Below, piece by piece: positions 1 through 64,000 of a stretch of DNA of 64,000 nt. Origin of the DNA: a phage; sequence record PZ452594.1; one strand, written 5' to 3'. How positions within the stretch are numbered: position 1 is the first letter of the stretch; each line of letters opens with the position of its first letter. A model generated the notes under the pieces. That model had not been told where the DNA came from and ran no database searches. It worked only from the letters and a program-made list of their open reading frames with translations. The translations under genes and the position numbers were made by a program.

Positions 1-32
1 AATATATTAAAGCATATTAAAGAGGATTAAAA

Positions 33-2012
33 ATGACTTTATTATCTCCGGGCATTGAGCTCAAAGAAACTACGGTTCAAAGCACCGTGGTTAATAACTC
101 TACTGGTACAGCAGCTTTGGCCGGTAAATTCCAGTGGGGTCCTGCTTTTCAGATTAAACAGGTTACAAATGAAGTAGATTTAGTTAATACTTTTGGTCAA
201 CCAACAGCTGAAACTGCTGACTATTTTATGTCTGCGATGAATTTCTTGCAGTACGGAAATGACTTACGAGTAGTTCGTGCTGTTGATAGAGATACCGCTA
301 AAAATTCATCTCCGATTGCTGGTAATATTGAATACACAATTTCTACCCCAGGTAGTAACTATGCAGTTGGAGATAAAATCACGGTCAAATATGTTTCAGA
401 TGATATTGAAACTGAAGGTAAAATTACCGAAGTAGACGCAGATGGAAAAATTAAGAAAATTAATATTCCTACTGCAAAAATTATTGCTAAAGCTAAAGAA
501 GTTGGCGAATACCCAACATTAGGTTCTAACTGGACTGCAGAAATTTCTTCATCTTCTTCCGGTTTAGCTGCAGTAATAACTCTTGGAAAAATTATTACTG
601 ATTCCGGTATTTTATTAGCTGAAATCGAGAGCGCTGAAACTGCTATGACAGCAGTTGATTTTCAGGCAAATCTTGAAAAATATGGAATTCCAGGAGTAGT
701 AGCTCTCTATCCAGGCGAATTAGGCGATAAAATTGAAATTGAAATCGTATCTAAAGCTGACTATGCAAAAGGAGCTTCTGCATTACTCCCAATTTATCCA
801 GGTGGTGGTACTCGTGCATCTACTGCCAAAGCAGTGTTTGGATATGGGCCACAAACTGATTCACAGTACGCTATTATAGTTCGTCGTAATGATGCTATTG
901 TTCAAAGTGTTGTTCTTTCAACTAAGCGCGGTGAAAAAGATATTTACGATAGTAACATCTATATCGATGACTTTTTCGCAAAAGGTGGTTCAGAATATAT
1001 TTTTGCAACTGCACAAAACTGGCCAGAAGGCTTCTCTGGAATTTTAACTCTGTCTGGTGGATTATCATCAAATGCTGAAGTTACAGCAGGAGATTTGATG
1101 GAAGCTTGGGATTTCTTTGCTGATCGCGAATCTGTAGATGTTCAGCTTTTTATTGCTGGTTCTTGTGCCGGTGAATCTTTAGAAACAGCATCTACTGTCC
1201 AAAAACACGTCGTTTCAATTGGGGATGCTCGCCAAGATTGCTTAGTATTGTGCTCTCCTCCGCGTGAAACTGTAGTTGGAATTCCTGTAACTCGTGCTGT
1301 TGATAACTTAGTCAATTGGAGAACTGCAGCAGGTTCATACACTGATAATAACTTTAATATCAGTTCAACCTACGCAGCAATTGATGGTAACTACAAATAT
1401 CAGTATGACAAATATAATGATGTGAATCGTTGGGTTCCATTAGCAGCTGATATTGCTGGTTTATGCGCAAGAACTGATAACGTATCTCAGACTTGGATGT
1501 CTCCAGCTGGTTATAATCGTGGTCAGATTCTTAACGTTATTAAACTTGCTATTGAAACTCGCCAGGCTCAGCGCGACCGTTTATACCAAGAAGCTATCAA
1601 CCCGGTAACCGGTACAGGTGGTGATGGTTACGTATTGTATGGTGATAAAACAGCTACTTCTGTTCCTTCTCCATTTGATCGTATTAACGTTCGTCGTCTG
1701 TTTAATATGTTGAAAACGAATATCGGACGTAGTTCAAAATATCGTTTGTTCGAATTAAACAACGCGTTTACTCGTTCTTCATTCCGTACAGAAACTGCTC
1801 AGTACTTGCAAGGAATTAAAGCTCTTGGCGGAATTTATGAATATCGTGTAGTTTGCGATACAACAAATAATACTCCGTCAGTAATTGATAGAAATGAGTT
1901 TGTTGCAACATTCTACATCCAACCGGCTCGTAGTATAAATTATATCCAACTTAATTTCGTCGCAACTGCTACTGGTGCAGATTTTGATGAGTTAACTGGT
2001 CTTGCAGGTTAA
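33..2012 (+). CDS. 18: Tail sheath protein gp18 (659 aa)
   Basis: Full-length ORF; N-terminus MTLLSPGIELKETTVQ and length match T4 gp18; followed by tail tube gene. Confidence 0.97.
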   Translation: MTLLSPGIELKETTVQSTVVNNSTGTAALAGKFQWGPAFQIKQVTNEVDLVNTFGQPTAETADYFMSAMNFLQYGNDLRVVRAVDRDTAKNSSPIAGNIEYTISTPGSNYAVGDKITVKYVSDDIETEGKITEVDADGKIKKINIPTAKIIAKAKEVGEYPTLGSNWTAEISSSSSGLAAVITLGKIITDSGILLAEIESAETAMTAVDFQANLEKYGIPGVVALYPGELGDKIEIEIVSKADYAKGASALLPIYPGGGTRASTAKAVFGYGPQTDSQYAIIVRRNDAIVQSVVLSTKRGEKDIYDSNIYIDDFFAKGGSEYIFATAQNWPEGFSGILTLSGGLSSNAEVTAGDLMEAWDFFADRESVDVQLFIAGSCAGESLETASTVQKHVVSIGDARQDCLVLCSPPRETVVGIPVTRAVDNLVNWRTAAGSYTDNNFNISSTYAAIDGNYKYQYDKYNDVNRWVPLAADIAGLCARTDNVSQTWMSPAGYNRGQILNVIKLAIETRQAQRDRLYQEAINPVTGTGGDGYVLYGDKTATSVPSPFDRINVRRLFNMLKTNIGRSSKYRLFELNNAFTRSSFRTETAQYLQGIKALGGIYEYRVVCDTTNNTPSVIDRNEFVATFYIQPARSINYIQLNFVATATGADFDELTGLAG

Positions 2013-2028
2013 TACGGTGCATTCTAAA

Positions 2029-2046
2029 GGCCTGTTTCGGCAGGCC
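2029..2046 (+). terminator. UUCG-tetraloop hairpin after gene 18
   Basis: ggcctg(t) ttcg (g)caggcc, 17 nt after gene 18 stop. Confidence 0.5.
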
Positions 2047-2107
2047 ATATAAATACACTATATCCTTAATTCTTTAATTCTATATGCCCTAGGTTAAACA
2101 TAGGGGA

Positions 2108-2115
2108 TATAAATA
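2108..2115 (+). promoter_or_regulatory. Late promoter motif TATAAATA upstream of gene 19 (second copy at 2048-2055)
   Basis: Exact TATAAATA 15 nt before ATG 2130. Confidence 0.65.
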
Positions 2116-2129
2116 CTACAGAGGCTAAT

Positions 2130-2621
2130 ATGTTTGTAGATGATGTAACACGCGCGTTTGAATCAGGTGATTTTGCGCGACCTAACTTATTCCAAGTAGA
2201 AATTTCTTATCTTGGACAAAATTTTACGTTTCAATGTAAAGCCACTGCTTTACCAGCTGGTATTGTAGAAAAAATTCCAGTCGGATTTATGAACCGTAAA
2301 ATTAACGTAGCAGGTGATCGTACATTCGATGACTGGACTGTTACAGTAATGAACGATGAGGCACATGATGCTCGCCAGAAGTTCGTTGATTGGCAAAGCA
2401 TTGCTGCTGGTCAAGGAAACGAAATTACTGGTGGAAAACCTGCAGAGTATAAAAAGAGCGCTATCGTTCGTCAATATGCTCGTGACGCTAAAACAGTAAC
2501 AAAAGAAATTGAAATTAAAGGTCTGTGGCCTACTAACGTGGGTGAACTTCAATTAGATTGGGATTCAAACAATGAAATTCAAACCTTTGAAGTAACTCTT
2601 GCTCTCGATTATTGGGAATAA
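2130..2621 (+). CDS. 19: Tail tube protein gp19 (163 aa)
   Basis: 163-aa ORF at the T4 gp19 position and size; TATAAATA motif 15 nt upstream. Confidence 0.96.
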   Translation: MFVDDVTRAFESGDFARPNLFQVEISYLGQNFTFQCKATALPAGIVEKIPVGFMNRKINVAGDRTFDDWTVTVMNDEAHDARQKFVDWQSIAAGQGNEITGGKPAEYKKSAIVRQYARDAKTVTKEIEIKGLWPTNVGELQLDWDSNNEIQTFEVTLALDYWE

Positions 2622-2626
2622 AATGA

Positions 2627-2644
2627 ATGGGGAGAAATCCCCAT
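2627..2644 (+). terminator. GNRA-tetraloop hairpin after gene 19
   Basis: atgggga gaaa tccccat immediately after gene 19 stop; no strong U-run. Confidence 0.45.
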
Positions 2645-2653
2645 CCTGCTTAA

Positions 2654-4278
<1,625 letters not shown>

Positions 4279-4279
<1 letters not shown>

Positions 4280-4518
4280 TGGAAGGTTTAATTGAAGCTA
4301 TTAAATCAAACGACCTCGTAGCCGCTCGTAAATTATTTGCTGAAGCCATGGCTGCAAGAACGACTGATTTAATCAAAGAAGAAAAAATCACTATCGCTCG
4401 TAATTTCTTAATCGAGGGTGAAGAACCTGATGACGAGGATGAAGATGACGACGACGATAATGATGATAAAGACGACAAAAAAGACAAAGACTCTGACGAA
4501 GACGAGGATGATGAATAA
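4279..4518 (+). CDS. 67: Prohead core protein gp67, poly-acidic C-terminus
   Basis: 79-aa ORF between portal and gene 68; C-terminal run of D/E ([19 protein letters not shown]...); start overlaps gene 20 stop. Confidence 0.85.
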
Positions 4519-4943
4519 TGATTCTAATCCCTGAAACTCATGAATTAGTTCTCGAGAATGTCGAAGCACTTATTCCTGAAGCACAGGGTCGCTTTGACGA
4601 GTTGTCTTCTGCTTTAAATAAAGACGATATAAATAAAATTATCGAGAATATGCTTGATGATGAAACTGATTTAGCGGTTGCATTAGCTTCTATTAATGAA
4701 AATATGCCGTTAAATGAATTTATCGTTAAACATGTTTCTGCCCGTGGTGAAATTACTCGCACTAAAGATCGCAAAACCCGCGAACGTAATGCATTTCAAA
4801 CTACCGGGTTGTCTAAAGCAAAACGTAGACAAATTGCTCGTAAAGCTACCAAAACGAAGATTGCCAATCCAGCAGGTCAATCTCGTGCTCAGCGTAAGCG
4901 TAAAAAAGCTCTTAAACGCCGTAAAGCATTAGGATTAAGCTAA
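4518..4943 (+). CDS. 68: Prohead core protein gp68 (141 aa)
   Basis: 141-aa ORF, basic C-terminus, position between 67 and 21 as in T4. Confidence 0.85.
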
Positions 4944-5581
4944 TGAATGAACCCCAATTGCTAATTGAAACTTGGGGTCAACCTGGCGAAATTATTGATG
5001 GCGTGCCAATGCTTGAATCCCATGATGGGAAAGACTTAGGTTTAAAACCTGGTTTATACATCGAAGGAATATTCATGCAAGCAGAAGTCGTCAATAGAAA
5101 TAAACGTCTTTATCCAAAACGTATATTAGAAAAAGCGGTAAAAGACTATATTAATGAGCAAGTTTTAACTAAACAAGCTCTCGGAGAATTAAATCATCCT
5201 CCACGCGCTAATGTTGACCCGATGCAAGCCGCTATCATTATAGAAGATATGTGGTGGAAAGGAAATGACGTATACGGACGAGCTCGTGTTATTGAAGGTG
5301 ACCATGGTCCTGGAGATAAATTAGCAGCTAATATTCGTGCCGGATGGATTCCAGGAGTTTCTTCTCGTGGATTAGGTTCATTGACTGACACAAATAAAGG
5401 TTATCGTATCGTAAACGAAGGATTCAAATTAACTGTAGGTGTTGATGCAGTATGGGGTCCAAGTGCTCCAGATGCATGGGTAACTCCTAAGGAAATTACC
5501 GAATCACAGACGGCGGAAGCCGATACAAGTGCCGATGACGCCTATATGGCTCTCGCAGAGGCCATGAAAAAAGCGTTATAA
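4943..5581 (+). CDS. 21: Prohead core scaffold protein and maturation protease gp21 (212 aa)
   Basis: 212-aa ORF, N-terminus [14 protein letters not shown], conserved position upstream of 22/23. Confidence 0.95.
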   Translation: MNEPQLLIETWGQPGEIIDGVPMLESHDGKDLGLKPGLYIEGIFMQAEVVNRNKRLYPKRILEKAVKDYINEQVLTKQALGELNHPPRANVDPMQAAIIIEDMWWKGNDVYGRARVIEGDHGPGDKLAANIRAGWIPGVSSRGLGSLTDTNKGYRIVNEGFKLTVGVDAVWGPSAPDAWVTPKEITESQTAEADTSADDAYMALAEAMKKAL

Positions 5582-5611
5582 ATATTATTATCTAAACAAC
5601 AGGACTACAAA

Positions 5612-6421
5612 ATGCTTAAAGAACAACTGATTGCCGAAGCGCAGAAAATTGATGCTTCCGTTGCTCTTGATAGTATTTTCGAATCAGTTAATATTTCTCC
5701 GGAAGCAAAAGAAACTTTCGGCACTGTATTCGAAGCTACCGTCAAGCAGCACGCCGTTAAATTAGCTGAATCTCATATCGCTAAAATTGCTGAAAAAGCA
5801 GAAGAAGAAGTAGAAAAAAATAAAGAAGAAGCAGAAGAAAAAGCTGAGAAGAAAATCGCTGAGCAAGCTTCTAAATTCCTTGACCATCTTGCAAAAGAAT
5901 GGCTCACTGAAAATAAATTAGCAGTAGATAAAGGTATCAAAGCCGAACTGTTTGAATCCATGCTTGGTGGATTGAAAGAGCTCTTCGTTGAACACAACGT
6001 TGTTGTTCCAGAAGAATCAGTTGATGTTGTAGCTGAAATGGAAGAAGAGCTGCAAGAACATAAAGAAGAATCAGCTCGTCTGTTCGAAGAACTCAATAAG
6101 CGTGACGCATATATCAATTATGTGCAGCGTGAAGTGGCATTGAGCGAAAGTACTAAAGATCTGACTGAGTCTCAAAAAGAAAAAGTCTCTGCTCTGGTCG
6201 AAGGTATTGATTATTCAGATGCATTCTCAAGCAAATTGAGTGCCATCGTAGAAATGGTGAAGAAATCTAATAAAGATGAAAGCACTATTACTGAGAGTAT
6301 AAATACTCCTGATACTGAAGCAGCCGGACTGAATTTCGTCACTGAAGCTGTAGAAGATAAATCTGCACAAGGTGCAGAAGATATTGTAAGTGTATATGCG
6401 AAAGTCGCATCTCGTTTCTAA
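5612..6421 (+). CDS. 22: Prohead scaffolding core protein gp22 (269 aa)
   Basis: 269-aa highly acidic, coiled-coil-rich ORF directly upstream of the major capsid gene. Confidence 0.95.
   Translation: MLKEQLIAEAQKIDASVALDSIFESVNISPEAKETFGTVFEATVKQHAVKLAESHIAKIAEKAEEEVEKNKEEAEEKAEKKIAEQASKFLDHLAKEWLTENKLAVDKGIKAELFESMLGGLKELFVEHNVVVPEESVDVVAEMEEELQEHKEESARLFEELNKRDAYINYVQREVALSESTKDLTESQKEKVSALVEGIDYSDAFSSKLSAIVEMVKKSNKDESTITESINTPDTEAAGLNFVTEAVEDKSAQGAEDIVSVYAKVASRF
6298..6305 (+). promoter_or_regulatory. Late promoter motif for gene 23, inside 3-prime end of gene 22
   Basis: Exact TATAAATA 135 nt upstream of gene 23 ATG. Confidence 0.6.
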
Positions 6422-6439
6422 TTTTAAAGGTTAACACAA

Positions 6440-8005
6440 ATGACTATCAAAACTAAAGCTGAACTTTTGAACAAATGGAAGCCATTACTGGAAGGTGAAG
6501 GTTTACCGGAAATTGCTAATAGCAAACAAGCGATTATCGCTAAAATCTTTGAAAACCAGGAAAAAGATTTCCAGACAGCTCCGGAATATAAAGACGAAAA
6601 AATTGCTCAGGCATTCGGTTCTTTCTTAACAGAAGCTGAAATCGGCGGTGACCATGGTTACAATGCTACTAACATCGCTGCAGGTCAGACTTCTGGCGCA
6701 GTAACCCAGATTGGCCCAGCTGTTATGGGTATGGTACGTCGTGCTATTCCTAACCTGATTGCTTTCGATATTTGTGGTGTTCAGCCGATGAACAGCCCGA
6801 CTGGTCAGGTATTCGCACTGCGCGCAGTATACGGTAAAGACCCAATCGCTTCCGGTGCTAAAGAAGCATTCCACCCAATGTATGGTCCAGATGCAATGTT
6901 CTCTGGTCAGGGTGCTGCTAAGAAATTCCCAGCTCTGGCTGTTAGCACACAAACCACAGCAGGTGATATCTATACTCACTTCTTCCAGGAAACTGGTACT
7001 GTATATCTGCAAGCTTCTGTTCAAGTAACAATCGATGCTGGTGCGACTGATGCTGCTAAATTAGATGCTGAAATTAAGAAACAAATGGAAGCTGGTGCAC
7101 TGGTAGAAATCGCTGAAGGTATGGCTACTTCTATCGCTGAACTTCAGGAAGGTTTCAATGGTTCTACCGATAACCCATGGAATGAAATGGGCTTCCGTAT
7201 CGATAAGCAAGTTATCGAAGCTAAATCTCGTCAGCTGAAAGCTGCTTACTCTATTGAATTAGCACAAGACCTCCGCGCTGTTCACGGTATGGATGCTGAT
7301 GCTGAACTGTCTGGTATTCTGGCTACAGAAATTATGCTGGAAATCAACCGTGAAGTTGTTGATTGGATTAACTACTCAGCTCAGGTTGGTAAATCTGGTA
7401 TGACCCTGACTCCGGGTTCTAAAGCTGGTGTATTTGACTTCCAGGACCCAATCGATATTCGTGGTGCTCGCTGGGCGGGTGAATCCTTTAAAGCTCTGTT
7501 GTTCCAGATTGACAAAGAAGCAGTTGAAATTGCTCGTCAGACTGGTCGTGGTGAAGGTAACTTCATTATCGCTTCCCGTAACGTAGTTAACGTTCTGGCT
7601 TCAGTTGATACTGGCATTTCTTATGCTGCACAGGGTCTGGCTACCGGCTTTAACACTGATACTACCAAGTCAGTATTTGCTGGTGTTCTGGGTGGTAAAT
7701 ACCGCGTATATATCGACCAGTATGCTAAACAGGATTATTTCACTGTAGGTTATAAAGGTCCGAACGAAATGGATGCTGGTATTTACTATGCTCCATATGT
7801 AGCTCTGACTCCGCTGCGTGGTTCCGATCCGAAGAACTTCCAACCGGTAATGGGATTCAAAACTCGTTACGGTATCGGTATCAACCCATTTGCAGAATCC
7901 GCTGCTCAGGCTCCGGCTTCTCGCATCCAGAGCGGTATGCCTTCTATTCTGAATAGCCTTGGTAAAAACGCTTACTTCCGCCGTGTATATGTTAAAGGTA
8001 TCTAA
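6440..8005 (+). CDS. 23: Major capsid protein gp23 (521 aa)
   Basis: 521-aa ORF, N-terminus MTIKTKAELLNKWKPLLEGEG typical of T4 gp23; followed by strong terminator hairpin. Confidence 0.98.
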   Translation: MTIKTKAELLNKWKPLLEGEGLPEIANSKQAIIAKIFENQEKDFQTAPEYKDEKIAQAFGSFLTEAEIGGDHGYNATNIAAGQTSGAVTQIGPAVMGMVRRAIPNLIAFDICGVQPMNSPTGQVFALRAVYGKDPIASGAKEAFHPMYGPDAMFSGQGAAKKFPALAVSTQTTAGDIYTHFFQETGTVYLQASVQVTIDAGATDAAKLDAEIKKQMEAGALVEIAEGMATSIAELQEGFNGSTDNPWNEMGFRIDKQVIEAKSRQLKAAYSIELAQDLRAVHGMDADAELSGILATEIMLEINREVVDWINYSAQVGKSGMTLTPGSKAGVFDFQDPIDIRGARWAGESFKALLFQIDKEAVEIARQTGRGEGNFIIASRNVVNVLASVDTGISYAAQGLATGFNTDTTKSVFAGVLGGKYRVYIDQYAKQDYFTVGYKGPNEMDAGIYYAPYVALTPLRGSDPKNFQPVMGFKTRYGIGINPFAESAAQAPASRIQSGMPSILNSLGKNAYFRRVYVKGI

Positions 8006-8018
8006 TCTTTGACGATTT

Positions 8019-8038
8019 AAGGGACCTTCGGGTCCCTT
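8019..8038 (+). terminator. Rho-independent terminator after gene 23
   Basis: aagggacc ttcg ggtccctt followed by T-rich tract. Confidence 0.7.
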
Positions 8039-8053
8039 TAGTTGTTTTTATGG

Positions 8054-8061
8054 TATAAATA
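8054..8061 (+). promoter_or_regulatory. Late promoter motif upstream of gene 24
   Basis: Exact TATAAATA 28 nt before ATG 8089, just after the gene 23 terminator. Confidence 0.65.
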
Positions 8062-8088
8062 AATCATATAAACCAAAAGGAAAGCGCA

Positions 8089-9372
8089 ATGGCTAAAATC
8101 AACGAACTTCTGCGCGAATCAACCACAACGAATAGCAACTCAATCGGTCGCCCAAATCTCGTTGCTTTGACTCGCGCTACCACTAAATTAATATATTCTG
8201 ACATTGTAGCAACGCAAAGAACTAATCAACCTGTTGCTGCTTTTTATGGTATCAAATACCTTAACCCAGACAATGAATTTACATTTAAAACTGGTGCTAC
8301 TTACGCTGGCGAAGCCGGGTATGTAGACCGAGAACAAATCACAGAATTAACAGAAGAGTCTAAATTAACTCTCAATAAAGGCGATTTATTCAAATATAAT
8401 AATATCGTTTATAAAGTATTAGAAGATACACCATTTGCTGATATTGAAGAAAGCGACTTAGAGTTAGCTCTTCAGATTGCAATTGTTCTTTTAAAGGTTC
8501 GTCTATTTTCTGATGCAGCATCAACAAGCAAATTTGAAAGCTCTGATAGCGAAATTGCAGATGCTAGATTCCAGATTAATAAATGGCAAACCGCAGTTAA
8601 ATCTCGCAAACTTAAAACTGGTATCACAGTTGAATTAGCGCAAGATTTAGAAGCAAATGGATTCGATGCTCCTAATTTCTTGGAAGATTTGCTTGCAACT
8701 GAAATGGCAGATGAAATCAATAAAGACATTCTGCAGTCTTTGATTACAGTATCAAAACGCTATAAAGTTACAGGAATTACTGATAGTGGATTCATCGATT
8801 TGAGTTATGCATCTGCTCCTGAAGCGGGTCGTTCATTATATCGAATGGTATGTGAAATGGTTTCGCATATTCAAAAAGAATCAACTTATACAGCAACGTT
8901 CTGTGTTGCTTCAGCTCGTGCTGCTGCGATTCTTGCTGCATCAGGTTGGTTAAAACATAAACCAGAAGATGATAAATATCTTTCACAAAATGCCTACGGG
9001 TTCTTAGCTAATGGTTTACCGCTTTATTGCGATACTAACAGCCCATTAGACTATGTAATCGTGGGTGTAGTAGAAAATATCGGTGAAAAAGAAATTGTTG
9101 GATCAATTTTCTATGCTCCGTATACAGAAGGTCTTGACTTAGATGACCCTGAACATGTAGGTGCATTTAAAGTTGTAGTTGACCCAGAAAGTTTGCAGCC
9201 ATCTATCGGTTTATTAGTTAGATATGCTTTATCTGCAAATCCTTACACTGTAGCAAAAGATGAAAAAGAAGCAAGAATAATTGACGGTGGAGACATGGAT
9301 AAAATGGCAGGTCGTTCAGATTTGTCTGTTTTATTAGGTGTTAAGCTACCAAAAATTATCATTGATGAATAA
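8089..9372 (+). CDS. 24: Capsid vertex protein gp24 (427 aa)
   Basis: 427-aa ORF following gene 23; TATAAATA 28 nt upstream of ATG. Confidence 0.95.
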   Translation: MAKINELLRESTTTNSNSIGRPNLVALTRATTKLIYSDIVATQRTNQPVAAFYGIKYLNPDNEFTFKTGATYAGEAGYVDREQITELTEESKLTLNKGDLFKYNNIVYKVLEDTPFADIEESDLELALQIAIVLLKVRLFSDAASTSKFESSDSEIADARFQINKWQTAVKSRKLKTGITVELAQDLEANGFDAPNFLEDLLATEMADEINKDILQSLITVSKRYKVTGITDSGFIDLSYASAPEAGRSLYRMVCEMVSHIQKESTYTATFCVASARAAAILAASGWLKHKPEDDKYLSQNAYGFLANGLPLYCDTNSPLDYVIVGVVENIGEKEIVGSIFYAPYTEGLDLDDPEHVGAFKVVVDPESLQPSIGLLVRYALSANPYTVAKDEKEARIIDGGDMDKMAGRSDLSVLLGVKLPKIIIDE

Positions 9373-9375
9373 AAC

Positions 9376-9397
9376 AAAGGGACCGAAAGGTCCCTTT
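9376..9397. terminator. Bidirectional terminator between convergent genes 24 and rnlB
   Basis: aaagggacc gaaa ggtcccttt with T-run on plus and A-run upstream (T-run for minus strand). Confidence 0.7.
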
Positions 9398-9401
9398 TTA
9401 T

Positions 9402-10406
9402 TTAACTTACCAATTCAATCCAAGCCGGACGAAGTACATCTTGTACCATTTTAACTAATTCCTTTTTAATCAAAGAAGGATTATCGGCTTGAGTTAAAGT
9501 AATACCTTCACGAGAAGTTTCTTCCAAAATATCTTGAACAGTTAGCCCCATCACCTTTCCAAAATCCTTTGGACCAATTTCGCCAATTTTAGAAATAACG
9601 TTATTTACCCGGTTCAGTGTAACGTAACAAGCTAAAATTCCCACCAATTTGTTATCAGCTTCTGATAGTTCAACTTTAGCTTTAATAGGCTTATCAGACT
9701 TTTTCTTTTCACTAAATTTGGAATTCTTGCATTTAATCGCTACACGATTGCGATTAGGCAGCCAAGAAGGATAACAAGGTTTCAATACATATCCTTCAGC
9801 GGTAAATACTTCGCCTTTTGCTTCGGCATTCCAAACGCATTTATTTGCATCAACTAATCCAGCATGGTCTACTGTAAAATTATAATCTTGGACAACAGAA
9901 TCTAAATCATTTGGCAATTTAATAAGCTCTTCAAATTTACCGCGACCTAAAAGTGGAGCCATTTTAAATTTAAATGTATTGCAGAATGATTCCATCATAT
10001 AATCGTCGACATAAGTCACATCGCCACTTTCTGTAGTGACAATAATGTCAAATACATAAAAATCTTTATCACCATAATCGACATTCTTCTGAATGCCAGG
10101 TCCAGCGAATTCGCCAAAGACTTGATAAGATACAACCGCTGAGGTTTCCATAATATCTTGTACTGCTTTAATGGAATCAGCGTAATTCTTTAAAATAATT
10201 TCATACCCAAAGAAATCTTCAGCAGGAAGAATCGGTCCAGTACGTTTAGCGCAAGTTACTTTATCACGCTCAATAATCAATGAGAAATTTGTGCCGTGAA
10301 TCTTTTCACGAGCTACCCATTCGCCGCCAGTCAATCCTAAGCTATAAAGTTTTTCAATAAATTTAGAGTTGTAATGATTTTCAAGACTGCTATACTTTTT
10401 AAACAT
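9402..10406 (-). CDS. rnlB: RNA ligase 2 (Rnl2, 334 aa)
   Basis: 334 aa; nucleotidyltransferase motif I KIHGTN near the N-terminus; matches T4 Rnl2 length and N-terminus [16 protein letters not shown]. Confidence 0.94.
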
Positions 10407-10415
10407 AATTAATCC

Positions 10416-10694
10416 TCAAAATGTAATTTCTAACCAATCACCATCACGCTGATCACTATTAACTTTAAAGCTGAATCCTTCTTTTCTCAGCCAATCACCA
10501 ATTTCTTCAGTAATCAATTTATCACGAGCAATACAATAATAATTAAAATGTGTTTTACCTTGTTCAGCTGCTTTATTAGCAAGTTCCGAAAAATCTTTAA
10601 TAAAACACTCTAGCTTAAACTGTTTACTTTTAAGTGCTTTTTCGCGCAATTGATTAGCAAAAGATTCATTTTCATAAAGATCATACTGTTCCAT
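10416..10694 (-). CDS. Hypothetical protein (92 aa; positional equivalent of T4 24.2)
   Basis: ORF with ATG start, tightly packed between rnlB and the next small ORF. Confidence 0.6.
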   Translation of the reverse strand: MEQYDLYENESFANQLREKALKSKQFKLECFIKDFSELANKAAEQGKTHFNYYCIARDKLITEEIGDWLRKEGFSFKVNSDQRDGDWLEITF

Positions 10695-10896
10695 TTTTCA
10701 CCTTTTTATTGATATGTCTTTTTCTATAGACAACTTTTTCTCGAGTTTCAAATTTATTCTTAGCAGTCATAGCTCGAGCCCATAATACAGCCACTTCTTT
10801 TGCCTGTAAGTTTAATTCACGAGCAATTTCAATGAATGGCTTTCCAGACTCATGAAGAGTAAACACCACAACCTCAGTTCTCATAATCAATCTCAT
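10681..10896 (-). CDS. Small HTH protein resembling sigma-70 family region 4 (71 aa; positional equivalent of T4 24.3)
   Basis: Segment VVVFTLHESGKPFIEIARELNLQAKEVAVLWARA follows the pattern of ECF-sigma region 4.2 HTH (F.L...G...EIA.EL.......V...L.RA); basic C-terminal tail. Confidence 0.6.
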   Translation of the reverse strand: MRLIMRTEVVVFTLHESGKPFIEIARELNLQAKEVAVLWARAMTAKNKFETREKVVYRKRHINKKVKNGTV

Positions 10897-10964
10897 GTTA
10901 TCGAGTTGGTGCCATTATATACATCATTTTCTGATTGTGTTTTGTGTGCTTTCAAAATGAAGAA

Positions 10965-10980
10965 AGGGGCCGAAGCCCCT
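10965..10980 (-). terminator. UUCG-tetraloop hairpin 3-prime of hoc
   Basis: aggggc cgaa gcccct (UUCG on minus-strand RNA) 5 nt after hoc stop. Confidence 0.5.
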
Positions 10981-10984
10981 ATGA

Positions 10985-12115
10985 TTATGGATAGGTATAG
11001 ATGATACCAGTTTCTAAAGCAGTTTTATGAATGATGTATCCATTACGCGATTCTTGGACATCAACTTCTGGATAGTCTTTCATCATCTTCTGAAGAGTGT
11101 AACGATGCAAGTAGTACTTACTATCTGGATCGTCAGTTTTCCAATCTTTACCTTCTTCGGTCATTTTTTGGATTTCATCCATAACCCACCAACCGCACCA
11201 GATGTAAGCTGAAGTACGATGTGGAAGAGGATGAACATAAGGTAATTCACCTTCTGGCTCTGGAGCAACTTTATCAGTCACTTGAACTTGACCTTCTGCT
11301 GTAATAGTTTTACTATCATAGTCAGTAGCAGTAACAATTGCAGTAACTTCAATAGTTTGACTTCCAATAGATGAGGTATCAACGGTATATACATTAGTTG
11401 ACCCTTCTACAGGAGAAGAATCTTTCTTCCATGAATACGCAATTTGCGCTTCTTCTGGGGCATCAGTGACATTAGCAGTAAATGTAGCCGAAGCATCTTG
11501 CTGAACGTTAATAGAAGGAGGAGTCAATGTAACCTGTGGATTCATTGTCTTCTTATTAACTGTTAATGATACTTCATTAGAAGTAACTTCTTTTGCATCA
11601 TAATCTGTCGCGGTTACTTGAGCCACACACTTAATTGTTTTAACTCCGCTTGTGGTAGGAGTGTAATTGAATGTAGCAGAAGTTGCTTCGCCTACAGGAG
11701 AACCGTCAACGTGCCATTGATACGTAGCAGATGCACCTGATGGCTGCGAAGCTAAAGCGGCAGTAAATTCAATAGCTGTTCCGATTACTCCAGCGTCAGG
11801 GCTATTAGGAGTTACAGCTAAGGTGGTTGTTTGTGTCTTATTTTGAACTGTGATAGTTGTAGTAGCTTCTGCTGTTTCAGCTTCAGCTTCTGGAACTGTA
11901 TTTGTTGCAACTACTTTAATAGTCTTTTGACCGGCAGGTCCTTTTAGTACATAACTAAAAGTTGCTGACGTTTCTTCCTGTGGAACATCATCTACAGTCC
12001 AAGCATATGTAATAGGTCCATCTCCAGTTTGACCACTGGGTGTAGCAGTAAACTGCTGAGTCTGATCTATAACTCCAGTAGGTGTTTTAGGAGTTATATC
12101 AACTGTAAAAGCCAT
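10985..12115 (-). CDS. hoc: Hoc, highly immunogenic outer capsid protein (376 aa)
   Basis: 376 aa; repeated Ig-like modules (T/S-rich beta-strand repeats) plus C-terminal capsid-binding region; matches T4 Hoc length and position. Confidence 0.93.
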   Translation of the reverse strand: MAFTVDITPKTPTGVIDQTQQFTATPSGQTGDGPITYAWTVDDVPQEETSATFSYVLKGPAGQKTIKVVATNTVPEAEAETAEATTTITVQNKTQTTTLAVTPNSPDAGVIGTAIEFTAALASQPSGASATYQWHVDGSPVGEATSATFNYTPTTSGVKTIKCVAQVTATDYDAKEVTSNEVSLTVNKKTMNPQVTLTPPSINVQQDASATFTANVTDAPEEAQIAYSWKKDSSPVEGSTNVYTVDTSSIGSQTIEVTAIVTATDYDSKTITAEGQVQVTDKVAPEPEGELPYVHPLPHRTSAYIWCGWWVMDEIQKMTEEGKDWKTDDPDSKYYLHRYTLQKMMKDYPEVDVQESRNGYIIHKTALETGIIYTYP

Positions 12116-12124
12116 AAGTTATCC

Positions 12125-12805
12125 TTATTTTAATGTTACGAAAGAAGAATTGCGTGTTTCACGAATTAAAACTGATCCGTCACGGTTAATGTAATAAATT
12201 AAGCTAAATAAAGTTTGGTGTGCTGACGCATGCTCAAAACTTGTTGGGTGAGATTTCCAATCAGGAGTTTCAGCTATCCATTGATAAATCCACCAAGGAA
12301 CAGTACAGAATCCTGGATTTTTTCCAATCAACTGAAGATTCGGGCTAAAGTTTTCCGGAAGAGTAAATACAGACGGCTTTTCAGATTCAATAATCTCAGC
12401 TACAGCCTGTTCAAACTTTTCTTCAACAAAGGGAGTATCTTCAATCAAAACATCGGTATTTTCAGGAATTTTATCCGTTTCTACTACTTCAATTTTAATG
12501 TCAGATTTAACCGGAGAATCAATCAGAAGTGCTGCTTCTGGATTGACTTCTTCATCGTCATATTTTAATCCCTCTGCGGCATCAGCAGCATCAATTAAGT
12601 CTTTAATAGATAACCCATCAGTCTCCGGCATAGGTTCACTAGCAAGCTTCTGGAGGGCTTCTTCAATATCAACAACGATATTATCAAAAGATTTATTCTT
12701 TTTGACCTTTATACCAAACTGTTCAGCATATTCAGCTAATTTAGCTTTAGCTTCTTTGTTATCATCAAGAGCCTTCAGCTCTGCAATATAATCTTTATCT
12801 ATCAT
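12125..12805 (-). CDS. inh: Inh, inhibitor of prohead protease gp21 (226 aa)
   Basis: 226-aa acidic ORF adjacent to hoc, as in T4. Confidence 0.88.
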   Translation of the reverse strand: MIDKDYIAELKALDDNKEAKAKLAEYAEQFGIKVKKNKSFDNIVVDIEEALQKLASEPMPETDGLSIKDLIDAADAAEGLKYDDEEVNPEAALLIDSPVKSDIKIEVVETDKIPENTDVLIEDTPFVEEKFEQAVAEIIESEKPSVFTLPENFSPNLQLIGKNPGFCTVPWWIYQWIAETPDWKSHPTSFEHASAHQTLFSLIYYINRDGSVLIRETRNSSFVTLK

Positions 12806-12818
12806 AATATTTCCTCAG

Positions 12819-12826
12819 TATAAATA
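12819..12826 (+). promoter_or_regulatory. Late promoter motif upstream of uvsW
   Basis: Exact TATAAATA 30 nt before ATG 12856. Confidence 0.6.
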
Positions 12827-12855
12827 TAGATATATTTATTACATGGTATTTAGAC

Positions 12856-14367
12856 ATGACTGACATTAAAGTACATTTTTATGATTTTAGTCACGTGAGA
12901 ATTGATTGTGAAGAAAGTACATTTCATGAACTCCGTGATTTCTTTAGCTTTGAAGCTGATGGGTATCGTTTTAATCCGAAATACAAATATGGCCACTGGG
13001 ATGGACGAATCCGTCTTTTAGATTATAATCGTCTTCTTCCATTCGGCTTAGTCGGGCAAATTAAAAAGTTCTGTGATAACTTTGGCTATAAAGCCTGGAT
13101 TGACCCGCAAATTAACGAAAAAGAAGAATTATCAAGAAAAGATTTTGATGAATGGCTTTCTAAATTAGAAATCTATTCAGGAAATAAAAGAATTGAACCA
13201 CACTGGTATCAAAAAGATGCAGTGTTCGAAGGATTAGTTAATCGTCGTAGAATTCTTAATCTTCCAACATCCGCTGGTAAATCGTTAATTCAAGCTTTGC
13301 TTGCGCGATATTATTTGGAAAATTATGAAGGTAAAATTCTTATCATTGTTCCAACAACTGCTTTAACAACTCAGATGGCTGATGACTTCGTTGACTATCG
13401 TTTATTCAGTCATGCAATGATAAAGAAAATTGGTGGCGGAGCATCAAAAGATGATAAATATAAAAATGATGCACCAGTCGTTGTTGGTACATGGCAAACT
13501 GTAGTTAAACAACCGAAAGAATGGTTCTCACAGTTTGGAATGATGATGAATGATGAATGCCATCTTGCTACAGGAAAAAGTATTTCATCTATCATATCAG
13601 GTTTAAATAACTGCATGTTCAAATTCGGTTTGTCCGGTTCATTACGTGATGGCAAAGCTAATATCATGCAGTATGTTGGAATGTTTGGTGAAATATTTAA
13701 GCCAGTAACGACTTCTAAATTAATGGAAGATGGACAAGTAACTGAGCTAAAAATTAATAGTATTTTTCTTCGCTATCCAGATGAGTTCACTACTAAATTA
13801 AAGGGAAAAACTTATCAAGAAGAAATAAAAATTATTACTGGGCTTAGTAAAAGAAATAAATGGATCGCTAAATTAGCTATTAAGCTTGCGCAAAAAGATG
13901 AAAACGCTTTTGTCATGTTTAAACATGTATCACATGGTAAAGCTATTTTCGATTTAATTAAAAATGAATACGATAAAGTTTATTACGTATCAGGAGAAGT
14001 TGATACCGAAACCCGCAATATAATGAAAACCTTAGCTGAAAATGGTAAAGGAATAATTATAGTAGCTAGTTATGGTGTATTTTCTACTGGTATTTCAGTT
14101 AAAAATCTGCATCACGTTGTTTTAGCGCACGGTGTTAAATCAAAAATCATTGTATTACAAACAATCGGTCGTGTATTACGTAAGCATGGTTCTAAGACAA
14201 TAGCAACAGTCTGGGACCTCATAGATGATTGTGGTGTTAAGCCAAAATCTGCTAATACGAAAAAGAAATATGTTCATTTGAACTATCTTTTAAAACACGG
14301 CATTGATCGTATTCAGCGCTACGCAGATGAAAAATTCAATTACGTAATGAAAACAGTTAATTTATAA
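12856..14367 (+). CDS. uvsW: UvsW DNA/RNA helicase (503 aa)
   Basis: SF2 helicase motifs (Walker A LPTSAGKS, DExH-like NDECH); length and N-terminus as T4 UvsW; late promoter motif upstream. Confidence 0.95.
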   Translation: MTDIKVHFYDFSHVRIDCEESTFHELRDFFSFEADGYRFNPKYKYGHWDGRIRLLDYNRLLPFGLVGQIKKFCDNFGYKAWIDPQINEKEELSRKDFDEWLSKLEIYSGNKRIEPHWYQKDAVFEGLVNRRRILNLPTSAGKSLIQALLARYYLENYEGKILIIVPTTALTTQMADDFVDYRLFSHAMIKKIGGGASKDDKYKNDAPVVVGTWQTVVKQPKEWFSQFGMMMNDECHLATGKSISSIISGLNNCMFKFGLSGSLRDGKANIMQYVGMFGEIFKPVTTSKLMEDGQVTELKINSIFLRYPDEFTTKLKGKTYQEEIKIITGLSKRNKWIAKLAIKLAQKDENAFVMFKHVSHGKAIFDLIKNEYDKVYYVSGEVDTETRNIMKTLAENGKGIIIVASYGVFSTGISVKNLHHVVLAHGVKSKIIVLQTIGRVLRKHGSKTIATVWDLIDDCGVKPKSANTKKKYVHLNYLLKHGIDRIQRYADEKFNYVMKTVNL

Positions 14368-14381
14368 GGGCTTCGGCCCTT
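14366..14381 (+). terminator. UUCG-tetraloop hairpin at uvsW stop
   Basis: aagggc ttcg gccctt overlapping uvsW stop codon. Confidence 0.45.
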
Positions 14382-14392
14382 TGGAGAAAAAG

Positions 14393-14623
14393 ATGTTACT
14401 AGAATTTAAACAATTTCTTTATGAAGCTTCTATTGATGAATTTATGGGTAAAATTGCCTCTTGTCAAACATTAGAAGGTTTAGAAGAACTTGAAGCTTAT
14501 TATAAGAAAAGAGTCAAAGAAACTGAATTAAAAGATACTGATGACATCTCTGTGAGAGATGCTTTGGCAGGAAAAAGAGCTGAATTAGAAGATTCAGACG
14601 ATGAAGTAGAAGAAAGCTTTTAA
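14393..14623 (+). CDS. uvsW.1: UvsW.1 small acidic protein (76 aa)
   Basis: Track ORF starts at TTG 14381 inside the uvsW terminator hairpin; ATG at 14393 has GGAG RBS and gives 76 aa. Confidence 0.7.
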   Translation: MLLEFKQFLYEASIDEFMGKIASCQTLEGLEELEAYYKKRVKETELKDTDDISVRDALAGKRAELEDSDDEVEESF

Positions 14624-14678
14624 ATTAAAAAAGGCCCAACCAAAAAGGAAGGGCCAAAACTATAGACTAAAGGTCACA

Positions 14679-14846
14679 CTATAGCAAAAGTTGTGTTTCA
14701 TTTAATTGTTCTTCCGAACTTTCTGAAACTGGTAGTTCTTTAATGTAATTATAGCAAGGCCCAGGATGTACAGGACCTTTGTCTGTTTCAACAACCAATG
14801 CAGAATCGATTGGAGTTTTACAGACAACACAAATCTTATCTGACAT
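14679..14846 (-). CDS. Small CxxC-containing ORF (55 aa; positional equivalent of T4 uvsY.-2), absent from the ORF track
   Basis: Hand-translated: ATG at 14846 preceded by GAGGAG RBS; MSDKICVVCKTPIDSALVVETDKGPVHPGPCYNY...; stop TAG at 14679. Confidence 0.45.
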   Translation of the reverse strand: MSDKICVVCKTPIDSALVVETDKGPVHPGPCYNYIKELPVSESSEEQLNETQLLL

Positions 14847-14871
14847 GATTGTCTCCTCTGAATTATATATC

Positions 14872-14879
14872 TATTTATA
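14872..14879 (-). promoter_or_regulatory. Late promoter motif (minus strand) upstream of the 55-aa ORF
   Basis: Plus-strand TATTTATA = minus TATAAATA, 26 nt upstream of ATG 14846. Confidence 0.4.
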
Positions 14880-15099
14880 CAACTCTCATATGCATATCAA
14901 TGCCCATATCTTTAGAATAAAAATATTCATCAAGATATCCGGCAAATTTTCCTTTAATATAAAGGACATCTTCACCACACGGGTGGTCGGCCAGGATACG
15001 AATATCCTGACGCTTAAGATTATGCTTTTTCATTAAGAATTGAATCTCAGTTTCAAATTCTTCTTCATAATTAAAAGCATCATCAATGCTATATCTCAT
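14875..15099 (-). CDS. Hypothetical protein (74 aa; positional equivalent of T4 uvsY.-1)
   Basis: ORF immediately downstream of uvsY with overlapping stop/start. Confidence 0.6.
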   Translation of the reverse strand: MRYSIDDAFNYEEEFETEIQFLMKKHNLKRQDIRILADHPCGEDVLYIKGKFAGYLDEYFYSKDMGIDMHMRVV

Positions 15100-15512
15100 T
15101 ATTTTCCAGCCTCAAATGCTCGCATGTCTTGAATATGCTTAATAGCAAATCCACGTGATTTAATAGCATCAAGAGCTCCGCTACAGAAATCCAATAAAAT
15201 CCCCCAATACTGTAACGAGGTATCAACCTTTAAAACATCCTTATCAGCTGATAGAACTGTCTTCATTTCTGATTTCTCGTAACGATCCATACTAAATTCA
15301 TCACCATCTCCTCGTCCCGAGTAGTAGTCTAATTTAGCTTTAAGAGCAACTTTTTTCTGTGCATCAATTCTAAGCATTTCCTTTTTAATACTTGAATGCT
15401 TATTAAGCCATTTACTATATAACATCACATTATTAGCTGCTTCATACTGTAATTTAGTCGAATCTATAAACACATCTTTCTTCAATTCTTCTTGAAGATC
15501 TTCTAATTTCAT
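15099..15512 (-). CDS. uvsY: UvsY recombination mediator (137 aa)
   Basis: 137 aa, N-terminus MKLEDLQEELKKD; MotA-box middle promoter upstream. Confidence 0.95.
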   Translation of the reverse strand: MKLEDLQEELKKDVFIDSTKLQYEAANNVMLYSKWLNKHSSIKKEMLRIDAQKKVALKAKLDYYSGRGDGDEFSMDRYEKSEMKTVLSADKDVLKVDTSLQYWGILLDFCSGALDAIKSRGFAIKHIQDMRAFEAGK

Positions 15513-15552
15513 ATTGTTCTCTATTCAATTGTTATTGGATGGACTTAGATTC

Positions 15553-15579
15553 ATTATACCACGTTTATACGTGAAGCAT
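15553..15579 (-). promoter_or_regulatory. MotA-dependent middle promoter for uvsY
   Basis: Minus strand reads AATGCTTCA (MotA box, 15579-15572), 13-nt spacer, TATAAT (15558-15553); 41 nt upstream of uvsY ATG. Confidence 0.6.
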
Positions 15580-15977
15580 TATACTCTATTACTGGAAGCC
15601 AGCTGCAGTTTTATCTGCTCAATATCATCAGGGTTATCGATGACCGAAAAGCGTATTTCTACTATCAGAGTATAATCATCATAAACGGGTATCACATTAA
15701 CTGCTAATTTATCAATACGTGGCTCATAGTTTCTTACTGCGCTTTCGATATTGCGCTCAACTGTGTCAGCAGTAAGAGGAGTCATATTTTCAAAAAGTTG
15801 GTCTGATAAATCACATCCAAATTCAGGGTCAAACGGTCTTGAACCTTTTCTTGTTGTAATAATTCCCAAAAGACTGTTTTTAATTGACCTTAATCCAAGC
15901 GATCTGGAAACGTCTTTGTTCCAATCCATTTTCATTTCCGGGTCAATGTCAGAATAAAGCTTATTAATATTTGACAT
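15579..15977 (-). CDS. 25: Baseplate wedge protein gp25 (132 aa)
   Basis: 132-aa ORF matching T4 gp25 size and position next to gene 26. Confidence 0.93.
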   Translation of the reverse strand: MSNINKLYSDIDPEMKMDWNKDVSRSLGLRSIKNSLLGIITTRKGSRPFDPEFGCDLSDQLFENMTPLTADTVERNIESAVRNYEPRIDKLAVNVIPVYDDYTLIVEIRFSVIDNPDDIEQIKLQLASSNRV

Positions 15978-16603
15978 TATAGTAACTCAAAGAACTCTTT
16001 GAGGCCTCTTATTACGTGAGCATGGGTTTTTCCACACTCTGGACACTTAATTGGAACAGCCAAATAAACGGTAGGCTTTAAAAGCATATCTTTTATAGCT
16101 ACAATATCTGACTCTGTGATGATAGAATATAAATCTTCCAGTTCTTTTTCATTTAAGTCTTCAACTGGAATGCTTTCCCCGTTAGCGTGAATCGTTTCTA
16201 TACATGATACTATCATGTGGGCTATATTTTTATCATCAAAAATTTTAGGGTATCGGAATTTAATTTTAATGTCACCCAGTGTATACCAGAGGTCTTCTGG
16301 TGCATCTATTTGTGTATGTAATAGATTTATATGGGTTGGTATTTCAGTTCCACAGGTGCACTTCCAGGAGTTTTCGTGATTAACTTCGCCGAGAGAATGT
16401 GCCCATAAATGAATCAACAATAGTTCTGATTCTTGGCGGTTTAAATCTTTTGCATTTGTGCAGTCTTTGATTAGCTTTTTAACAATTACTTCTACAGAAC
16501 CATTATTTTTGGCAGTAATAAGTTCTAGATATTCTTTAAGCGTGAATGCGCGACAATTGATTATTTTAGAACCAACTCTCACGTCAAATTTATATTCATA
16601 CAT
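15977..16603 (-). CDS. 26: Baseplate hub subunit gp26 (208 aa)
   Basis: 208-aa ORF divergent from gene 51; late promoter motif on minus strand 22 nt upstream. Confidence 0.9.
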
Positions 16604-16624
16604 ATTTAGCTCCTTTATTTATCA

Positions 16625-16636
16625 TATTTATAAATA
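16625..16636. promoter_or_regulatory. Palindromic divergent late promoters for genes 26 (minus) and 51 (plus)
   Basis: TATTTATAAATA: TATAAATA on plus at 16629-16636 and on minus at 16625-16632. Confidence 0.6.
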
Positions 16637-16653
16637 GAATAAAAGGAGCATCT

Positions 16654-17403
16654 ATGGCAAACATTATTCGTTGTAAATTACCAGATGGTGTTCATCGTTT
16701 TAAACCATTTACGGTAGAAGATTATCGAGATTTTTTGTTAGTTCGAAACGATATAGAACATCGGTCACCACAAGAACAAAAAGAAATAATTACTGATTTA
16801 ATTGATGATTATTTTGGAGACTATCCGAAGACTTGGCAACCATTTATATTTTTGCAGGTATTTGTAGGGTCGATAGGTAAAACTAAAGTACCGGTCACAT
16901 TTGTATGTCCAAAATGTAAAAAAGAAAAGACAGTTCCATTTGAAATATATCAAAAAGAATTAAAGGAACCTGTTTTTGATGTAGCTAATGTTAAAATTAA
17001 ATTAAAGTTTCCTTCTGAGTTTTATGAAAATAAAGCAAAGATGATTACTGAAAATATTCATTCTGTTCAAGTAGATGAAATGTGGTATGATTGGAAGGAA
17101 ATTAGCGAGTCCAGTCAAATAGAACTAGTTGACGCCATCGAGATAGAAACATTAGAAAAAATTCTCGATGCAATGAATCCTATTAATTTAACACTGCACA
17201 TGTCGTGTTGTAATAAGTATGTAAAAAAATACACTGATATAGTAGATGTGTTTAAGCTATTAGTTAACCCAGATGAAATATTTACTTTTTATCAAATTAA
17301 TCACACACTTGTAAAAAGTAATTATAGTTTAAATTCAATAATGAAAATGATTCCTGCTGAGCGCGGATTCGTATTAAAACTGATTGAGAAGGATAAACAA
17401 TAA
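16654..17403 (+). CDS. 51: Baseplate hub assembly catalyst gp51 (249 aa)
   Basis: 249-aa ORF with two CxxC pairs, upstream of gene 27; TATAAATA 18 nt upstream. Confidence 0.9.
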
Positions 17404-18575
17404 TGAGTATGTTGCAACGCCCCGGATATCCAAATCTCAGCGTTAAATTATTTGATAGCTACGACGCTTGGAGTAATAATAGATTTGTTGAATTAGCTGC
17501 TACTATTACCACATTAACTATGCGGGATTCTCTTTATGGCCGAAATGAAGGAATGCTGCAGTTTTATGATTCTAAAAACATCCATACAAAAATGGATGGA
17601 AATGAAATAATTCAGATTTCTGTAGCTAATGCAAACGATATTAATAATGTTAAAACACGAATTTATGGATGTAAGCATTTTTCCGTGTCAGTAGATTCAA
17701 AAGGTGATAACATCATTGCTATTGAATTAGGAACTATTCATTCTATAGAAAATCTTAAATTTGGTAGACCATTTTTCCCTGATGCAGGTGAATCTATAAA
17801 AGAAATGCTTGGCGTCATTTATCAGGATCGCACATTATTAACTCCAGCAATAAATGCTATAAATGCTTATGTTCCTGATATTCCGTGGACTAGCACATTT
17901 GAAAACTATTTGTCATATGTAAGAGAAGTTGCTCTAGCTGTAGGAAGCGACAAATTTGTATTTGTGTGGCAAGACATCATGGGAGTTAACATGATGGACT
18001 ATGATATGATGATAAATCAAGAACCATATCCAATGATTGTCGGTGAGCCATCTTTAATAGGTCAATTTGTCCAAGAATTAAAATATCCATTAGCATATGA
18101 TTTCGTTTGGTTGACTAAATCGAATCCTCACAAACGTGACCCAATGAAAAATGCTACTATCTATGCTCATTCATTTTTAGATTCTTCACTGCCAATGATT
18201 ACTACAGGAAAGGGTGAAAACTCTATTGTAGTGTCAAGGTCAGGTGCTTATTCTGAAATGACTTATAGGAATGGATATGAAGAAGCTATTCGTCTTCAAA
18301 CTATGGCACAATATGATGGCTATGCTAAATGTTCTACTGTCGGTAATTTTAACTTGACTCCTGGTGTTAAAATTATTTTTAATGATAGTAAAAACCAATT
18401 TAAAACAGAATTTTACGTTGATGAAGTTATCCATGAATTATCCAATAATAACTCAGTAACTCATCTATATATGTTCACTAATGCAACGAAACTGGAAACA
18501 ATAGACCCAGTTAAGGTTAAAAATGAATTTAAATCTGATACTACCACTGAAGAAAGTAGTTCTTCCAATAAGTAA
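17403..18575 (+). CDS. 27: Baseplate hub subunit gp27 (390 aa)
   Basis: 390-aa ORF, ATGA overlap with gene 51 stop. Confidence 0.93.
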
Positions 18576-19056
18576 TAAAGAAGTTTCTATTCCTAAAATG
18601 GGTCTTAAACATTATAACATTTTAAAAGATGTTAAAGGTCCTGATGAAAATTTAAAACTTCTTATTGATTCTATTTGTCCGAATTTATCACCGGCAGAAG
18701 TTGATTTCGTTTCTATTCATTTATTGGAATTTAATGGAAAGATTAAATCTCGTAAAGAAATAGATGGTTATACTTATGACATTAATGATGTTTATGTGTG
18801 CCAAAGATTAGAATTTCAATACCAAGGAAATACATTTTATTTTAGACCTCCTGGAAAATTTGAACAATTTTTAACGGTGAGCGATATGTTATCCAAATGC
18901 TTGCTTAAGGTCAATGATGAAGTTAAAGAAATTAATTTTCTTGAGATGCCAGCATTCGTTTTAAAATGGGCAAATGATATTTTTACAACTTTAGCAATTC
19001 CTGGCCCTAATGGTCCAATAACCGGAATTGGCAATATTATTGGATTATTTGAATGA
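18523..19056 (+). CDS. 28: Baseplate hub distal subunit gp28 (177 aa)
   Basis: 177-aa ORF starting at ATG inside the 3-prime end of gene 27 (53-nt overlap). Confidence 0.85.
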
Positions 19057-20825
19057 AAAAGCCACAAGAAATGCAAACGATGCGTAGAAAAGTTATTTCA
19101 GATAATAAACCAACACAGGAAGCGGCTAAATCCGCTTCCAACACTTTATCTGGACTTAACGATATATCTACGAAATTGGATGATGCTCAAGCTGCTTCTG
19201 AATTAATAGCTCAAACTGTCGAAGAAAAATCGAATGAAATAGTTGGAGCAATTGGTAACGTAGAAAACGCAGTGAGTGATACTACTGCTTGTTCTGAGTT
19301 AATTGCTGAAACTGTCGAAATTGGCAATAATATTAATAAAGAAATCGGTGAATCACTCGGGAGCAAATTAGATAAATTAACGAGTTTACTAGAGCAAAAA
19401 ATTCAGACAGCCGGAATTCAACAAACAGGAACTAGTTTAGCCACGGTTGAAAGCGCTATTCCTGTTAAAGTTGTTGAGGATGATACTGCTGAATCTGTGG
19501 GTCCTTTATTACCGGCTCCCGAAGCAGTTAATAATGATCCTGACGCTGATTTTTTCCCTGCCCCTCAGCCAGTTGAGCCAAAGCAAGAATCACCAGAAGA
19601 AAAACAGAAAAAAGAAGCATTTAACTTAAAATTATCTCAAGCTTTAGATAAATTAACAAAGACTGTTGATTTTGGATTTAAGAAATCCATTTCAATTAGT
19701 GATAAAATATCAAGCATGTTATTTAAGTACACCATCAGTGCTGCTATTGAAGCTGCTAAAATGACTGCAATGATATTGGCTGTTGTTGTTGGAATAGACC
19801 TGTTGATGGTTCATTTTAAATACTGGTCAGATAAATTTTCAAAAGCCTGGGATTTATTTAATACTGACTTTACTAAATTCTCTAGCGAAACCGGAACATG
19901 GGGTCCTTTATTACAGAGCATCTTTGATTCTATTGATAAAATTAAACAACTTTGGGAAGCGGGAGATTGGGGTGGATTGACAGCAGCTATTGTTGAAGGA
20001 CTCGGAAGTGTTCTTTTTAATTTAGGTGAACTTATTCAATTAGGTATGGCTAAATTATCTGCAGCAATTCTTCGAGTCATTCCTGGTATGAAGGATACTG
20101 CTGATGAAGTAGAAGGAAGAGCATTAGAAAATTTCCAAAATTCTACTGGAGCATCTCTCAATAAAGAAGACCAGGAAAAAGTTGCAAATTATCAGTACAA
20201 AAGAATGAATGGAGACCTTGGCCCGATAGCAAAAGGATTAGATAAAATTGCTAATTGGAAAACTCGTGCATCTAATTGGATTCGTGGGGTTGATAATAAA
20301 GAAGCACTAACAACTGATGAAGAGAGAGCAGAGGAAGAAGAAAAATTAAAGCAGCTTTCTCCAGAGGAAGCTAAAATTGCTTTAATGAAAGCTAATGAAG
20401 CTCGTGCTGCTATGAATCGTTTTGAAAAATATGCCGATTCAGCTGATATGAGTAAAGACTCAACGGTTAAATCAGTTGAAGCTGCCTATGAAGACCTTAA
20501 AAAACGGATGGATGACCCGGATTTAAATAATTCACCGGCAGTTAAAAAAGAACTTGCTGCTAGATTTTCTAAAATTGATGCTACTTATCAAGAGCTCAAG
20601 AAAAATCAGCCTAATGCCAAACCTGAAACTTCTGCTAAATCACCAGAAGCGAAACAAGTCCAGGTGATTGAAAAGAACAAAGCACAGCAAGCTCCTGTTC
20701 AACAAGCATCTCCTTCGATCAATAATACTAATAATGTTATTAAGAAAAATACTGTCGTTCATAATATGACACCTGTCACAAGCACAACTGCTCCTGGTGT
20801 ATTTGATGCGACTGGGGTTAATTAA
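19053..20825 (+). CDS. 29: Baseplate hub / tail-length determinator gp29 (590 aa)
   Basis: 590 aa, long alpha-helical low-complexity central region typical of a tape-measure protein. Confidence 0.9.
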   Translation: MKKPQEMQTMRRKVISDNKPTQEAAKSASNTLSGLNDISTKLDDAQAASELIAQTVEEKSNEIVGAIGNVENAVSDTTACSELIAETVEIGNNINKEIGESLGSKLDKLTSLLEQKIQTAGIQQTGTSLATVESAIPVKVVEDDTAESVGPLLPAPEAVNNDPDADFFPAPQPVEPKQESPEEKQKKEAFNLKLSQALDKLTKTVDFGFKKSISISDKISSMLFKYTISAAIEAAKMTAMILAVVVGIDLLMVHFKYWSDKFSKAWDLFNTDFTKFSSETGTWGPLLQSIFDSIDKIKQLWEAGDWGGLTAAIVEGLGSVLFNLGELIQLGMAKLSAAILRVIPGMKDTADEVEGRALENFQNSTGASLNKEDQEKVANYQYKRMNGDLGPIAKGLDKIANWKTRASNWIRGVDNKEALTTDEERAEEEEKLKQLSPEEAKIALMKANEARAAMNRFEKYADSADMSKDSTVKSVEAAYEDLKKRMDDPDLNNSPAVKKELAARFSKIDATYQELKKNQPNAKPETSAKSPEAKQVQVIEKNKAQQAPVQQASPSINNTNNVIKKNTVVHNMTPVTSTTAPGVFDATGVN

Positions 20826-20833
20826 GGAATAAT

Positions 20834-21928
20834 ATGGCAATTGTCAAAGAAATAACTGCTGATTTAATTAAAAAGTCCGGTGAGAAAATTTCAGCCGGGC
20901 AGAGTACTAAATCAGAAGTAGGAACTAAAACATACACTGCCCAGTTTCCAACTGGGCGTGCTAGTGGTAATGACACTACAGGGGACTTCCAGGTAACAGA
21001 TCTATATAAGAATGGATTATTATTTACTGCATACAATATGTCATCTAGGGATTCTGGAAGTCTTAGATCGATGAGATCTAACTACTCTTCTTCATCTTCG
21101 AGTATTTTACGTACAGCTAGAAACACTATTAGTAGTACAGTATCAAAACTATCAAATGGATTAATATCAAATAATAATTCAGGAACAATAAGTAAAGCTC
21201 CTATCGCAAACATTCTTTTACCGAGATCTAAATCTGATGTTGATACATCATCACATAGATTTAATGATGTTCAAGAAAGCCTTATCAGTAGAGGCGGAGG
21301 TACTGCTACTGGAGTGCTAAGTAATATTGCTTCAACCGCAGTATTTGGGGCGTTGGAAAGTATAACACAAGGTATAATGGCTGATAATAATGAACAGATT
21401 TATACGACAGCCAGAAGTATGTATGGTGGTGCTGAAAATAGAACTAAAGTGTTTACATGGGATTTGACTCCACGTTCAACAGAAGATTTAATGGCTATTA
21501 TTAATATCTATCAATATTTTAACTATTTTTCTTATGGCGAAACGGGTAAATCTCAATATGCTGCTGAAATAAAGGGGTATTTAGATGATTGGTATCGTTC
21601 TACGTTAATTGAACCTTTATCTCCGGAAGACGCAGCTAAAAATAAAACACTATTTGAGAAAATGACATCGAGCTTAACTAACGTTCTAGTAGTTTCAAAC
21701 CCGACAGTTTGGATGGTGAAAAACTTTGGTGCAACATCTAAGTTTGATGGAAAAACGGAAATATTTGGTCCATGTCAAATACAGAGCATTAGATTTGATA
21801 AAACACCTAATGGTAACTTTAACGGATTAGCTATTGCTCCAAACCTCCCTAGTACATTTACTCTCGAGATTACTATGAGAGAAATTATCACGTTAAACCG
21901 TGCTTCTTTATATGCGGGGACTTTTTAA
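20834..21928 (+). CDS. 48: Baseplate tail-tube cap gp48 (364 aa)
   Basis: 364-aa ORF at the T4 gp48 position. Confidence 0.9.
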   Translation: MAIVKEITADLIKKSGEKISAGQSTKSEVGTKTYTAQFPTGRASGNDTTGDFQVTDLYKNGLLFTAYNMSSRDSGSLRSMRSNYSSSSSSILRTARNTISSTVSKLSNGLISNNNSGTISKAPIANILLPRSKSDVDTSSHRFNDVQESLISRGGGTATGVLSNIASTAVFGALESITQGIMADNNEQIYTTARSMYGGAENRTKVFTWDLTPRSTEDLMAIINIYQYFNYFSYGETGKSQYAAEIKGYLDDWYRSTLIEPLSPEDAAKNKTLFEKMTSSLTNVLVVSNPTVWMVKNFGATSKFDGKTEIFGPCQIQSIRFDKTPNGNFNGLAIAPNLPSTFTLEITMREIITLNRASLYAGTF

Positions 21929-22893
21929 TGTATTCTTTAGAGGAATTTAATAATCAAGCAATAAACGCAGATTTCCAACGTAATAATATGTTTAGCTGCG
22001 TTTTTGCAACAACTCCATCAACTAAAAGCTCTTCGTTGATAAGTTCAATTAGCAACTTTTCTTATAATAACTTGGGCCTAAATTCAGATTGGTTAGGATT
22101 AACTCAAGGCGATATTAATCAGGGAATTACCACGCTAATTACAGCTGGCACACAAAAACTGATAAGAAAATCAGGGGTTAGTAAATATCTTATTGGTGCC
22201 ATGAGTCAACGTACAGTTCAAAGTTTATTGGGCTCATTTACAGTTGGTACATATTTAATTGACTTCTTTAACATGGCATATAACTCATCTGGATTGATGA
22301 TATACTCTGTAAAAATGCCAGAGAATAGATTATCCTATGAAACTGACTGGAACTATAATTCTCCTAATATTCGTATAACTGGGAGAGAATTAGACCCTTT
22401 GGTTATTTCATTTAGAATGGATTCAGAAGCTTGTAACTATCGTGCAATGCAAGACTGGGTTAACTCTGTTCAAGACCCAGTAACTGGATTACGTGCTTTG
22501 CCACAAGATGTCGAGGCAGATATTCAGGTTAATCTTCATTCTCGCAATGGATTGCCTCATACTGCTGTGATGTTCACTGGATGCATTCCAGTGTCAGTGA
22601 GCGCTCCTGAGTTATCATATGATGGAGATAACCAAATAACTACATTTGATGTTACTTTTGCGTATAGAGTCATGCAGGCTGGAGCAGTTGATAGACAAGC
22701 TGCGCTTGAATGGCTTGAATCTGCTGCTATAAATGGTATTCAAAGCGTTCTCGGAAATAGTGGAGGTGTTACTGGACTATCTAATTCGCTTTCACGACTC
22801 AGTAGATTAGGTGGAACTGCAGGAAGCATTTCAAACATTAATACTATGACAGGAATTGTTAATTCGCAGAGTAAAATATTAGGAGCAATATAA
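21928..22893 (+). CDS. 54: Baseplate tail-tube initiator gp54 (321 aa)
   Basis: 321-aa ORF, start overlaps gene 48 stop; followed by a bidirectional hairpin. Confidence 0.9.
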   Translation: MYSLEEFNNQAINADFQRNNMFSCVFATTPSTKSSSLISSISNFSYNNLGLNSDWLGLTQGDINQGITTLITAGTQKLIRKSGVSKYLIGAMSQRTVQSLLGSFTVGTYLIDFFNMAYNSSGLMIYSVKMPENRLSYETDWNYNSPNIRITGRELDPLVISFRMDSEACNYRAMQDWVNSVQDPVTGLRALPQDVEADIQVNLHSRNGLPHTAVMFTGCIPVSVSAPELSYDGDNQITTFDVTFAYRVMQAGAVDRQAALEWLESAAINGIQSVLGNSGGVTGLSNSLSRLSRLGGTAGSISNINTMTGIVNSQSKILGAI

Positions 22894-22896
22894 CAA

Positions 22897-22916
22897 TGGG
22901 GACCTTTCGGTCCCCA
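22897..22916. terminator. Bidirectional hairpin between convergent gene 54 and the alt.-3-like ORF
   Basis: tggggacc tttc ggtcccca followed by tatttttattt. Confidence 0.65.
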
Positions 22917-22921
22917 TATTT

Positions 22922-23212
22922 TTATTTACGGAATGAAATGAAAGCAGAAACTGAAGCAACTAAACTGTCTTCAATATAAACTTCAATTTTTACCGGAGCT
23001 TCTGACTCAAATTTACCTGTTACTACACCCTGGAAAATGCTTTCAGTCTGTTCTGGCTTTGAAAAATTTTCAGAAGGAAAAATTCCGAACTTTTTATCTG
23101 TTCCAAAAATTTTAATAAATTCATCGTAAACCGCTTCGTTAAAAGCATTATCAACAGGAATAACGCCTTCAACTACAAGTTCTTGACCTAAAAAGCGCAA
23201 AGAAGATTTCAT
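22922..23212 (-). CDS. Hypothetical protein (96 aa; positional equivalent of T4 alt.-3)
   Basis: ORF with GAGGAA RBS and its own GTTTAC/TATAGT early promoter. Confidence 0.6.
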   Translation of the reverse strand: MKSSLRFLGQELVVEGVIPVDNAFNEAVYDEFIKIFGTDKKFGIFPSENFSKPEQTESIFQGVVTGKFESEAPVKIEVYIEDSLVASVSAFISFRK

Positions 23213-23243
23213 TTTGTGTTCCTCATGTTATGTCAGTAAGATT

Positions 23244-23273
23244 ACTATAACACAACATAAGGAACTTGTAAAC
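23244..23273 (-). promoter_or_regulatory. T4-type early promoter for the alt.-3-like ORF
   Basis: Minus strand GTTTAC (23273-23268), 18-nt spacer, TATAGT (23249-23244); leader with GAGGAA RBS. Confidence 0.6.
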
Positions 23274-25330
23274 TACATTTTGAACTTTTTAGACATTCCG
23301 TTGATGTTAACCAAAGAAGCCAAGATTTGAGAAACTTCGTTTTCCTCTTCTTTTGATTCTTCTACAAGGAATTGATTAAATCCAGCCATTGGACGAACTT
23401 CACCGGTTTCCATTAAATGGTCTCCATCATATACTGATTCTTCTAATTGTTCAGAAGGAGGAACGATTGTACCTTCGATTAGATACTTGTTATAAGCAGT
23501 TTCTTTCATAAAGTACGTACTTACTTTATTAATCTTCAGTAAAATTCCACGCGGTAGAATAACTTCAGCTTCTGATGGAAATCCTGATAAATGACCTGGA
23601 ACGATAACTTTGATTCGCTCAGCTCCTTTAATTACCATACCCACGCTAGTTTCAGCATCTTCATTAGCATATGTAGAATGACTACCCATATGCATCAAAT
23701 CTTCTGCGTCAACTGAACCTTCTCCTTCACCAGAAAATACTGCGCCGGAATCATCTAGAGCCATATAGTTTTTACCATGCTCACCGAAGATATTTGGTTT
23801 AAGAGATGTGGATACGAAGTTCTTGAAATAGAACATTTTGTTTTCAATGTTATGACGCAAAGTTTTAAAGGTAACTTCTTGTCCGCGATAAAGCGTAGTT
23901 CCTGGAGGAAGAACTGAACCTTTAGCGAATGCAGAATCCAACGTCTCGATGTGCTTAATAGCTCGTTCCATATATTCTTCACGGGTAGAATCTGGTTTAC
24001 CCAAAAGGAACGAGTTCATTTCAACATATGAATCTGCACAATAATCTTCAATTACATCAGATTCAGCTTGGGTTAATCCTTTTGGAGTTACTTCAGTGCT
24101 TGCGTATTCATATGCCTGGGCAGCAGATTCATTAATCAATTTATAAATGCCATTCATTACAAATTGAATAATAGCTGTCTTTTCATCTGGCGTAGCTTTA
24201 GAACCTTTAACTAAATCATTGATAATTTTCTTAATAACATCAAAGCTATTAGAAATATTAATGTCAGCAAGATCGCTTAAAATTTTATCAGTTTTATAAT
24301 CAAAGAATTCTTTATTCTTTAAATATTCTTGAGAACCTTGATATGTTATATCGCTCTGCAACTTGATGGATGGATCACGTAAACGCGCATGGGCTAATGC
24401 AATATGATTTCGGAAGTTTTCTAGTTCATAATCGCTAGATTTAAAACGAGAAGCACTCCTCATACCACCGATAGCTCCTTTGCTGAAGTTTGAACCAATC
24501 TGAATAACGCCAGAGTTCATCGGACCTTCTGCTTTATATACCGGAACTTTAGATTCAAACTCTTGATATTTCTTAGCAGCGAAGCTATCACCCTGAAGTG
24601 AAGCATCAACAGTAGAATATTGAGCTTGTGCTGCTAATCGACGACTAATTTTAGTTTTCTGAATAACAGCTTGGTCCGTGCGCTTATCATTTTCTAAAGC
24701 AATAGAAGCAGCAACAGCGACAGCTTTAGGAACAGCATTACCTGTTTTAACGTCTACATAAACATCACCAACCTTTGATTCAACTTTTGTGAATAACTCA
24801 GTTGAAATAGGAGGTACACCTGGAATGTCTTCTAAATTGGCATTTTTACGGTAAACCATAATATATGCATACTTTTTATCATAGTCCCAGATTTCCTTTA
24901 AAAGAACATATCGACCTGCTCCTTTAGTACGTACTAAACGGTCAGCAATAACTTGCATTTGACGAGCAGCGCCATTTGTTTTACTTTTTAGTACGCGGAA
25001 TAAGCATGCGTCAATTTTATACTGCTTCATTGTTTGAAGAGCAGTATCAAAAACAGCGTTAATGACGCCAATTGGATTTCCACCCAAGTTTTTAAGCTTA
25101 ACCAGCGATAATTTCTCGTTGACACCTATCATTACGATATGCATCATTTTATCGCCTGGCTTAACGTTTTTATTCGTATCACCACCAGAGGTGTATGTAC
25201 AAAATCTAAATCCAGGAAGCACGCTTTCTTCGCCGGCTTGAATAGCAAAAATTTGTGGTATTTTATGCTTAGGATTTAAGTTAACAACCGGCGCCGAAGC
25301 GCCGTCAAATAATTCTGTAATAAGTTCCAT
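23273..25330 (-). CDS. Alt-like mono-ADP-ribosyltransferase paralog (685 aa)
   Basis: N-terminal ~230 aa closely similar to Alt (MELITELFD..., FCTYTSGGDTN, YKIDAC, WDYDKKYAYI); C-terminal half has R (TLYRGQ), STS (FVSTSL) and ExE (SEAEVILPRG) ART motifs. Confidence 0.85.
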   Translation of the reverse strand: MELITELFDGASAPVVNLNPKHKIPQIFAIQAGEESVLPGFRFCTYTSGGDTNKNVKPGDKMMHIVMIGVNEKLSLVKLKNLGGNPIGVINAVFDTALQTMKQYKIDACLFRVLKSKTNGAARQMQVIADRLVRTKGAGRYVLLKEIWDYDKKYAYIMVYRKNANLEDIPGVPPISTELFTKVESKVGDVYVDVKTGNAVPKAVAVAASIALENDKRTDQAVIQKTKISRRLAAQAQYSTVDASLQGDSFAAKKYQEFESKVPVYKAEGPMNSGVIQIGSNFSKGAIGGMRSASRFKSSDYELENFRNHIALAHARLRDPSIKLQSDITYQGSQEYLKNKEFFDYKTDKILSDLADINISNSFDVIKKIINDLVKGSKATPDEKTAIIQFVMNGIYKLINESAAQAYEYASTEVTPKGLTQAESDVIEDYCADSYVEMNSFLLGKPDSTREEYMERAIKHIETLDSAFAKGSVLPPGTTLYRGQEVTFKTLRHNIENKMFYFKNFVSTSLKPNIFGEHGKNYMALDDSGAVFSGEGEGSVDAEDLMHMGSHSTYANEDAETSVGMVIKGAERIKVIVPGHLSGFPSEAEVILPRGILLKINKVSTYFMKETAYNKYLIEGTIVPPSEQLEESVYDGDHLMETGEVRPMAGFNQFLVEESKEEENEVSQILASLVNINGMSKKFKM

Positions 25331-25333
25331 GAT

Positions 25334-27430
25334 TTATCCTTGAACGAACTTGTAAGGCATGTTTGTAATATCTATGCAAGACGCAATAATTCCAAGAGAT
25401 GATTCGACTTTCTGTTTAACATTTGATGAAACAAATGATGCAAAATCAACTCTGTCTTCTATTTCAATATCACCTGTCATTGCAACTACTTCGCCGGTTT
25501 CCATTAGACGGTCACCGTCATAAATTACTGATTCGGTGAGTTCTTCCGTAGTCATAACTTCAGCTTGAATGAGTTTTGTATTATTAGATGTTGTTCCGTC
25601 ATTATTAGAAGCATCAGTTATTTTATTAACTTTGACCATCAATCCACGCGGTAGAATAACTTCAGCTTCAGTTGCTATTCCGAGATTTCCTGGATATACA
25701 ACATTAACTTTATGTGCGCCGTCAATAGCCCATCCTATTTGAACTTTAACGTATTCAGGATTTTCTTTATACGCTCTTATTTCGTTTGGATTAATAGTTA
25801 TTCCTTCTTCATTTTTATCAACTGTTAATTCGTTACGAGCTTCTGGTTCTAAAAGACCAATACCAGCATGTGTAATTCCAAAACGCCCAAAAATGATAGG
25901 AGTTAAAGAAGTAGATACAAAATTTCTGAAATAGAACACTTTATTTTTAACTAACGCTTCATATATAGGAGCAGTCATACTTTGAGCACGATAAACTGTA
26001 ATGCCTTCTGGTATACGGTCACCATTTTCAAAAGCTGAATCTAAGTTATTTATAGCAGATTCAATTTCTTTTTCACTCATTACATCATATCGTTCTGGAT
26101 TGTAACGACCTAAAAGAAGATTATTAATGTCTGTATATCCTGAACCACAATACTCTCTAATGCCGCGCTTTTGTGATGGAGTATATTTAGAACCATCACG
26201 GGCAATAGTAATATCAATCATTGGACCTGCACCAATTCCAGAAAAACTATAAATCATTCTTTTGAGGAATTTAGTTTTTGCTGCGTTCCAGGAATTTTTA
26301 GTCATTTCTTCCCAGACTTCATCTGGTTGCCCTTTACGAGTTTTATTATGTTTATCAAGCCAATTATCTTTATATTCTTCAAAGAATTTATTAACAGCTG
26401 CTGCGTATTTCTCTAAACATTTTATTGAAGTAGTTGGTTCATTTTTGATTGCGTTAAAAATTACATCTTTAATTTTTTCTGAAACTTCACCGACTTGACT
26501 CATTGGAAAGAATTTATAATCATAGTGAAGTTCATCTGCCGTTCCTTCAGCAATAATTTTTGCTGCCTTTGTTTTAGAAGCTAATGAATTAATTCCAATT
26601 TTCATTTCTTCTGCTTCGGGAATTAAAGGTGCAGTAGCTGGTTTATTAAAATTAGCTGCTGTAGATTCATACTTCTGGAATAATTCACTTTCAAATCTAG
26701 AAGATTCCAATGACTGACTTTGTGCAATTGCTCTACGGGAAATTTTAACTTTAACGATTACAGCTTGGTCAGAACGTTTATCATTTTCTTGTGCAATTGA
26801 TGCTGCAATTGCCTCATTTTTAGTTACTTGGGCTCCAGTATCTTTATTGATATAAACATCACCGACTTTCGATTCAACTTTAGTAAAGAGCTCGGTACTA
26901 ATTTCCGGAACTCCTGGAATGTCTTCTAGTGATACATTTTTGCGATGTATAAGAATATATGCATACTTTTTATCGTAATCCCAGAGTTCCTTAAGAAGGA
27001 CGTATCTACCACCTGAACGACTACGGATAAGTCTATCAGCAATAACTTGAATTTGTCGAGCTTGGCCAGCAGTTTTAGACTTAAGAATACGAAGCATGCA
27101 GGCATCAATTTTATATTGACGCATTGTTTGCATTGCAACAGTAAAAACTGAATTGATATAATTAATCGGGCTTGGACCCAGACCTTTTAATTTAGCAATT
27201 GAACCTTTAGCAGTTAATGTAAAAGGAACAATATGCATCATTTTATCTCCCATCTTTAAATCGCGATTAGTATCACCTCCAGATGTATAGGTACATAAAC
27301 GAAAGCCTGGTTGTTCAATTGCATCATCAACATGAACTGAAAAAATTTGTGGTATTTTCTTCTTTGGATTTAAGTTTGTAATCGGAAGAGTAGTATCTTC
27401 GTCAAATAATTCTGTAATGAGTTCCATCAT
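25334..27430 (-). CDS. alt: Alt, packaged mono-ADP-ribosyltransferase (698 aa from first ATG)
   Basis: N-terminus (M)MELITELFDEDTTLPITNL; ART motifs YRAQ, FVSTSL, TEAEVILPRG; late promoter motif upstream on minus strand. Confidence 0.9.
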   Translation of the reverse strand: MMELITELFDEDTTLPITNLNPKKKIPQIFSVHVDDAIEQPGFRLCTYTSGGDTNRDLKMGDKMMHIVPFTLTAKGSIAKLKGLGPSPINYINSVFTVAMQTMRQYKIDACMLRILKSKTAGQARQIQVIADRLIRSRSGGRYVLLKELWDYDKKYAYILIHRKNVSLEDIPGVPEISTELFTKVESKVGDVYINKDTGAQVTKNEAIAASIAQENDKRSDQAVIVKVKISRRAIAQSQSLESSRFESELFQKYESTAANFNKPATAPLIPEAEEMKIGINSLASKTKAAKIIAEGTADELHYDYKFFPMSQVGEVSEKIKDVIFNAIKNEPTTSIKCLEKYAAAVNKFFEEYKDNWLDKHNKTRKGQPDEVWEEMTKNSWNAAKTKFLKRMIYSFSGIGAGPMIDITIARDGSKYTPSQKRGIREYCGSGYTDINNLLLGRYNPERYDVMSEKEIESAINNLDSAFENGDRIPEGITVYRAQSMTAPIYEALVKNKVFYFRNFVSTSLTPIIFGRFGITHAGIGLLEPEARNELTVDKNEEGITINPNEIRAYKENPEYVKVQIGWAIDGAHKVNVVYPGNLGIATEAEVILPRGLMVKVNKITDASNNDGTTSNNTKLIQAEVMTTEELTESVIYDGDRLMETGEVVAMTGDIEIEDRVDFASFVSSNVKQKVESSLGIIASCIDITNMPYKFVQG

Positions 27431-27450
27431 ATCCTCTCTAGTGTTTATTC

Positions 27451-27458
27451 TATTTATA
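27451..27458 (-). promoter_or_regulatory. Late promoter motif (minus strand) upstream of alt
   Basis: Plus TATTTATA = minus TATAAATA, 21 nt upstream of alt ATG. Confidence 0.6.
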
Positions 27459-27463
27459 AAATT

Positions 27464-27481
27464 AAAGGCCCGAAGGCCTTT
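27464..27481 (-). terminator. UUCG-tetraloop hairpin between 62-aa ORF and alt
   Basis: aaaggcc cgaa ggccttt (UUCG on minus-strand RNA). Confidence 0.5.
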
Positions 27482-27668
27482 AATAATCTATTGGTAAGAG
27501 AGTACGATATATTTCAAACTTTGGACCTTTTTCATAAGCATCAAAAGTTTCTGTGAATTTATTATAAGCATATGCATCTATAAATTCAATCATGATTTGT
27601 GATACAGAAGTAGAAACATCTCCACCTTCTTTTTGAGCCACGACAATTGTTTCTAAGTAAGCTTTCAT
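27480..27668 (-). CDS. Hypothetical protein (62 aa)
   Basis: Small ORF between ligase gene and alt, start overlapping gene 30 stop. Confidence 0.5.
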   Translation of the reverse strand: MKAYLETIVVAQKEGGDVSTSVSQIMIEFIDAYAYNKFTETFDAYEKGPKFEIYRTLLPIDY

Positions 27669-29128
27669 AAACCAGTTACCTCATGAAAATCGCCAAATAC
27701 ATCTTCGAACGTATTAGCTTTAGTTTTATCTTCACGTAAACGAATCGCAATTGGAAGAAATAATTTAACGTAATCGGTGCGGCCATCAGATTTTAACCAA
27801 CCGTTGCATTCGCACTCTAGAATTTTTCCAATATAATAATTTTGGTTTTCCATAATGCGAGTACGGTCAAGTTCATGTGATTTTACACCAGCTTTATCTT
27901 TTAAGCCTGAACCAGCATTTACTTTAATTTTTCCACACTCTGACTCAAGAATAAATCCACCCGCTTTAGTAGGGTCTTTACGGTGAGGATAAATTCCTAC
28001 AATTTTTAAATCAACATCAATTACTTCTTTAAATTTATAGAGATTTTTTGAACGGGCATTTTCCCATAATCCATCGATATTTTTGAGAATAATACCTTCA
28101 AGACCTTGGTCAATATACTTTTTGTAAATTACCTTAGCTTCATCTAGGTTATTTACTACCTGGTTTTCAATTAAAATTACTTTATCATATCCTGATGTCA
28201 TTTGTTCTAATTTAGAAAAACGTACATCGTACTTTAAACGAAATGCTGGAAGACCGTATATTTCTACCAACGGTACATAATCCCAGACCTGAAACTTCAT
28301 GCATTGAGCTTCTTTTTCTGAAATAGTTCCCTTTAAAGATTTATTAGCGATTCCATTAGAAGCAGTACGTGATTCAGCTACTTCGGCGAATTCTTTAGCT
28401 TTACTAATTTCAGGATAAGCATCAAAAAGAAAATCTAGGCCTTCTGGCTCCTTTTTAACTTGCTCATGGTATACCAATTCGCCATCAATTAACACACCTT
28501 CTGGATGAATCTGGCGGGCTTCAGCGGTCATTTTAATTAACTCTTCCTTAAGAAGATCTAATCCTAGATATTCATTACCAGCTCGTGATAAAAGACGAAC
28601 ATCATCTAATTCATCACCTCTGACTTCAGCAAAGCACCGAGCTCCATCAGCTTTTAACTGGGCAAAAGCTGGAAATTTGATATTCTTATTAATGCCTTTT
28701 TCATCATAAGAACTTGCAAGCATTTGAGGTTGTTCAGGAATTAAACCTGGCCAAACTTTATTTGCAATAGATACTGATGCACCGCATTCAAGGTCTCGCA
28801 TCATCACCCGACGCAAAACTTCAACATCATCTTTTTTACCATCGGTGATATATCCAATTAATTCCTCAATTGCCGCATTTCCAGTCAATTTCCGAGTAGC
28901 TAACGTGAATTCAATGAAGTCGAGCATATCGGTAAGAGTCAACATTCCAAAACTCTGGGTAGCAATACCCGGTTTAGGCCATTTCTTGATATAATACTGT
29001 AACCCACGAGAATAAGTCAGACGATATACTCGTTTAAGCAATTCATTATCTTTATTCTTTTCAAGAATTGCTTGCTTCTGCTTAGTTGAACCAATAGATG
29101 CTATTTCGTTCAGAATTTTAAGAATCAT
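27665..29128 (-). CDS. 30: ATP-dependent DNA ligase gp30 (487 aa)
   Basis: 487 aa; adenylation motif KADGARC; N-terminus MILKILNEIASIGSTKQKQ as T4 ligase. Confidence 0.97.
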   Translation of the reverse strand: MILKILNEIASIGSTKQKQAILEKNKDNELLKRVYRLTYSRGLQYYIKKWPKPGIATQSFGMLTLTDMLDFIEFTLATRKLTGNAAIEELIGYITDGKKDDVEVLRRVMMRDLECGASVSIANKVWPGLIPEQPQMLASSYDEKGINKNIKFPAFAQLKADGARCFAEVRGDELDDVRLLSRAGNEYLGLDLLKEELIKMTAEARQIHPEGVLIDGELVYHEQVKKEPEGLDFLFDAYPEISKAKEFAEVAESRTASNGIANKSLKGTISEKEAQCMKFQVWDYVPLVEIYGLPAFRLKYDVRFSKLEQMTSGYDKVILIENQVVNNLDEAKVIYKKYIDQGLEGIILKNIDGLWENARSKNLYKFKEVIDVDLKIVGIYPHRKDPTKAGGFILESECGKIKVNAGSGLKDKAGVKSHELDRTRIMENQNYYIGKILECECNGWLKSDGRTDYVKLFLPIAIRLREDKTKANTFEDVFGDFHEVTGL

Positions 29129-29394
29129 TGTTCATCCTTTAGAGTTTGGTTTACAGCTCTATTATAAATCAATTCATCATTAAGCTCAGTCAAAGACCTG
29201 TGGTACGTGGTTCTAACTTTATTTCCTTGCATCCAGTGCTTGACGTAAATGAAACCTTGCTCTACACATTTTTTAAAAATTCGTTCGTCTTTTTGAGCTC
29301 GGAATTCTGGATTGCATCTAAAAAATTGATTTACGTGACCGTAATCACGTGTAGTATTACCTTCATTTTCATAAATAGTGTGAACAACAAACAT
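29125..29394 (-). CDS. Hypothetical protein (89 aa; 30.x cluster)
   Basis: ORF with overlapping start/stop with neighbours. Confidence 0.6.
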   Translation of the reverse strand: MFVVHTIYENEGNTTRDYGHVNQFFRCNPEFRAQKDERIFKKCVEQGFIYVKHWMQGNKVRTTYHRSLTELNDELIYNRAVNQTLKDEQ

Positions 29395-30242
29395 TAGAAT
29401 GCTCCTTGGAAAATATTATCACCACTAGTAATTCTATTAAAATACCCTGTGTCACCAGGCTTAATATAACTCCATGTATGGAATGGATGTATCTGGTGTG
29501 AGTGTGTATAATATGGATGATATGGATTATAAGGATTAAATCCAGGAGTTCTCCAGGTAGTGTTCCAACGAAAAGAATCGTTTTTAATCATCTTCTCGAT
29601 TACATCTTTTATAGCTTTTTCACTATCAAAACTTTCTTTATTTTCCTTCGATGGAAAAAGCTTATTCTCGACATCATTCCATGTATAAACTCGCTGTGCA
29701 GTTTTTGGAATACTGTCACGCTCCCCTCGAGCCATCCAATAAACAGGAACATTTAATATTTCACTCGCGTGATCGCAGTGGTGAGCGAGATCGTCAATAT
29801 AACAAATTACGTTATATTTCTCTTTTGCCTTTTTGAACAACTCTTCTTTTGAAGAATCATGACTACACATCAGTACTTCTGAGAAGGCACCAGGAAAAAG
29901 AGCATTCAAATTAAATTGACGATTCAACAGAGCGTCAATAGAATCACCCAGTGCTGTAACAGCAACAAAATTATAATCTTCTTTTAATTTGTTAATTACA
30001 CACAGAGCATCTTTATATGGAGACAAGTAACGAATAAAATCCGAACGATTGTATTTTTCAATTAGCTTAACGCCAAGTTCTTCATCACAGTTAAAGAGTT
30101 TACCTGGAGAAATAAATTTTTCGTCCTGAATCATTTTTAAAATATGTTCTAATGGAAGATTATATTTTTGGGCAAAATAAGGAAGACCTGATTGCCAGCT
30201 TAAACATACACCATCAATATCAGTCAAAATAGTAGGCTTCAT
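29394..30242 (-). CDS. HAD-superfamily hydrolase, putative 5-prime(3-prime)-deoxyribonucleotidase (282 aa; 30.2-like)
   Basis: N-terminal HAD motif I DIDGV (MKPTILTDIDGVCLSW); downstream aspartate-rich motif CYIDDLAHH. Confidence 0.65.
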   Translation of the reverse strand: MKPTILTDIDGVCLSWQSGLPYFAQKYNLPLEHILKMIQDEKFISPGKLFNCDEELGVKLIEKYNRSDFIRYLSPYKDALCVINKLKEDYNFVAVTALGDSIDALLNRQFNLNALFPGAFSEVLMCSHDSSKEELFKKAKEKYNVICYIDDLAHHCDHASEILNVPVYWMARGERDSIPKTAQRVYTWNDVENKLFPSKENKESFDSEKAIKDVIEKMIKNDSFRWNTTWRTPGFNPYNPYHPYYTHSHQIHPFHTWSYIKPGDTGYFNRITSGDNIFQGAF

Positions 30243-30703
30243 AGAGAGTCTCTTAATAGGTTTAACACATCAATAAATTCAGCTTCGGTTAGTATTGTAT
30301 CATCTTTTGTTAGACCACTAGCCATGCTGTGCTTCAAAACTTTTCCTTTCGAGGCTTGTAATGCATCACGAAAGCCCTTGTTTTGGATCGCTGCTTCAAA
30401 ATATGCATTTGTGTATAATTCTTTCCACGCCGGGGAGTATCTTGAAAACGGAACTCCAAGCCAGAAGAGGGTCCCACGGTCCTGAGCTCTAGCATAAGAC
30501 CTTCCAGCTTGTTGGGCGGCAAGCCCGGATAACCCAAATATACGACGTTGTTGTTCAACATTTTTCACCTTGCATCCTTGGAGGAATCCTTCAAGACCTC
30601 CAAATTGAATACCATCCATAACGAAAGGCCATTGGGCGAAATTACTTAATGCACATGATGGCCACCTAAAATTGCTTCTAATCTCTAACTCAGACATTTT
30701 CAA
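30239..30703 (-). CDS. NADAR/YbiA-like (DUF1768) domain protein (154 aa; 30.3-like)
   Basis: Motif LSNFAQWPFVMDGIQFGGLEGFLQGCK parallels YbiA FSNFAAWPIKVDGKTWPTSEHYFQAQK (recalled from memory). Confidence 0.6.
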   Translation of the reverse strand: MKMSELEIRSNFRWPSCALSNFAQWPFVMDGIQFGGLEGFLQGCKVKNVEQQRRIFGLSGLAAQQAGRSYARAQDRGTLFWLGVPFSRYSPAWKELYTNAYFEAAIQNKGFRDALQASKGKVLKHSMASGLTKDDTILTEAEFIDVLNLLRDSL

Positions 30704-30896
30704 TGCTTATAATTTCAACATCAGCCCAATGACCATAGCAAGGAAGACGAAATTCAACTGGCCAGTTAGGGTCCTTTTCTAATATAATAGACTCAACTCG
30801 TGGTTCTTCATGTTCATCAGTATATGGATTTTTATCTGTTACTTTATATGTGACCTTAATGTACTGAATTCCAAAAATCTTATTAATTATATTCAT
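30690..30896 (-). CDS. Hypothetical protein (68 aa)
   Basis: Small ORF in 30.x cluster, overlapping neighbours. Confidence 0.5.
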   Translation of the reverse strand: MNIINKIFGIQYIKVTYKVTDKNPYTDEHEEPRVESIILEKDPNWPVEFRLPCYGHWADVEIISIENV

Positions 30897-31090
30897 ACTA
30901 ATTCCTTTAATCCGTAAATAGGAGATAATTCATCACCCATGCGAAGGTCTTCATTTCCATCTACCCAGGAAACAATATAAGCCTCTTTTATTTGAATACC
31001 ACTCCATTTAAATGGAGGTAGAACCTTAGAAATTAATCCAGGTATACCAACTCCCTTTAATTCAACAGTTTGACCTAAAAAGAATTTCAT
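30893..31090 (-). CDS. Hypothetical protein (65 aa)
   Basis: Small ORF in 30.x cluster. Confidence 0.5.
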   Translation of the reverse strand: MKFFLGQTVELKGVGIPGLISKVLPPFKWSGIQIKEAYIVSWVDGNEDLRMGDELSPIYGLKELV

Positions 31091-31377
31091 TAGAACCTCA
31101 TCTGAAAACCGTGCGATTTAACATTACCGCCACCAATATCAGAGATATTAATTTCGCGCGCAATTGAAGGGTCAATGTCAATTTCACGATTGAGTTTAGT
31201 GATAGCTAAAGTATCGCGCCTATTTACAGTACGAAACTCTAAAGGACAAACCACATCAACGTAGTTTTTAATCGATTCGCTAGTAGGTTGCAAATGTGCA
31301 GGAAGGTCTTTAGGCGCCTTTGAAAAAACTACTTCGCAGAAGTTTTTACGGGTATCAAAATAAGTAGTCATAAACAT
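31090..31377 (-). CDS. Hypothetical protein (95 aa from ATG 31377; track gives 107 aa from ATG 31413)
   Basis: Upstream ATG at 31413 is immediately followed by a GC hairpin; ATG at 31377 has GAGGAA RBS. Confidence 0.55.
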   Translation of the reverse strand: MFMTTYFDTRKNFCEVVFSKAPKDLPAHLQPTSESIKNYVDVVCPLEFRTVNRRDTLAITKLNREIDIDPSIAREINISDIGGGNVKSHGFQMRF

Positions 31378-31394
31378 AATATTTTCCTCAGTAA

Positions 31395-31408
31395 GGGGCC
31401 GAAGCCCC
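31395..31408 (-). terminator. UUCG-tetraloop hairpin between two 30.x ORFs
   Basis: ggggc cgaa gcccc (UUCG on minus strand). Confidence 0.45.
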
Positions 31409-31418
31409 CTCATTTATT

Positions 31419-31796
31419 TTAAATATCAAATTCATTAAGAACTACATCAAAGATTGCTTCAAGATGCTCAGGTTTAGCTCTGTTACTCAGAATATGACGA
31501 ATCCAAGTTTTAACCAAAAGCTTGCGATTAGCACCATTCCAGCAAGGATGAGTCCCTAAATCACGTTGACGAAAATCATCATCCAGAGCGATTTTGAAGT
31601 TTGAACCTTCCATTGTGATTGAAACCGTGATTCCATTTTCAAATCGCATATAAACGTAATTAGGAGTCATATACTGCTCAATTTCGCATACTGATCCATT
31701 TTGATGTTTCCAGAGGCAAATAGTATCAATAGAACCTGCAATACCATTAGAAACATATTTACGTTCAAAGTTAATGTAGTTCATTTTATTCTCCAA
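31419..31796 (-). CDS. Hypothetical protein (125 aa)
   Basis: ORF in 30.x cluster. Confidence 0.6.
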   Translation of the reverse strand: MENKMNYINFERKYVSNGIAGSIDTICLWKHQNGSVCEIEQYMTPNYVYMRFENGITVSITMEGSNFKIALDDDFRQRDLGTHPCWNGANRKLLVKTWIRHILSNRAKPEHLEAIFDVVLNEFDI

Positions 31797-31851
31797 GATG
31801 TTTAATTGCGGTACAGGTATATAATATCATATCCTGTACCAAAGTAAACAA

Positions 31852-32184
31852 TTATTTTACTACTTTCCAATGCTGCATGTCAAGTTTACCAACTTTTTTC
31901 ATCTTTTCAATCAAACGTTCGGCACGTTGACGGGCTGTAACATAATACCATTCACCTAATTCATTTTGTTCAATTTTTCCAACGATTACTGTATTCAATT
32001 CATAAATCCAACCAGTAAAGAAATTATGAACTTGAATTGTAAAGGTGAAATCTGTTCCCATACCTTCTGTTGTTTCTACTTCAATAATATCACCTTCAAC
32101 TGCCATTAAAAACCACATAGTTTCATCATATTTACCATTGAAACATTTAGTTTTAACTGTAGCGTTCAGATTAATCGTTTTCAT
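31852..32184 (-). CDS. Hypothetical protein (110 aa)
   Basis: ORF with AAGGAG RBS and upstream GTTTAC element. Confidence 0.6.
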   Translation of the reverse strand: MKTINLNATVKTKCFNGKYDETMWFLMAVEGDIIEVETTEGMGTDFTFTIQVHNFFTGWIYELNTVIVGKIEQNELGEWYYVTARQRAERLIEKMKKVGKLDMQHWKVVK

Positions 32185-32272
32185 TTTATTCTCCTTTGTT
32201 TGTATAAGATAATACTATCACAAAGGAGCTATACTGTAAACAACTTTTTATGCAATCTTTGGAAAATAAAAA

Positions 32273-32292
32273 AGGACTCCCGAAGGAGTCCT
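32273..32292 (-). terminator. Rho-independent terminator after the small basic ORF
   Basis: aggactcc cgaa ggagtcct; on the minus strand followed by UUUUUAUUUUCC. Confidence 0.65.
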
Positions 32293-32296
32293 CAAC

Positions 32297-32473
32297 TTAT
32301 GCTTTCTGCTTACCAAAACGAGAAGCATCATCTCGAAGAACCGCACGTGCTCGGCGCATAATCTTCTCAACAGTTTGATTGATACGAGAGTTCGACCCAC
32401 GCTTGTAGCCAGCGCGTTTAGAATCACCAACTTTCTTTTCAACTGCTTTCTTTGCTTTAACTTGTTTTGCCAT
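32297..32473 (-). CDS. Small highly basic protein (58 aa from ATG 32473; track 72 aa)
   Basis: MAKQVKAKKAVEKKVGDSKRAGYKRG...; Lys/Arg-rich; followed by a rho-independent terminator. Confidence 0.5.
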   Translation of the reverse strand: MAKQVKAKKAVEKKVGDSKRAGYKRGSNSRINQTVEKIMRRARAVLRDDASRFGKQKA

Positions 32474-32718
32474 TATAAATTCTCTTTTAAATGAAAATGC
32501 AGGACTTATTGGCATTGCCTGCGCAAGCCCTCAAGGGGAACATAGGTTTTTGGATATTTAACGACCAGGATAACCATAAACCCGTCATCATTCACATTCA
32601 AGAGGTACACCGTAAAACTGCCGGGGTCTTAAAACTATAATGATTCGCAAATCATTAATCAGACAGTTCGACGGCTCCTCGATTTTAGCTCACACTAAGG
32701 CAGTGAATCTCCAATAAA

Positions 32719-32967
32719 TTACTTCAGTGTTACCACAAAGTGACGAACTGCTTTTCGTGCAGCAGAAGCCAGAGGCTTAGCATATTTAAGTTCATCTTTT
32801 TCCTGAAGCTCAGCAGCTAATGCAGTTTGAGCAGGATTCAGATGTTTGAAATAACGCAGGATTTCAAGAGCTTCGGCTTCAACATCAATAGATGCGCCAT
32901 AGTTTTCGTGACCATTATTCCATGCGTTTCGTTGCAGTTCAAGAGCGTGTTGTAATTGTTTAATCAT
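32719..32967 (-). CDS. rIII: rIII lysis-inhibition accessory protein (82 aa)
   Basis: 82 aa, N-terminus MIKQLQHALELQRNAWNNGHENYG as T4 RIII. Confidence 0.9.
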   Translation of the reverse strand: MIKQLQHALELQRNAWNNGHENYGASIDVEAEALEILRYFKHLNPAQTALAAELQEKDELKYAKPLASAARKAVRHFVVTLK

Positions 32968-33106
32968 TTAAAAATTCTCGTTAGAGATTAAAACTCGGTA
33001 GTCACGTTCTTCTGAATTTCATCTTCTTTCGACAGATCTCTCAGTTGTAGACTACCACATAGAATTGTTCGGTTAACTTATTATTCCGACACCCAATTCA
33101 TATTAT

Positions 33107-33114
33107 TATTTATA
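33107..33114 (-). promoter_or_regulatory. Possible late promoter motif (minus strand) upstream of rIII
   Basis: Minus-strand TATAAATA adjacent to gene 31 stop, ~140 nt upstream of rIII ATG. Confidence 0.35.
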
Positions 33115-33450
33115 TCACTTATAAAGACACGGAATAGCTTTATAGTGACAAGTAACGAATTTTTGTTTAATTTCTTTTGGCTGCTTAAGACCCAGAGCTA
33201 CAAAAGGATGCGGAACATTTCGAATTTGACCAACTGGAAGAGAAGTCAAATCACCAACTTCGCAGAAACCCTCAGGAACATCAGGACCAACAGAGTGAAC
33301 TACACACAATTCAGGAACTTCACCTTGAACACGTTTACCGATAATAAGTCCTGATTCTGTAACTTCTTCATCACCGGCTTGTGCAGGTTCAGAAACTAAA
33401 ATAACATATTCACCGACAGCACGAATTGGTAGCTGTTGTACTTCAGACAT
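33115..33450 (-). CDS. 31: gp31 co-chaperonin (GroES functional homolog, 111 aa)
   Basis: 111 aa, N-terminus [30 protein letters not shown]; MotA-box promoter upstream. Confidence 0.95.
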
Positions 33451-33480
33451 CGTTTTTCCTTTTTGCTAACAGATGAATTA

Positions 33481-33505
33481 ATAATAACAAATAATTCTTA
33501 AAGCA
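33481..33505 (-). promoter_or_regulatory. MotA-dependent middle promoter for gene 31
   Basis: Minus strand ATGCTTTAA (MotA box, plus 33499-33505), 12-nt spacer, TATTAT (33486-33481); AAGGA RBS. Confidence 0.5.
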
Positions 33506-33506
33506 T

Positions 33507-33815
33507 TTATTTACCAATAAATTGAAGCAAATGCTCAACTTTCATACCATTAACAGAAATCAATTTGTCAATAGAAAAACCTCGCCAAGCGCCAAGTTCA
33601 ACATCAAATACTGGAATCATATCCGTAGATTCTTTCCGAGTAGATTCAGTCAATTTACCAGTTTGCATGGTTGGCATAAAGTCTGCATCACGAGTACCTT
33701 TCATAGTACGAATAGTACCATCAGACTTTTCAAAAACTATGTTTGAAACACCCATAGACAATTTAGTTTTCAAAATTTCACGAATTGCTACTTTCTGCTC
33801 AGTTGTCAGTTTCAT
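33507..33815 (-). CDS. Hypothetical protein (102 aa; 31.1-like)
   Basis: ORF between cd and 31. Confidence 0.6.
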   Translation of the reverse strand: MKLTTEQKVAIREILKTKLSMGVSNIVFEKSDGTIRTMKGTRDADFMPTMQTGKLTESTRKESTDMIPVFDVELGAWRGFSIDKLISVNGMKVEHLLQFIGK

Positions 33816-34052
33816 TTATTTACCTATTACAGTTTTAATATGAGTTGTTCCACGTTCTTTAAGGGTGGAAAGTAATTTTTGGCATTTTTCTAAATCAGAT
33901 TTCCAACTATATGGTCTATCAATACTAGTCCAATCAGTTTTATAATACTGTTTCCATTTAGAGAAAAAATATTTCTTATACTCTACAGCAAATGAGATGT
34001 TCTCGTTAGAATAAGAACTAATTGCTGTGAGCTTTACCAAACGAAATTTCAT
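33816..34052 (-). CDS. Hypothetical protein (78 aa; 31.2-like)
   Basis: ORF between cd and 31. Confidence 0.55.
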   Translation of the reverse strand: MKFRLVKLTAISSYSNENISFAVEYKKYFFSKWKQYYKTDWTSIDRPYSWKSDLEKCQKLLSTLKERGTTHIKTVIGK

Positions 34053-34633
34053 TATTCACCACAGAATTCGTTGATATTTTCCCAGTTTAACTTATTCAAG
34101 TTTTTCTTAGGAACATTAAACACTTCAATACCCGCATTTCGCAGAATATCATCCCAGCCAGGTTTATTTTTATCGTATGTTTCGCAATAAACCAGCTTTT
34201 TAATACCAGATTGAGCTATCGCTTTTGCACAATCTGGGCAAGGAGAAAGTGTTACATACATAGTAGCACCTTCAATAGAAGAACCATTTCGTGCAGCAAA
34301 CAAAATTGCATTTAGTTCAGCATGAATTTCATTTTTAGATGACCATTCCGAGTGAGCGCTGCGGTGTTCTTTCGCCAAGACAAAACGATCAGTTGAACCA
34401 AATGATACACATTCAGGCTTATGACCTTGAATGATAGTATGTTTAGGCTTATTCAGTAACCAGCCTTGCTCAGCAGCATAATCACAACAGTTCACACCCC
34501 CTGCGGGTGAACCATTATACCCAGTAGAAATAATACGTCCATTCTTTTCAATTACTGCTCCTACCTTCCAGGAGCAACATTTTGATTCCTGTGATACTAA
34601 ATATGCAATTTGAAGTACTGTACTCGCTTTCAT
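34052..34633 (-). CDS. cd: dCMP deaminase (193 aa)
   Basis: Zinc-dependent deaminase motifs HAELNAI and PCPDCAKAI; 193 aa as T4 Cd. Confidence 0.95.
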   Translation of the reverse strand: MKASTVLQIAYLVSQESKCCSWKVGAVIEKNGRIISTGYNGSPAGGVNCCDYAAEQGWLLNKPKHTIIQGHKPECVSFGSTDRFVLAKEHRSAHSEWSSKNEIHAELNAILFAARNGSSIEGATMYVTLSPCPDCAKAIAQSGIKKLVYCETYDKNKPGWDDILRNAGIEVFNVPKKNLNKLNWENINEFCGE

Positions 34634-34968
34634 TTCATAATCACCAGATAAGCAGATTTAGCAGTTTCAACACGATAAATTTCGTGACGAAGTTTAGTTA
34701 TACTTTTAATAACAGAACTAATTATATTCTGCCCATCTTTAAAGCGGTTTTTCTTATCAATAAAAACTGCGCCAGTCATCTTTTTGTGAAGCTCAACCGG
34801 ATACTTCGTCACAATAATAGCATCATACACAGAAGGATGAATACTATTCACCAGAGTATCATTCATTAAAGTTATTCTAATGAACTGTGCTGTTTCAGAA
34901 TCAAGCGCTCTATGATCGCCAGTATCATTTTCAAGACAATTATCAATTATATCAGTTAAATTCATCAT
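34630..34968 (-). CDS. Hypothetical protein (112 aa; cd.x cluster)
   Basis: ORF with overlapping start/stop. Confidence 0.55.
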   Translation of the reverse strand: MMNLTDIIDNCLENDTGDHRALDSETAQFIRITLMNDTLVNSIHPSVYDAIIVTKYPVELHKKMTGAVFIDKKNRFKDGQNIISSVIKSITKLRHEIYRVETAKSAYLVIMK

Positions 34969-35201
34969 AGTACGCCATACACCCTTTGTGCTTCAACTAA
35001 TCCATCAAAATCTAATTTAAGATGCGATATTTGATCGCCATCACCTGGATTCACAATTACTAATACTGAACGAGGGGTTTCAGTAATAACACGAACCGAT
35101 GTTTCAGGAAATCGTTCAGAAACCTTATTTACTAATTCCTGTGCAAATAGTTTAACTTTTTCTTGGAATTCTTTAACAGTAATTGGTTTTTCACTTAGCA
35201 T
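34965..35201 (-). CDS. Hypothetical protein (78 aa; cd.x cluster)
   Basis: ORF with GAGGAA RBS and own early promoter. Confidence 0.55.
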   Translation of the reverse strand: MLSEKPITVKEFQEKVKLFAQELVNKVSERFPETSVRVITETPRSVLVIVNPGDGDQISHLKLDFDGLVEAQRVYGVL

Positions 35202-35231
35202 TTTGTTTTCCTCATTTGTTTTGGTAGAGCT

Positions 35232-35261
35232 ATAATATCACAACTCTACCGTAAAGTAAAC
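35232..35261 (-). promoter_or_regulatory. T4-type early promoter upstream of a cd.x ORF
   Basis: Minus strand GTTTAC (35261-35256), ~18-nt spacer, TATTAT; GAGGAA RBS. Confidence 0.5.
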
Positions 35262-35263
35262 TA

Positions 35264-35539
35264 TTAAATTGCTTTGAATTCTGATGTCTGTGATTCAAAG
35301 CGAATATCGCCTTTGATGACTAGCTCAGCATCAAGACCGAATACGACAATGATATGCGCTGAACCTGGATACAACGTGATGGCAACAGAATCCACCTGGT
35401 CTGGAAGCAAAGTATTCAATACATGAGTCACTTGAGCATGGATTCGAAGCTCAGCTGCATTATCAAGTTTTTCAAACATATTATTAGCGATAATTTGGCT
35501 AAACACTACTTCTACGATTTTAGAGTAAGTCGGAAACAT
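35264..35539 (-). CDS. Hypothetical protein (91 aa; cd.x cluster)
   Basis: ORF in cd-pseT interval. Confidence 0.55.
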   Translation of the reverse strand: MFPTYSKIVEVVFSQIIANNMFEKLDNAAELRIHAQVTHVLNTLLPDQVDSVAITLYPGSAHIIVVFGLDAELVIKGDIRFESQTSEFKAI

Positions 35540-35541
35540 AT

Positions 35542-35734
35542 TTACCTCACATAATTTTCTTCAAGCCAATCAATAACATCCAAAGCGTTATCAAAAGTTG
35601 CGCCATCTACTTTGTCTTCTGTTTCATAATCAAGAACATCTAGGCCTACTCTTCCGTCAACAATAGGCCATAGACAAAATAGATATTTCTTTTCTTTTTC
35701 AATTTTATCACAAAGACGATAAATCTTTTCTAGG

Positions 35735-35742
<8 letters not shown>
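35542..35742 (-). CDS. Hypothetical protein (66 aa; cd.x cluster)
   Basis: ORF in cd-pseT interval. Confidence 0.5.
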
Positions 35743-36840
<1,098 letters not shown>

Positions 36841-36936
36841 TTAATCCTATTCCATAGTCCAAATCCATGTATACTGCACCATTGTATACATCGTTGTAAC
36901 GGTATAACGGTCTGAGCATTCTAACATAGTTTTCAT

Positions 36937-37164
36937 TTATTTTTTCTCAACCAATGATTGAATATAATCATGCAGGTCTTTAGATGCTTTACCCCACTTA
37001 TTTTGATATTCATTTTTGAGATTAGCACGTGATTGAGCTAATAAAACATCATTAGTTGGAGGTAAAGATTCTAATCGCTGAATTTGGCGTCCATAAATCA
37101 TTGCAGCCATCTCGGATTCATAAATCAATCCTTTGAGATGTTCAAATTGATGCCATGAAATCAT
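36937..37164 (-). CDS. Hypothetical protein (75 aa; pseT.1-like)
   Basis: ORF downstream of the spanin pair. Confidence 0.5.
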   Translation of the reverse strand: MISWHQFEHLKGLIYESEMAAMIYGRQIQRLESLPPTNDVLLAQSRANLKNEYQNKWGKASKDLHDYIQSLVEKK

Positions 37165-37460
37165 TTACATTTATCCTCTTTTAACTCTTGACGATAATAA
37201 CATATCATAGTTTTCTGGTCATGTACATATCGTTTTACATCATTAAGCCAAATACGAAATTCCTGAGAATCTTCAAATGGCATACCGACCCAAGCTTTAC
37301 CATCGATAACTTTAACTTGCCAAGATAGTTTAGCTTCGTCATATGACTTTATTTGCACAGGCCAATTAGGATGAACTGTTTCTTTCTTTACTTCTAGAGG
37401 CTTTGTAGAACAACCAACTAGAAGACCAATAGATAATATTACTGCTGATAGTTTAATCAT
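37161..37460 (-). CDS. pseT.2: Outer-membrane lipoprotein, o-spanin (99 aa; T4 PseT.2 equivalent)
   Basis: Signal peptide with lipobox LLVGC (MIKLSAVILSIGLLVGCS); directly follows, and overlaps by 4 nt, the i-spanin-like gene. Confidence 0.75.
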   Translation of the reverse strand: MIKLSAVILSIGLLVGCSTKPLEVKKETVHPNWPVQIKSYDEAKLSWQVKVIDGKAWVGMPFEDSQEFRIWLNDVKRYVHDQKTMICYYRQELKEDKCK

Positions 37461-37810
37461 TTAGAAAGGTCCTGGATGTCTTCTGCGAACTTGTTGAAGG
37501 AGTTGTTGATTTGTTTTTCAACCAATCCTGGCTTATGAGCCACCACATCCGCCTTCTTTGCATCTTTGCGCAGTTTTTCATTTTCACGCTCAATAGCAGC
37601 AATTGCCTCACGATTTTTATTATTCATCGCATCAATATAATTATACTGAATTCGCAAATTATTTAATGCTAAGGCGTTTTCATTGGCCGTTTTTGTAATT
37701 TCTACAACAGACGTTTCTAATCTTTCAATTTTATTTTTTAAAATTAAAGAAGTTCCGCCTAATGCAATTACAATTAATAGCAAACCTGCTGTCGTATTAC
37801 TTAATTGCAT
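37457..37810 (-). CDS. pseT.3: Inner-membrane i-spanin (117 aa; T4 PseT.3 equivalent)
   Basis: N-terminal TM helix (AGLLLIVIALGGTSLIL) followed by coiled-coil periplasmic domain; Rz/Rz1-like gene pair arrangement. Confidence 0.75.
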   Translation of the reverse strand: MQLSNTTAGLLLIVIALGGTSLILKNKIERLETSVVEITKTANENALALNNLRIQYNYIDAMNNKNREAIAAIERENEKLRKDAKKADVVAHKPGLVEKQINNSFNKFAEDIQDLSK

Positions 37811-38304
37811 AAAGTTTTAATAACCTCTATAATATCGTCTTGAGAAAGACCGTTAATTAAAATATGATGTTCAGCTGGAGATTTAGAAATTTTAAAGCAC
37901 GCCTCAACATCTTCTGCCATATCCGATGCACTACGATTTGGATTACTAATACCAAGGCGGTGTTTTCCCGTCAAAGGATTAACGATGATATAGCATTTGC
38001 AGCTATTGATATGAACATTGGGTTGAGTCTGATTAATGAACACTTCACAATCATACTTAGCGAGTTGATTTTCTAAAAAGACTTTCATCTCCTCAACCGC
38101 ATCAGGAAGCATATCACGGGCTTGCTCAAGACGACGATTTCGATATTCTTTAATGGTCGTTTTCCGCTTGACTTGCTTAGCTAAATCTTTCTTAAGATCG
38201 GTGATATATCCAACTCGACGATTTCCTTTGAATACAGAAATCCCATCTGTAGTATCACCGTATGCTTCAACGACCATTTCAGTAGTAATAAGCTGCAAAT
38301 CCAT
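37801..38304 (-). CDS. alc: Alc, inhibitor of host transcription (167 aa from second ATG)
   Basis: N-terminus (M)MDLQLITTEMVVEAYGD; size and position between pseT cluster and rnlA; own early promoter. Confidence 0.85.
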   Translation of the reverse strand: MDLQLITTEMVVEAYGDTTDGISVFKGNRRVGYITDLKKDLAKQVKRKTTIKEYRNRRLEQARDMLPDAVEEMKVFLENQLAKYDCEVFINQTQPNVHINSCKCYIIVNPLTGKHRLGISNPNRSASDMAEDVEACFKISKSPAEHHILINGLSQDDIIEVIKTLCN

Positions 38305-38335
38305 CATAAAGTCCTCATGTTATGTCAGTAAGATT

Positions 38336-38365
38336 ATTATAACACAACATGAGGGACTTGTAAAC
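38336..38365 (-). promoter_or_regulatory. T4-type early promoter for alc
   Basis: Minus strand GTTTAC (38365-38360), 18-nt spacer, TATAAT (38341-38336); ~50/55 nt identical to the promoter at 23218-23272. Confidence 0.6.
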
Positions 38366-38368
38366 AGC

Positions 38369-39956
<1,588 letters not shown>

Positions 39957-39963
39957 AATAAAA

Positions 39964-39979
39964 TGGGCCTTGCGGCCCA
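39964..39979 (-). terminator. Hairpin/terminator after nrdB
   Basis: tgggcc ttgc ggccca 5 nt after nrdB stop, U-rich tract on minus strand. Confidence 0.6.
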
Positions 39980-39983
39980 CTCC

Positions 39984-41162
39984 TTAAAAATATTTTTTAA
40001 AACTCATCATAACTTTATCATCAACATCATTATCAATCTGTGCTACAAGGTAAGATGACAGTTCTACTTCTTGCGGTGCAGATTGAACATTATCAGAATT
40101 AAGATATTCACGAATCCAAGGATATGGATGTTTAACCGGAGCATCGGCAATTGGGCATGGAAGACCGCACTGTTTCATACGAGATACAGTTAAGTAATCA
40201 ATAAAGCTCCACATGCTATTTGTATTTAATCCAGGAACATCGCCATCTTTAAATAAATGAACTGCCCAGTCTTTTTCTTGACGGTTAACTTCCATGAAAA
40301 TATCAACTGCTTCTTGTTCACACTCTTGGGCGATTTTAACCCATTCATCACCATCAGTGCCAAGTTGAAGTTGACGAATAATATATTGGGTGCCTTTAAG
40401 GTGAAGCTGCTCATCACGAGCAATGAACTTCATAATCTTGGCATTACCTTCCATGATTTCCATGTTCTTATGGAAGTTAAAGGTACATGCGAAAGATACA
40501 TAAAAACGAATAGCTTCCAATGCGTTGATTACATGCAAACAGAGGTAAAGAGATTTCATTAGCTCATGCTTCCAATATGTCTCATGCTCAATAGCATCTT
40601 CAATAACGTCTTCGTCTGCATTAATTTCTTTTTGGTATTCGATATCAGCTTTAGCGTTTTCCCAATAACGAGTTTTAATCAGAACATCATCATAATAGCG
40701 TCCAATAGATTCGGCTCGTTTCATAATAGCTTCATCTAATACAATTTCATCAAATACCTTCGATGGATCAGTATAAAGATTTCGCATGATATGAGTATAT
40801 GAACGACTGTGAATAGTTTCACTAAAAGTCCATGTAGCAACCCATGTATCAAGGCTTGGGTCTGAAATTAATGACATAAGTACAGCAGATGGCGCGCGAC
40901 CCTGAATGCTATCTAAAAGTGATTGATACTTCAAGTTGTTAGTAAAAATATTTTGCTGATACTGAGGAAGCTTATTAAACTGTGCAGCATCCATCATCAA
41001 GTTTACTTCTTCAGGACGCCAGAAAAAACTGATCTGCCGCTCAATGAGTTCTTCAAATACTCGATGTCGTTGAATATCATATCGAGCTAAACCTAATCCA
41101 GAACCAAAGAACATCGGTTCATTCAAAACATCAACTGGATTTGTATTAAAAACTGTACTCAT
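39984..41162 (-). CDS. nrdB: Ribonucleotide reductase small subunit NrdB (392 aa), uninterrupted
   Basis: Continuous ORF with di-iron/tyrosyl radical R2 motifs; no intron interrupts the coding sequence. Confidence 0.95.
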   Translation of the reverse strand: MSTVFNTNPVDVLNEPMFFGSGLGLARYDIQRHRVFEELIERQISFFWRPEEVNLMMDAAQFNKLPQYQQNIFTNNLKYQSLLDSIQGRAPSAVLMSLISDPSLDTWVATWTFSETIHSRSYTHIMRNLYTDPSKVFDEIVLDEAIMKRAESIGRYYDDVLIKTRYWENAKADIEYQKEINADEDVIEDAIEHETYWKHELMKSLYLCLHVINALEAIRFYVSFACTFNFHKNMEIMEGNAKIMKFIARDEQLHLKGTQYIIRQLQLGTDGDEWVKIAQECEQEAVDIFMEVNRQEKDWAVHLFKDGDVPGLNTNSMWSFIDYLTVSRMKQCGLPCPIADAPVKHPYPWIREYLNSDNVQSAPQEVELSSYLVAQIDNDVDDKVMMSFKKYF

Positions 41163-41857
41163 TTAGAATCCTTAAATTTACATTTATCATAATGCCATCT
41201 TAAAGCATTGCCTTTATTAACTTTCTTACCACAGTGCGGGCAAGGTGGATACTCTGCTCCTTGTTTAGTTCTCAAAGAAATCAAATCACGGGTTTCTTTA
41301 GTATGAGGAACATCTCTTGTCGGAGAAATTGTACCATACATCGGATTAAGCACGCCGACTTTAGCAGCAGCTATATTCTTTTTAGCTTCTTCAGTTTTAG
41401 GCTTTCTCATCTTTTTCTTAGTTTCTTCGCTTTTAGCCCTTCCTTTGGTTGCCGCCGATATTTTGTGTTTGGTTTCTTCTGTTAAACGCAGACCTGTTTT
41501 CGCTTTTGACATTTTCAGTCTCGTTTCTTCAGAAATGACCGTACCTTTGCGAAATTGTGAATTTAACTTCTTTGCATGGGCATATATTTTAGAATGAACT
41601 TTATAATGACGTTTCTTAGTTCCTTTCATATTGCACATCATGAAAAATGCGAATATAACAGATTTTACCGGATAAATCTTTGATAAAATAGCATGCGCTA
41701 TAAAATGTTCTCTAGCTGTTAATTCAACTAAATTTTCTTTATCATCAGAACCTCCCATGCATTTAGGGACTATATGATGTGTCTCTTTATATTCGGATAA
41801 AGGTTCCCGAGCCTGAGCTCGGGAAATTAGGTCGTTATAGATTTTTTGATAATTCAT
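41159..41857 (-). CDS. mobE: Free-standing HNH homing endonuclease (232 aa; MobE-like position between nrdA and nrdB)
   Basis: HNH motif HHIVPKCMGGSDDKENLVELTAREHFIAH; repeated K/T-rich NUMOD-like DNA-binding modules; C-terminal CPHCGKK zinc-finger; start overlaps nrdA stop (TAATG). Confidence 0.8.
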   Translation of the reverse strand: MNYQKIYNDLISRAQAREPLSEYKETHHIVPKCMGGSDDKENLVELTAREHFIAHAILSKIYPVKSVIFAFFMMCNMKGTKKRHYKVHSKIYAHAKKLNSQFRKGTVISEETRLKMSKAKTGLRLTEETKHKISAATKGRAKSEETKKKMRKPKTEEAKKNIAAAKVGVLNPMYGTISPTRDVPHTKETRDLISLRTKQGAEYPPCPHCGKKVNKGNALRWHYDKCKFKDSK

Positions 41858-44121
41858 TACAATTTACACGCTGCACAATCGTCGGCTTTTGGAGTTTCTA
41901 TTTCATAATCATCAGTACCAGAACCATCGCGGGTATTATGATAATAGAAATTTTTTCCGCCAAAATACCAAAAATACAAAAGGTCATCAATCATTATTGA
42001 CATTGGAACCTTTCCTTTAGGGAAGATTTGGGGGTCATAGTATGTATTCGCTGAAGCTGATTGACATACCCATTTCAGCATAATAGCTACCTGCGTAAGA
42101 TAAGGTTTATTACCTTTCTTAGCTAATTTCCATGTATAATCATAGAGGTCTATGTTATGCTCAATATTGGGCACGACTTGATTAAAGGAGCCCTCTTTTG
42201 ATTCTTTAACAGAGACTGGTCCACGTGGAGGCTCGATACCGTTTGTACTGTTAGAAACTTGGGAAGATGACTCACATGGCATAAGTGCTGATAATGTGCT
42301 ATTACGGATGCCAAAGAGCTTAAGGTCTTCCCGCAGCGACGACCAGTCACAAACGTATTTTGGAGCTGCGATTTGGTCAATCTTTTTATTGTACCAGTCG
42401 ATAGGTAATTCGCCTCGAGACCAACGAGTGTCTGAATAATATTCGCAAGGTCCTTTTTCTTTGGCGATCTTAATGGATGCTTTAATGAGTCCATACTGTA
42501 ATCTCTCAAATAGTTCATGTGTTAAATCGTTAGCATCTTCATAAGAAGCAAAGTTACTTGCCAGCCAAGCTGCATAGTTAGTAACACCTACACCAAGGTT
42601 TCGACGCTTTTTAGCTTTTTCTGCTTCAGGAACTGGATATCCTTGGTAATCCAAAAGATTATCAAGAGCACGAACTTGAACTTCTGCTAATTCATTAATT
42701 TTATCTTGGTCTTGCCAATCGAAGTTATCCAGCACAAATGCAGATAACGTGCACAATCCAATTTCAGCATCAGGACTATTCACATCATTTGTTGGAATAG
42801 CAATTTCACAGCACAAGTTACTCTGACGAATAGGTGCCTTTTCACGAATAAACGGAGTGTAGTTATTCGTATTATCAATGAACTGCACATAAATCCTTGC
42901 TGTTCCTGAACGTTCAGTCATGAGCAATTCAAATAGTTCACGGGCTTTAATACGCTTTTTACGAATATTAGGGTCTTTTTCTGCTGCTTCGTATAATTCA
43001 CGGAAACGGTCTTGGTCTTTAAAATAAGAATAATAAAGCTCTCCACCCATTTCATGTGGACTGAACAAAGTAATGTAATCGTTCTTTCCAAAACGTTCCA
43101 TCATTAGATCATTCAGTTGAACACCATAATCCATATGACGAATGCGGTTTTCTTCTACGCCTTTGTTATTTTTTAAAACGAGAAGATTTTCAACTTCCAA
43201 ATGCCAAATAGGATAATAAGCAGTAGCAGCGCCGCCACGAATTCCACCCTGTGAGCATGATTTAACTGCAGTCTGAAAATGTTTCCAAAAAGGAATAACA
43301 CCAGTATGGCGTACTTCACCCATGCCAATCTTAGAACCTTCGGCACGAATCATACCAACGTTAATACCAATTCCAGCGCGTTTAGAGATATATTCAACAA
43401 TTGAAGCGGAAGCCTTATTGATAGACTTTAATGAATCACCTGCCTCAATAACAACACATGAACTAAACTGTCGAGTCGGAGTACGACAACCAGCCATAAT
43501 AGGAGTTGGCAATGAAATCTGTCGAGTAGATACTGCTTCATAAAAACGGATAACATGTTTTAATCTATCAACAGGTTCATCTTGATGCAGTGCCATTCCA
43601 ATAGTCATAAATGCAAACTGTGGAGTTTCATAAATTTGACCAGTGGTTTTATCTTTGACTAGATATTTTTCTTTTAATTGCATCGCCCCGGAATAAGTAA
43701 ATTCCATATCCCGCTCGTGCTTAATTTTTGATTCTAAAAATGTAATTTCTTCTGCTGAATATTTTGACAATAATTCAGGGTCATATTTACCTGCATTTAC
43801 ACAATAAGAAATATGGTCAATAAATGAACGTGGTTCATACTGCCCATAAACATGCTTACGAAGAGAGAACATTAAACAGCGAGCGGCTACATATTGGTAA
43901 TCAGGCTCTTCAACTGAAATAGAATTTGCAGCAGCCTTAATGACAATAGTCTGAATATCATCAGTTGTCATTCCATCACGGAGATAAGATTTAATATTTT
44001 CATATAATTCATAAGGATCTACTGATGTTCCCTCAGCTGCCCAAGATAAAACTTTAATAATTTTTTGTGGGTCAAAGCTCTGAGAAACACCACTACTTTT
44101 GATAACATTAATTAATTGCAT
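41857..44121 (-). CDS. nrdA: Ribonucleotide reductase large subunit NrdA (754 aa)
   Basis: 754 aa; N-terminal ATP-cone, class I RNR catalytic region, C-terminal CxxC tail (DDCAACKL). Confidence 0.97.
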   Translation of the reverse strand: MQLINVIKSSGVSQSFDPQKIIKVLSWAAEGTSVDPYELYENIKSYLRDGMTTDDIQTIVIKAAANSISVEEPDYQYVAARCLMFSLRKHVYGQYEPRSFIDHISYCVNAGKYDPELLSKYSAEEITFLESKIKHERDMEFTYSGAMQLKEKYLVKDKTTGQIYETPQFAFMTIGMALHQDEPVDRLKHVIRFYEAVSTRQISLPTPIMAGCRTPTRQFSSCVVIEAGDSLKSINKASASIVEYISKRAGIGINVGMIRAEGSKIGMGEVRHTGVIPFWKHFQTAVKSCSQGGIRGGAATAYYPIWHLEVENLLVLKNNKGVEENRIRHMDYGVQLNDLMMERFGKNDYITLFSPHEMGGELYYSYFKDQDRFRELYEAAEKDPNIRKKRIKARELFELLMTERSGTARIYVQFIDNTNNYTPFIREKAPIRQSNLCCEIAIPTNDVNSPDAEIGLCTLSAFVLDNFDWQDQDKINELAEVQVRALDNLLDYQGYPVPEAEKAKKRRNLGVGVTNYAAWLASNFASYEDANDLTHELFERLQYGLIKASIKIAKEKGPCEYYSDTRWSRGELPIDWYNKKIDQIAAPKYVCDWSSLREDLKLFGIRNSTLSALMPCESSSQVSNSTNGIEPPRGPVSVKESKEGSFNQVVPNIEHNIDLYDYTWKLAKKGNKPYLTQVAIMLKWVCQSASANTYYDPQIFPKGKVPMSIMIDDLLYFWYFGGKNFYYHNTRDGSGTDDYEIETPKADDCAACKL

Positions 44122-44438
44122 AAGTCCTCAACTTGAAAATCGTCTTTAAACAATCGGTTAACTATATGAGCTATTATATCACCATGACACGGCTTTGGTT
44201 TACATGTGCATCCTAGCCTCATTCCACGTAAAGGCTCTAAATGTGCTTTAGTTATTTCTCCGGATTTAATTCGACGTATAAAATCTTTTTTGAATAATTC
44301 AATGGCAGCCTCCCGGCTGCCAGCATCTTTACCGACGTAATTTCCCCAAAATGTACCACGGTGAATATTAACATCAAAGTCGGATTTGTATTTATTCACT
44401 ACCCGGCATAGACGGCCCACGCTGGAATAATTCGTCAT
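44112..44438 (-). CDS. Hypothetical protein (108 aa; nrdA.1-like)
   Basis: ORF between td and nrdA with ATG start. Confidence 0.55.
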
Positions 44439-44655
44439 ATTGTTTTTCCGTTAATACAGTAATATCATAGTAACAATCGGAAGAAGTTTTAACTGTGGAA
44501 ATTTTATTATCAAAATACTCACGAGTCATTTTATGAGTATAGTATTTTTTACCATAAATGGTAATAGGCTGTTCTGGTCCTGGAACTTCTAACTCGCTTG
44601 GGTTAGGAAGTGTAAAAAGAACAACGCCAGAAGTATCTTTAAATCGTAAAATCAT
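44392..44655 (-). CDS. Hypothetical protein (87 aa from ATG 44655; track 91 aa from TTG)
   Basis: ORF between td and nrdA; overlaps the next ORF by 47 nt. Confidence 0.5.
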
Positions 44656-44675
44656 ATATCCTCGCAATAATAAAA

Positions 44676-45536
44676 TTACACCGCCATCTTTCCTTTAATA
44701 GGAGGGTGTGATTCATAGTTGTTAAGAACAAAATTATGCGGCTTTGCGAATTGACTCAACCAAAATACCTGCGATTCTGTGTCCCATTCATCAAATTCAT
44801 CTGGAAATTTTAATTGCAATTCGCATAAATCCATAGGTTCACGACGTAAAATTTCTTTACATTGTTCTACGTGATTCATATAGATATGAGTATTACCGCC
44901 AGAAAATATCAAATCTCCCGGAATAAGATTACACATCTTAGCTACAATATGAACTAACGTAGCATATGATGCAATATTAAATGGAAGACCGAGGAAAACA
45001 TCTACCGAACGTTGATACCACTGGAGGTCAAGGTATCCGTTACGAACATTAAATTGATAGAACATATGACAAGGCGGTAATGCCATATATTTAAGTTCAG
45101 CTGGATTCCATGCAGAAACAATTTGACGCCTATCATTTGGCAGTTTTTTAATACGATCAATAACTTCTATAATTTGGTCTACACCGCCAAAATCACGCCA
45201 CTGTTTTCCATAAATTGGACCAAGTTCACCGCTATGGTATCCTAAATCTTTTGCTTGATTTTCGTAATTTTCATCCCAGACTGTTTTGCCTTGGATTAAC
45301 GAATCATGCTGAATTAATCGTAAATCATTGACATTTGTGCTTCCTGACAAAAACCATATTAACTCAGCAATGCAAGCTTTCCAGGCGAGCTTTTTAGTTG
45401 TTACTGCAGGAAAACCTTTGGTTAAATCCCAACGCAATTTAGTACCAAACAAAGCAATTGTTCCTGTGCCTGTTCGGTCATCGGTTTCATAACCATTTTC
45501 AAAAATGTCTTTAATTAAATCTTGGTATTGTTTCAT
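44676..45536 (-). CDS. td: Thymidylate synthase (286 aa), uninterrupted
   Basis: Continuous 286-aa ORF with active-site PPCH motif ([11 protein letters not shown]) and DRR ([12 protein letters not shown]); no intron. Confidence 0.97.
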
Positions 45537-45580
45537 TTAGTACCTTATATAAATTATAATACATTTTATGAAGCTAATAA

Positions 45581-45928
45581 TCAATACGGTTTAGCATCAA
45601 ATTTTCTCTCAATTTCAGGCGTGAAATATAATTCTTTACCGCGTTTGGAAAAACGACCAATAATATGATAATTATTCTCATCAAACGTGATATTACCAAT
45701 ATTCATAGCTTTCAACCAAATATCGATATTTCTATCCAGCTTTATGTCAAAATTCCAGTACGGAGAACTATTACCGAAAATACTGCAAGCGGATTCAGTG
45801 AAACAACTGCTATAAATCTTGTCCTTAGGAACTACTAATTGATAGACACCTTTAATAAACTGAGGACCCTGCCATTTTGGTTGTTTCGTGTCTTTTTCTA
45901 ATAGAATAGGGTAATAATTAAAATTCAT
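45581..45928 (-). CDS. Hypothetical protein (115 aa from ATG; track 119 aa from GTG) inserted between frd and td
   Basis: ORF fills a 412-bp interval between frd stop and td start; no recognisable motif. Confidence 0.55.
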   Translation of the reverse strand: MNFNYYPILLEKDTKQPKWQGPQFIKGVYQLVVPKDKIYSSCFTESACSIFGNSSPYWNFDIKLDRNIDIWLKAMNIGNITFDENNYHIIGRFSKRGKELYFTPEIERKFDAKPY

Positions 45929-45948
45929 ATTTTCCGCCACGCGTTATT

Positions 45949-46771
<823 letters not shown>

Positions 46772-46787
<16 letters not shown>

Positions 46788-47131
46788 TGAAAGGGGCCAG
46801 AAGCAAATCCGCTATCTTTAATCATTTTAACTAAAGTTACCATTCCTCTGTTAACTGCTTGCGCGATTTCATCAAAAACTTCATCATTATCACCATAAAG
46901 ATCGCTAAAAAGTTCTAACACATTCTTCTGAACTTTTAATTTACAGCCAACAAATTCGCCTACAGTAAATTCGTTTCCGCCAACTCCAGCGTAAAACGTA
47001 ATTACACCAGTTAATGGTCTTTCACTAGAACATAGGTCGTGTGATAAATTAATATAAGCCGTCCCGGGTACAGTTTTAAGTTGGCAACGAATACTTACTC
47101 GAGCAATTCCAGCTACATGAATGTCAGACAT
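46772..47131 (-). CDS. Hypothetical protein (119 aa; frd.x cluster)
   Basis: ORF between frd and 32. Confidence 0.55.
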
Positions 47132-47141
47132 AATATTTTCC

Positions 47142-47384
47142 TCAAATAGACTTTTTCACAATTTTCCAATCAGCTTTAAACTGCTCGACGTCAGAATGAT
47201 AAATCCAGAATCCTGCGCTTTCTCCATCCTCATAAAGAGGGCATCCATCGCATTCATCTTCCCATCCCATGCCACGTAAAAGGTGTTCAGCTTTTTCAAC
47301 AAGTTCAGAATCTTTACCGATGATATTAAAATACCATTTACCTCTAACTTCCGAATCTTTGATGCTCTGACGTTGTAATCTCAT
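47142..47384 (-). CDS. Hypothetical protein (80 aa; frd.x cluster)
   Basis: ORF with AAGGAG RBS and upstream GTTTAC element. Confidence 0.55.
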   Translation of the reverse strand: MRLQRQSIKDSEVRGKWYFNIIGKDSELVEKAEHLLRGMGWEDECDGCPLYEDGESAGFWIYHSDVEQFKADWKIVKKSI

Positions 47385-47438
47385 TTTATTCTCCTTAATT
47401 GATAGGGTAATAGTATCACACTACTACCCTTCTGTAAA

Positions 47439-47804
47439 CTACTTTTTGAAAGTTTTTTGCAAAAGTTCAATGATTTCGTCTGCATTGTTTTCGTCAACAA
47501 TGCAGTGAATTTTTGTTACGCCAGAAACCTTGTCTTCGATTTCATCTTCTTCAGAAGTCGGTTCTTTATACTCACGAAAACAATGAAATTCGTCTTCACA
47601 AACGTTAAAGTAAAAATGCTTTCCATTTGCGCATTCAATGTGTTTTATTACTCTAAATCCATCAACAAAGAAAGCTTCTTTAACTTCAAACCATCCGCCA
47701 TTTTCTTGAATAATTTTAACTATTGCTGAATTAGAACGTGGGCGATAATTAATAAATGTATCAATAAGTCTTGGAACAAGTTCATACTTTTTACCGATAT
47801 ACAT
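47439..47804 (-). CDS. Hypothetical protein (121 aa)
   Basis: ORF between frd cluster and 32. Confidence 0.55.
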   Translation of the reverse strand: MYIGKKYELVPRLIDTFINYRPRSNSAIVKIIQENGGWFEVKEAFFVDGFRVIKHIECANGKHFYFNVCEDEFHCFREYKEPTSEEDEIEDKVSGVTKIHCIVDENNADEIIELLQKTFKK

Positions 47805-47824
47805 TATGTTTTCCTCATTTTAAC

Positions 47825-47841
47825 GGGGCTGTAATAGCCCC
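47825..47841 (-). terminator. GC hairpin between small ORFs
   Basis: ggggct gtaat agcccc. Confidence 0.4.
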
Positions 47842-47848
47842 TTGATAA

Positions 47849-48076
47849 TTATTGTTCAATCAATCCCATGTAAAATTCTGCGTCTTCAGAATCCATACCA
47901 TCACAATATTCATTAGCCATAAAGCGGGTGAGGTCTTCAAGAGGACCTTCAATAACGATTTGAATACTCCAAAACTTAGAATCTTGCACGCTTGTGATAC
48001 TAAGTTCAGGATAACGATTACGAATAATTTCTTCGATATATTCAAAATCAACGATGTCAATATCAACTTTAGCCAT
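47849..48076 (-). CDS. Hypothetical acidic protein (75 aa from ATG 48076; track 96 aa)
   Basis: ATG at 48076 preceded by AGGAAA; upstream part of the track ORF lies in the gene 32 terminator region. Confidence 0.5.
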
Positions 48077-48180
48077 ATTATTTTCCTCTTTAATCATCAG
48101 CAGTATTGCCGATAGTTGTATAGTACCATAGAAGGACAAGGATGTAAACCGTTTTGTGAAAAAATTTTTTGAAATAAAAA

Positions 48181-48199
48181 GGGGACCTCTAGGGTCCCC
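48181..48199 (-). terminator. Rho-independent terminator after gene 32
   Basis: ggggacc tctag ggtcccc; minus strand followed by UUUUUAUUUC. Confidence 0.75.
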
Positions 48200-48221
48200 A
48201 ATTAATTAGTAATATAATCTA

Positions 48222-49130
48222 TTAAAGGTCATTCAAAAGGTCATCCAGGTCCGTGTCATCAGCACTAGATGAACTACCAGAGCTTGAGCTCATAAAATCA
48301 TCTTCAGTTTTTGTATTGAAGTCATCAACATTGAATGCATCCAAATCATCAGCAACTTTATCAGCTTTCTTAGCAGCAGTTGCAGCGGCACCACCCATAG
48401 CAGCAGTTCCCATAACTTGGCTGAACTTAGTGCTCAGTTCTTCAAATGATTTGAATTTATCTTTAGAAGTCATTTCAGAAAGGTCAACCATTTGTTCGAA
48501 CAGTTCTTTCTGGAAAGATTCATCATCAATGTTTGGAATCGCAGATTGATTCAGGAATTTAGATTCATCGTAGTTACTAAATCCGGAAACTTGTTTAACT
48601 TTCAGTACAAAGTTAGCACCTTCCCACGGACAAGTTACATCAACCGGAGTTTCACCCATTTCAACATCAACTGCAATCATTGCATTGATTTTATCCCAGA
48701 TTTTCTTACCAAAACGGTATTTAAATACTTTACCTTCGTTTTCTGGAGCAGCTGGGTCTTTTACTACAAGAATGTTAGCCCAGTAAGAAGTTTTACGTTT
48801 AACAAGACTGTACTCTTTATTGTCAGTGTTGTACAGATCATTTTTACTGATGTATTGACATACTGGGCAAGAATCGTAATCACCGTGGGTAGATGAACAG
48901 TTTTCAATATACCATTTACCATTTTTCTTGAAACCGTGATTTACAAGAATTGCGAATGGTGCTTGTTCATCATTTTTAGACGGAAGAAAACGAATTACTG
49001 CTTGACCGTTACCCGCATTGTCGAGTTTCAGTTTCCACTCGCCTTTATCTTCAGAAGAAAAACCACCTTTATTTCCAGCCAGTTTAGCCATTTGTGCAGC
49101 GAGTTCAGCAGTAGATTTACGTTTAAACAT
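48222..49130 (-). CDS. 32: Single-stranded DNA-binding protein gp32 (302 aa)
   Basis: N-terminus [17 protein letters not shown], zinc-binding H/C cluster, acidic Ser/Asp-rich C-terminus; A/U-rich leader upstream; strong terminator downstream. Confidence 0.97.
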
Positions 49131-49160
49131 TTTTATTTCCTTTTTAATTTAATTAACAGT
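49131..49160 (-). promoter_or_regulatory. Gene 32 mRNA leader / autogenous translational operator region
   Basis: Minus-strand leader ACUGUUAAUUAAAUUAAAAAGGAAAUAAAA-AUG: unstructured A/U-rich tract with UUAAA repeats before the start codon. Confidence 0.6.
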
Positions 49161-49213
49161 TGGTGCTATGACGATGTATGACCTCATAGCTGGTCAGTGA
49201 GATAATTATAATC

Positions 49214-49221
49214 TATTTATA
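49214..49221 (-). promoter_or_regulatory. Late promoter motif (minus strand) upstream of gene 32
   Basis: Plus TATTTATA = minus TATAAATA, ~85 nt upstream of gene 32 ATG. Confidence 0.5.
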
Positions 49222-49229
49222 ATAAGCAA

Positions 49230-49883
49230 TTAATACTTGCAAGATTTCACAGTTTCAATGAAAACACTTTTAGCTTTCTGTGAATCAATATTTAAAATTT
49301 TTCTATAAGCCTTTAACTTTATAGAATAATTATTCCAGACTAAATTATCAGTCTGTTCATCGTGTTTATCAATTATATTTAAAAACGAATCAAGCAAGAT
49401 AAACGTTTCAAACGAAATTATATTCGACTGAAGCAGTTTAAAAATATAACTTGATTGAACCTTTGGATTATATTCAAAGATTTCTTTAAAAGCAGAAACT
49501 TCAACTTTTTTACTAAAATAATAAATGTTGCGAATATCTTCTTCAAACTTAAATTTAATTTGCTTTAAGCGTCCGATATATTCACGATAAAACACAAGTG
49601 CATCAGCGTCAGAGATGTCACCAATCCAAGCATCTTGGTTAGCAACCAAATTGCTTATAAAGATTAAAGCAAGTTCCTTTAATTTATATTTTTCTGATAA
49701 CTTCTGGAAAAAATACTTATCCCTTCGCTTTTGATAAGCGGCATCAGACACCCGCATGCACCAATTATACTTAATAACATCATACTTTCCATTCATATGT
49801 TGTTTTATCATTAAGTATAATTTATAAACTGATTTACCATCAATGTATCTTTCACCACCAGCAGGCATGCGGAGTTTAATCAT
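49230..49883 (-). CDS. 59: gp59 helicase loader (217 aa)
   Basis: 217 aa, N-terminus MIKLRMPAGGERYIDGKSVYKLY as T4 gp59. Confidence 0.95.
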   Translation of the reverse strand: MIKLRMPAGGERYIDGKSVYKLYLMIKQHMNGKYDVIKYNWCMRVSDAAYQKRRDKYFFQKLSEKYKLKELALIFISNLVANQDAWIGDISDADALVFYREYIGRLKQIKFKFEEDIRNIYYFSKKVEVSAFKEIFEYNPKVQSSYIFKLLQSNIISFETFILLDSFLNIIDKHDEQTDNLVWNNYSIKLKAYRKILNIDSQKAKSVFIETVKSCKY

Positions 49884-50218
49884 AGCAGAAAATCTAATGT
49901 ATTAGTTTTTTCACAACGAACAACAGAAGGACGTAAAAGATTTTCGTCAATAGCTTCTGACTGAATTTTTTCAATTATACCCGAAGGAATAAATTTAGCA
50001 AATTGAGTTTCAGGAATAGAGTTTTCTTCCAAGAATGCTGTCGTAGCTTCAAGATAACTCATTCCAAACTCTTCTACCATTTTTTCAATAATAAATCCAT
50101 TTTCTTGACGATCAAGAAGCTTTGCTATTTCATCCTTTTCTTTTTTGATTGAAAGTTCTTTTTCTGAAAGACCGGTCTCATCGACCGGACGAATATCATT
50201 TAGAGAAAACTGTGTCAT
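49880..50218 (-). CDS. 33: gp33 late transcription co-activator (112 aa)
   Basis: Track start is TTG; ATG at 50218 gives MTQFSLNDIRPVDETG and 112 aa. Confidence 0.9.
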   Translation of the reverse strand: MTQFSLNDIRPVDETGLSEKELSIKKEKDEIAKLLDRQENGFIIEKMVEEFGMSYLEATTAFLEENSIPETQFAKFIPSGIIEKIQSEAIDENLLRPSVVRCEKTNTLDFLL

Positions 50219-50465
50219 AAAGTTCAACTACCTCTTCAGTTTCAGCTTCAAACACATCACGGTTATCTTTATGATACAAAGCTAACAGACGATTAAACAT
50301 CTTGCCATCAACACCAAGTTCATCTTTGGCACGAATTCGAATATCTTTAATCAGTTCATTATAACCGGAAATTTTCAGTTTATGATCAGATGCTTCTTTA
50401 ATAAATTTAGCCAAGTCTTCGCCATGGATAGCTTCATCAAATTCAACCATTTCTTTTTTAGCCAT
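50196..50465 (-). CDS. dsbA: DsbA double-stranded DNA-binding protein (89 aa)
   Basis: 89-aa ORF overlapping start of gene 33, as in T4. Confidence 0.88.
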   Translation of the reverse strand: MAKKEMVEFDEAIHGEDLAKFIKEASDHKLKISGYNELIKDIRIRAKDELGVDGKMFNRLLALYHKDNRDVFEAETEEVVELYDTVFSK

Positions 50466-50473
50466 TATTCACC

Positions 50474-51391
50474 TCAAAATTCATTAATGCTATTAGTTAA
50501 TTTAGAAAGACCCGCTTTTACAAAATATGAATAAATTTTGCCACGCGGTGGTAATTTATATGAATTATAGTAATTCACAATGTTTGAAGCAATATTATCA
50601 GGAATATAATCAAAATCAATTAGAACTAAATTTTCTTTATAACGATTATATTCAGATTCTGTGAGAAGCACCTTAGCTTGCTCACGGTCATTAGCAATAG
50701 CTTCAACGATTGAAGTTTTCATTGAAGGAGTTCGTTCACCTTCAACTTTGGTAAACCAAAAGTCAGATCGTACTTTAACTGAAGCAACGTTATCCTTTTT
50801 GTCGCCTTTAAGGATTTTAGTCATACAGTCAATTTCAGCAGAACCGCTTTTAATTTTAACCCATTTCTTATGCATCGGTGACCATTGCTTAACATTTGGA
50901 TATTTGTGAAGTTGAGTAAAGTCACCATCAGATGAAATGATTAAAATCTTGTGTCCTTCTAAAGAGAACTTTTTAACAAGAACAGCAATGTGGTCATCTG
51001 CTTCATACTTATCAATATCCATAACAATGTATGGCATATAAGCTTTCAATTCATCTATGACTTTATGACTGGATTCAAAATAACCTTCCCAGTCCCAAGT
51101 AGATTCTTCTCGTGCTTTTCCGCGGTTTTTCTTGTAATAGTAAGCGAAATCACGACGCCAATATCCAGATTTCGCGTTATCAATACACAGTACAATTTTA
51201 GTGTATCCAAGCGTTTTTGCTTTTTTGACATTAAACTTAATTGAGTTCAATATCAAATGACGAACCATTGATAAATTAATTTTTTCTTTATCTGGGAAGT
51301 TTACCAAAGCAGTTGAAAGCGCAATTTGACTAAAGTCAATAAAGCAAATTCCTTCTTTGTAATCTTCATCCAGCATCATTTCTAAATCCAT
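50474..51391 (-). CDS. rnh: RNase H / 5-prime-3-prime exonuclease (305 aa)
   Basis: ATG at 51391 (GAGG RBS) gives MDLEMMLDEDYKEG; FEN-family acidic motifs; own early promoter. Confidence 0.94.
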   Translation of the reverse strand: MDLEMMLDEDYKEGICFIDFSQIALSTALVNFPDKEKINLSMVRHLILNSIKFNVKKAKTLGYTKIVLCIDNAKSGYWRRDFAYYYKKNRGKAREESTWDWEGYFESSHKVIDELKAYMPYIVMDIDKYEADDHIAVLVKKFSLEGHKILIISSDGDFTQLHKYPNVKQWSPMHKKWVKIKSGSAEIDCMTKILKGDKKDNVASVKVRSDFWFTKVEGERTPSMKTSIVEAIANDREQAKVLLTESEYNRYKENLVLIDFDYIPDNIASNIVNYYNSYKLPPRGKIYSYFVKAGLSKLTNSINEF

Positions 51392-51420
51392 ATGAACCTC
51401 GTTCAATTAGTGAGATTTCT

Positions 51421-51450
51421 ATTATATACCATCCAAATCTTAAAGTAAAC
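51421..51450 (-). promoter_or_regulatory. T4-type early promoter for rnh
   Basis: Minus strand GTTTAC (51450-51445), 18-nt spacer, TATAAT (51426-51421). Confidence 0.55.
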
Positions 51451-51463
51451 AAGTATAAATACT

Positions 51464-51471
51464 TATTATTG
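51464..51471 (+). promoter_or_regulatory. Late promoter motif upstream of gene 34
   Basis: Exact TATAAATA 25 nt before ATG 51496. Confidence 0.65.
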
Positions 51472-51495
51472 AAAACACAATAGGAGCCCGGGAGA

Positions 51496-54400
51496 ATGGC
51501 CGAGATTAAAAGAAAGTTCAGAGCAGAAGATGGTCTGGACGCAGGTGGTGATAAAATAATCAACGTAGCTTTAGCTGATCGTACCGTAGGAACTGACGGT
51601 GTTAACGTTGATTACTTAATTCAAGAAAACACAGTTCAACAATATGATCCAACTCGTGGATATTTAAAAGATTTTGTAATCATTTATGATAACCGCTTTT
51701 GGGCTGCTATAAATGATATTCCAAAACCGGCAGGAGCTTTTAATAGCGGACGCTGGAGAGCATTACGTACCGATGCTAACTGGATTACGGTTTCATCTGG
51801 TTCATATCAATTAAAATCCGGTGAAGCTATTTCGGTTAACACCGCAGCTGGAAATGACATCACGTTTACTTTACCATCTTCTCCAATTGATGGTGATACT
51901 ATCGTTCTCCAAGATATTGGAGGAAAACCTGGAGTTAACCAAGTTTTAATTGTAGCTCCAGTGCAAAGTATTGTAAACTTCAGAGGCGAGCAAGTACGTT
52001 CAGTACTAATGACTCATCCAAAGTCACAGTTAGTTTTAATTTTTAGTAATCGTCTGTGGCAAATGTATGTTGCTGATTATAGTAGAGAAGCTATAGTTGT
52101 AACACCAGCAAGTCTCTATCAGGCGCAATCTAATGATTTTATCGTACGTAGATTTACTTCTGCTGCACCAATTAATGTTAAACTTCCAAGATTTGCTAAT
52201 CATGGCGATATTATTAATTTCGTTGATTTAGATAAACTGAATCCACTTTATCATACAATTGTTACTACATACGATGAAACGACTTCAGTACAAGAAGTTG
52301 GAACTCATTCCATTGAAGGCCGTACATCGATTGACGGTTTCTTGATGTTTGATGATAATGAGAAATTGTGGAGATTGTTTGACGGGGATAGTAAAGCGCG
52401 TTTACGCATTATAACGACTAATTCTAATATTCGTCCAAACGAAGAAGTTATGGTATTTGGTGCGAATAACGGAACAACTCAAACAATTGAGCTTCAGCTT
52501 CCAACTAATATTTCTGTTGGTGATACTGTTAAAATTTCCATGAATTACATGAGAAAAGGACAAACAGTTAAAATCAAAGCTGCCGGTGAAGATAAAATTG
52601 CTTCTTCAGTTCAATTACTGCAATTCCCAAAACGCTCAGAATATCCGCCTGAAGCTGAATGGGTTACAGTCCAAGAATTAGTTTTTAACGGTGAAACTAA
52701 TTATGTACCAGTTTTAGAACTTGCTTATATTGAAGATTCTGATGGAAAATATTGGGTTGTACAGCAAAACGTTCCAACCGTAGAAAGAGTAGACTCTTTA
52801 AATGATTCTACTAGAGCAAGATTAGGCGTAATTGCTTTAGCTACACAAGCTCAAGCTAATGTCGATTTAGAAAATTCTCCACAAAAAGAATTAGCAATTA
52901 CTCCAGAAACATTAGCTAACCGTACTGCTACTGAAACTCGTAGAGGTATCGCAAGAATAGCAACTACTGCTCAAGTGAATCAGAACACCACATTCTCTTT
53001 TGCTGATGACCTTATCATCACTCCTAAAAAGCTGAATGAAAGAACTGCTACAGAAACTCGCAGAGGTGTCGCAGAAATTGCTACGCAGCAAGAAACTAAT
53101 ACAGGTACTGATGATACTACAATCATTACTCCTAAAAAGCTTCAAGCTCGTCAAGGTTCTGAATCATTATCTGGTATTGTAACTTTTGTATCTACGGCGG
53201 GTGCTACTCCAGCTTCTAGTCGTGAATTAAATGGTACAAATGTTTATAATAAAAACACTAATAACTTAGTTGTTTCACCTAAAGCCTTGGATCAGTATAA
53301 AGCTACTCCAACACAGCAAGGTGCAGTAATTTTAGCAGTTGAAAGTGAAGTAATTGCTGGACAAAGTCAGGAAGGATGGACAAATGCTGTTGTAACGCCA
53401 GAAACGTTACATAAAAAGACATCAACTGATGGAAGAATTGGTTTAATTGAAATTGCTACGCAAAGTGAAGTTAATACAGGAACTGATTATACTCGTGCAG
53501 TCACTCCTAAAACTTTAAATGACCGTAAAGCAACTGAAAGTTTAAGTGGTATAGCTGAAATTGCTACGCAAGTTGAATTCGACGCAGGCGTCGACGATAC
53601 TCGTATCTCTACACCATTAAAAATTAAAACCAGATTTAATAGTACTGATCGTACTTCTGTTGTTGCTCTATCTGGATTAGTTGAATCAGGAACTCTCTGG
53701 GACCATTATACACTTAATATTCTTGAAGCAAATGAGACACAGCGTGGTACACTTCGTATAGCTACACAAGTTGAAGCTGCTGCAGGAACATTAGATAATG
53801 TTTTAATAACTCCTAAAAAGCTTTTAGGTACTAAATCTACTGAAGCACAGGAAGGTGTTATTAAAGTTGCAACCCAGTCTGAAACTGTGACTGGAACGTC
53901 AGCGAACACTGCTGTATCTCCAAAAAATTTAAAATGGATTGTGCAGAGTGAACCTACTTGGGCAGCTACTACTGCGATAAGAGGTTTTGTTAAAACTTCA
54001 TCTGGTTCAATTACATTCGTTGGTAATGATACAGTCGGTTCGACCCAAGATTTAGAACTGTATGAGAAAAATAGCTATGCGGTATCACCATATGAATTAA
54101 ACCGTGTATTAGCAAATTATTTGCCGTTAAAAGCAAAAGCTGCTGATACAAATTTATTGGATGGTCTAGATTCATCTCAGTTCATTCGTAGGGATATTGC
54201 ACAGACGGTTAATGGTTCACTAACCTTAACCCAACAAACGAATCTGAGTGCCCCTCTTGTATCATCTAGTACTGCTACGTTTGGTGGTTCAGTTTCGGCA
54301 AATAGTACATTAACTATTTCTAATACTGGAACGACTTCTTCTCGATTTACATTTGAGAAAGGTCCTGCTTCTGGTAGTAATGCTGATTCTGCATTGTATG

Positions 54401-55368
54401 TTCGTGTATGGGGTAATAAGTACAGCGGCGGTTCTGATGTAACTCGTGCAACGATTATAGAATTCTCTGATGCTACCGGCTCTCATTTCTATTCTCAAAG
54501 AGATACGTCAAATAATGTGTTGTTCAACATTTCAGGTACGATGCAATCAGTCAACGCTAACGTTCGTGGTGTTCTGAACGTTACAGGTGTCTCAACGTTT
54601 AATAGTTCAGTTACAGCCAATGGTGAATTCATTAGCAAGTCTGCAAATGCTTTCAGAGCAATAAATGGTGATTATGGATTCTTTATCAGGAATGATGGCG
54701 GTAGCACATATTTTATGCTTACTGCATCTGGTGATCAGACTGGCGGATTTAATGGATTACGTCCATTATCAATTAATAATGCATCTGGCCAAGTAACGAT
54801 TGGTGAAAGCTTAATCATTGCCAAAGGTGCTACTATAAATTCAGGTGGTTTGACTGTTAACTCGAGAATTCGTTCTCAGGGTACTAAAACATCTGATTTA
54901 TACACCCGTGCACCAACATCTGATACTGTAGGATTCTGGTCAATTGATATTAACGATTCAGCCACTTATAACCAGTTTCCGGGTTATTTTAAAATGGTTG
55001 AAAAAACTAATGAAGTGACTGGGCTTCCATACTTAGAACGTGGAGAAGAAGTTAAATCTCCTGGTACACTGACTCAGTTTGGTAACACACTTGATTCGCT
55101 TTACCAAGATTGGATTACTTATCCAACGACGCCAGAAGCGCGTACCACTCGCTGGACACGTACATGGCAGAAAACCAAAAACTCTTGGTCAAGTTTTGTT
55201 CAGGTATTTGACGGAGGTAACCCTCCTCAACCATCTGATATCGGTGCTTTACCATCTGATAATGCTACAATGGGGAATCTTACTATTCGTGATTTCTTGC
55301 GAATTGGTAATGTTCGCATTGTTCCTGACCCAGTGAATAAAACGGTTAAATTTGAATGGGTTGAATAA
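51496..55368 (+). CDS. 34: Long tail fibre proximal subunit gp34 (1290 aa)
   Basis: 1290-aa ORF with internal ~40-aa tandem repeats; TATAAATA 25 nt upstream. Confidence 0.97.
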   Translation: MAEIKRKFRAEDGLDAGGDKIINVALADRTVGTDGVNVDYLIQENTVQQYDPTRGYLKDFVIIYDNRFWAAINDIPKPAGAFNSGRWRALRTDANWITVSSGSYQLKSGEAISVNTAAGNDITFTLPSSPIDGDTIVLQDIGGKPGVNQVLIVAPVQSIVNFRGEQVRSVLMTHPKSQLVLIFSNRLWQMYVADYSREAIVVTPASLYQAQSNDFIVRRFTSAAPINVKLPRFANHGDIINFVDLDKLNPLYHTIVTTYDETTSVQEVGTHSIEGRTSIDGFLMFDDNEKLWRLFDGDSKARLRIITTNSNIRPNEEVMVFGANNGTTQTIELQLPTNISVGDTVKISMNYMRKGQTVKIKAAGEDKIASSVQLLQFPKRSEYPPEAEWVTVQELVFNGETNYVPVLELAYIEDSDGKYWVVQQNVPTVERVDSLNDSTRARLGVIALATQAQANVDLENSPQKELAITPETLANRTATETRRGIARIATTAQVNQNTTFSFADDLIITPKKLNERTATETRRGVAEIATQQETNTGTDDTTIITPKKLQARQGSESLSGIVTFVSTAGATPASSRELNGTNVYNKNTNNLVVSPKALDQYKATPTQQGAVILAVESEVIAGQSQEGWTNAVVTPETLHKKTSTDGRIGLIEIATQSEVNTGTDYTRAVTPKTLNDRKATESLSGIAEIATQVEFDAGVDDTRISTPLKIKTRFNSTDRTSVVALSGLVESGTLWDHYTLNILEANETQRGTLRIATQVEAAAGTLDNVLITPKKLLGTKSTEAQEGVIKVATQSETVTGTSANTAVSPKNLKWIVQSEPTWAATTAIRGFVKTSSGSITFVGNDTVGSTQDLELYEKNSYAVSPYELNRVLANYLPLKAKAADTNLLDGLDSSQFIRRDIAQTVNGSLTLTQQTNLSAPLVSSSTATFGGSVSANSTLTISNTGTTSSRFTFEKGPASGSNADSALYVRVWGNKYSGGSDVTRATIIEFSDATGSHFYSQRDTSNNVLFNISGTMQSVNANVRGVLNVTGVSTFNSSVTANGEFISKSANAFRAINGDYGFFIRNDGGSTYFMLTASGDQTGGFNGLRPLSINNASGQVTIGESLIIAKGATINSGGLTVNSRIRSQGTKTSDLYTRAPTSDTVGFWSIDINDSATYNQFPGYFKMVEKTNEVTGLPYLERGEEVKSPGTLTQFGNTLDSLYQDWITYPTTPEARTTRWTRTWQKTKNSWSSFVQVFDGGNPPQPSDIGALPSDNATMGNLTIRDFLRIGNVRIVPDPVNKTVKFEWVE
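52890..53940 (+). repeat. Intragenic tandem repeats in gene 34 (about 7-8 units of ~40 aa)
   Basis: Repeated units ITP(E/K)xL...ATE(T/S)xxG(I/V)AxIATQ...; DNA strings actcctaaaaagct and gaaactcg(t/c)agaggt recur. Confidence 0.6.
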
Positions 55369-55376
55369 GAGGTATT

Positions 55377-56492
55377 ATGGAAAAATTTATGGCAGAGTTT
55401 GGACAAGGATATGTCCAAACGCCATTTTTATCGGAAAGCAATTCAGTAAGATACAAAATAAGCATAGCGGGTTCTTGCCCGCTTTCTACAGCAGGACCAT
55501 ACGTTAAATTTCAGGATAATCCTGTAGGAAGTCAAACATTTAGCGCAGGTCTTCATTTAAGAGTTTTTGACCCTTCCACGGGAGCATTAGTTGATAGTAA
55601 GTCATATTCTTTTTCGACTTCAAATGATACTACATCTGCTGCTTTTGTTAGTTTCATGAATTCTATTTCAAGCAATAGACTTGTTGCTATATTAACTAAC
55701 GGAAAGGTTAATTTTCCTCCTGAAGTAGTATCTTGGTTAAGAACCGCCGGAACGTCTGCCTTTCCATCTGATTCTATATTGTCAAGATTTGACGTATCAT
55801 ATGCTGCTTTTTATACTTCTTCTAAAAGAGCTATTGCATTAGAGCATGTTAAACTGAGTAATAGAAAAAGCACAGATGATTATCAAACTATTTTAGATGT
55901 TGTATTTGACAGTTTAGAAGACGTCGGAGCTACCGGGTTTCCAAGAAGAACGTATGAAAGTGTTGAGCAATTTATGTCGGCAGTCGGTGGAACTAATAAC
56001 GAAATTGCGAGATTGCCAACTTCAGCTGCTATAAGTAAATTATCTGATTATAATTTAATTCCTGGTGATGTTCTTTATCTTAAAGCACAGCTATATGCTG
56101 ATGCTGATTTACTTGCTCTTGGAACTACAAATATATCTATCCGTTTTTATAATGCATCTAATGGATATATTTCCTCGACACAAGCTGAGTTTACTGGGCA
56201 AGCTGGGTCATGGGAATTAAAGGAAGATTATGTAGTTGTTCCAGAAAATGCAGTAGGATTTACGATATATGCACAAAGAACTGCACAAGCTGGTCAAGGC
56301 GGAATGAGGAACTTAAGCTTTTCTGAGGTATCAAGAAATGGCGGTATTTCAAAACCTGCTGAATTTGGCGTCAACGGTATTCGTGTTAATTATATCTGTG
56401 AATCTGCTTCACCTCCGGATATAATGGTACTTCCTACACAAGCATCGTCTAAAACTGGTAAAGTGTTTGGGCAAGAATTTAGAGAAGTTTAA
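55377..56492 (+). CDS. 35: Long tail fibre hinge protein gp35 (371 aa)
   Basis: 371-aa ORF between 34 and 36. Confidence 0.9.
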   Translation: MEKFMAEFGQGYVQTPFLSESNSVRYKISIAGSCPLSTAGPYVKFQDNPVGSQTFSAGLHLRVFDPSTGALVDSKSYSFSTSNDTTSAAFVSFMNSISSNRLVAILTNGKVNFPPEVVSWLRTAGTSAFPSDSILSRFDVSYAAFYTSSKRAIALEHVKLSNRKSTDDYQTILDVVFDSLEDVGATGFPRRTYESVEQFMSAVGGTNNEIARLPTSAAISKLSDYNLIPGDVLYLKAQLYADADLLALGTTNISIRFYNASNGYISSTQAEFTGQAGSWELKEDYVVVPENAVGFTIYAQRTAQAGQGGMRNLSFSEVSRNGGISKPAEFGVNGIRVNYICESASPPDIMVLPTQASSKTGKVFGQEFREV

Positions 56493-56497
56493 ATTGA

Positions 56498-56515
56498 GGG
56501 AGCCTTCGGGTTCCC
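56498..56515 (+). terminator. Rho-independent terminator after gene 35
   Basis: gggagcc ttcg ggttccc followed by ttttt; separates 35 from the gene 36 late promoter. Confidence 0.7.
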
Positions 56516-56523
56516 TTTTTCTT

Positions 56524-56531
56524 TATAAATA
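56524..56531 (+). promoter_or_regulatory. Late promoter motif upstream of gene 36
   Basis: Exact TATAAATA 24 nt before ATG 56555, directly after the gene 35 terminator. Confidence 0.65.
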
Positions 56532-56554
56532 CTATTAAAATAAAGGGGCATACA

Positions 56555-57220
56555 ATGGCTGATTTAAAAGTAGGTTCAACAACCGGAGGCTCTGTCATTT
56601 GGCATCAAGGAAATTTTCCATTGAATCCAGCCGGTGACGATGTACTCTATAAATCATTTAAAATATATTCAGAATATAATAAACCACAAGCTGCTGATAA
56701 CGATTTCGTTTCTAAAGCTAATGGTGGTACTTATGCATCAAAGGTAACATTTAACAGTGGCGTGCAAATACCATATGCTGTAAACAATACAAACCAAAGC
56801 GGTATTTATCCTGGCAATGGTGATGCTGCTACTTTTGATACAGCAAATATTGATATTGTTTCATGGTATGGCATTGGTTTTAAATCATCACAAGGATCTG
56901 CAGGTAGAACTGTTGTTGTTAACACTCGTACCGGTGATATCAGCACTAAAGGTGGTATTTATGCAATCGGACCCGTCCGTTCTAACGTTACCGCTCCAGT
57001 TGCAGCAAATGACCTTACTAGAAAGGACTATGTTGATGGAGCAATAAATACTGTTACGGCAAATGCGAACTCTAGAGTGTTGCGTTCTGGCGACACTATG
57101 ACAGGTAATTTAACCGCACCAAACTTTTTCTCGCAGAATCCTGCATCTCAACCTTCACACGTTCCACGATTTGACCAAATCGTAATTAAGGATTCTGTTC
57201 AAGATTTCGGCTATTATTAA
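56555..57220 (+). CDS. 36: Long tail fibre distal subunit gp36 (221 aa)
   Basis: 221-aa ORF with own late promoter motif; precedes gene 37. Confidence 0.9.
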
Positions 57221-57228
57221 GAGGACTT

Positions 57229-60200
57229 ATGGCTACTTTAAAACAAATACAATTTAAAAGAAGCAAAACCGCAGGTGCACGTCCTGCTGCTTCAGTATTA
57301 GCCGAAGGTGAATTGGCTATAAACTTAAAAGATAGAACAATTTTTACTAAAGATGATTCAGGAAATATCATTGATCTAGGTATTGCTAAAGGCGGTCAAA
57401 TTGATGGAAATGTAACTATTGATGGAACTTTACGCGTCAATGGACCAATAAACAACTTTGGAAATTTTTCTACAAATGGTACTATTACGGCAAGTAATAT
57501 TGTTTCTGCTACAGTATTCAGATCAACATCCGGTTCATTTTATACAAGAGCAATAAATGATACTGCAAATGCCCATCTTTGGTTTGAAAATACAAATGGC
57601 TCAGAACGTGGCGTTTTATATTCAAAACCGCAGTCTGAAAATGAAGGCGTAATTACAATGCGTGTTCGTCAAGGAACCGCTGCGGGAGCTCAAAATTCAG
57701 AATTTCATTTCATTTCTACTGATGGCGGTATCTTCCAGGCACGTAAGTTAACTGCTTTAACTTCTATTAGTACACCAACTATTAGTGTTAATTTAATTAA
57801 TCATGATTCTAAATCATTTGGACAATACGATTCACAATCTTTGGTTAACTATGTTTATCCTGGAACTGGTGAAACAAATGGCGTAAACTATCTTCGTAAA
57901 GTTCGCGCTAAGTCCGGTGGTACAATTTATCATGAAATTGTTACTGCCCAAACAGGCCTGGCTGATGAAGTTTCTTGGTGGACTGGTAATACACCGTTAT
58001 TTAAACTATATGGTATTCGTAACGACGGTAGAATGATTATTCGCAATAGCTTGGCCATTGGTACTGTGACGCAAGGGTTTCCGTCAAGCGATTATGGAAA
58101 TGTTGGGGCACTAGGAAATATATTTCTTGCTTTAGGTGATAATGGAACTGGTCTAGTTTATAGAAAAACCGGCGTATTTGATTTTGTTGGTTCTGGTTTA
58201 TCTTTGGCATCTATTACACCTGATAGTTTCCGTAGTACCCGTAAAGCAATTTTTGGTCGTTCCGAGGACCAAGGTACAACATGGATTATGCCTGGCACTA
58301 ATGCTGCTTTCTTGTCTGTTCAAACACAAGCTGATACTAACAATGCTGGAGACGGGCAAACTCATATTGGGTACAATGCTGACGGTAAAATGAGTCATTA
58401 TTTCCGCGGTAAAGGCAAAACTAATATTAATACTCAGGAAGGTGTGGACGTTAACCCTGGTATTTTAAAATTGGTAACTGGTTCTAATAACGTACAGTTT
58501 TATGCTAACGGAACAGTATCTTCAATACAAAGAATTAAATTTGATAATGGATTAGTTCTTACTGGTGCTAGACCCGATGGTATTCAACTTGACGCTCCTA
58601 CAACAACAGATGGCACTAAAACTATATTGTGGGCCGGTGGTACTCGCGCAGGTCAGAATAAAAGTTATGTATCTATCAAAGCATGGGGTAATGCCTTTAA
58701 CGCATCTGGCGATCGTTCCCGTGAAACAGTTTTTGAGGTAGGTGATGGGCAAGGTTACCATTTTTATTCTCAACGTGTAGCTCCTGCGCCTGGTTCGACT
58801 GTCGGGCCTATTCAACTACGAGTTAATGGTGGTTTATTAACTTCAGGTAGTATTGTTGCTTCTGGTTCTATTACAACCGAATCTTCTTTGAGTGTTAATA
58901 ATGGCATGTCAGTAAACGGTGAATTAAAGGTTGGTGGTACCGCAGATAACTTCCGTATTTGGAACGCTAAATACGGCGCTATTTTCCGTCGTTCAGAAGA
59001 TTCCTTGTATATAATTCCTACAGCCATTAACCAAGGCGAAAGCGGTGGAATAAGCGATATAAGACCGTTCAGTATTAACCTTGGCACTGGCTCTGTTGTA
59101 ATGGGTAACCATACTCAAGCGGGTAAAAACCTTTTCACGGTTGATAACGTTTCTAAATTAGTACAAACTGATGTTCGTTTCCGTGTTAACATGGATTCCG
59201 ACGGTATTGTTTTGAATGCTTCTTCTCAAGCAGCGTCTAACTTTATCCAAGGACGTAAAGCGGATGTTACAAAATGGTATCTCGGTATTGGCGACGGTGG
59301 TAACGTTGTTCGTTTACATAACTATACCTATTCCCACGGTATTGCATTAAACTCTGATACTGTAGATATTACTAAGCCTCTTAAAATTAATAATATTCGA
59401 ATTGGTACAGATGGCAACATCACAGGTGGTACTGATAATTTTGCCAATTTAAATACAACGTTAAACAATAAAGTCAATGTTGGTGGTTGGTCAGGCGGAG
59501 CTACAACTGGGTGGTATAAGTTTGCGACAGTTAATATTCCTCAATCTACTGGAACAGTATCATTTAAAATATATGGTGGTTCAGGATTTAATTTTAAAAG
59601 TTATGGGCAAGCTTCTGTCGCAGAAATAATTCTTAGAACTGGAAATAATCCTAAAGGACTTAACGCTACATTATGGAACAGAACTTCTGAAGCATTTTCA
59701 CAAATTGCTACAGTTAACACAAGCAATGATACATATGACGTTTATGTTTATGTGGGAGGATATTCAAATGCTTTAGTCGTCGAATATTCATGTACCAGTA
59801 ATAGTACAGTAACTGTTGTTGGTGTTAATGGAGGAATTCAACCTATTGTTGAAACACTTCCAGAAGGTCATGTAGTAGGTAAAACTGTAAGATTATTGAA
59901 TAACATCGATGGAATGTTTGCTGCTGGTGAATCTGATGTTGTTACTCGTGGTGAATTTGTTACCAATAACCAAAAAGGTTTACGCATTAAATCTAGAGGC
60001 AACGATATTGATTCTAATGCTGTTATTATTCGAAATGATGGTGGAAGTTTTTATATTCTAGCTACAGATAAGAATACATCATCAAATCCTGATGCTGCAT
60101 CAGGTAATTGGAATAATTTAAGACCTTTCTCCATTAATATGGCTGATGGTCGCGTTGGTATGAACCATGGTCTAAATATTACCGGCGGTGGCTTGAATGT

Positions 60201-61071
60201 TACTGGTGGCTTGAATGTTACTAGCGGTAATACTAGTTTAGGTAATATCTCGTCTCGTGTAGTAGCAGGTTGGCGAGGAGCGTCTGGTTGGGCTGATAAC
60301 TCGGATACAATGAAATCTAAAATCACCTTTATGGCAGACCATGGGGATTTATCTAATTCAGGCAGTTATTATCCTATTGTAGGTGCATACAGCAACTATG
60401 GTTCAGCAGGTTATCGTCAAACCTTTGAATTTGGATGGGTCGGCTCTGGTACCACCGCTGGGTGGCGAGAAGGTATTATTCGTATTCGCGGAGATAATGC
60501 TAACGGCCAGCAAGCAAGATGGCGCTTTACAATGAACGGTATTTTAGATTGCCCTGGTAAAGTACAGATGCCACAAACAAGCGCATTTGGTGTCAATACA
60601 ACAAATGGATGGGGTGGTAACTCAATTGCGATAGGTGATAGCGATACTGGTTTTAGACAAGTAGGCGATGGGCTTTTAGAAACATGGGCAAACAACGTTA
60701 AGGTCGTTCGTTATACTTCAAGTGAAGTTTATTCCGAGAAAAACGTCAACGCTCCTAACGTTTATATTCGTTCTGATATTCGTTTGAAATCTAATTTCAA
60801 GCCTATTGAAAACGCGCTCGAAAAGGTTGAACAACTTGATGGTTTAATCTATGACAAAGCTGAATATATAGGCGGTGAACCTGTCCAAACAGAAGCAGGT
60901 ATTATAGCTCAAACGTTGCAAGACGTTTTACCAGAAGCCGTCCGTGAAACAGAAGACAGCAAGGGTAATAAAATACTCACTGTTTCTTCTCAAGCCCAGA
61001 TTGCTCTTCTGGTTGAAGCTGTGAAAACACTTTCTTCTCGTGTAAAAGAACTTGAATCTAAACTTATGTAA
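57229..61071 (+). CDS. 37: Long tail fibre distal subunit gp37 (1280 aa) with C-terminal intramolecular chaperone domain
   Basis: N-terminus [22 protein letters not shown] (conserved gp36-binding region); C-terminal ~100 aa begin at SDIRLK (Ser-Lys dyad signature of S74-type auto-processing chaperone domains). Confidence 0.93.
60190..60225 (+). repeat. Perfect in-frame 18-bp tandem duplication in gene 37
   Basis: ggcttgaatgttact at 60190-60204 and again at 60208-60222 (period 18), encoding [12 protein letters not shown]. Confidence 0.7.
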
Positions 61072-61072
61072 A

Positions 61073-61090
61073 AGAGGGCTTCGGCCCTCT
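61073..61090 (+). terminator. UUCG-tetraloop hairpin after gene 37
   Basis: agagggc ttcg gccctct 2 nt after gene 37 stop. Confidence 0.6.
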
Positions 61091-61101
61091 AAGGATTTTT
61101 A

Positions 61102-61887
61102 ATGGCAATTGTAGGTGTTCCTGGCTGGATTGGCGAATCTGCCGTGAATGAAACTGGACAACGCTGGATGGATGCTGCAATGAGAGCTGTTCGTGTTTCA
61201 GTTCCTGGTTGGATGAGCTCAATGGCTGGACAATCTAAAGAAGTATATTACAGCATTGGTGCTAGTAATTCTTATAATAAAGACACGTTAATAAACTGGA
61301 TAAAAGCCCAAGGCAGTACTCCTGTTGTTATTACTATTACAGGAAATATTGTTTCTCAATCTACTGGTGTTCCATGCTTAGATTTTCCTAGCTCATTAAC
61401 TAATGCATACGTGACACTTAATATCAATTCAGGCGTGCATGTTTGGGGCCGTGGCGGGAATGGCGGAAATAACTCTGCCGGTGGAGCAGGAGGAACTGCA
61501 ATAAATAATGGAATTGGAACTAGATTGCGTATTAACAACAATGGTGTTATCGCAGGAGGCGGTGGCGGCGGTGGAGGCGGATATTATTCTCCTTTTTCAC
61601 AAATGAAATTGACTTTTGGCGGTGGCGGCGGTCGTCCATTTGGTGCTGCTGGCGGGTCTGCTAATATGGAACAGGGCGCTACTGCTGGTACTATTTCTGC
61701 ACCTGGTAAAGGGTCTGTCAATGGTATCTATAATGGCGGGAATGGCGGTGATGCTGGTGCCGCAGGTGGTAAATGTAATATTCGTGGGCAAGGATCAGAA
61801 TATAACGGCGGTGCTGCTGGTAAGGCTGTTACTGGTAATGCTCCAACTTGGACTAAAGTTGGTACAATATATGGTTCAAGAGTATAA
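61102..61887 (+). CDS. 38: gp38 receptor-recognising adhesin, T2-type with glycine-rich motifs (261 aa)
   Basis: 261 aa; N-terminus MAIVGVPGWIGESAVNETGQRWMDAAMRAV; multiple poly-Gly motifs (GGGGGGGGG, GGGGGRP, GGNGG) separated by variable segments. Confidence 0.85.
   Translation: MAIVGVPGWIGESAVNETGQRWMDAAMRAVRVSVPGWMSSMAGQSKEVYYSIGASNSYNKDTLINWIKAQGSTPVVITITGNIVSQSTGVPCLDFPSSLTNAYVTLNINSGVHVWGRGGNGGNNSAGGAGGTAINNGIGTRLRINNNGVIAGGGGGGGGGYYSPFSQMKLTFGGGGGRPFGAAGGSANMEQGATAGTISAPGKGSVNGIYNGGNGGDAGAAGGKCNIRGQGSEYNGGAAGKAVTGNAPTWTKVGTIYGSRV
61430..61760 (+). repeat. Glycine-codon (GGN) repeat tracts inside gene 38
   Basis: Runs such as ggaggcggtggcggcggtggaggcgga and ggcggtggcggcggtcgt encoding poly-Gly motifs; tract boundaries approximate. 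Confidence 0.6.
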
Positions 61888-61918
61888 TTTTGAATAAATA
61901 TCCTTAAAAGGAGGGTCT

Positions 61919-62575
61919 ATGGCAGCACCTAGAATATCATTTTCGCCCTCTGATATTCTGTTTGGTGTTCTAGATCGCTTGTTCAAAGATAATGCTACCG
62001 GGAAGGTTCTTGCTTCCCGAGTAGCTGTCGTAATTCTTTTATTTATGATGGCGATTGTTTGGTATAGGGGAGATAGTTTCTTTGAGTACTATAAGCAATC
62101 AAAGTATGAAACATACAGTGAAATTATTGAAAAGGAAAGAAATGCACGCTTTGAATCTGTCGCCCTGGAACAACTCCAGATAGTTCATATATCATCTGAG
62201 GCAGACTTTAGTGCGGTGTATTCTTTCCGCCCTAAAAACTTAAACTATTTTGTTGATATTATAGCATACGAAGGAAGATTACCTTCAACAATAACTGAAA
62301 AATCACTTGGAGGATATCCTGTTGATAAAACTATGGATGAATATACAGTTCATTTAAATGGACGTCATTATTATTCCGATTCAAAATTTGCTTTTTTACC
62401 AACTAAAAAGCCTACTCCCGAAATAAACTACATGTACAGTTGTCCATATTTTAATTTGGATAATATCTATGCTGGAACGATAACCATGTACTGGTATAGA
62501 AATGATCATATAAGTAATGACCGCCTTGAATCAATATGCGCTCAGGCGGCCAGAATATTAGGAAGGGCTAAATAA
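61919..62575 (+). CDS. t: Holin T (218 aa)
   Basis: 218 aa, single N-terminal TM helix (VAVVILLFMMAIVWY) and large periplasmic domain. Confidence 0.95.
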   Translation: MAAPRISFSPSDILFGVLDRLFKDNATGKVLASRVAVVILLFMMAIVWYRGDSFFEYYKQSKYETYSEIIEKERNARFESVALEQLQIVHISSEADFSAVYSFRPKNLNYFVDIIAYEGRLPSTITEKSLGGYPVDKTMDEYTVHLNGRHYYSDSKFAFLPTKKPTPEINYMYSCPYFNLDNIYAGTITMYWYRNDHISNDRLESICAQAARILGRAK

Positions 62576-62848
62576 TTATTTGTTCGTATACATCTCTAGA
62601 TATCGATATACACCCTCAAAACCCTCGTTGAATTCGTCGATGAGGGTTTTCTTATCTTCTTGAGTTAATTCAGAAACAATTTTACGGAATGAATTCTGAT
62701 TTAACTTTCTACCTTCATGCGTTACTCCAATCTCATTCAGAAATGCAATAAAATTAGCACGATTCTCAACAATATCTTCTCTGGAAAATTTAATCAAAAT
62801 AGACGCAACAGTAATAATTTCACGAACTGTATCAATGTTTTTATTCAT
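62576..62848 (-). CDS. asiA: AsiA anti-sigma-70 factor (90 aa)
   Basis: 90 aa, N-terminus MNKNIDTVREIITVASILIKFSREDIVENRANFIAFLNEIG. Confidence 0.95.
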   Translation of the reverse strand: MNKNIDTVREIITVASILIKFSREDIVENRANFIAFLNEIGVTHEGRKLNQNSFRKIVSELTQEDKKTLIDEFNEGFEGVYRYLEMYTNK

Positions 62849-62860
62849 TAACTATACCAC

Positions 62861-63013
62861 TCAATTAGTTGACTTTGTTATAATATCATCAGACGCTTGA
62901 TTTGTAAACTGGTCTGTGTTATTTTCTTCAAAAATTTTTTCTACGAATTCTTTGAACGACTCACGTTCCTGAGCTACATTATGCTCGATTACCTTTTCAA
63001 GATTATGACTCAT
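62861..63013 (-). CDS. Small acidic ORF (50 aa), absent from the ORF track
   Basis: Hand-translated MSHNLEKVIEHNVAQERESFKEFVEKIFEENNTDQFTNQASDDIITKSTN; ATG overlaps arn stop (ATGA). Confidence 0.35.
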   Translation of the reverse strand: MSHNLEKVIEHNVAQERESFKEFVEKIFEENNTDQFTNQASDDIITKSTN

Positions 63014-63288
63014 TCGAAATAATCTTCAATTTCATAATCATGGACATAAATCATTATAGTTTTTAATACATCATCAATACTTTTTCCTGGAGCTGGAATT
63101 ACGTAAAAATATCCTGCTTTTGAGAGGTCTTTATAAGTTCCAATTAAGAAATCATTATTCTCAAGATGTAGTTCTTCAACTAATTCATTAACAATTGAAT
63201 GGTATAAATTTGGTAGAAACTTATATAGCTTTTCTAGAATATCAATTTTGATTGTGTATTGAACCACGGACTGAGAATCAATAATCAT
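63010..63288 (-). CDS. arn: Arn, anti-restriction nuclease (92 aa)
   Basis: 92-aa acidic ORF next to asiA, N-terminus MIIDSQSVVQYTIKIDILEKLYKF. Confidence 0.8.
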   Translation of the reverse strand: MIIDSQSVVQYTIKIDILEKLYKFLPNLYHSIVNELVEELHLENNDFLIGTYKDLSKAGYFYVIPAPGKSIDDVLKTIMIYVHDYEIEDYFE

Positions 63289-63371
63289 AGACCTTCCCCT
63301 TATGTTTCTGTTTGCGATTAGATTCTTTAAACGCTTTCTTCTTATCCTTATGAACAGAAGCTTTATTAAAA

Positions 63372-63584
63372 TTATGTTTTGCGACTAAATTGTTCATAGT
63401 GCTGAATTACCTCTCTCAAACATTTGCATGTGAATGAAAACTTTTTAGCTACACCACATTCAAATATATGTTCTCTTAAATCGCGTGTATCGGTATATCC
63501 CATCTCAACAATAAAATGCCGTATTAGATTTTTATCATTGAGAGAATTAAAATAGTCAGATTTTGAATTAATTTCCCTGGCCAA
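63372..63584 (-). CDS. Hypothetical protein (70 aa; arn.x cluster)
   Basis: ORF upstream of arn. Confidence 0.5.
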   Translation of the reverse strand: MAREINSKSDYFNSLNDKNLIRHFIVEMGYTDTRDLREHIFECGVAKKFSFTCKCLREVIQHYEQFSRKT

Positions 63585-63864
63585 ATTGAATCACCTTCAG
63601 TTGACGTTTTAGCTCTTTTATCATTTCTTCGTTCATCGCAATATAAAGATCGCGTAAAGCAGGTTTTAGCATGTCATTTATTATAGAACTAAATGGGCAT
63701 ACATATTCTTTTCCTACAAGCTTTTTGGTGAATTCCATATCACAGAACTTAAATCCCGGCTCATTGGTATAAATTCCCCAATTAGTTGACATCATTTTAT
63801 TGGCATATTCTAGTGCCTGGATTTGATTCATAATTCCATCAATTTGAAACTTTTTAATATTCAT
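63568..63864 (-). CDS. Hypothetical protein (98 aa; arn.x cluster)
   Basis: ORF with GAGG RBS; start overlaps stop of the next upstream gene (TAATG). Confidence 0.5.
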   Translation of the reverse strand: MNIKKFQIDGIMNQIQALEYANKMMSTNWGIYTNEPGFKFCDMEFTKKLVGKEYVCPFSSIINDMLKPALRDLYIAMNEEMIKELKRQLKVIQFGQGN

Positions 63865-64000
63865 TAGTAAAGGTCCTCAGAGTAAAGTTCTTTTTCACTA
63901 CCACCACGTTCAATACGTACTTGTCCAGCGTAAGTTGCAATAATCATTGCTTCTTCACGTGTCCAATAATTACTATATTGGTCAATAAACCCTTGGTCAT
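63864..64000 (-). CDS. 3-prime end of an unidentified gene running off the window (partial)
   Basis: Open frame ending ...[34 protein letters not shown] then TAA at 63864-63866; no start within window. Confidence 0.45.

Follow-up and report, generated by a model that had tools for sequence, protein, structure and literature searches.

The window analysed here, a 64,000-nucleotide stretch of phage DNA (sequence record PZ452594.1), shares 95-96% nucleotide identity with Tequatroviruses and carries the gene order 34-35-36-37-38-t. Its host-range module occupies 57229-61887, to the base as given beforehand in the original prediction, and the ORF list of the window places genes 37 (57229-61071) and 38 (61102-61887) there. 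To the right, the module is followed by the holin gene t, which is 95-100% identical at the nucleotide level to all compared relatives. No minus-strand ORF within genes 37 and 38 exceeds 92 aa, and we took these ORFs to be chance. The features of the locus are:

56524..56531, plus strand: T4-type late promoter box TATAAATA, exact match, upstream of gene 36
56555..57220, plus strand: gene 36, distal hinge connector that joins the gp37 N-terminus (ORF; Pfam Phage_T4_gp36, E 7.9e-39)
57229..61071, plus strand: gene 37, precursor of the distal subunit of the long tail fibre (1280 aa, 136.5 kDa)
57229..60771, plus strand: predicted mature gp37 shaft, aa 1-1181, 125.6 kDa, ending ...NAPNVYIR (end placed by alignment with S16 and fPS phages)
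60772..61068, plus strand: C-terminal intramolecular chaperone/self-cleaving domain (Peptidase S74, PF13884), aa 1182-1280, 99 aa, 10.9 kDa; cleaving role predicted
60772..60789, plus strand: SDIRLK, predicted Ser1182/Lys1187 catalytic dyad motif, with Lys five residues after Ser (from the sequence)
60898..60912, plus strand: GIIAQ, aa 1224-1228, corresponding to GVIAQ, the conserved trimerisation motif in IMC domains (sequence and alignment)
61073..61090, plus strand: AGAGGGC-UUCG-GCCCUCU, hairpin in the 37/38 intergenic gap with a 7-bp stem and a UUCG loop (folding energy -13.4 kcal/mol, z = -2.1)
61091..61095, plus strand: Shine-Dalgarno AAGGA, 6 nt ahead of the gene 38 ATG
61102..61887, plus strand: gene 38, adhesin at the tail-fibre tip (261 aa, 25.8 kDa)
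61102..61227, plus strand: attachment domain at the gp38 N-terminus, aa 1-42, containing Trp9, Trp22 and Trp37 (Pfam Gp38_N)
61447..61830, plus strand: gp38 aa 116-243, Gly-rich motifs interspersed with hypervariable segments, the putative receptor-binding polyglycine sandwich region with a T6-like (Tsx) set (Gly runs; alignment)
61919..62575, plus strand: holin gene t, conserved right-hand flank (Pfam Phage_holin_T, E 1e-116)

The late-promoter role of TATAAATA is well established in T4, and the box at 56524 is the only sensible promoter for the late operon 36-37-38: no second copy was found from this box through the end of gene 38, and a scan for sigma-70 promoters returned 22 sites against 22.8 expected by chance, no excess. 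A late transcript of 36-37-38(-t) thus probably starts at 56524. Gene 37, with its IMC domain at the end, is directly followed by gene 38, the gap from stop to start being 30 nt. The hairpin within this gap has the same sequence in seven of eight phages, T6 having a hairpin of different sequence, and it is annotated as a potential terminator in the T2 record X04442.

Over its length, gp37 matches PHROG 1699, 'long tail fiber protein distal subunit' (E = 0), and it carries the Pfam domains Gp34_trimer, gp37_trimer and Peptidase_S74. The last of these falls within the tail of about 99 aa that the original prediction had seen begin at SDIRLK (60772) and had read as an intramolecular chaperone; the tail indeed starts at S1182 and measures 99 aa, with PF13884 covering aa 1182-1239 over its full profile (1-58 of 58, E 8.4e-15, 55.2 bits with a cut-off of 22). 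Furthermore, two solved structures align with the tail, namely 6F45_A (S16 gp37, whose own tail is autocleaved) and 7DC3 (the ICA domain of MYRF), and GIIAQ of the tail falls on GVIAQ of 7DC3 and GLIAQ of 6F45_A; GVIAQ is the trimerisation motif of IMC domains (PMC3742440). The spacing of S1182 and K1187 is that of S587 and K592 in MYRF, where mutation of the Ser/Lys dyad blocks cleavage (PMC3742440). Together with the dyad, these matches support an S74-type intramolecular chaperone at the gp37 C-terminus.

The same comparisons suggest where the chain may be cut. The sequence VYIR|SD.RLK is invariant across four phages (the window phage, Bas39, T2 and T6), and S16 gp37 is cut directly before the homologous Ser (PMC7917993), with the sites aligning as DLNVS^SDRRIKK in S16 and DVYIR^SDGRLKI in fPS phages. 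By homology, gp37 would therefore cleave itself before S1182, and the mature end ...NVYIR would offer the docking face for gp38.

It is hardly credible that the C-terminal domain instead stays in the virion, with gp38 serving only in assembly, as it does in T4, and the receptor contacted by gp37 itself. Both the dyad and GIIAQ are preserved, and in the close homologues T2 and S16 gp37 is cleaved and gp38-capped, as documented in the literature. The T4-type module (T4, FelixPlatter/Bas40) occupies the equivalent slot between gene 36 and t; its gp37 has a receptor-binding needle tip built in and lacks an S74 tail, whereas gp37 of the window has one. A PDB search returned no match between gp37 of the window and the needle tip of T4 gp37, and gp38 showed no similarity to the T4-type gp38 chaperone of about 183 aa, either by BLASTP against FelixPlatter gp38 (E = 22) or as a Pfam match. 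On these two results we rejected gp38 as a chaperone only, in agreement with the original prediction that the module differs from that of T4.

The alternative to a chaperone, an adhesin of the T2/T6/S16 type, is supported by the family-level comparisons of gp38. The protein matches PF05268 (GP38) over the whole profile (1-218 of 218, E 3.5e-72), PF21721 (Gp38_N, E 8e-18) and PHROG 2056 (E 2e-105); it aligns with the S16 adhesin 6F45_D over its full length and through all Gly motifs (E 3e-49, 49% identity), and with 9V85, the receptor-binding domain of PP01 gp38 (E 1e-33). Matching two solved gp38 structures at full length settles the family. In addition, W9, W22 and W37 each align with a conserved Trp of S16 gp38, and three N-terminal Trp of gp38 are known to plug into the gp37 tip (PMC6851490), so that the docking residues of a T2/T6-type adhesin, as had been proposed from the sequence, are kept.

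As also anticipated, the 261-aa gp38 carries several poly-Gly motifs beside variable segments. Five Gly runs are present (aa 118-122, 127-131, 152-160, 173-177 and 212-216), the longest with nine G consecutively, and 36% of the residues in aa 111-245 are glycine. For shuffled gp38, the meaningful statistic is the longest Gly run and not the run count: a run of at least nine Gly arose in 5 of 20000 shuffles, while the number of runs of at least three Gly (2 observed, shuffle mean 2.3) is uninformative. The ORFs of gp37 and gp38, the S74 match, and the Gly runs and Pfam matches of gp38 are thus far beyond chance. In an alignment with T2 and T6, conserved Gly columns border the variable blocks. 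AlphaFold2 run on the single gp38 sequence without an alignment gave an unusable model (mean pLDDT 29.6), and the three-layer polyglycine-II sandwich fold that we infer for gp38 therefore rests on homology to solved structures, at 49% identity to 6F45_D.

The original prediction held that the variable segments between the Gly motifs determine the receptor, a view that the literature bears out (including bioRxiv 10.64898/2026.04.02.716166), and proposed comparing them with adhesins of known specificity. This comparison points to Tsx. The window gp38 is 100% identical at the protein level to that of at least 15 deposited phages, including FriedrichMiescher (Bas39), whose primary receptor is Tsx (BASEL supplementary table), and JK38, whose receptor was mapped as Tsx/Kdo by RB-TnSeq (bioRxiv 10.64898/2026.04.02.716166). 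Over aa 141-240 it is 70-90% identical to T6, which binds Tsx, and 30-75% to T2, and one hypervariable set is common to nearly all Tsx binders described in the literature. Because gp38 is identical to the Tsx-dependent adhesins of Bas39 and JK38, and because its hypervariable segments are T6-like, the window phage almost certainly adsorbs through Tsx. T2, a FadL/OmpF binder, has hypervariable segments only 30-50% identical over aa 161-240 of gp38, and its receptor is accordingly a different one.

We considered whether a phage of this shared architecture might have a primary receptor other than Tsx, or not Tsx alone, reaching OmpA, OmpF, FadL or LPS through the gp37 tip or through an unnoticed feature. 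In favour of this, OmpA or other receptors can be gained through a few substitutions in T6-like adhesins, OmpA recognition having been added in PST by small changes in the hypervariable segments, and a single Q206L in RB68 moves specificity from OmpF to OmpW. The gp37 tip (aa 1101-1181), moreover, differs from those of Bas39 and slur04. Against this, gp38 is without any substitution relative to Bas39 and JK38 over all 261 aa, the Tsx dependence of both having been mapped experimentally, and a gp38 swap alone is enough to change porin specificity (bioRxiv 10.64898/2026.04.02.716166). We thus regard such a receptor as very unlikely and retain Tsx as the predicted primary receptor.

Comparison with individual phages shows which parts of the module are shared. 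Bas39, slur02/slur04, JK38, JK1 and teqsoen have, besides the 100% identical gp38, the same 37/38 junction, gene order and holin flank; in gp37, identity to slur04 is 94-100% for aa 101-350 and falls to 10-50% for aa 600-1150, and identity to Bas39 is 10-60% across much of the shaft. T6 shares the architecture and the cleavage motif with the window, yet its gp37, at 994 aa, falls far short of the window gp37 in length and is for the most part unrelated to it past residue 50; the chaperone domain of T6 is the longer one, with no more than 34-42% identity, and T6 gp38 reaches only 20-50% identity over aa 21-100. T2 has a near-identical 99-aa chaperone domain, 95-100% identity over the first 40 aa of gp38, and an identical intergenic hairpin and ribosome-binding site, with a gp37 of 1341 aa compared to 1280 aa in the window. 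The Salmonella phage S16, known from its gp37(3)-gp38 complex (6F45), shares the Trp prongs, the Gly-rich motifs and the SD..K cleavage motif; it binds Salmonella OmpC, its loops differ from those of the window gp38, and its chaperone domain has 113 aa rather than 99.

The sole new feature of the module is gp37 itself, a previously unseen mosaic whose best full-length relatives reach 88% protein identity. We followed up three of the segments that were poorly matched by the seven aligned relatives: 58850-59150 has relatives at 96.7% nucleotide identity in SholemSchwarzbard and TB004, 60400-61101 has one at 93.9% in Lutter, and dips such as that at 58000-58200 are covered at 94-98% by slur04. 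Among these no truly novel gp37 segment was found, each of the three having a relative in a known phage; such a patchwork is what recombination ordinarily produces in T-even fibre genes. In the ~80 residues leading up to the cleavage site the sequence is Lutter-like. This tip (aa 1101-1181) shares no more than 46-76% identity with those of phages that have an identical gp38, so that the fibre context may conceivably affect binding. There is a slim chance that the Lutter-like tip alters the presentation of gp38 or adds a secondary contact (e.g., LPS), giving a host range unlike that of phages with the same gp38.

Overall, we read the locus, with a probability of roughly 93%, as a Tequatrovirus cassette for the distal long tail fibre and its adhesin, built to the common T2/T6/S16 design, with S74 self-cleavage, a gp38 cap and Tsx as primary receptor; nothing in the sequence speaks against it. 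Gp37 would be made as a 136-kDa precursor, in which the 99-aa S74 chaperone would drive trimerisation of the beta-helical shaft and then remove itself, Ser1182 and Lys1187 cutting the R1181-S1182 bond. The three ...NVYIR ends would form a flat hydrophobic tip, onto which, at the 3:1 stoichiometry expected by homology, one gp38 monomer would dock via Trp9, Trp22 and Trp37. At the distal end of gp38, the Gly-rich motifs would build the polyglycine-II sandwich, and the hypervariable loops between them would bind Tsx, the outer-membrane nucleoside channel.

The gp37/gp38 module is a real, standard and already well-known T2/T6-type tail-fibre tip. T2 is the phage in which both gp37 processing and the adhesin gp38 were discovered, reportedly in 1986 and 1987, and the crystal structure from S16 was reported in 2018. 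The original prediction was silent on two points, namely that this biology is long established and that the receptor could be read directly, as Tsx. The module matters little beyond annotation and raises no new question. Its mosaic gp37, joined to a conserved, exchangeable gp38 cassette, offers a further example of recombination-driven evolution of T-even fibre genes, and the predicted use of Tsx is informative on host range and on routes of resistance (loss of tsx) should the phage be used in therapy or biocontrol.

We find the long-tail-fibre operon at the right end of the window, in the gene order canonical for T4-like coliphages and downstream of DNA (30000-54999) with 95-96% identity to Tequatroviruses (slur02/slur04, JLBYU24 and Sf22 among others). 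The positions originally predicted for gp37 and gp38 coincide exactly with their ORFs:

51496-55368, gp34
55377-56492, gp35
56524-56531, T4 late-promoter box TATAAATA, immediately 5' of gene 36
56555-57220, gp36
57229-61071, gp37 (1280 aa)
61073-61090, hairpin between genes 37 and 38 (7 bp, UUCG loop, -13.4 kcal/mol)
61102-61887, gp38 (261 aa)
61919-62575, holin t

No second TATAAATA box was found from 56524 to the end of gene 38. The box directly follows a UUCG-loop hairpin of 9 bp in the 35/36 gap (56496-56517); a 14-bp hairpin on the + strand (62618-62650), just beyond the end of holin t and within the minus-strand asiA ORF (62576-62848), may be a terminator of the convergent late transcript. 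Separately, residues 58-127 of the hinge protein gp35 match a domain with a eukaryotic name that is unexpected in a phage fibre hinge (Pfam PF15711, ILEI/FAM3 'interleukin-like EMT inducer'; E 1.4e-8; 35.5 bits, cut-off 27).

Within this operon, gp37 and gp38 are a module of the T2/T6/S16 design, in which gp38 is the tip adhesin, and not of the T4 design, in which gp37 carries the needle tip itself and gp38 is an assembly chaperone. Specifically, over its whole length gp38 can be aligned with the S16 adhesin of known crystal structure (6F45_D; E 3e-49, 49% identity), and it shows no similarity to a T4-type gp38 chaperone (E = 22), bearing out the original prediction of a T2/T6-type tip adhesin that differs from T4 gp38; among solved structures, gp37 did not match the T4 needle tip. 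Furthermore, gp38 aligns with the receptor-binding domain of PP01 gp38 (9V85, identified in PMC12892980; E 1e-33). Pfam Gp38_N covers its residues 1-42 (E 8e-18) and Pfam GP38 its residues 47-261 (E 3.5e-72), and its PHROG assignment is 2056, 'tail fiber protein; host specificity' (E 2e-105). Its Trp9, Trp22 and Trp37 line up with three conserved residues of S16 gp38, the tryptophans by which that adhesin is plugged into the tip of the gp37 trimer (PMC6851490). Glycine runs occupy residues 118-122, 127-131, 152-160 (nine consecutive), 173-177 and 212-216, a run of at least nine arising in 5 of 20000 shuffles of gp38. All features of the Gp38 adhesin family that can be addressed from sequence are present; a single-sequence AlphaFold2 prediction had a pLDDT of 29.6, too low to model the fold.

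At the C-terminus of gp37, Pfam Peptidase_S74 ('chaperone of endosialidase') spans residues 1182-1239 over the whole profile (E 8.4e-15; 55 bits, cut-off 22). The C-terminal 200 residues can be aligned both with the distal fragment of gp37 from Salmonella phage S16 (6F45_A, E 5e-11) and with human MYRF at its autoprocessing ICA domain (7DC3). Ser1182 and Lys1187, five residues further on, match the Ser/Lys dyad whose mutation abolishes MYRF cleavage, and GIIAQ (1224-1228) corresponds to GVIAQ, a conserved trimerisation motif (PMC3742440); the sequence-addressable hallmarks of the S74 chaperone family are likewise all found. In S16 gp37 the bond immediately before the homologous serine is cut (DLNVS^SDRRIKK), and an equivalent cut has been proposed for Yersinia T4-like phages (DVYIR^SDGRLKI) (PMC7917993). 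By homology, gp37 would be cut between R1181 and S1182, and the released domain would therefore begin at SDIRLK (residue 1182, nt 60772), in agreement with the original prediction, leaving a 99-aa piece of 10.9 kDa and a predicted mature shaft of 125.6 kDa. VYIR-SD.RLK is unchanged in all four phages compared (this one, FriedrichMiescher, T2 and T6), despite an otherwise unrelated gp37 shaft in T6.

Every part of this interpretation was known already. PMC3157838 summarises both the proteolysis that T2 gp37 undergoes (Drexler et al. 1986) and its capping with the gp38 adhesin, and also describes the modular alternation of Gly-rich motifs and hypervariable segments in gp38; the adhesin concept goes back to Riede et al. 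1987, as cited in PMC6851490, and the S16 structure, with chaperone autocleavage and the polyglycine sandwich, is on record too (PMC7917993, PMC6851490). The fibre-tip module is real, rightly interpreted and ordinary.

The receptor, left open by the original prediction, can be named. At least 15 deposited phages have a gp38 protein 100% identical to this one, among them FriedrichMiescher (Bas39), for which the BASEL collection table gives Tsx as primary receptor (PMC8594841 supplement), and JK38, assigned Tsx/Kdo by RB-TnSeq in a 2026 study that also switched porin specificity by swapping gp38 from HVS2 (a hypervariable segment) onward alone (bioRxiv 10.64898/2026.04.02.716166). Comparison of the variable segments with adhesins of known specificity, the check proposed earlier, points the same way: gp38 of T6, the classical Tsx phage, is 65% identical overall and 70-90% identical over residues 141-240, which contain the main hypervariable segments, whereas that of T2 (FadL/OmpF) is 95-100% identical over the first 40 residues and 30-50% over 161-240. 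Trojet et al. found one hypervariable-segment set common to nearly all Tsx-binding gp38s (PMC3157838). The identity to Bas39 and JK38 together with the T6-like segments strongly favours Tsx as primary receptor; Tsx dependence, gp37 cleavage and virion composition are all predictions from sequence here.

When gene 37 was scanned by 100-nt sliding comparison against seven relatives, the nearest relative changed sharply along its length:

57400-57700, IME339/IsaacDaniel type, about 100% identity
57600-58300, slur04 type, 94-100%
58500-58800, G8/T2 type, 97-100%
59100-60400, G8/IME339 type, 95-100% in most 100-nt bins (85% at 60000-60099)
60900-61100, conserved across all seven except T6
61300-61800, slur04/Bas39 type, 99-100%

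Two stretches had no good match among the seven; SholemSchwarzbard and TB004 match 58850-59150 at 96.7% identity, and Lutter matches 60400-61101 at 93.9%. These close relatives, together with a best full-length protein match of 88%, argue that the gp37 allele is, as far as these comparisons reach, a new combination of known pieces. Recombination is well known to shuffle the fibre genes of T-even phages in this way. It is very improbable that the unusual Lutter-like gp37 tip under a slur04-type gp38 has a phenotypic consequence. Gene 36 is mosaic too, 56700-57000 dropping to 56-92% nucleotide identity against the seven relatives between flanks 91-100% identical to six (T6 left out). Residues 427-652 of gp37 (58507-59184) are paralogous to the C-terminal region of gp34 in the proximal half-fibre, matching 4UXE and 5NXF (E about 1e-16) and Pfam Gp34_trimer; this half-fibre duplication is already known.

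Between the two tip genes, the hairpin is followed by AAGGA and then the gene 38 ATG. The junction (61040-61125) extends from the 3' end of the chaperone-coding sequence through the hairpin and ribosome-binding site into gene 38, of which it takes in the first 25 nt. Every base of it agrees in seven of the eight phages compared, although the flanks diverge; T6 has a hairpin too, but of another sequence. The junction has the look of a conserved linker, one that might anchor recombination when adhesin cassettes are swapped.
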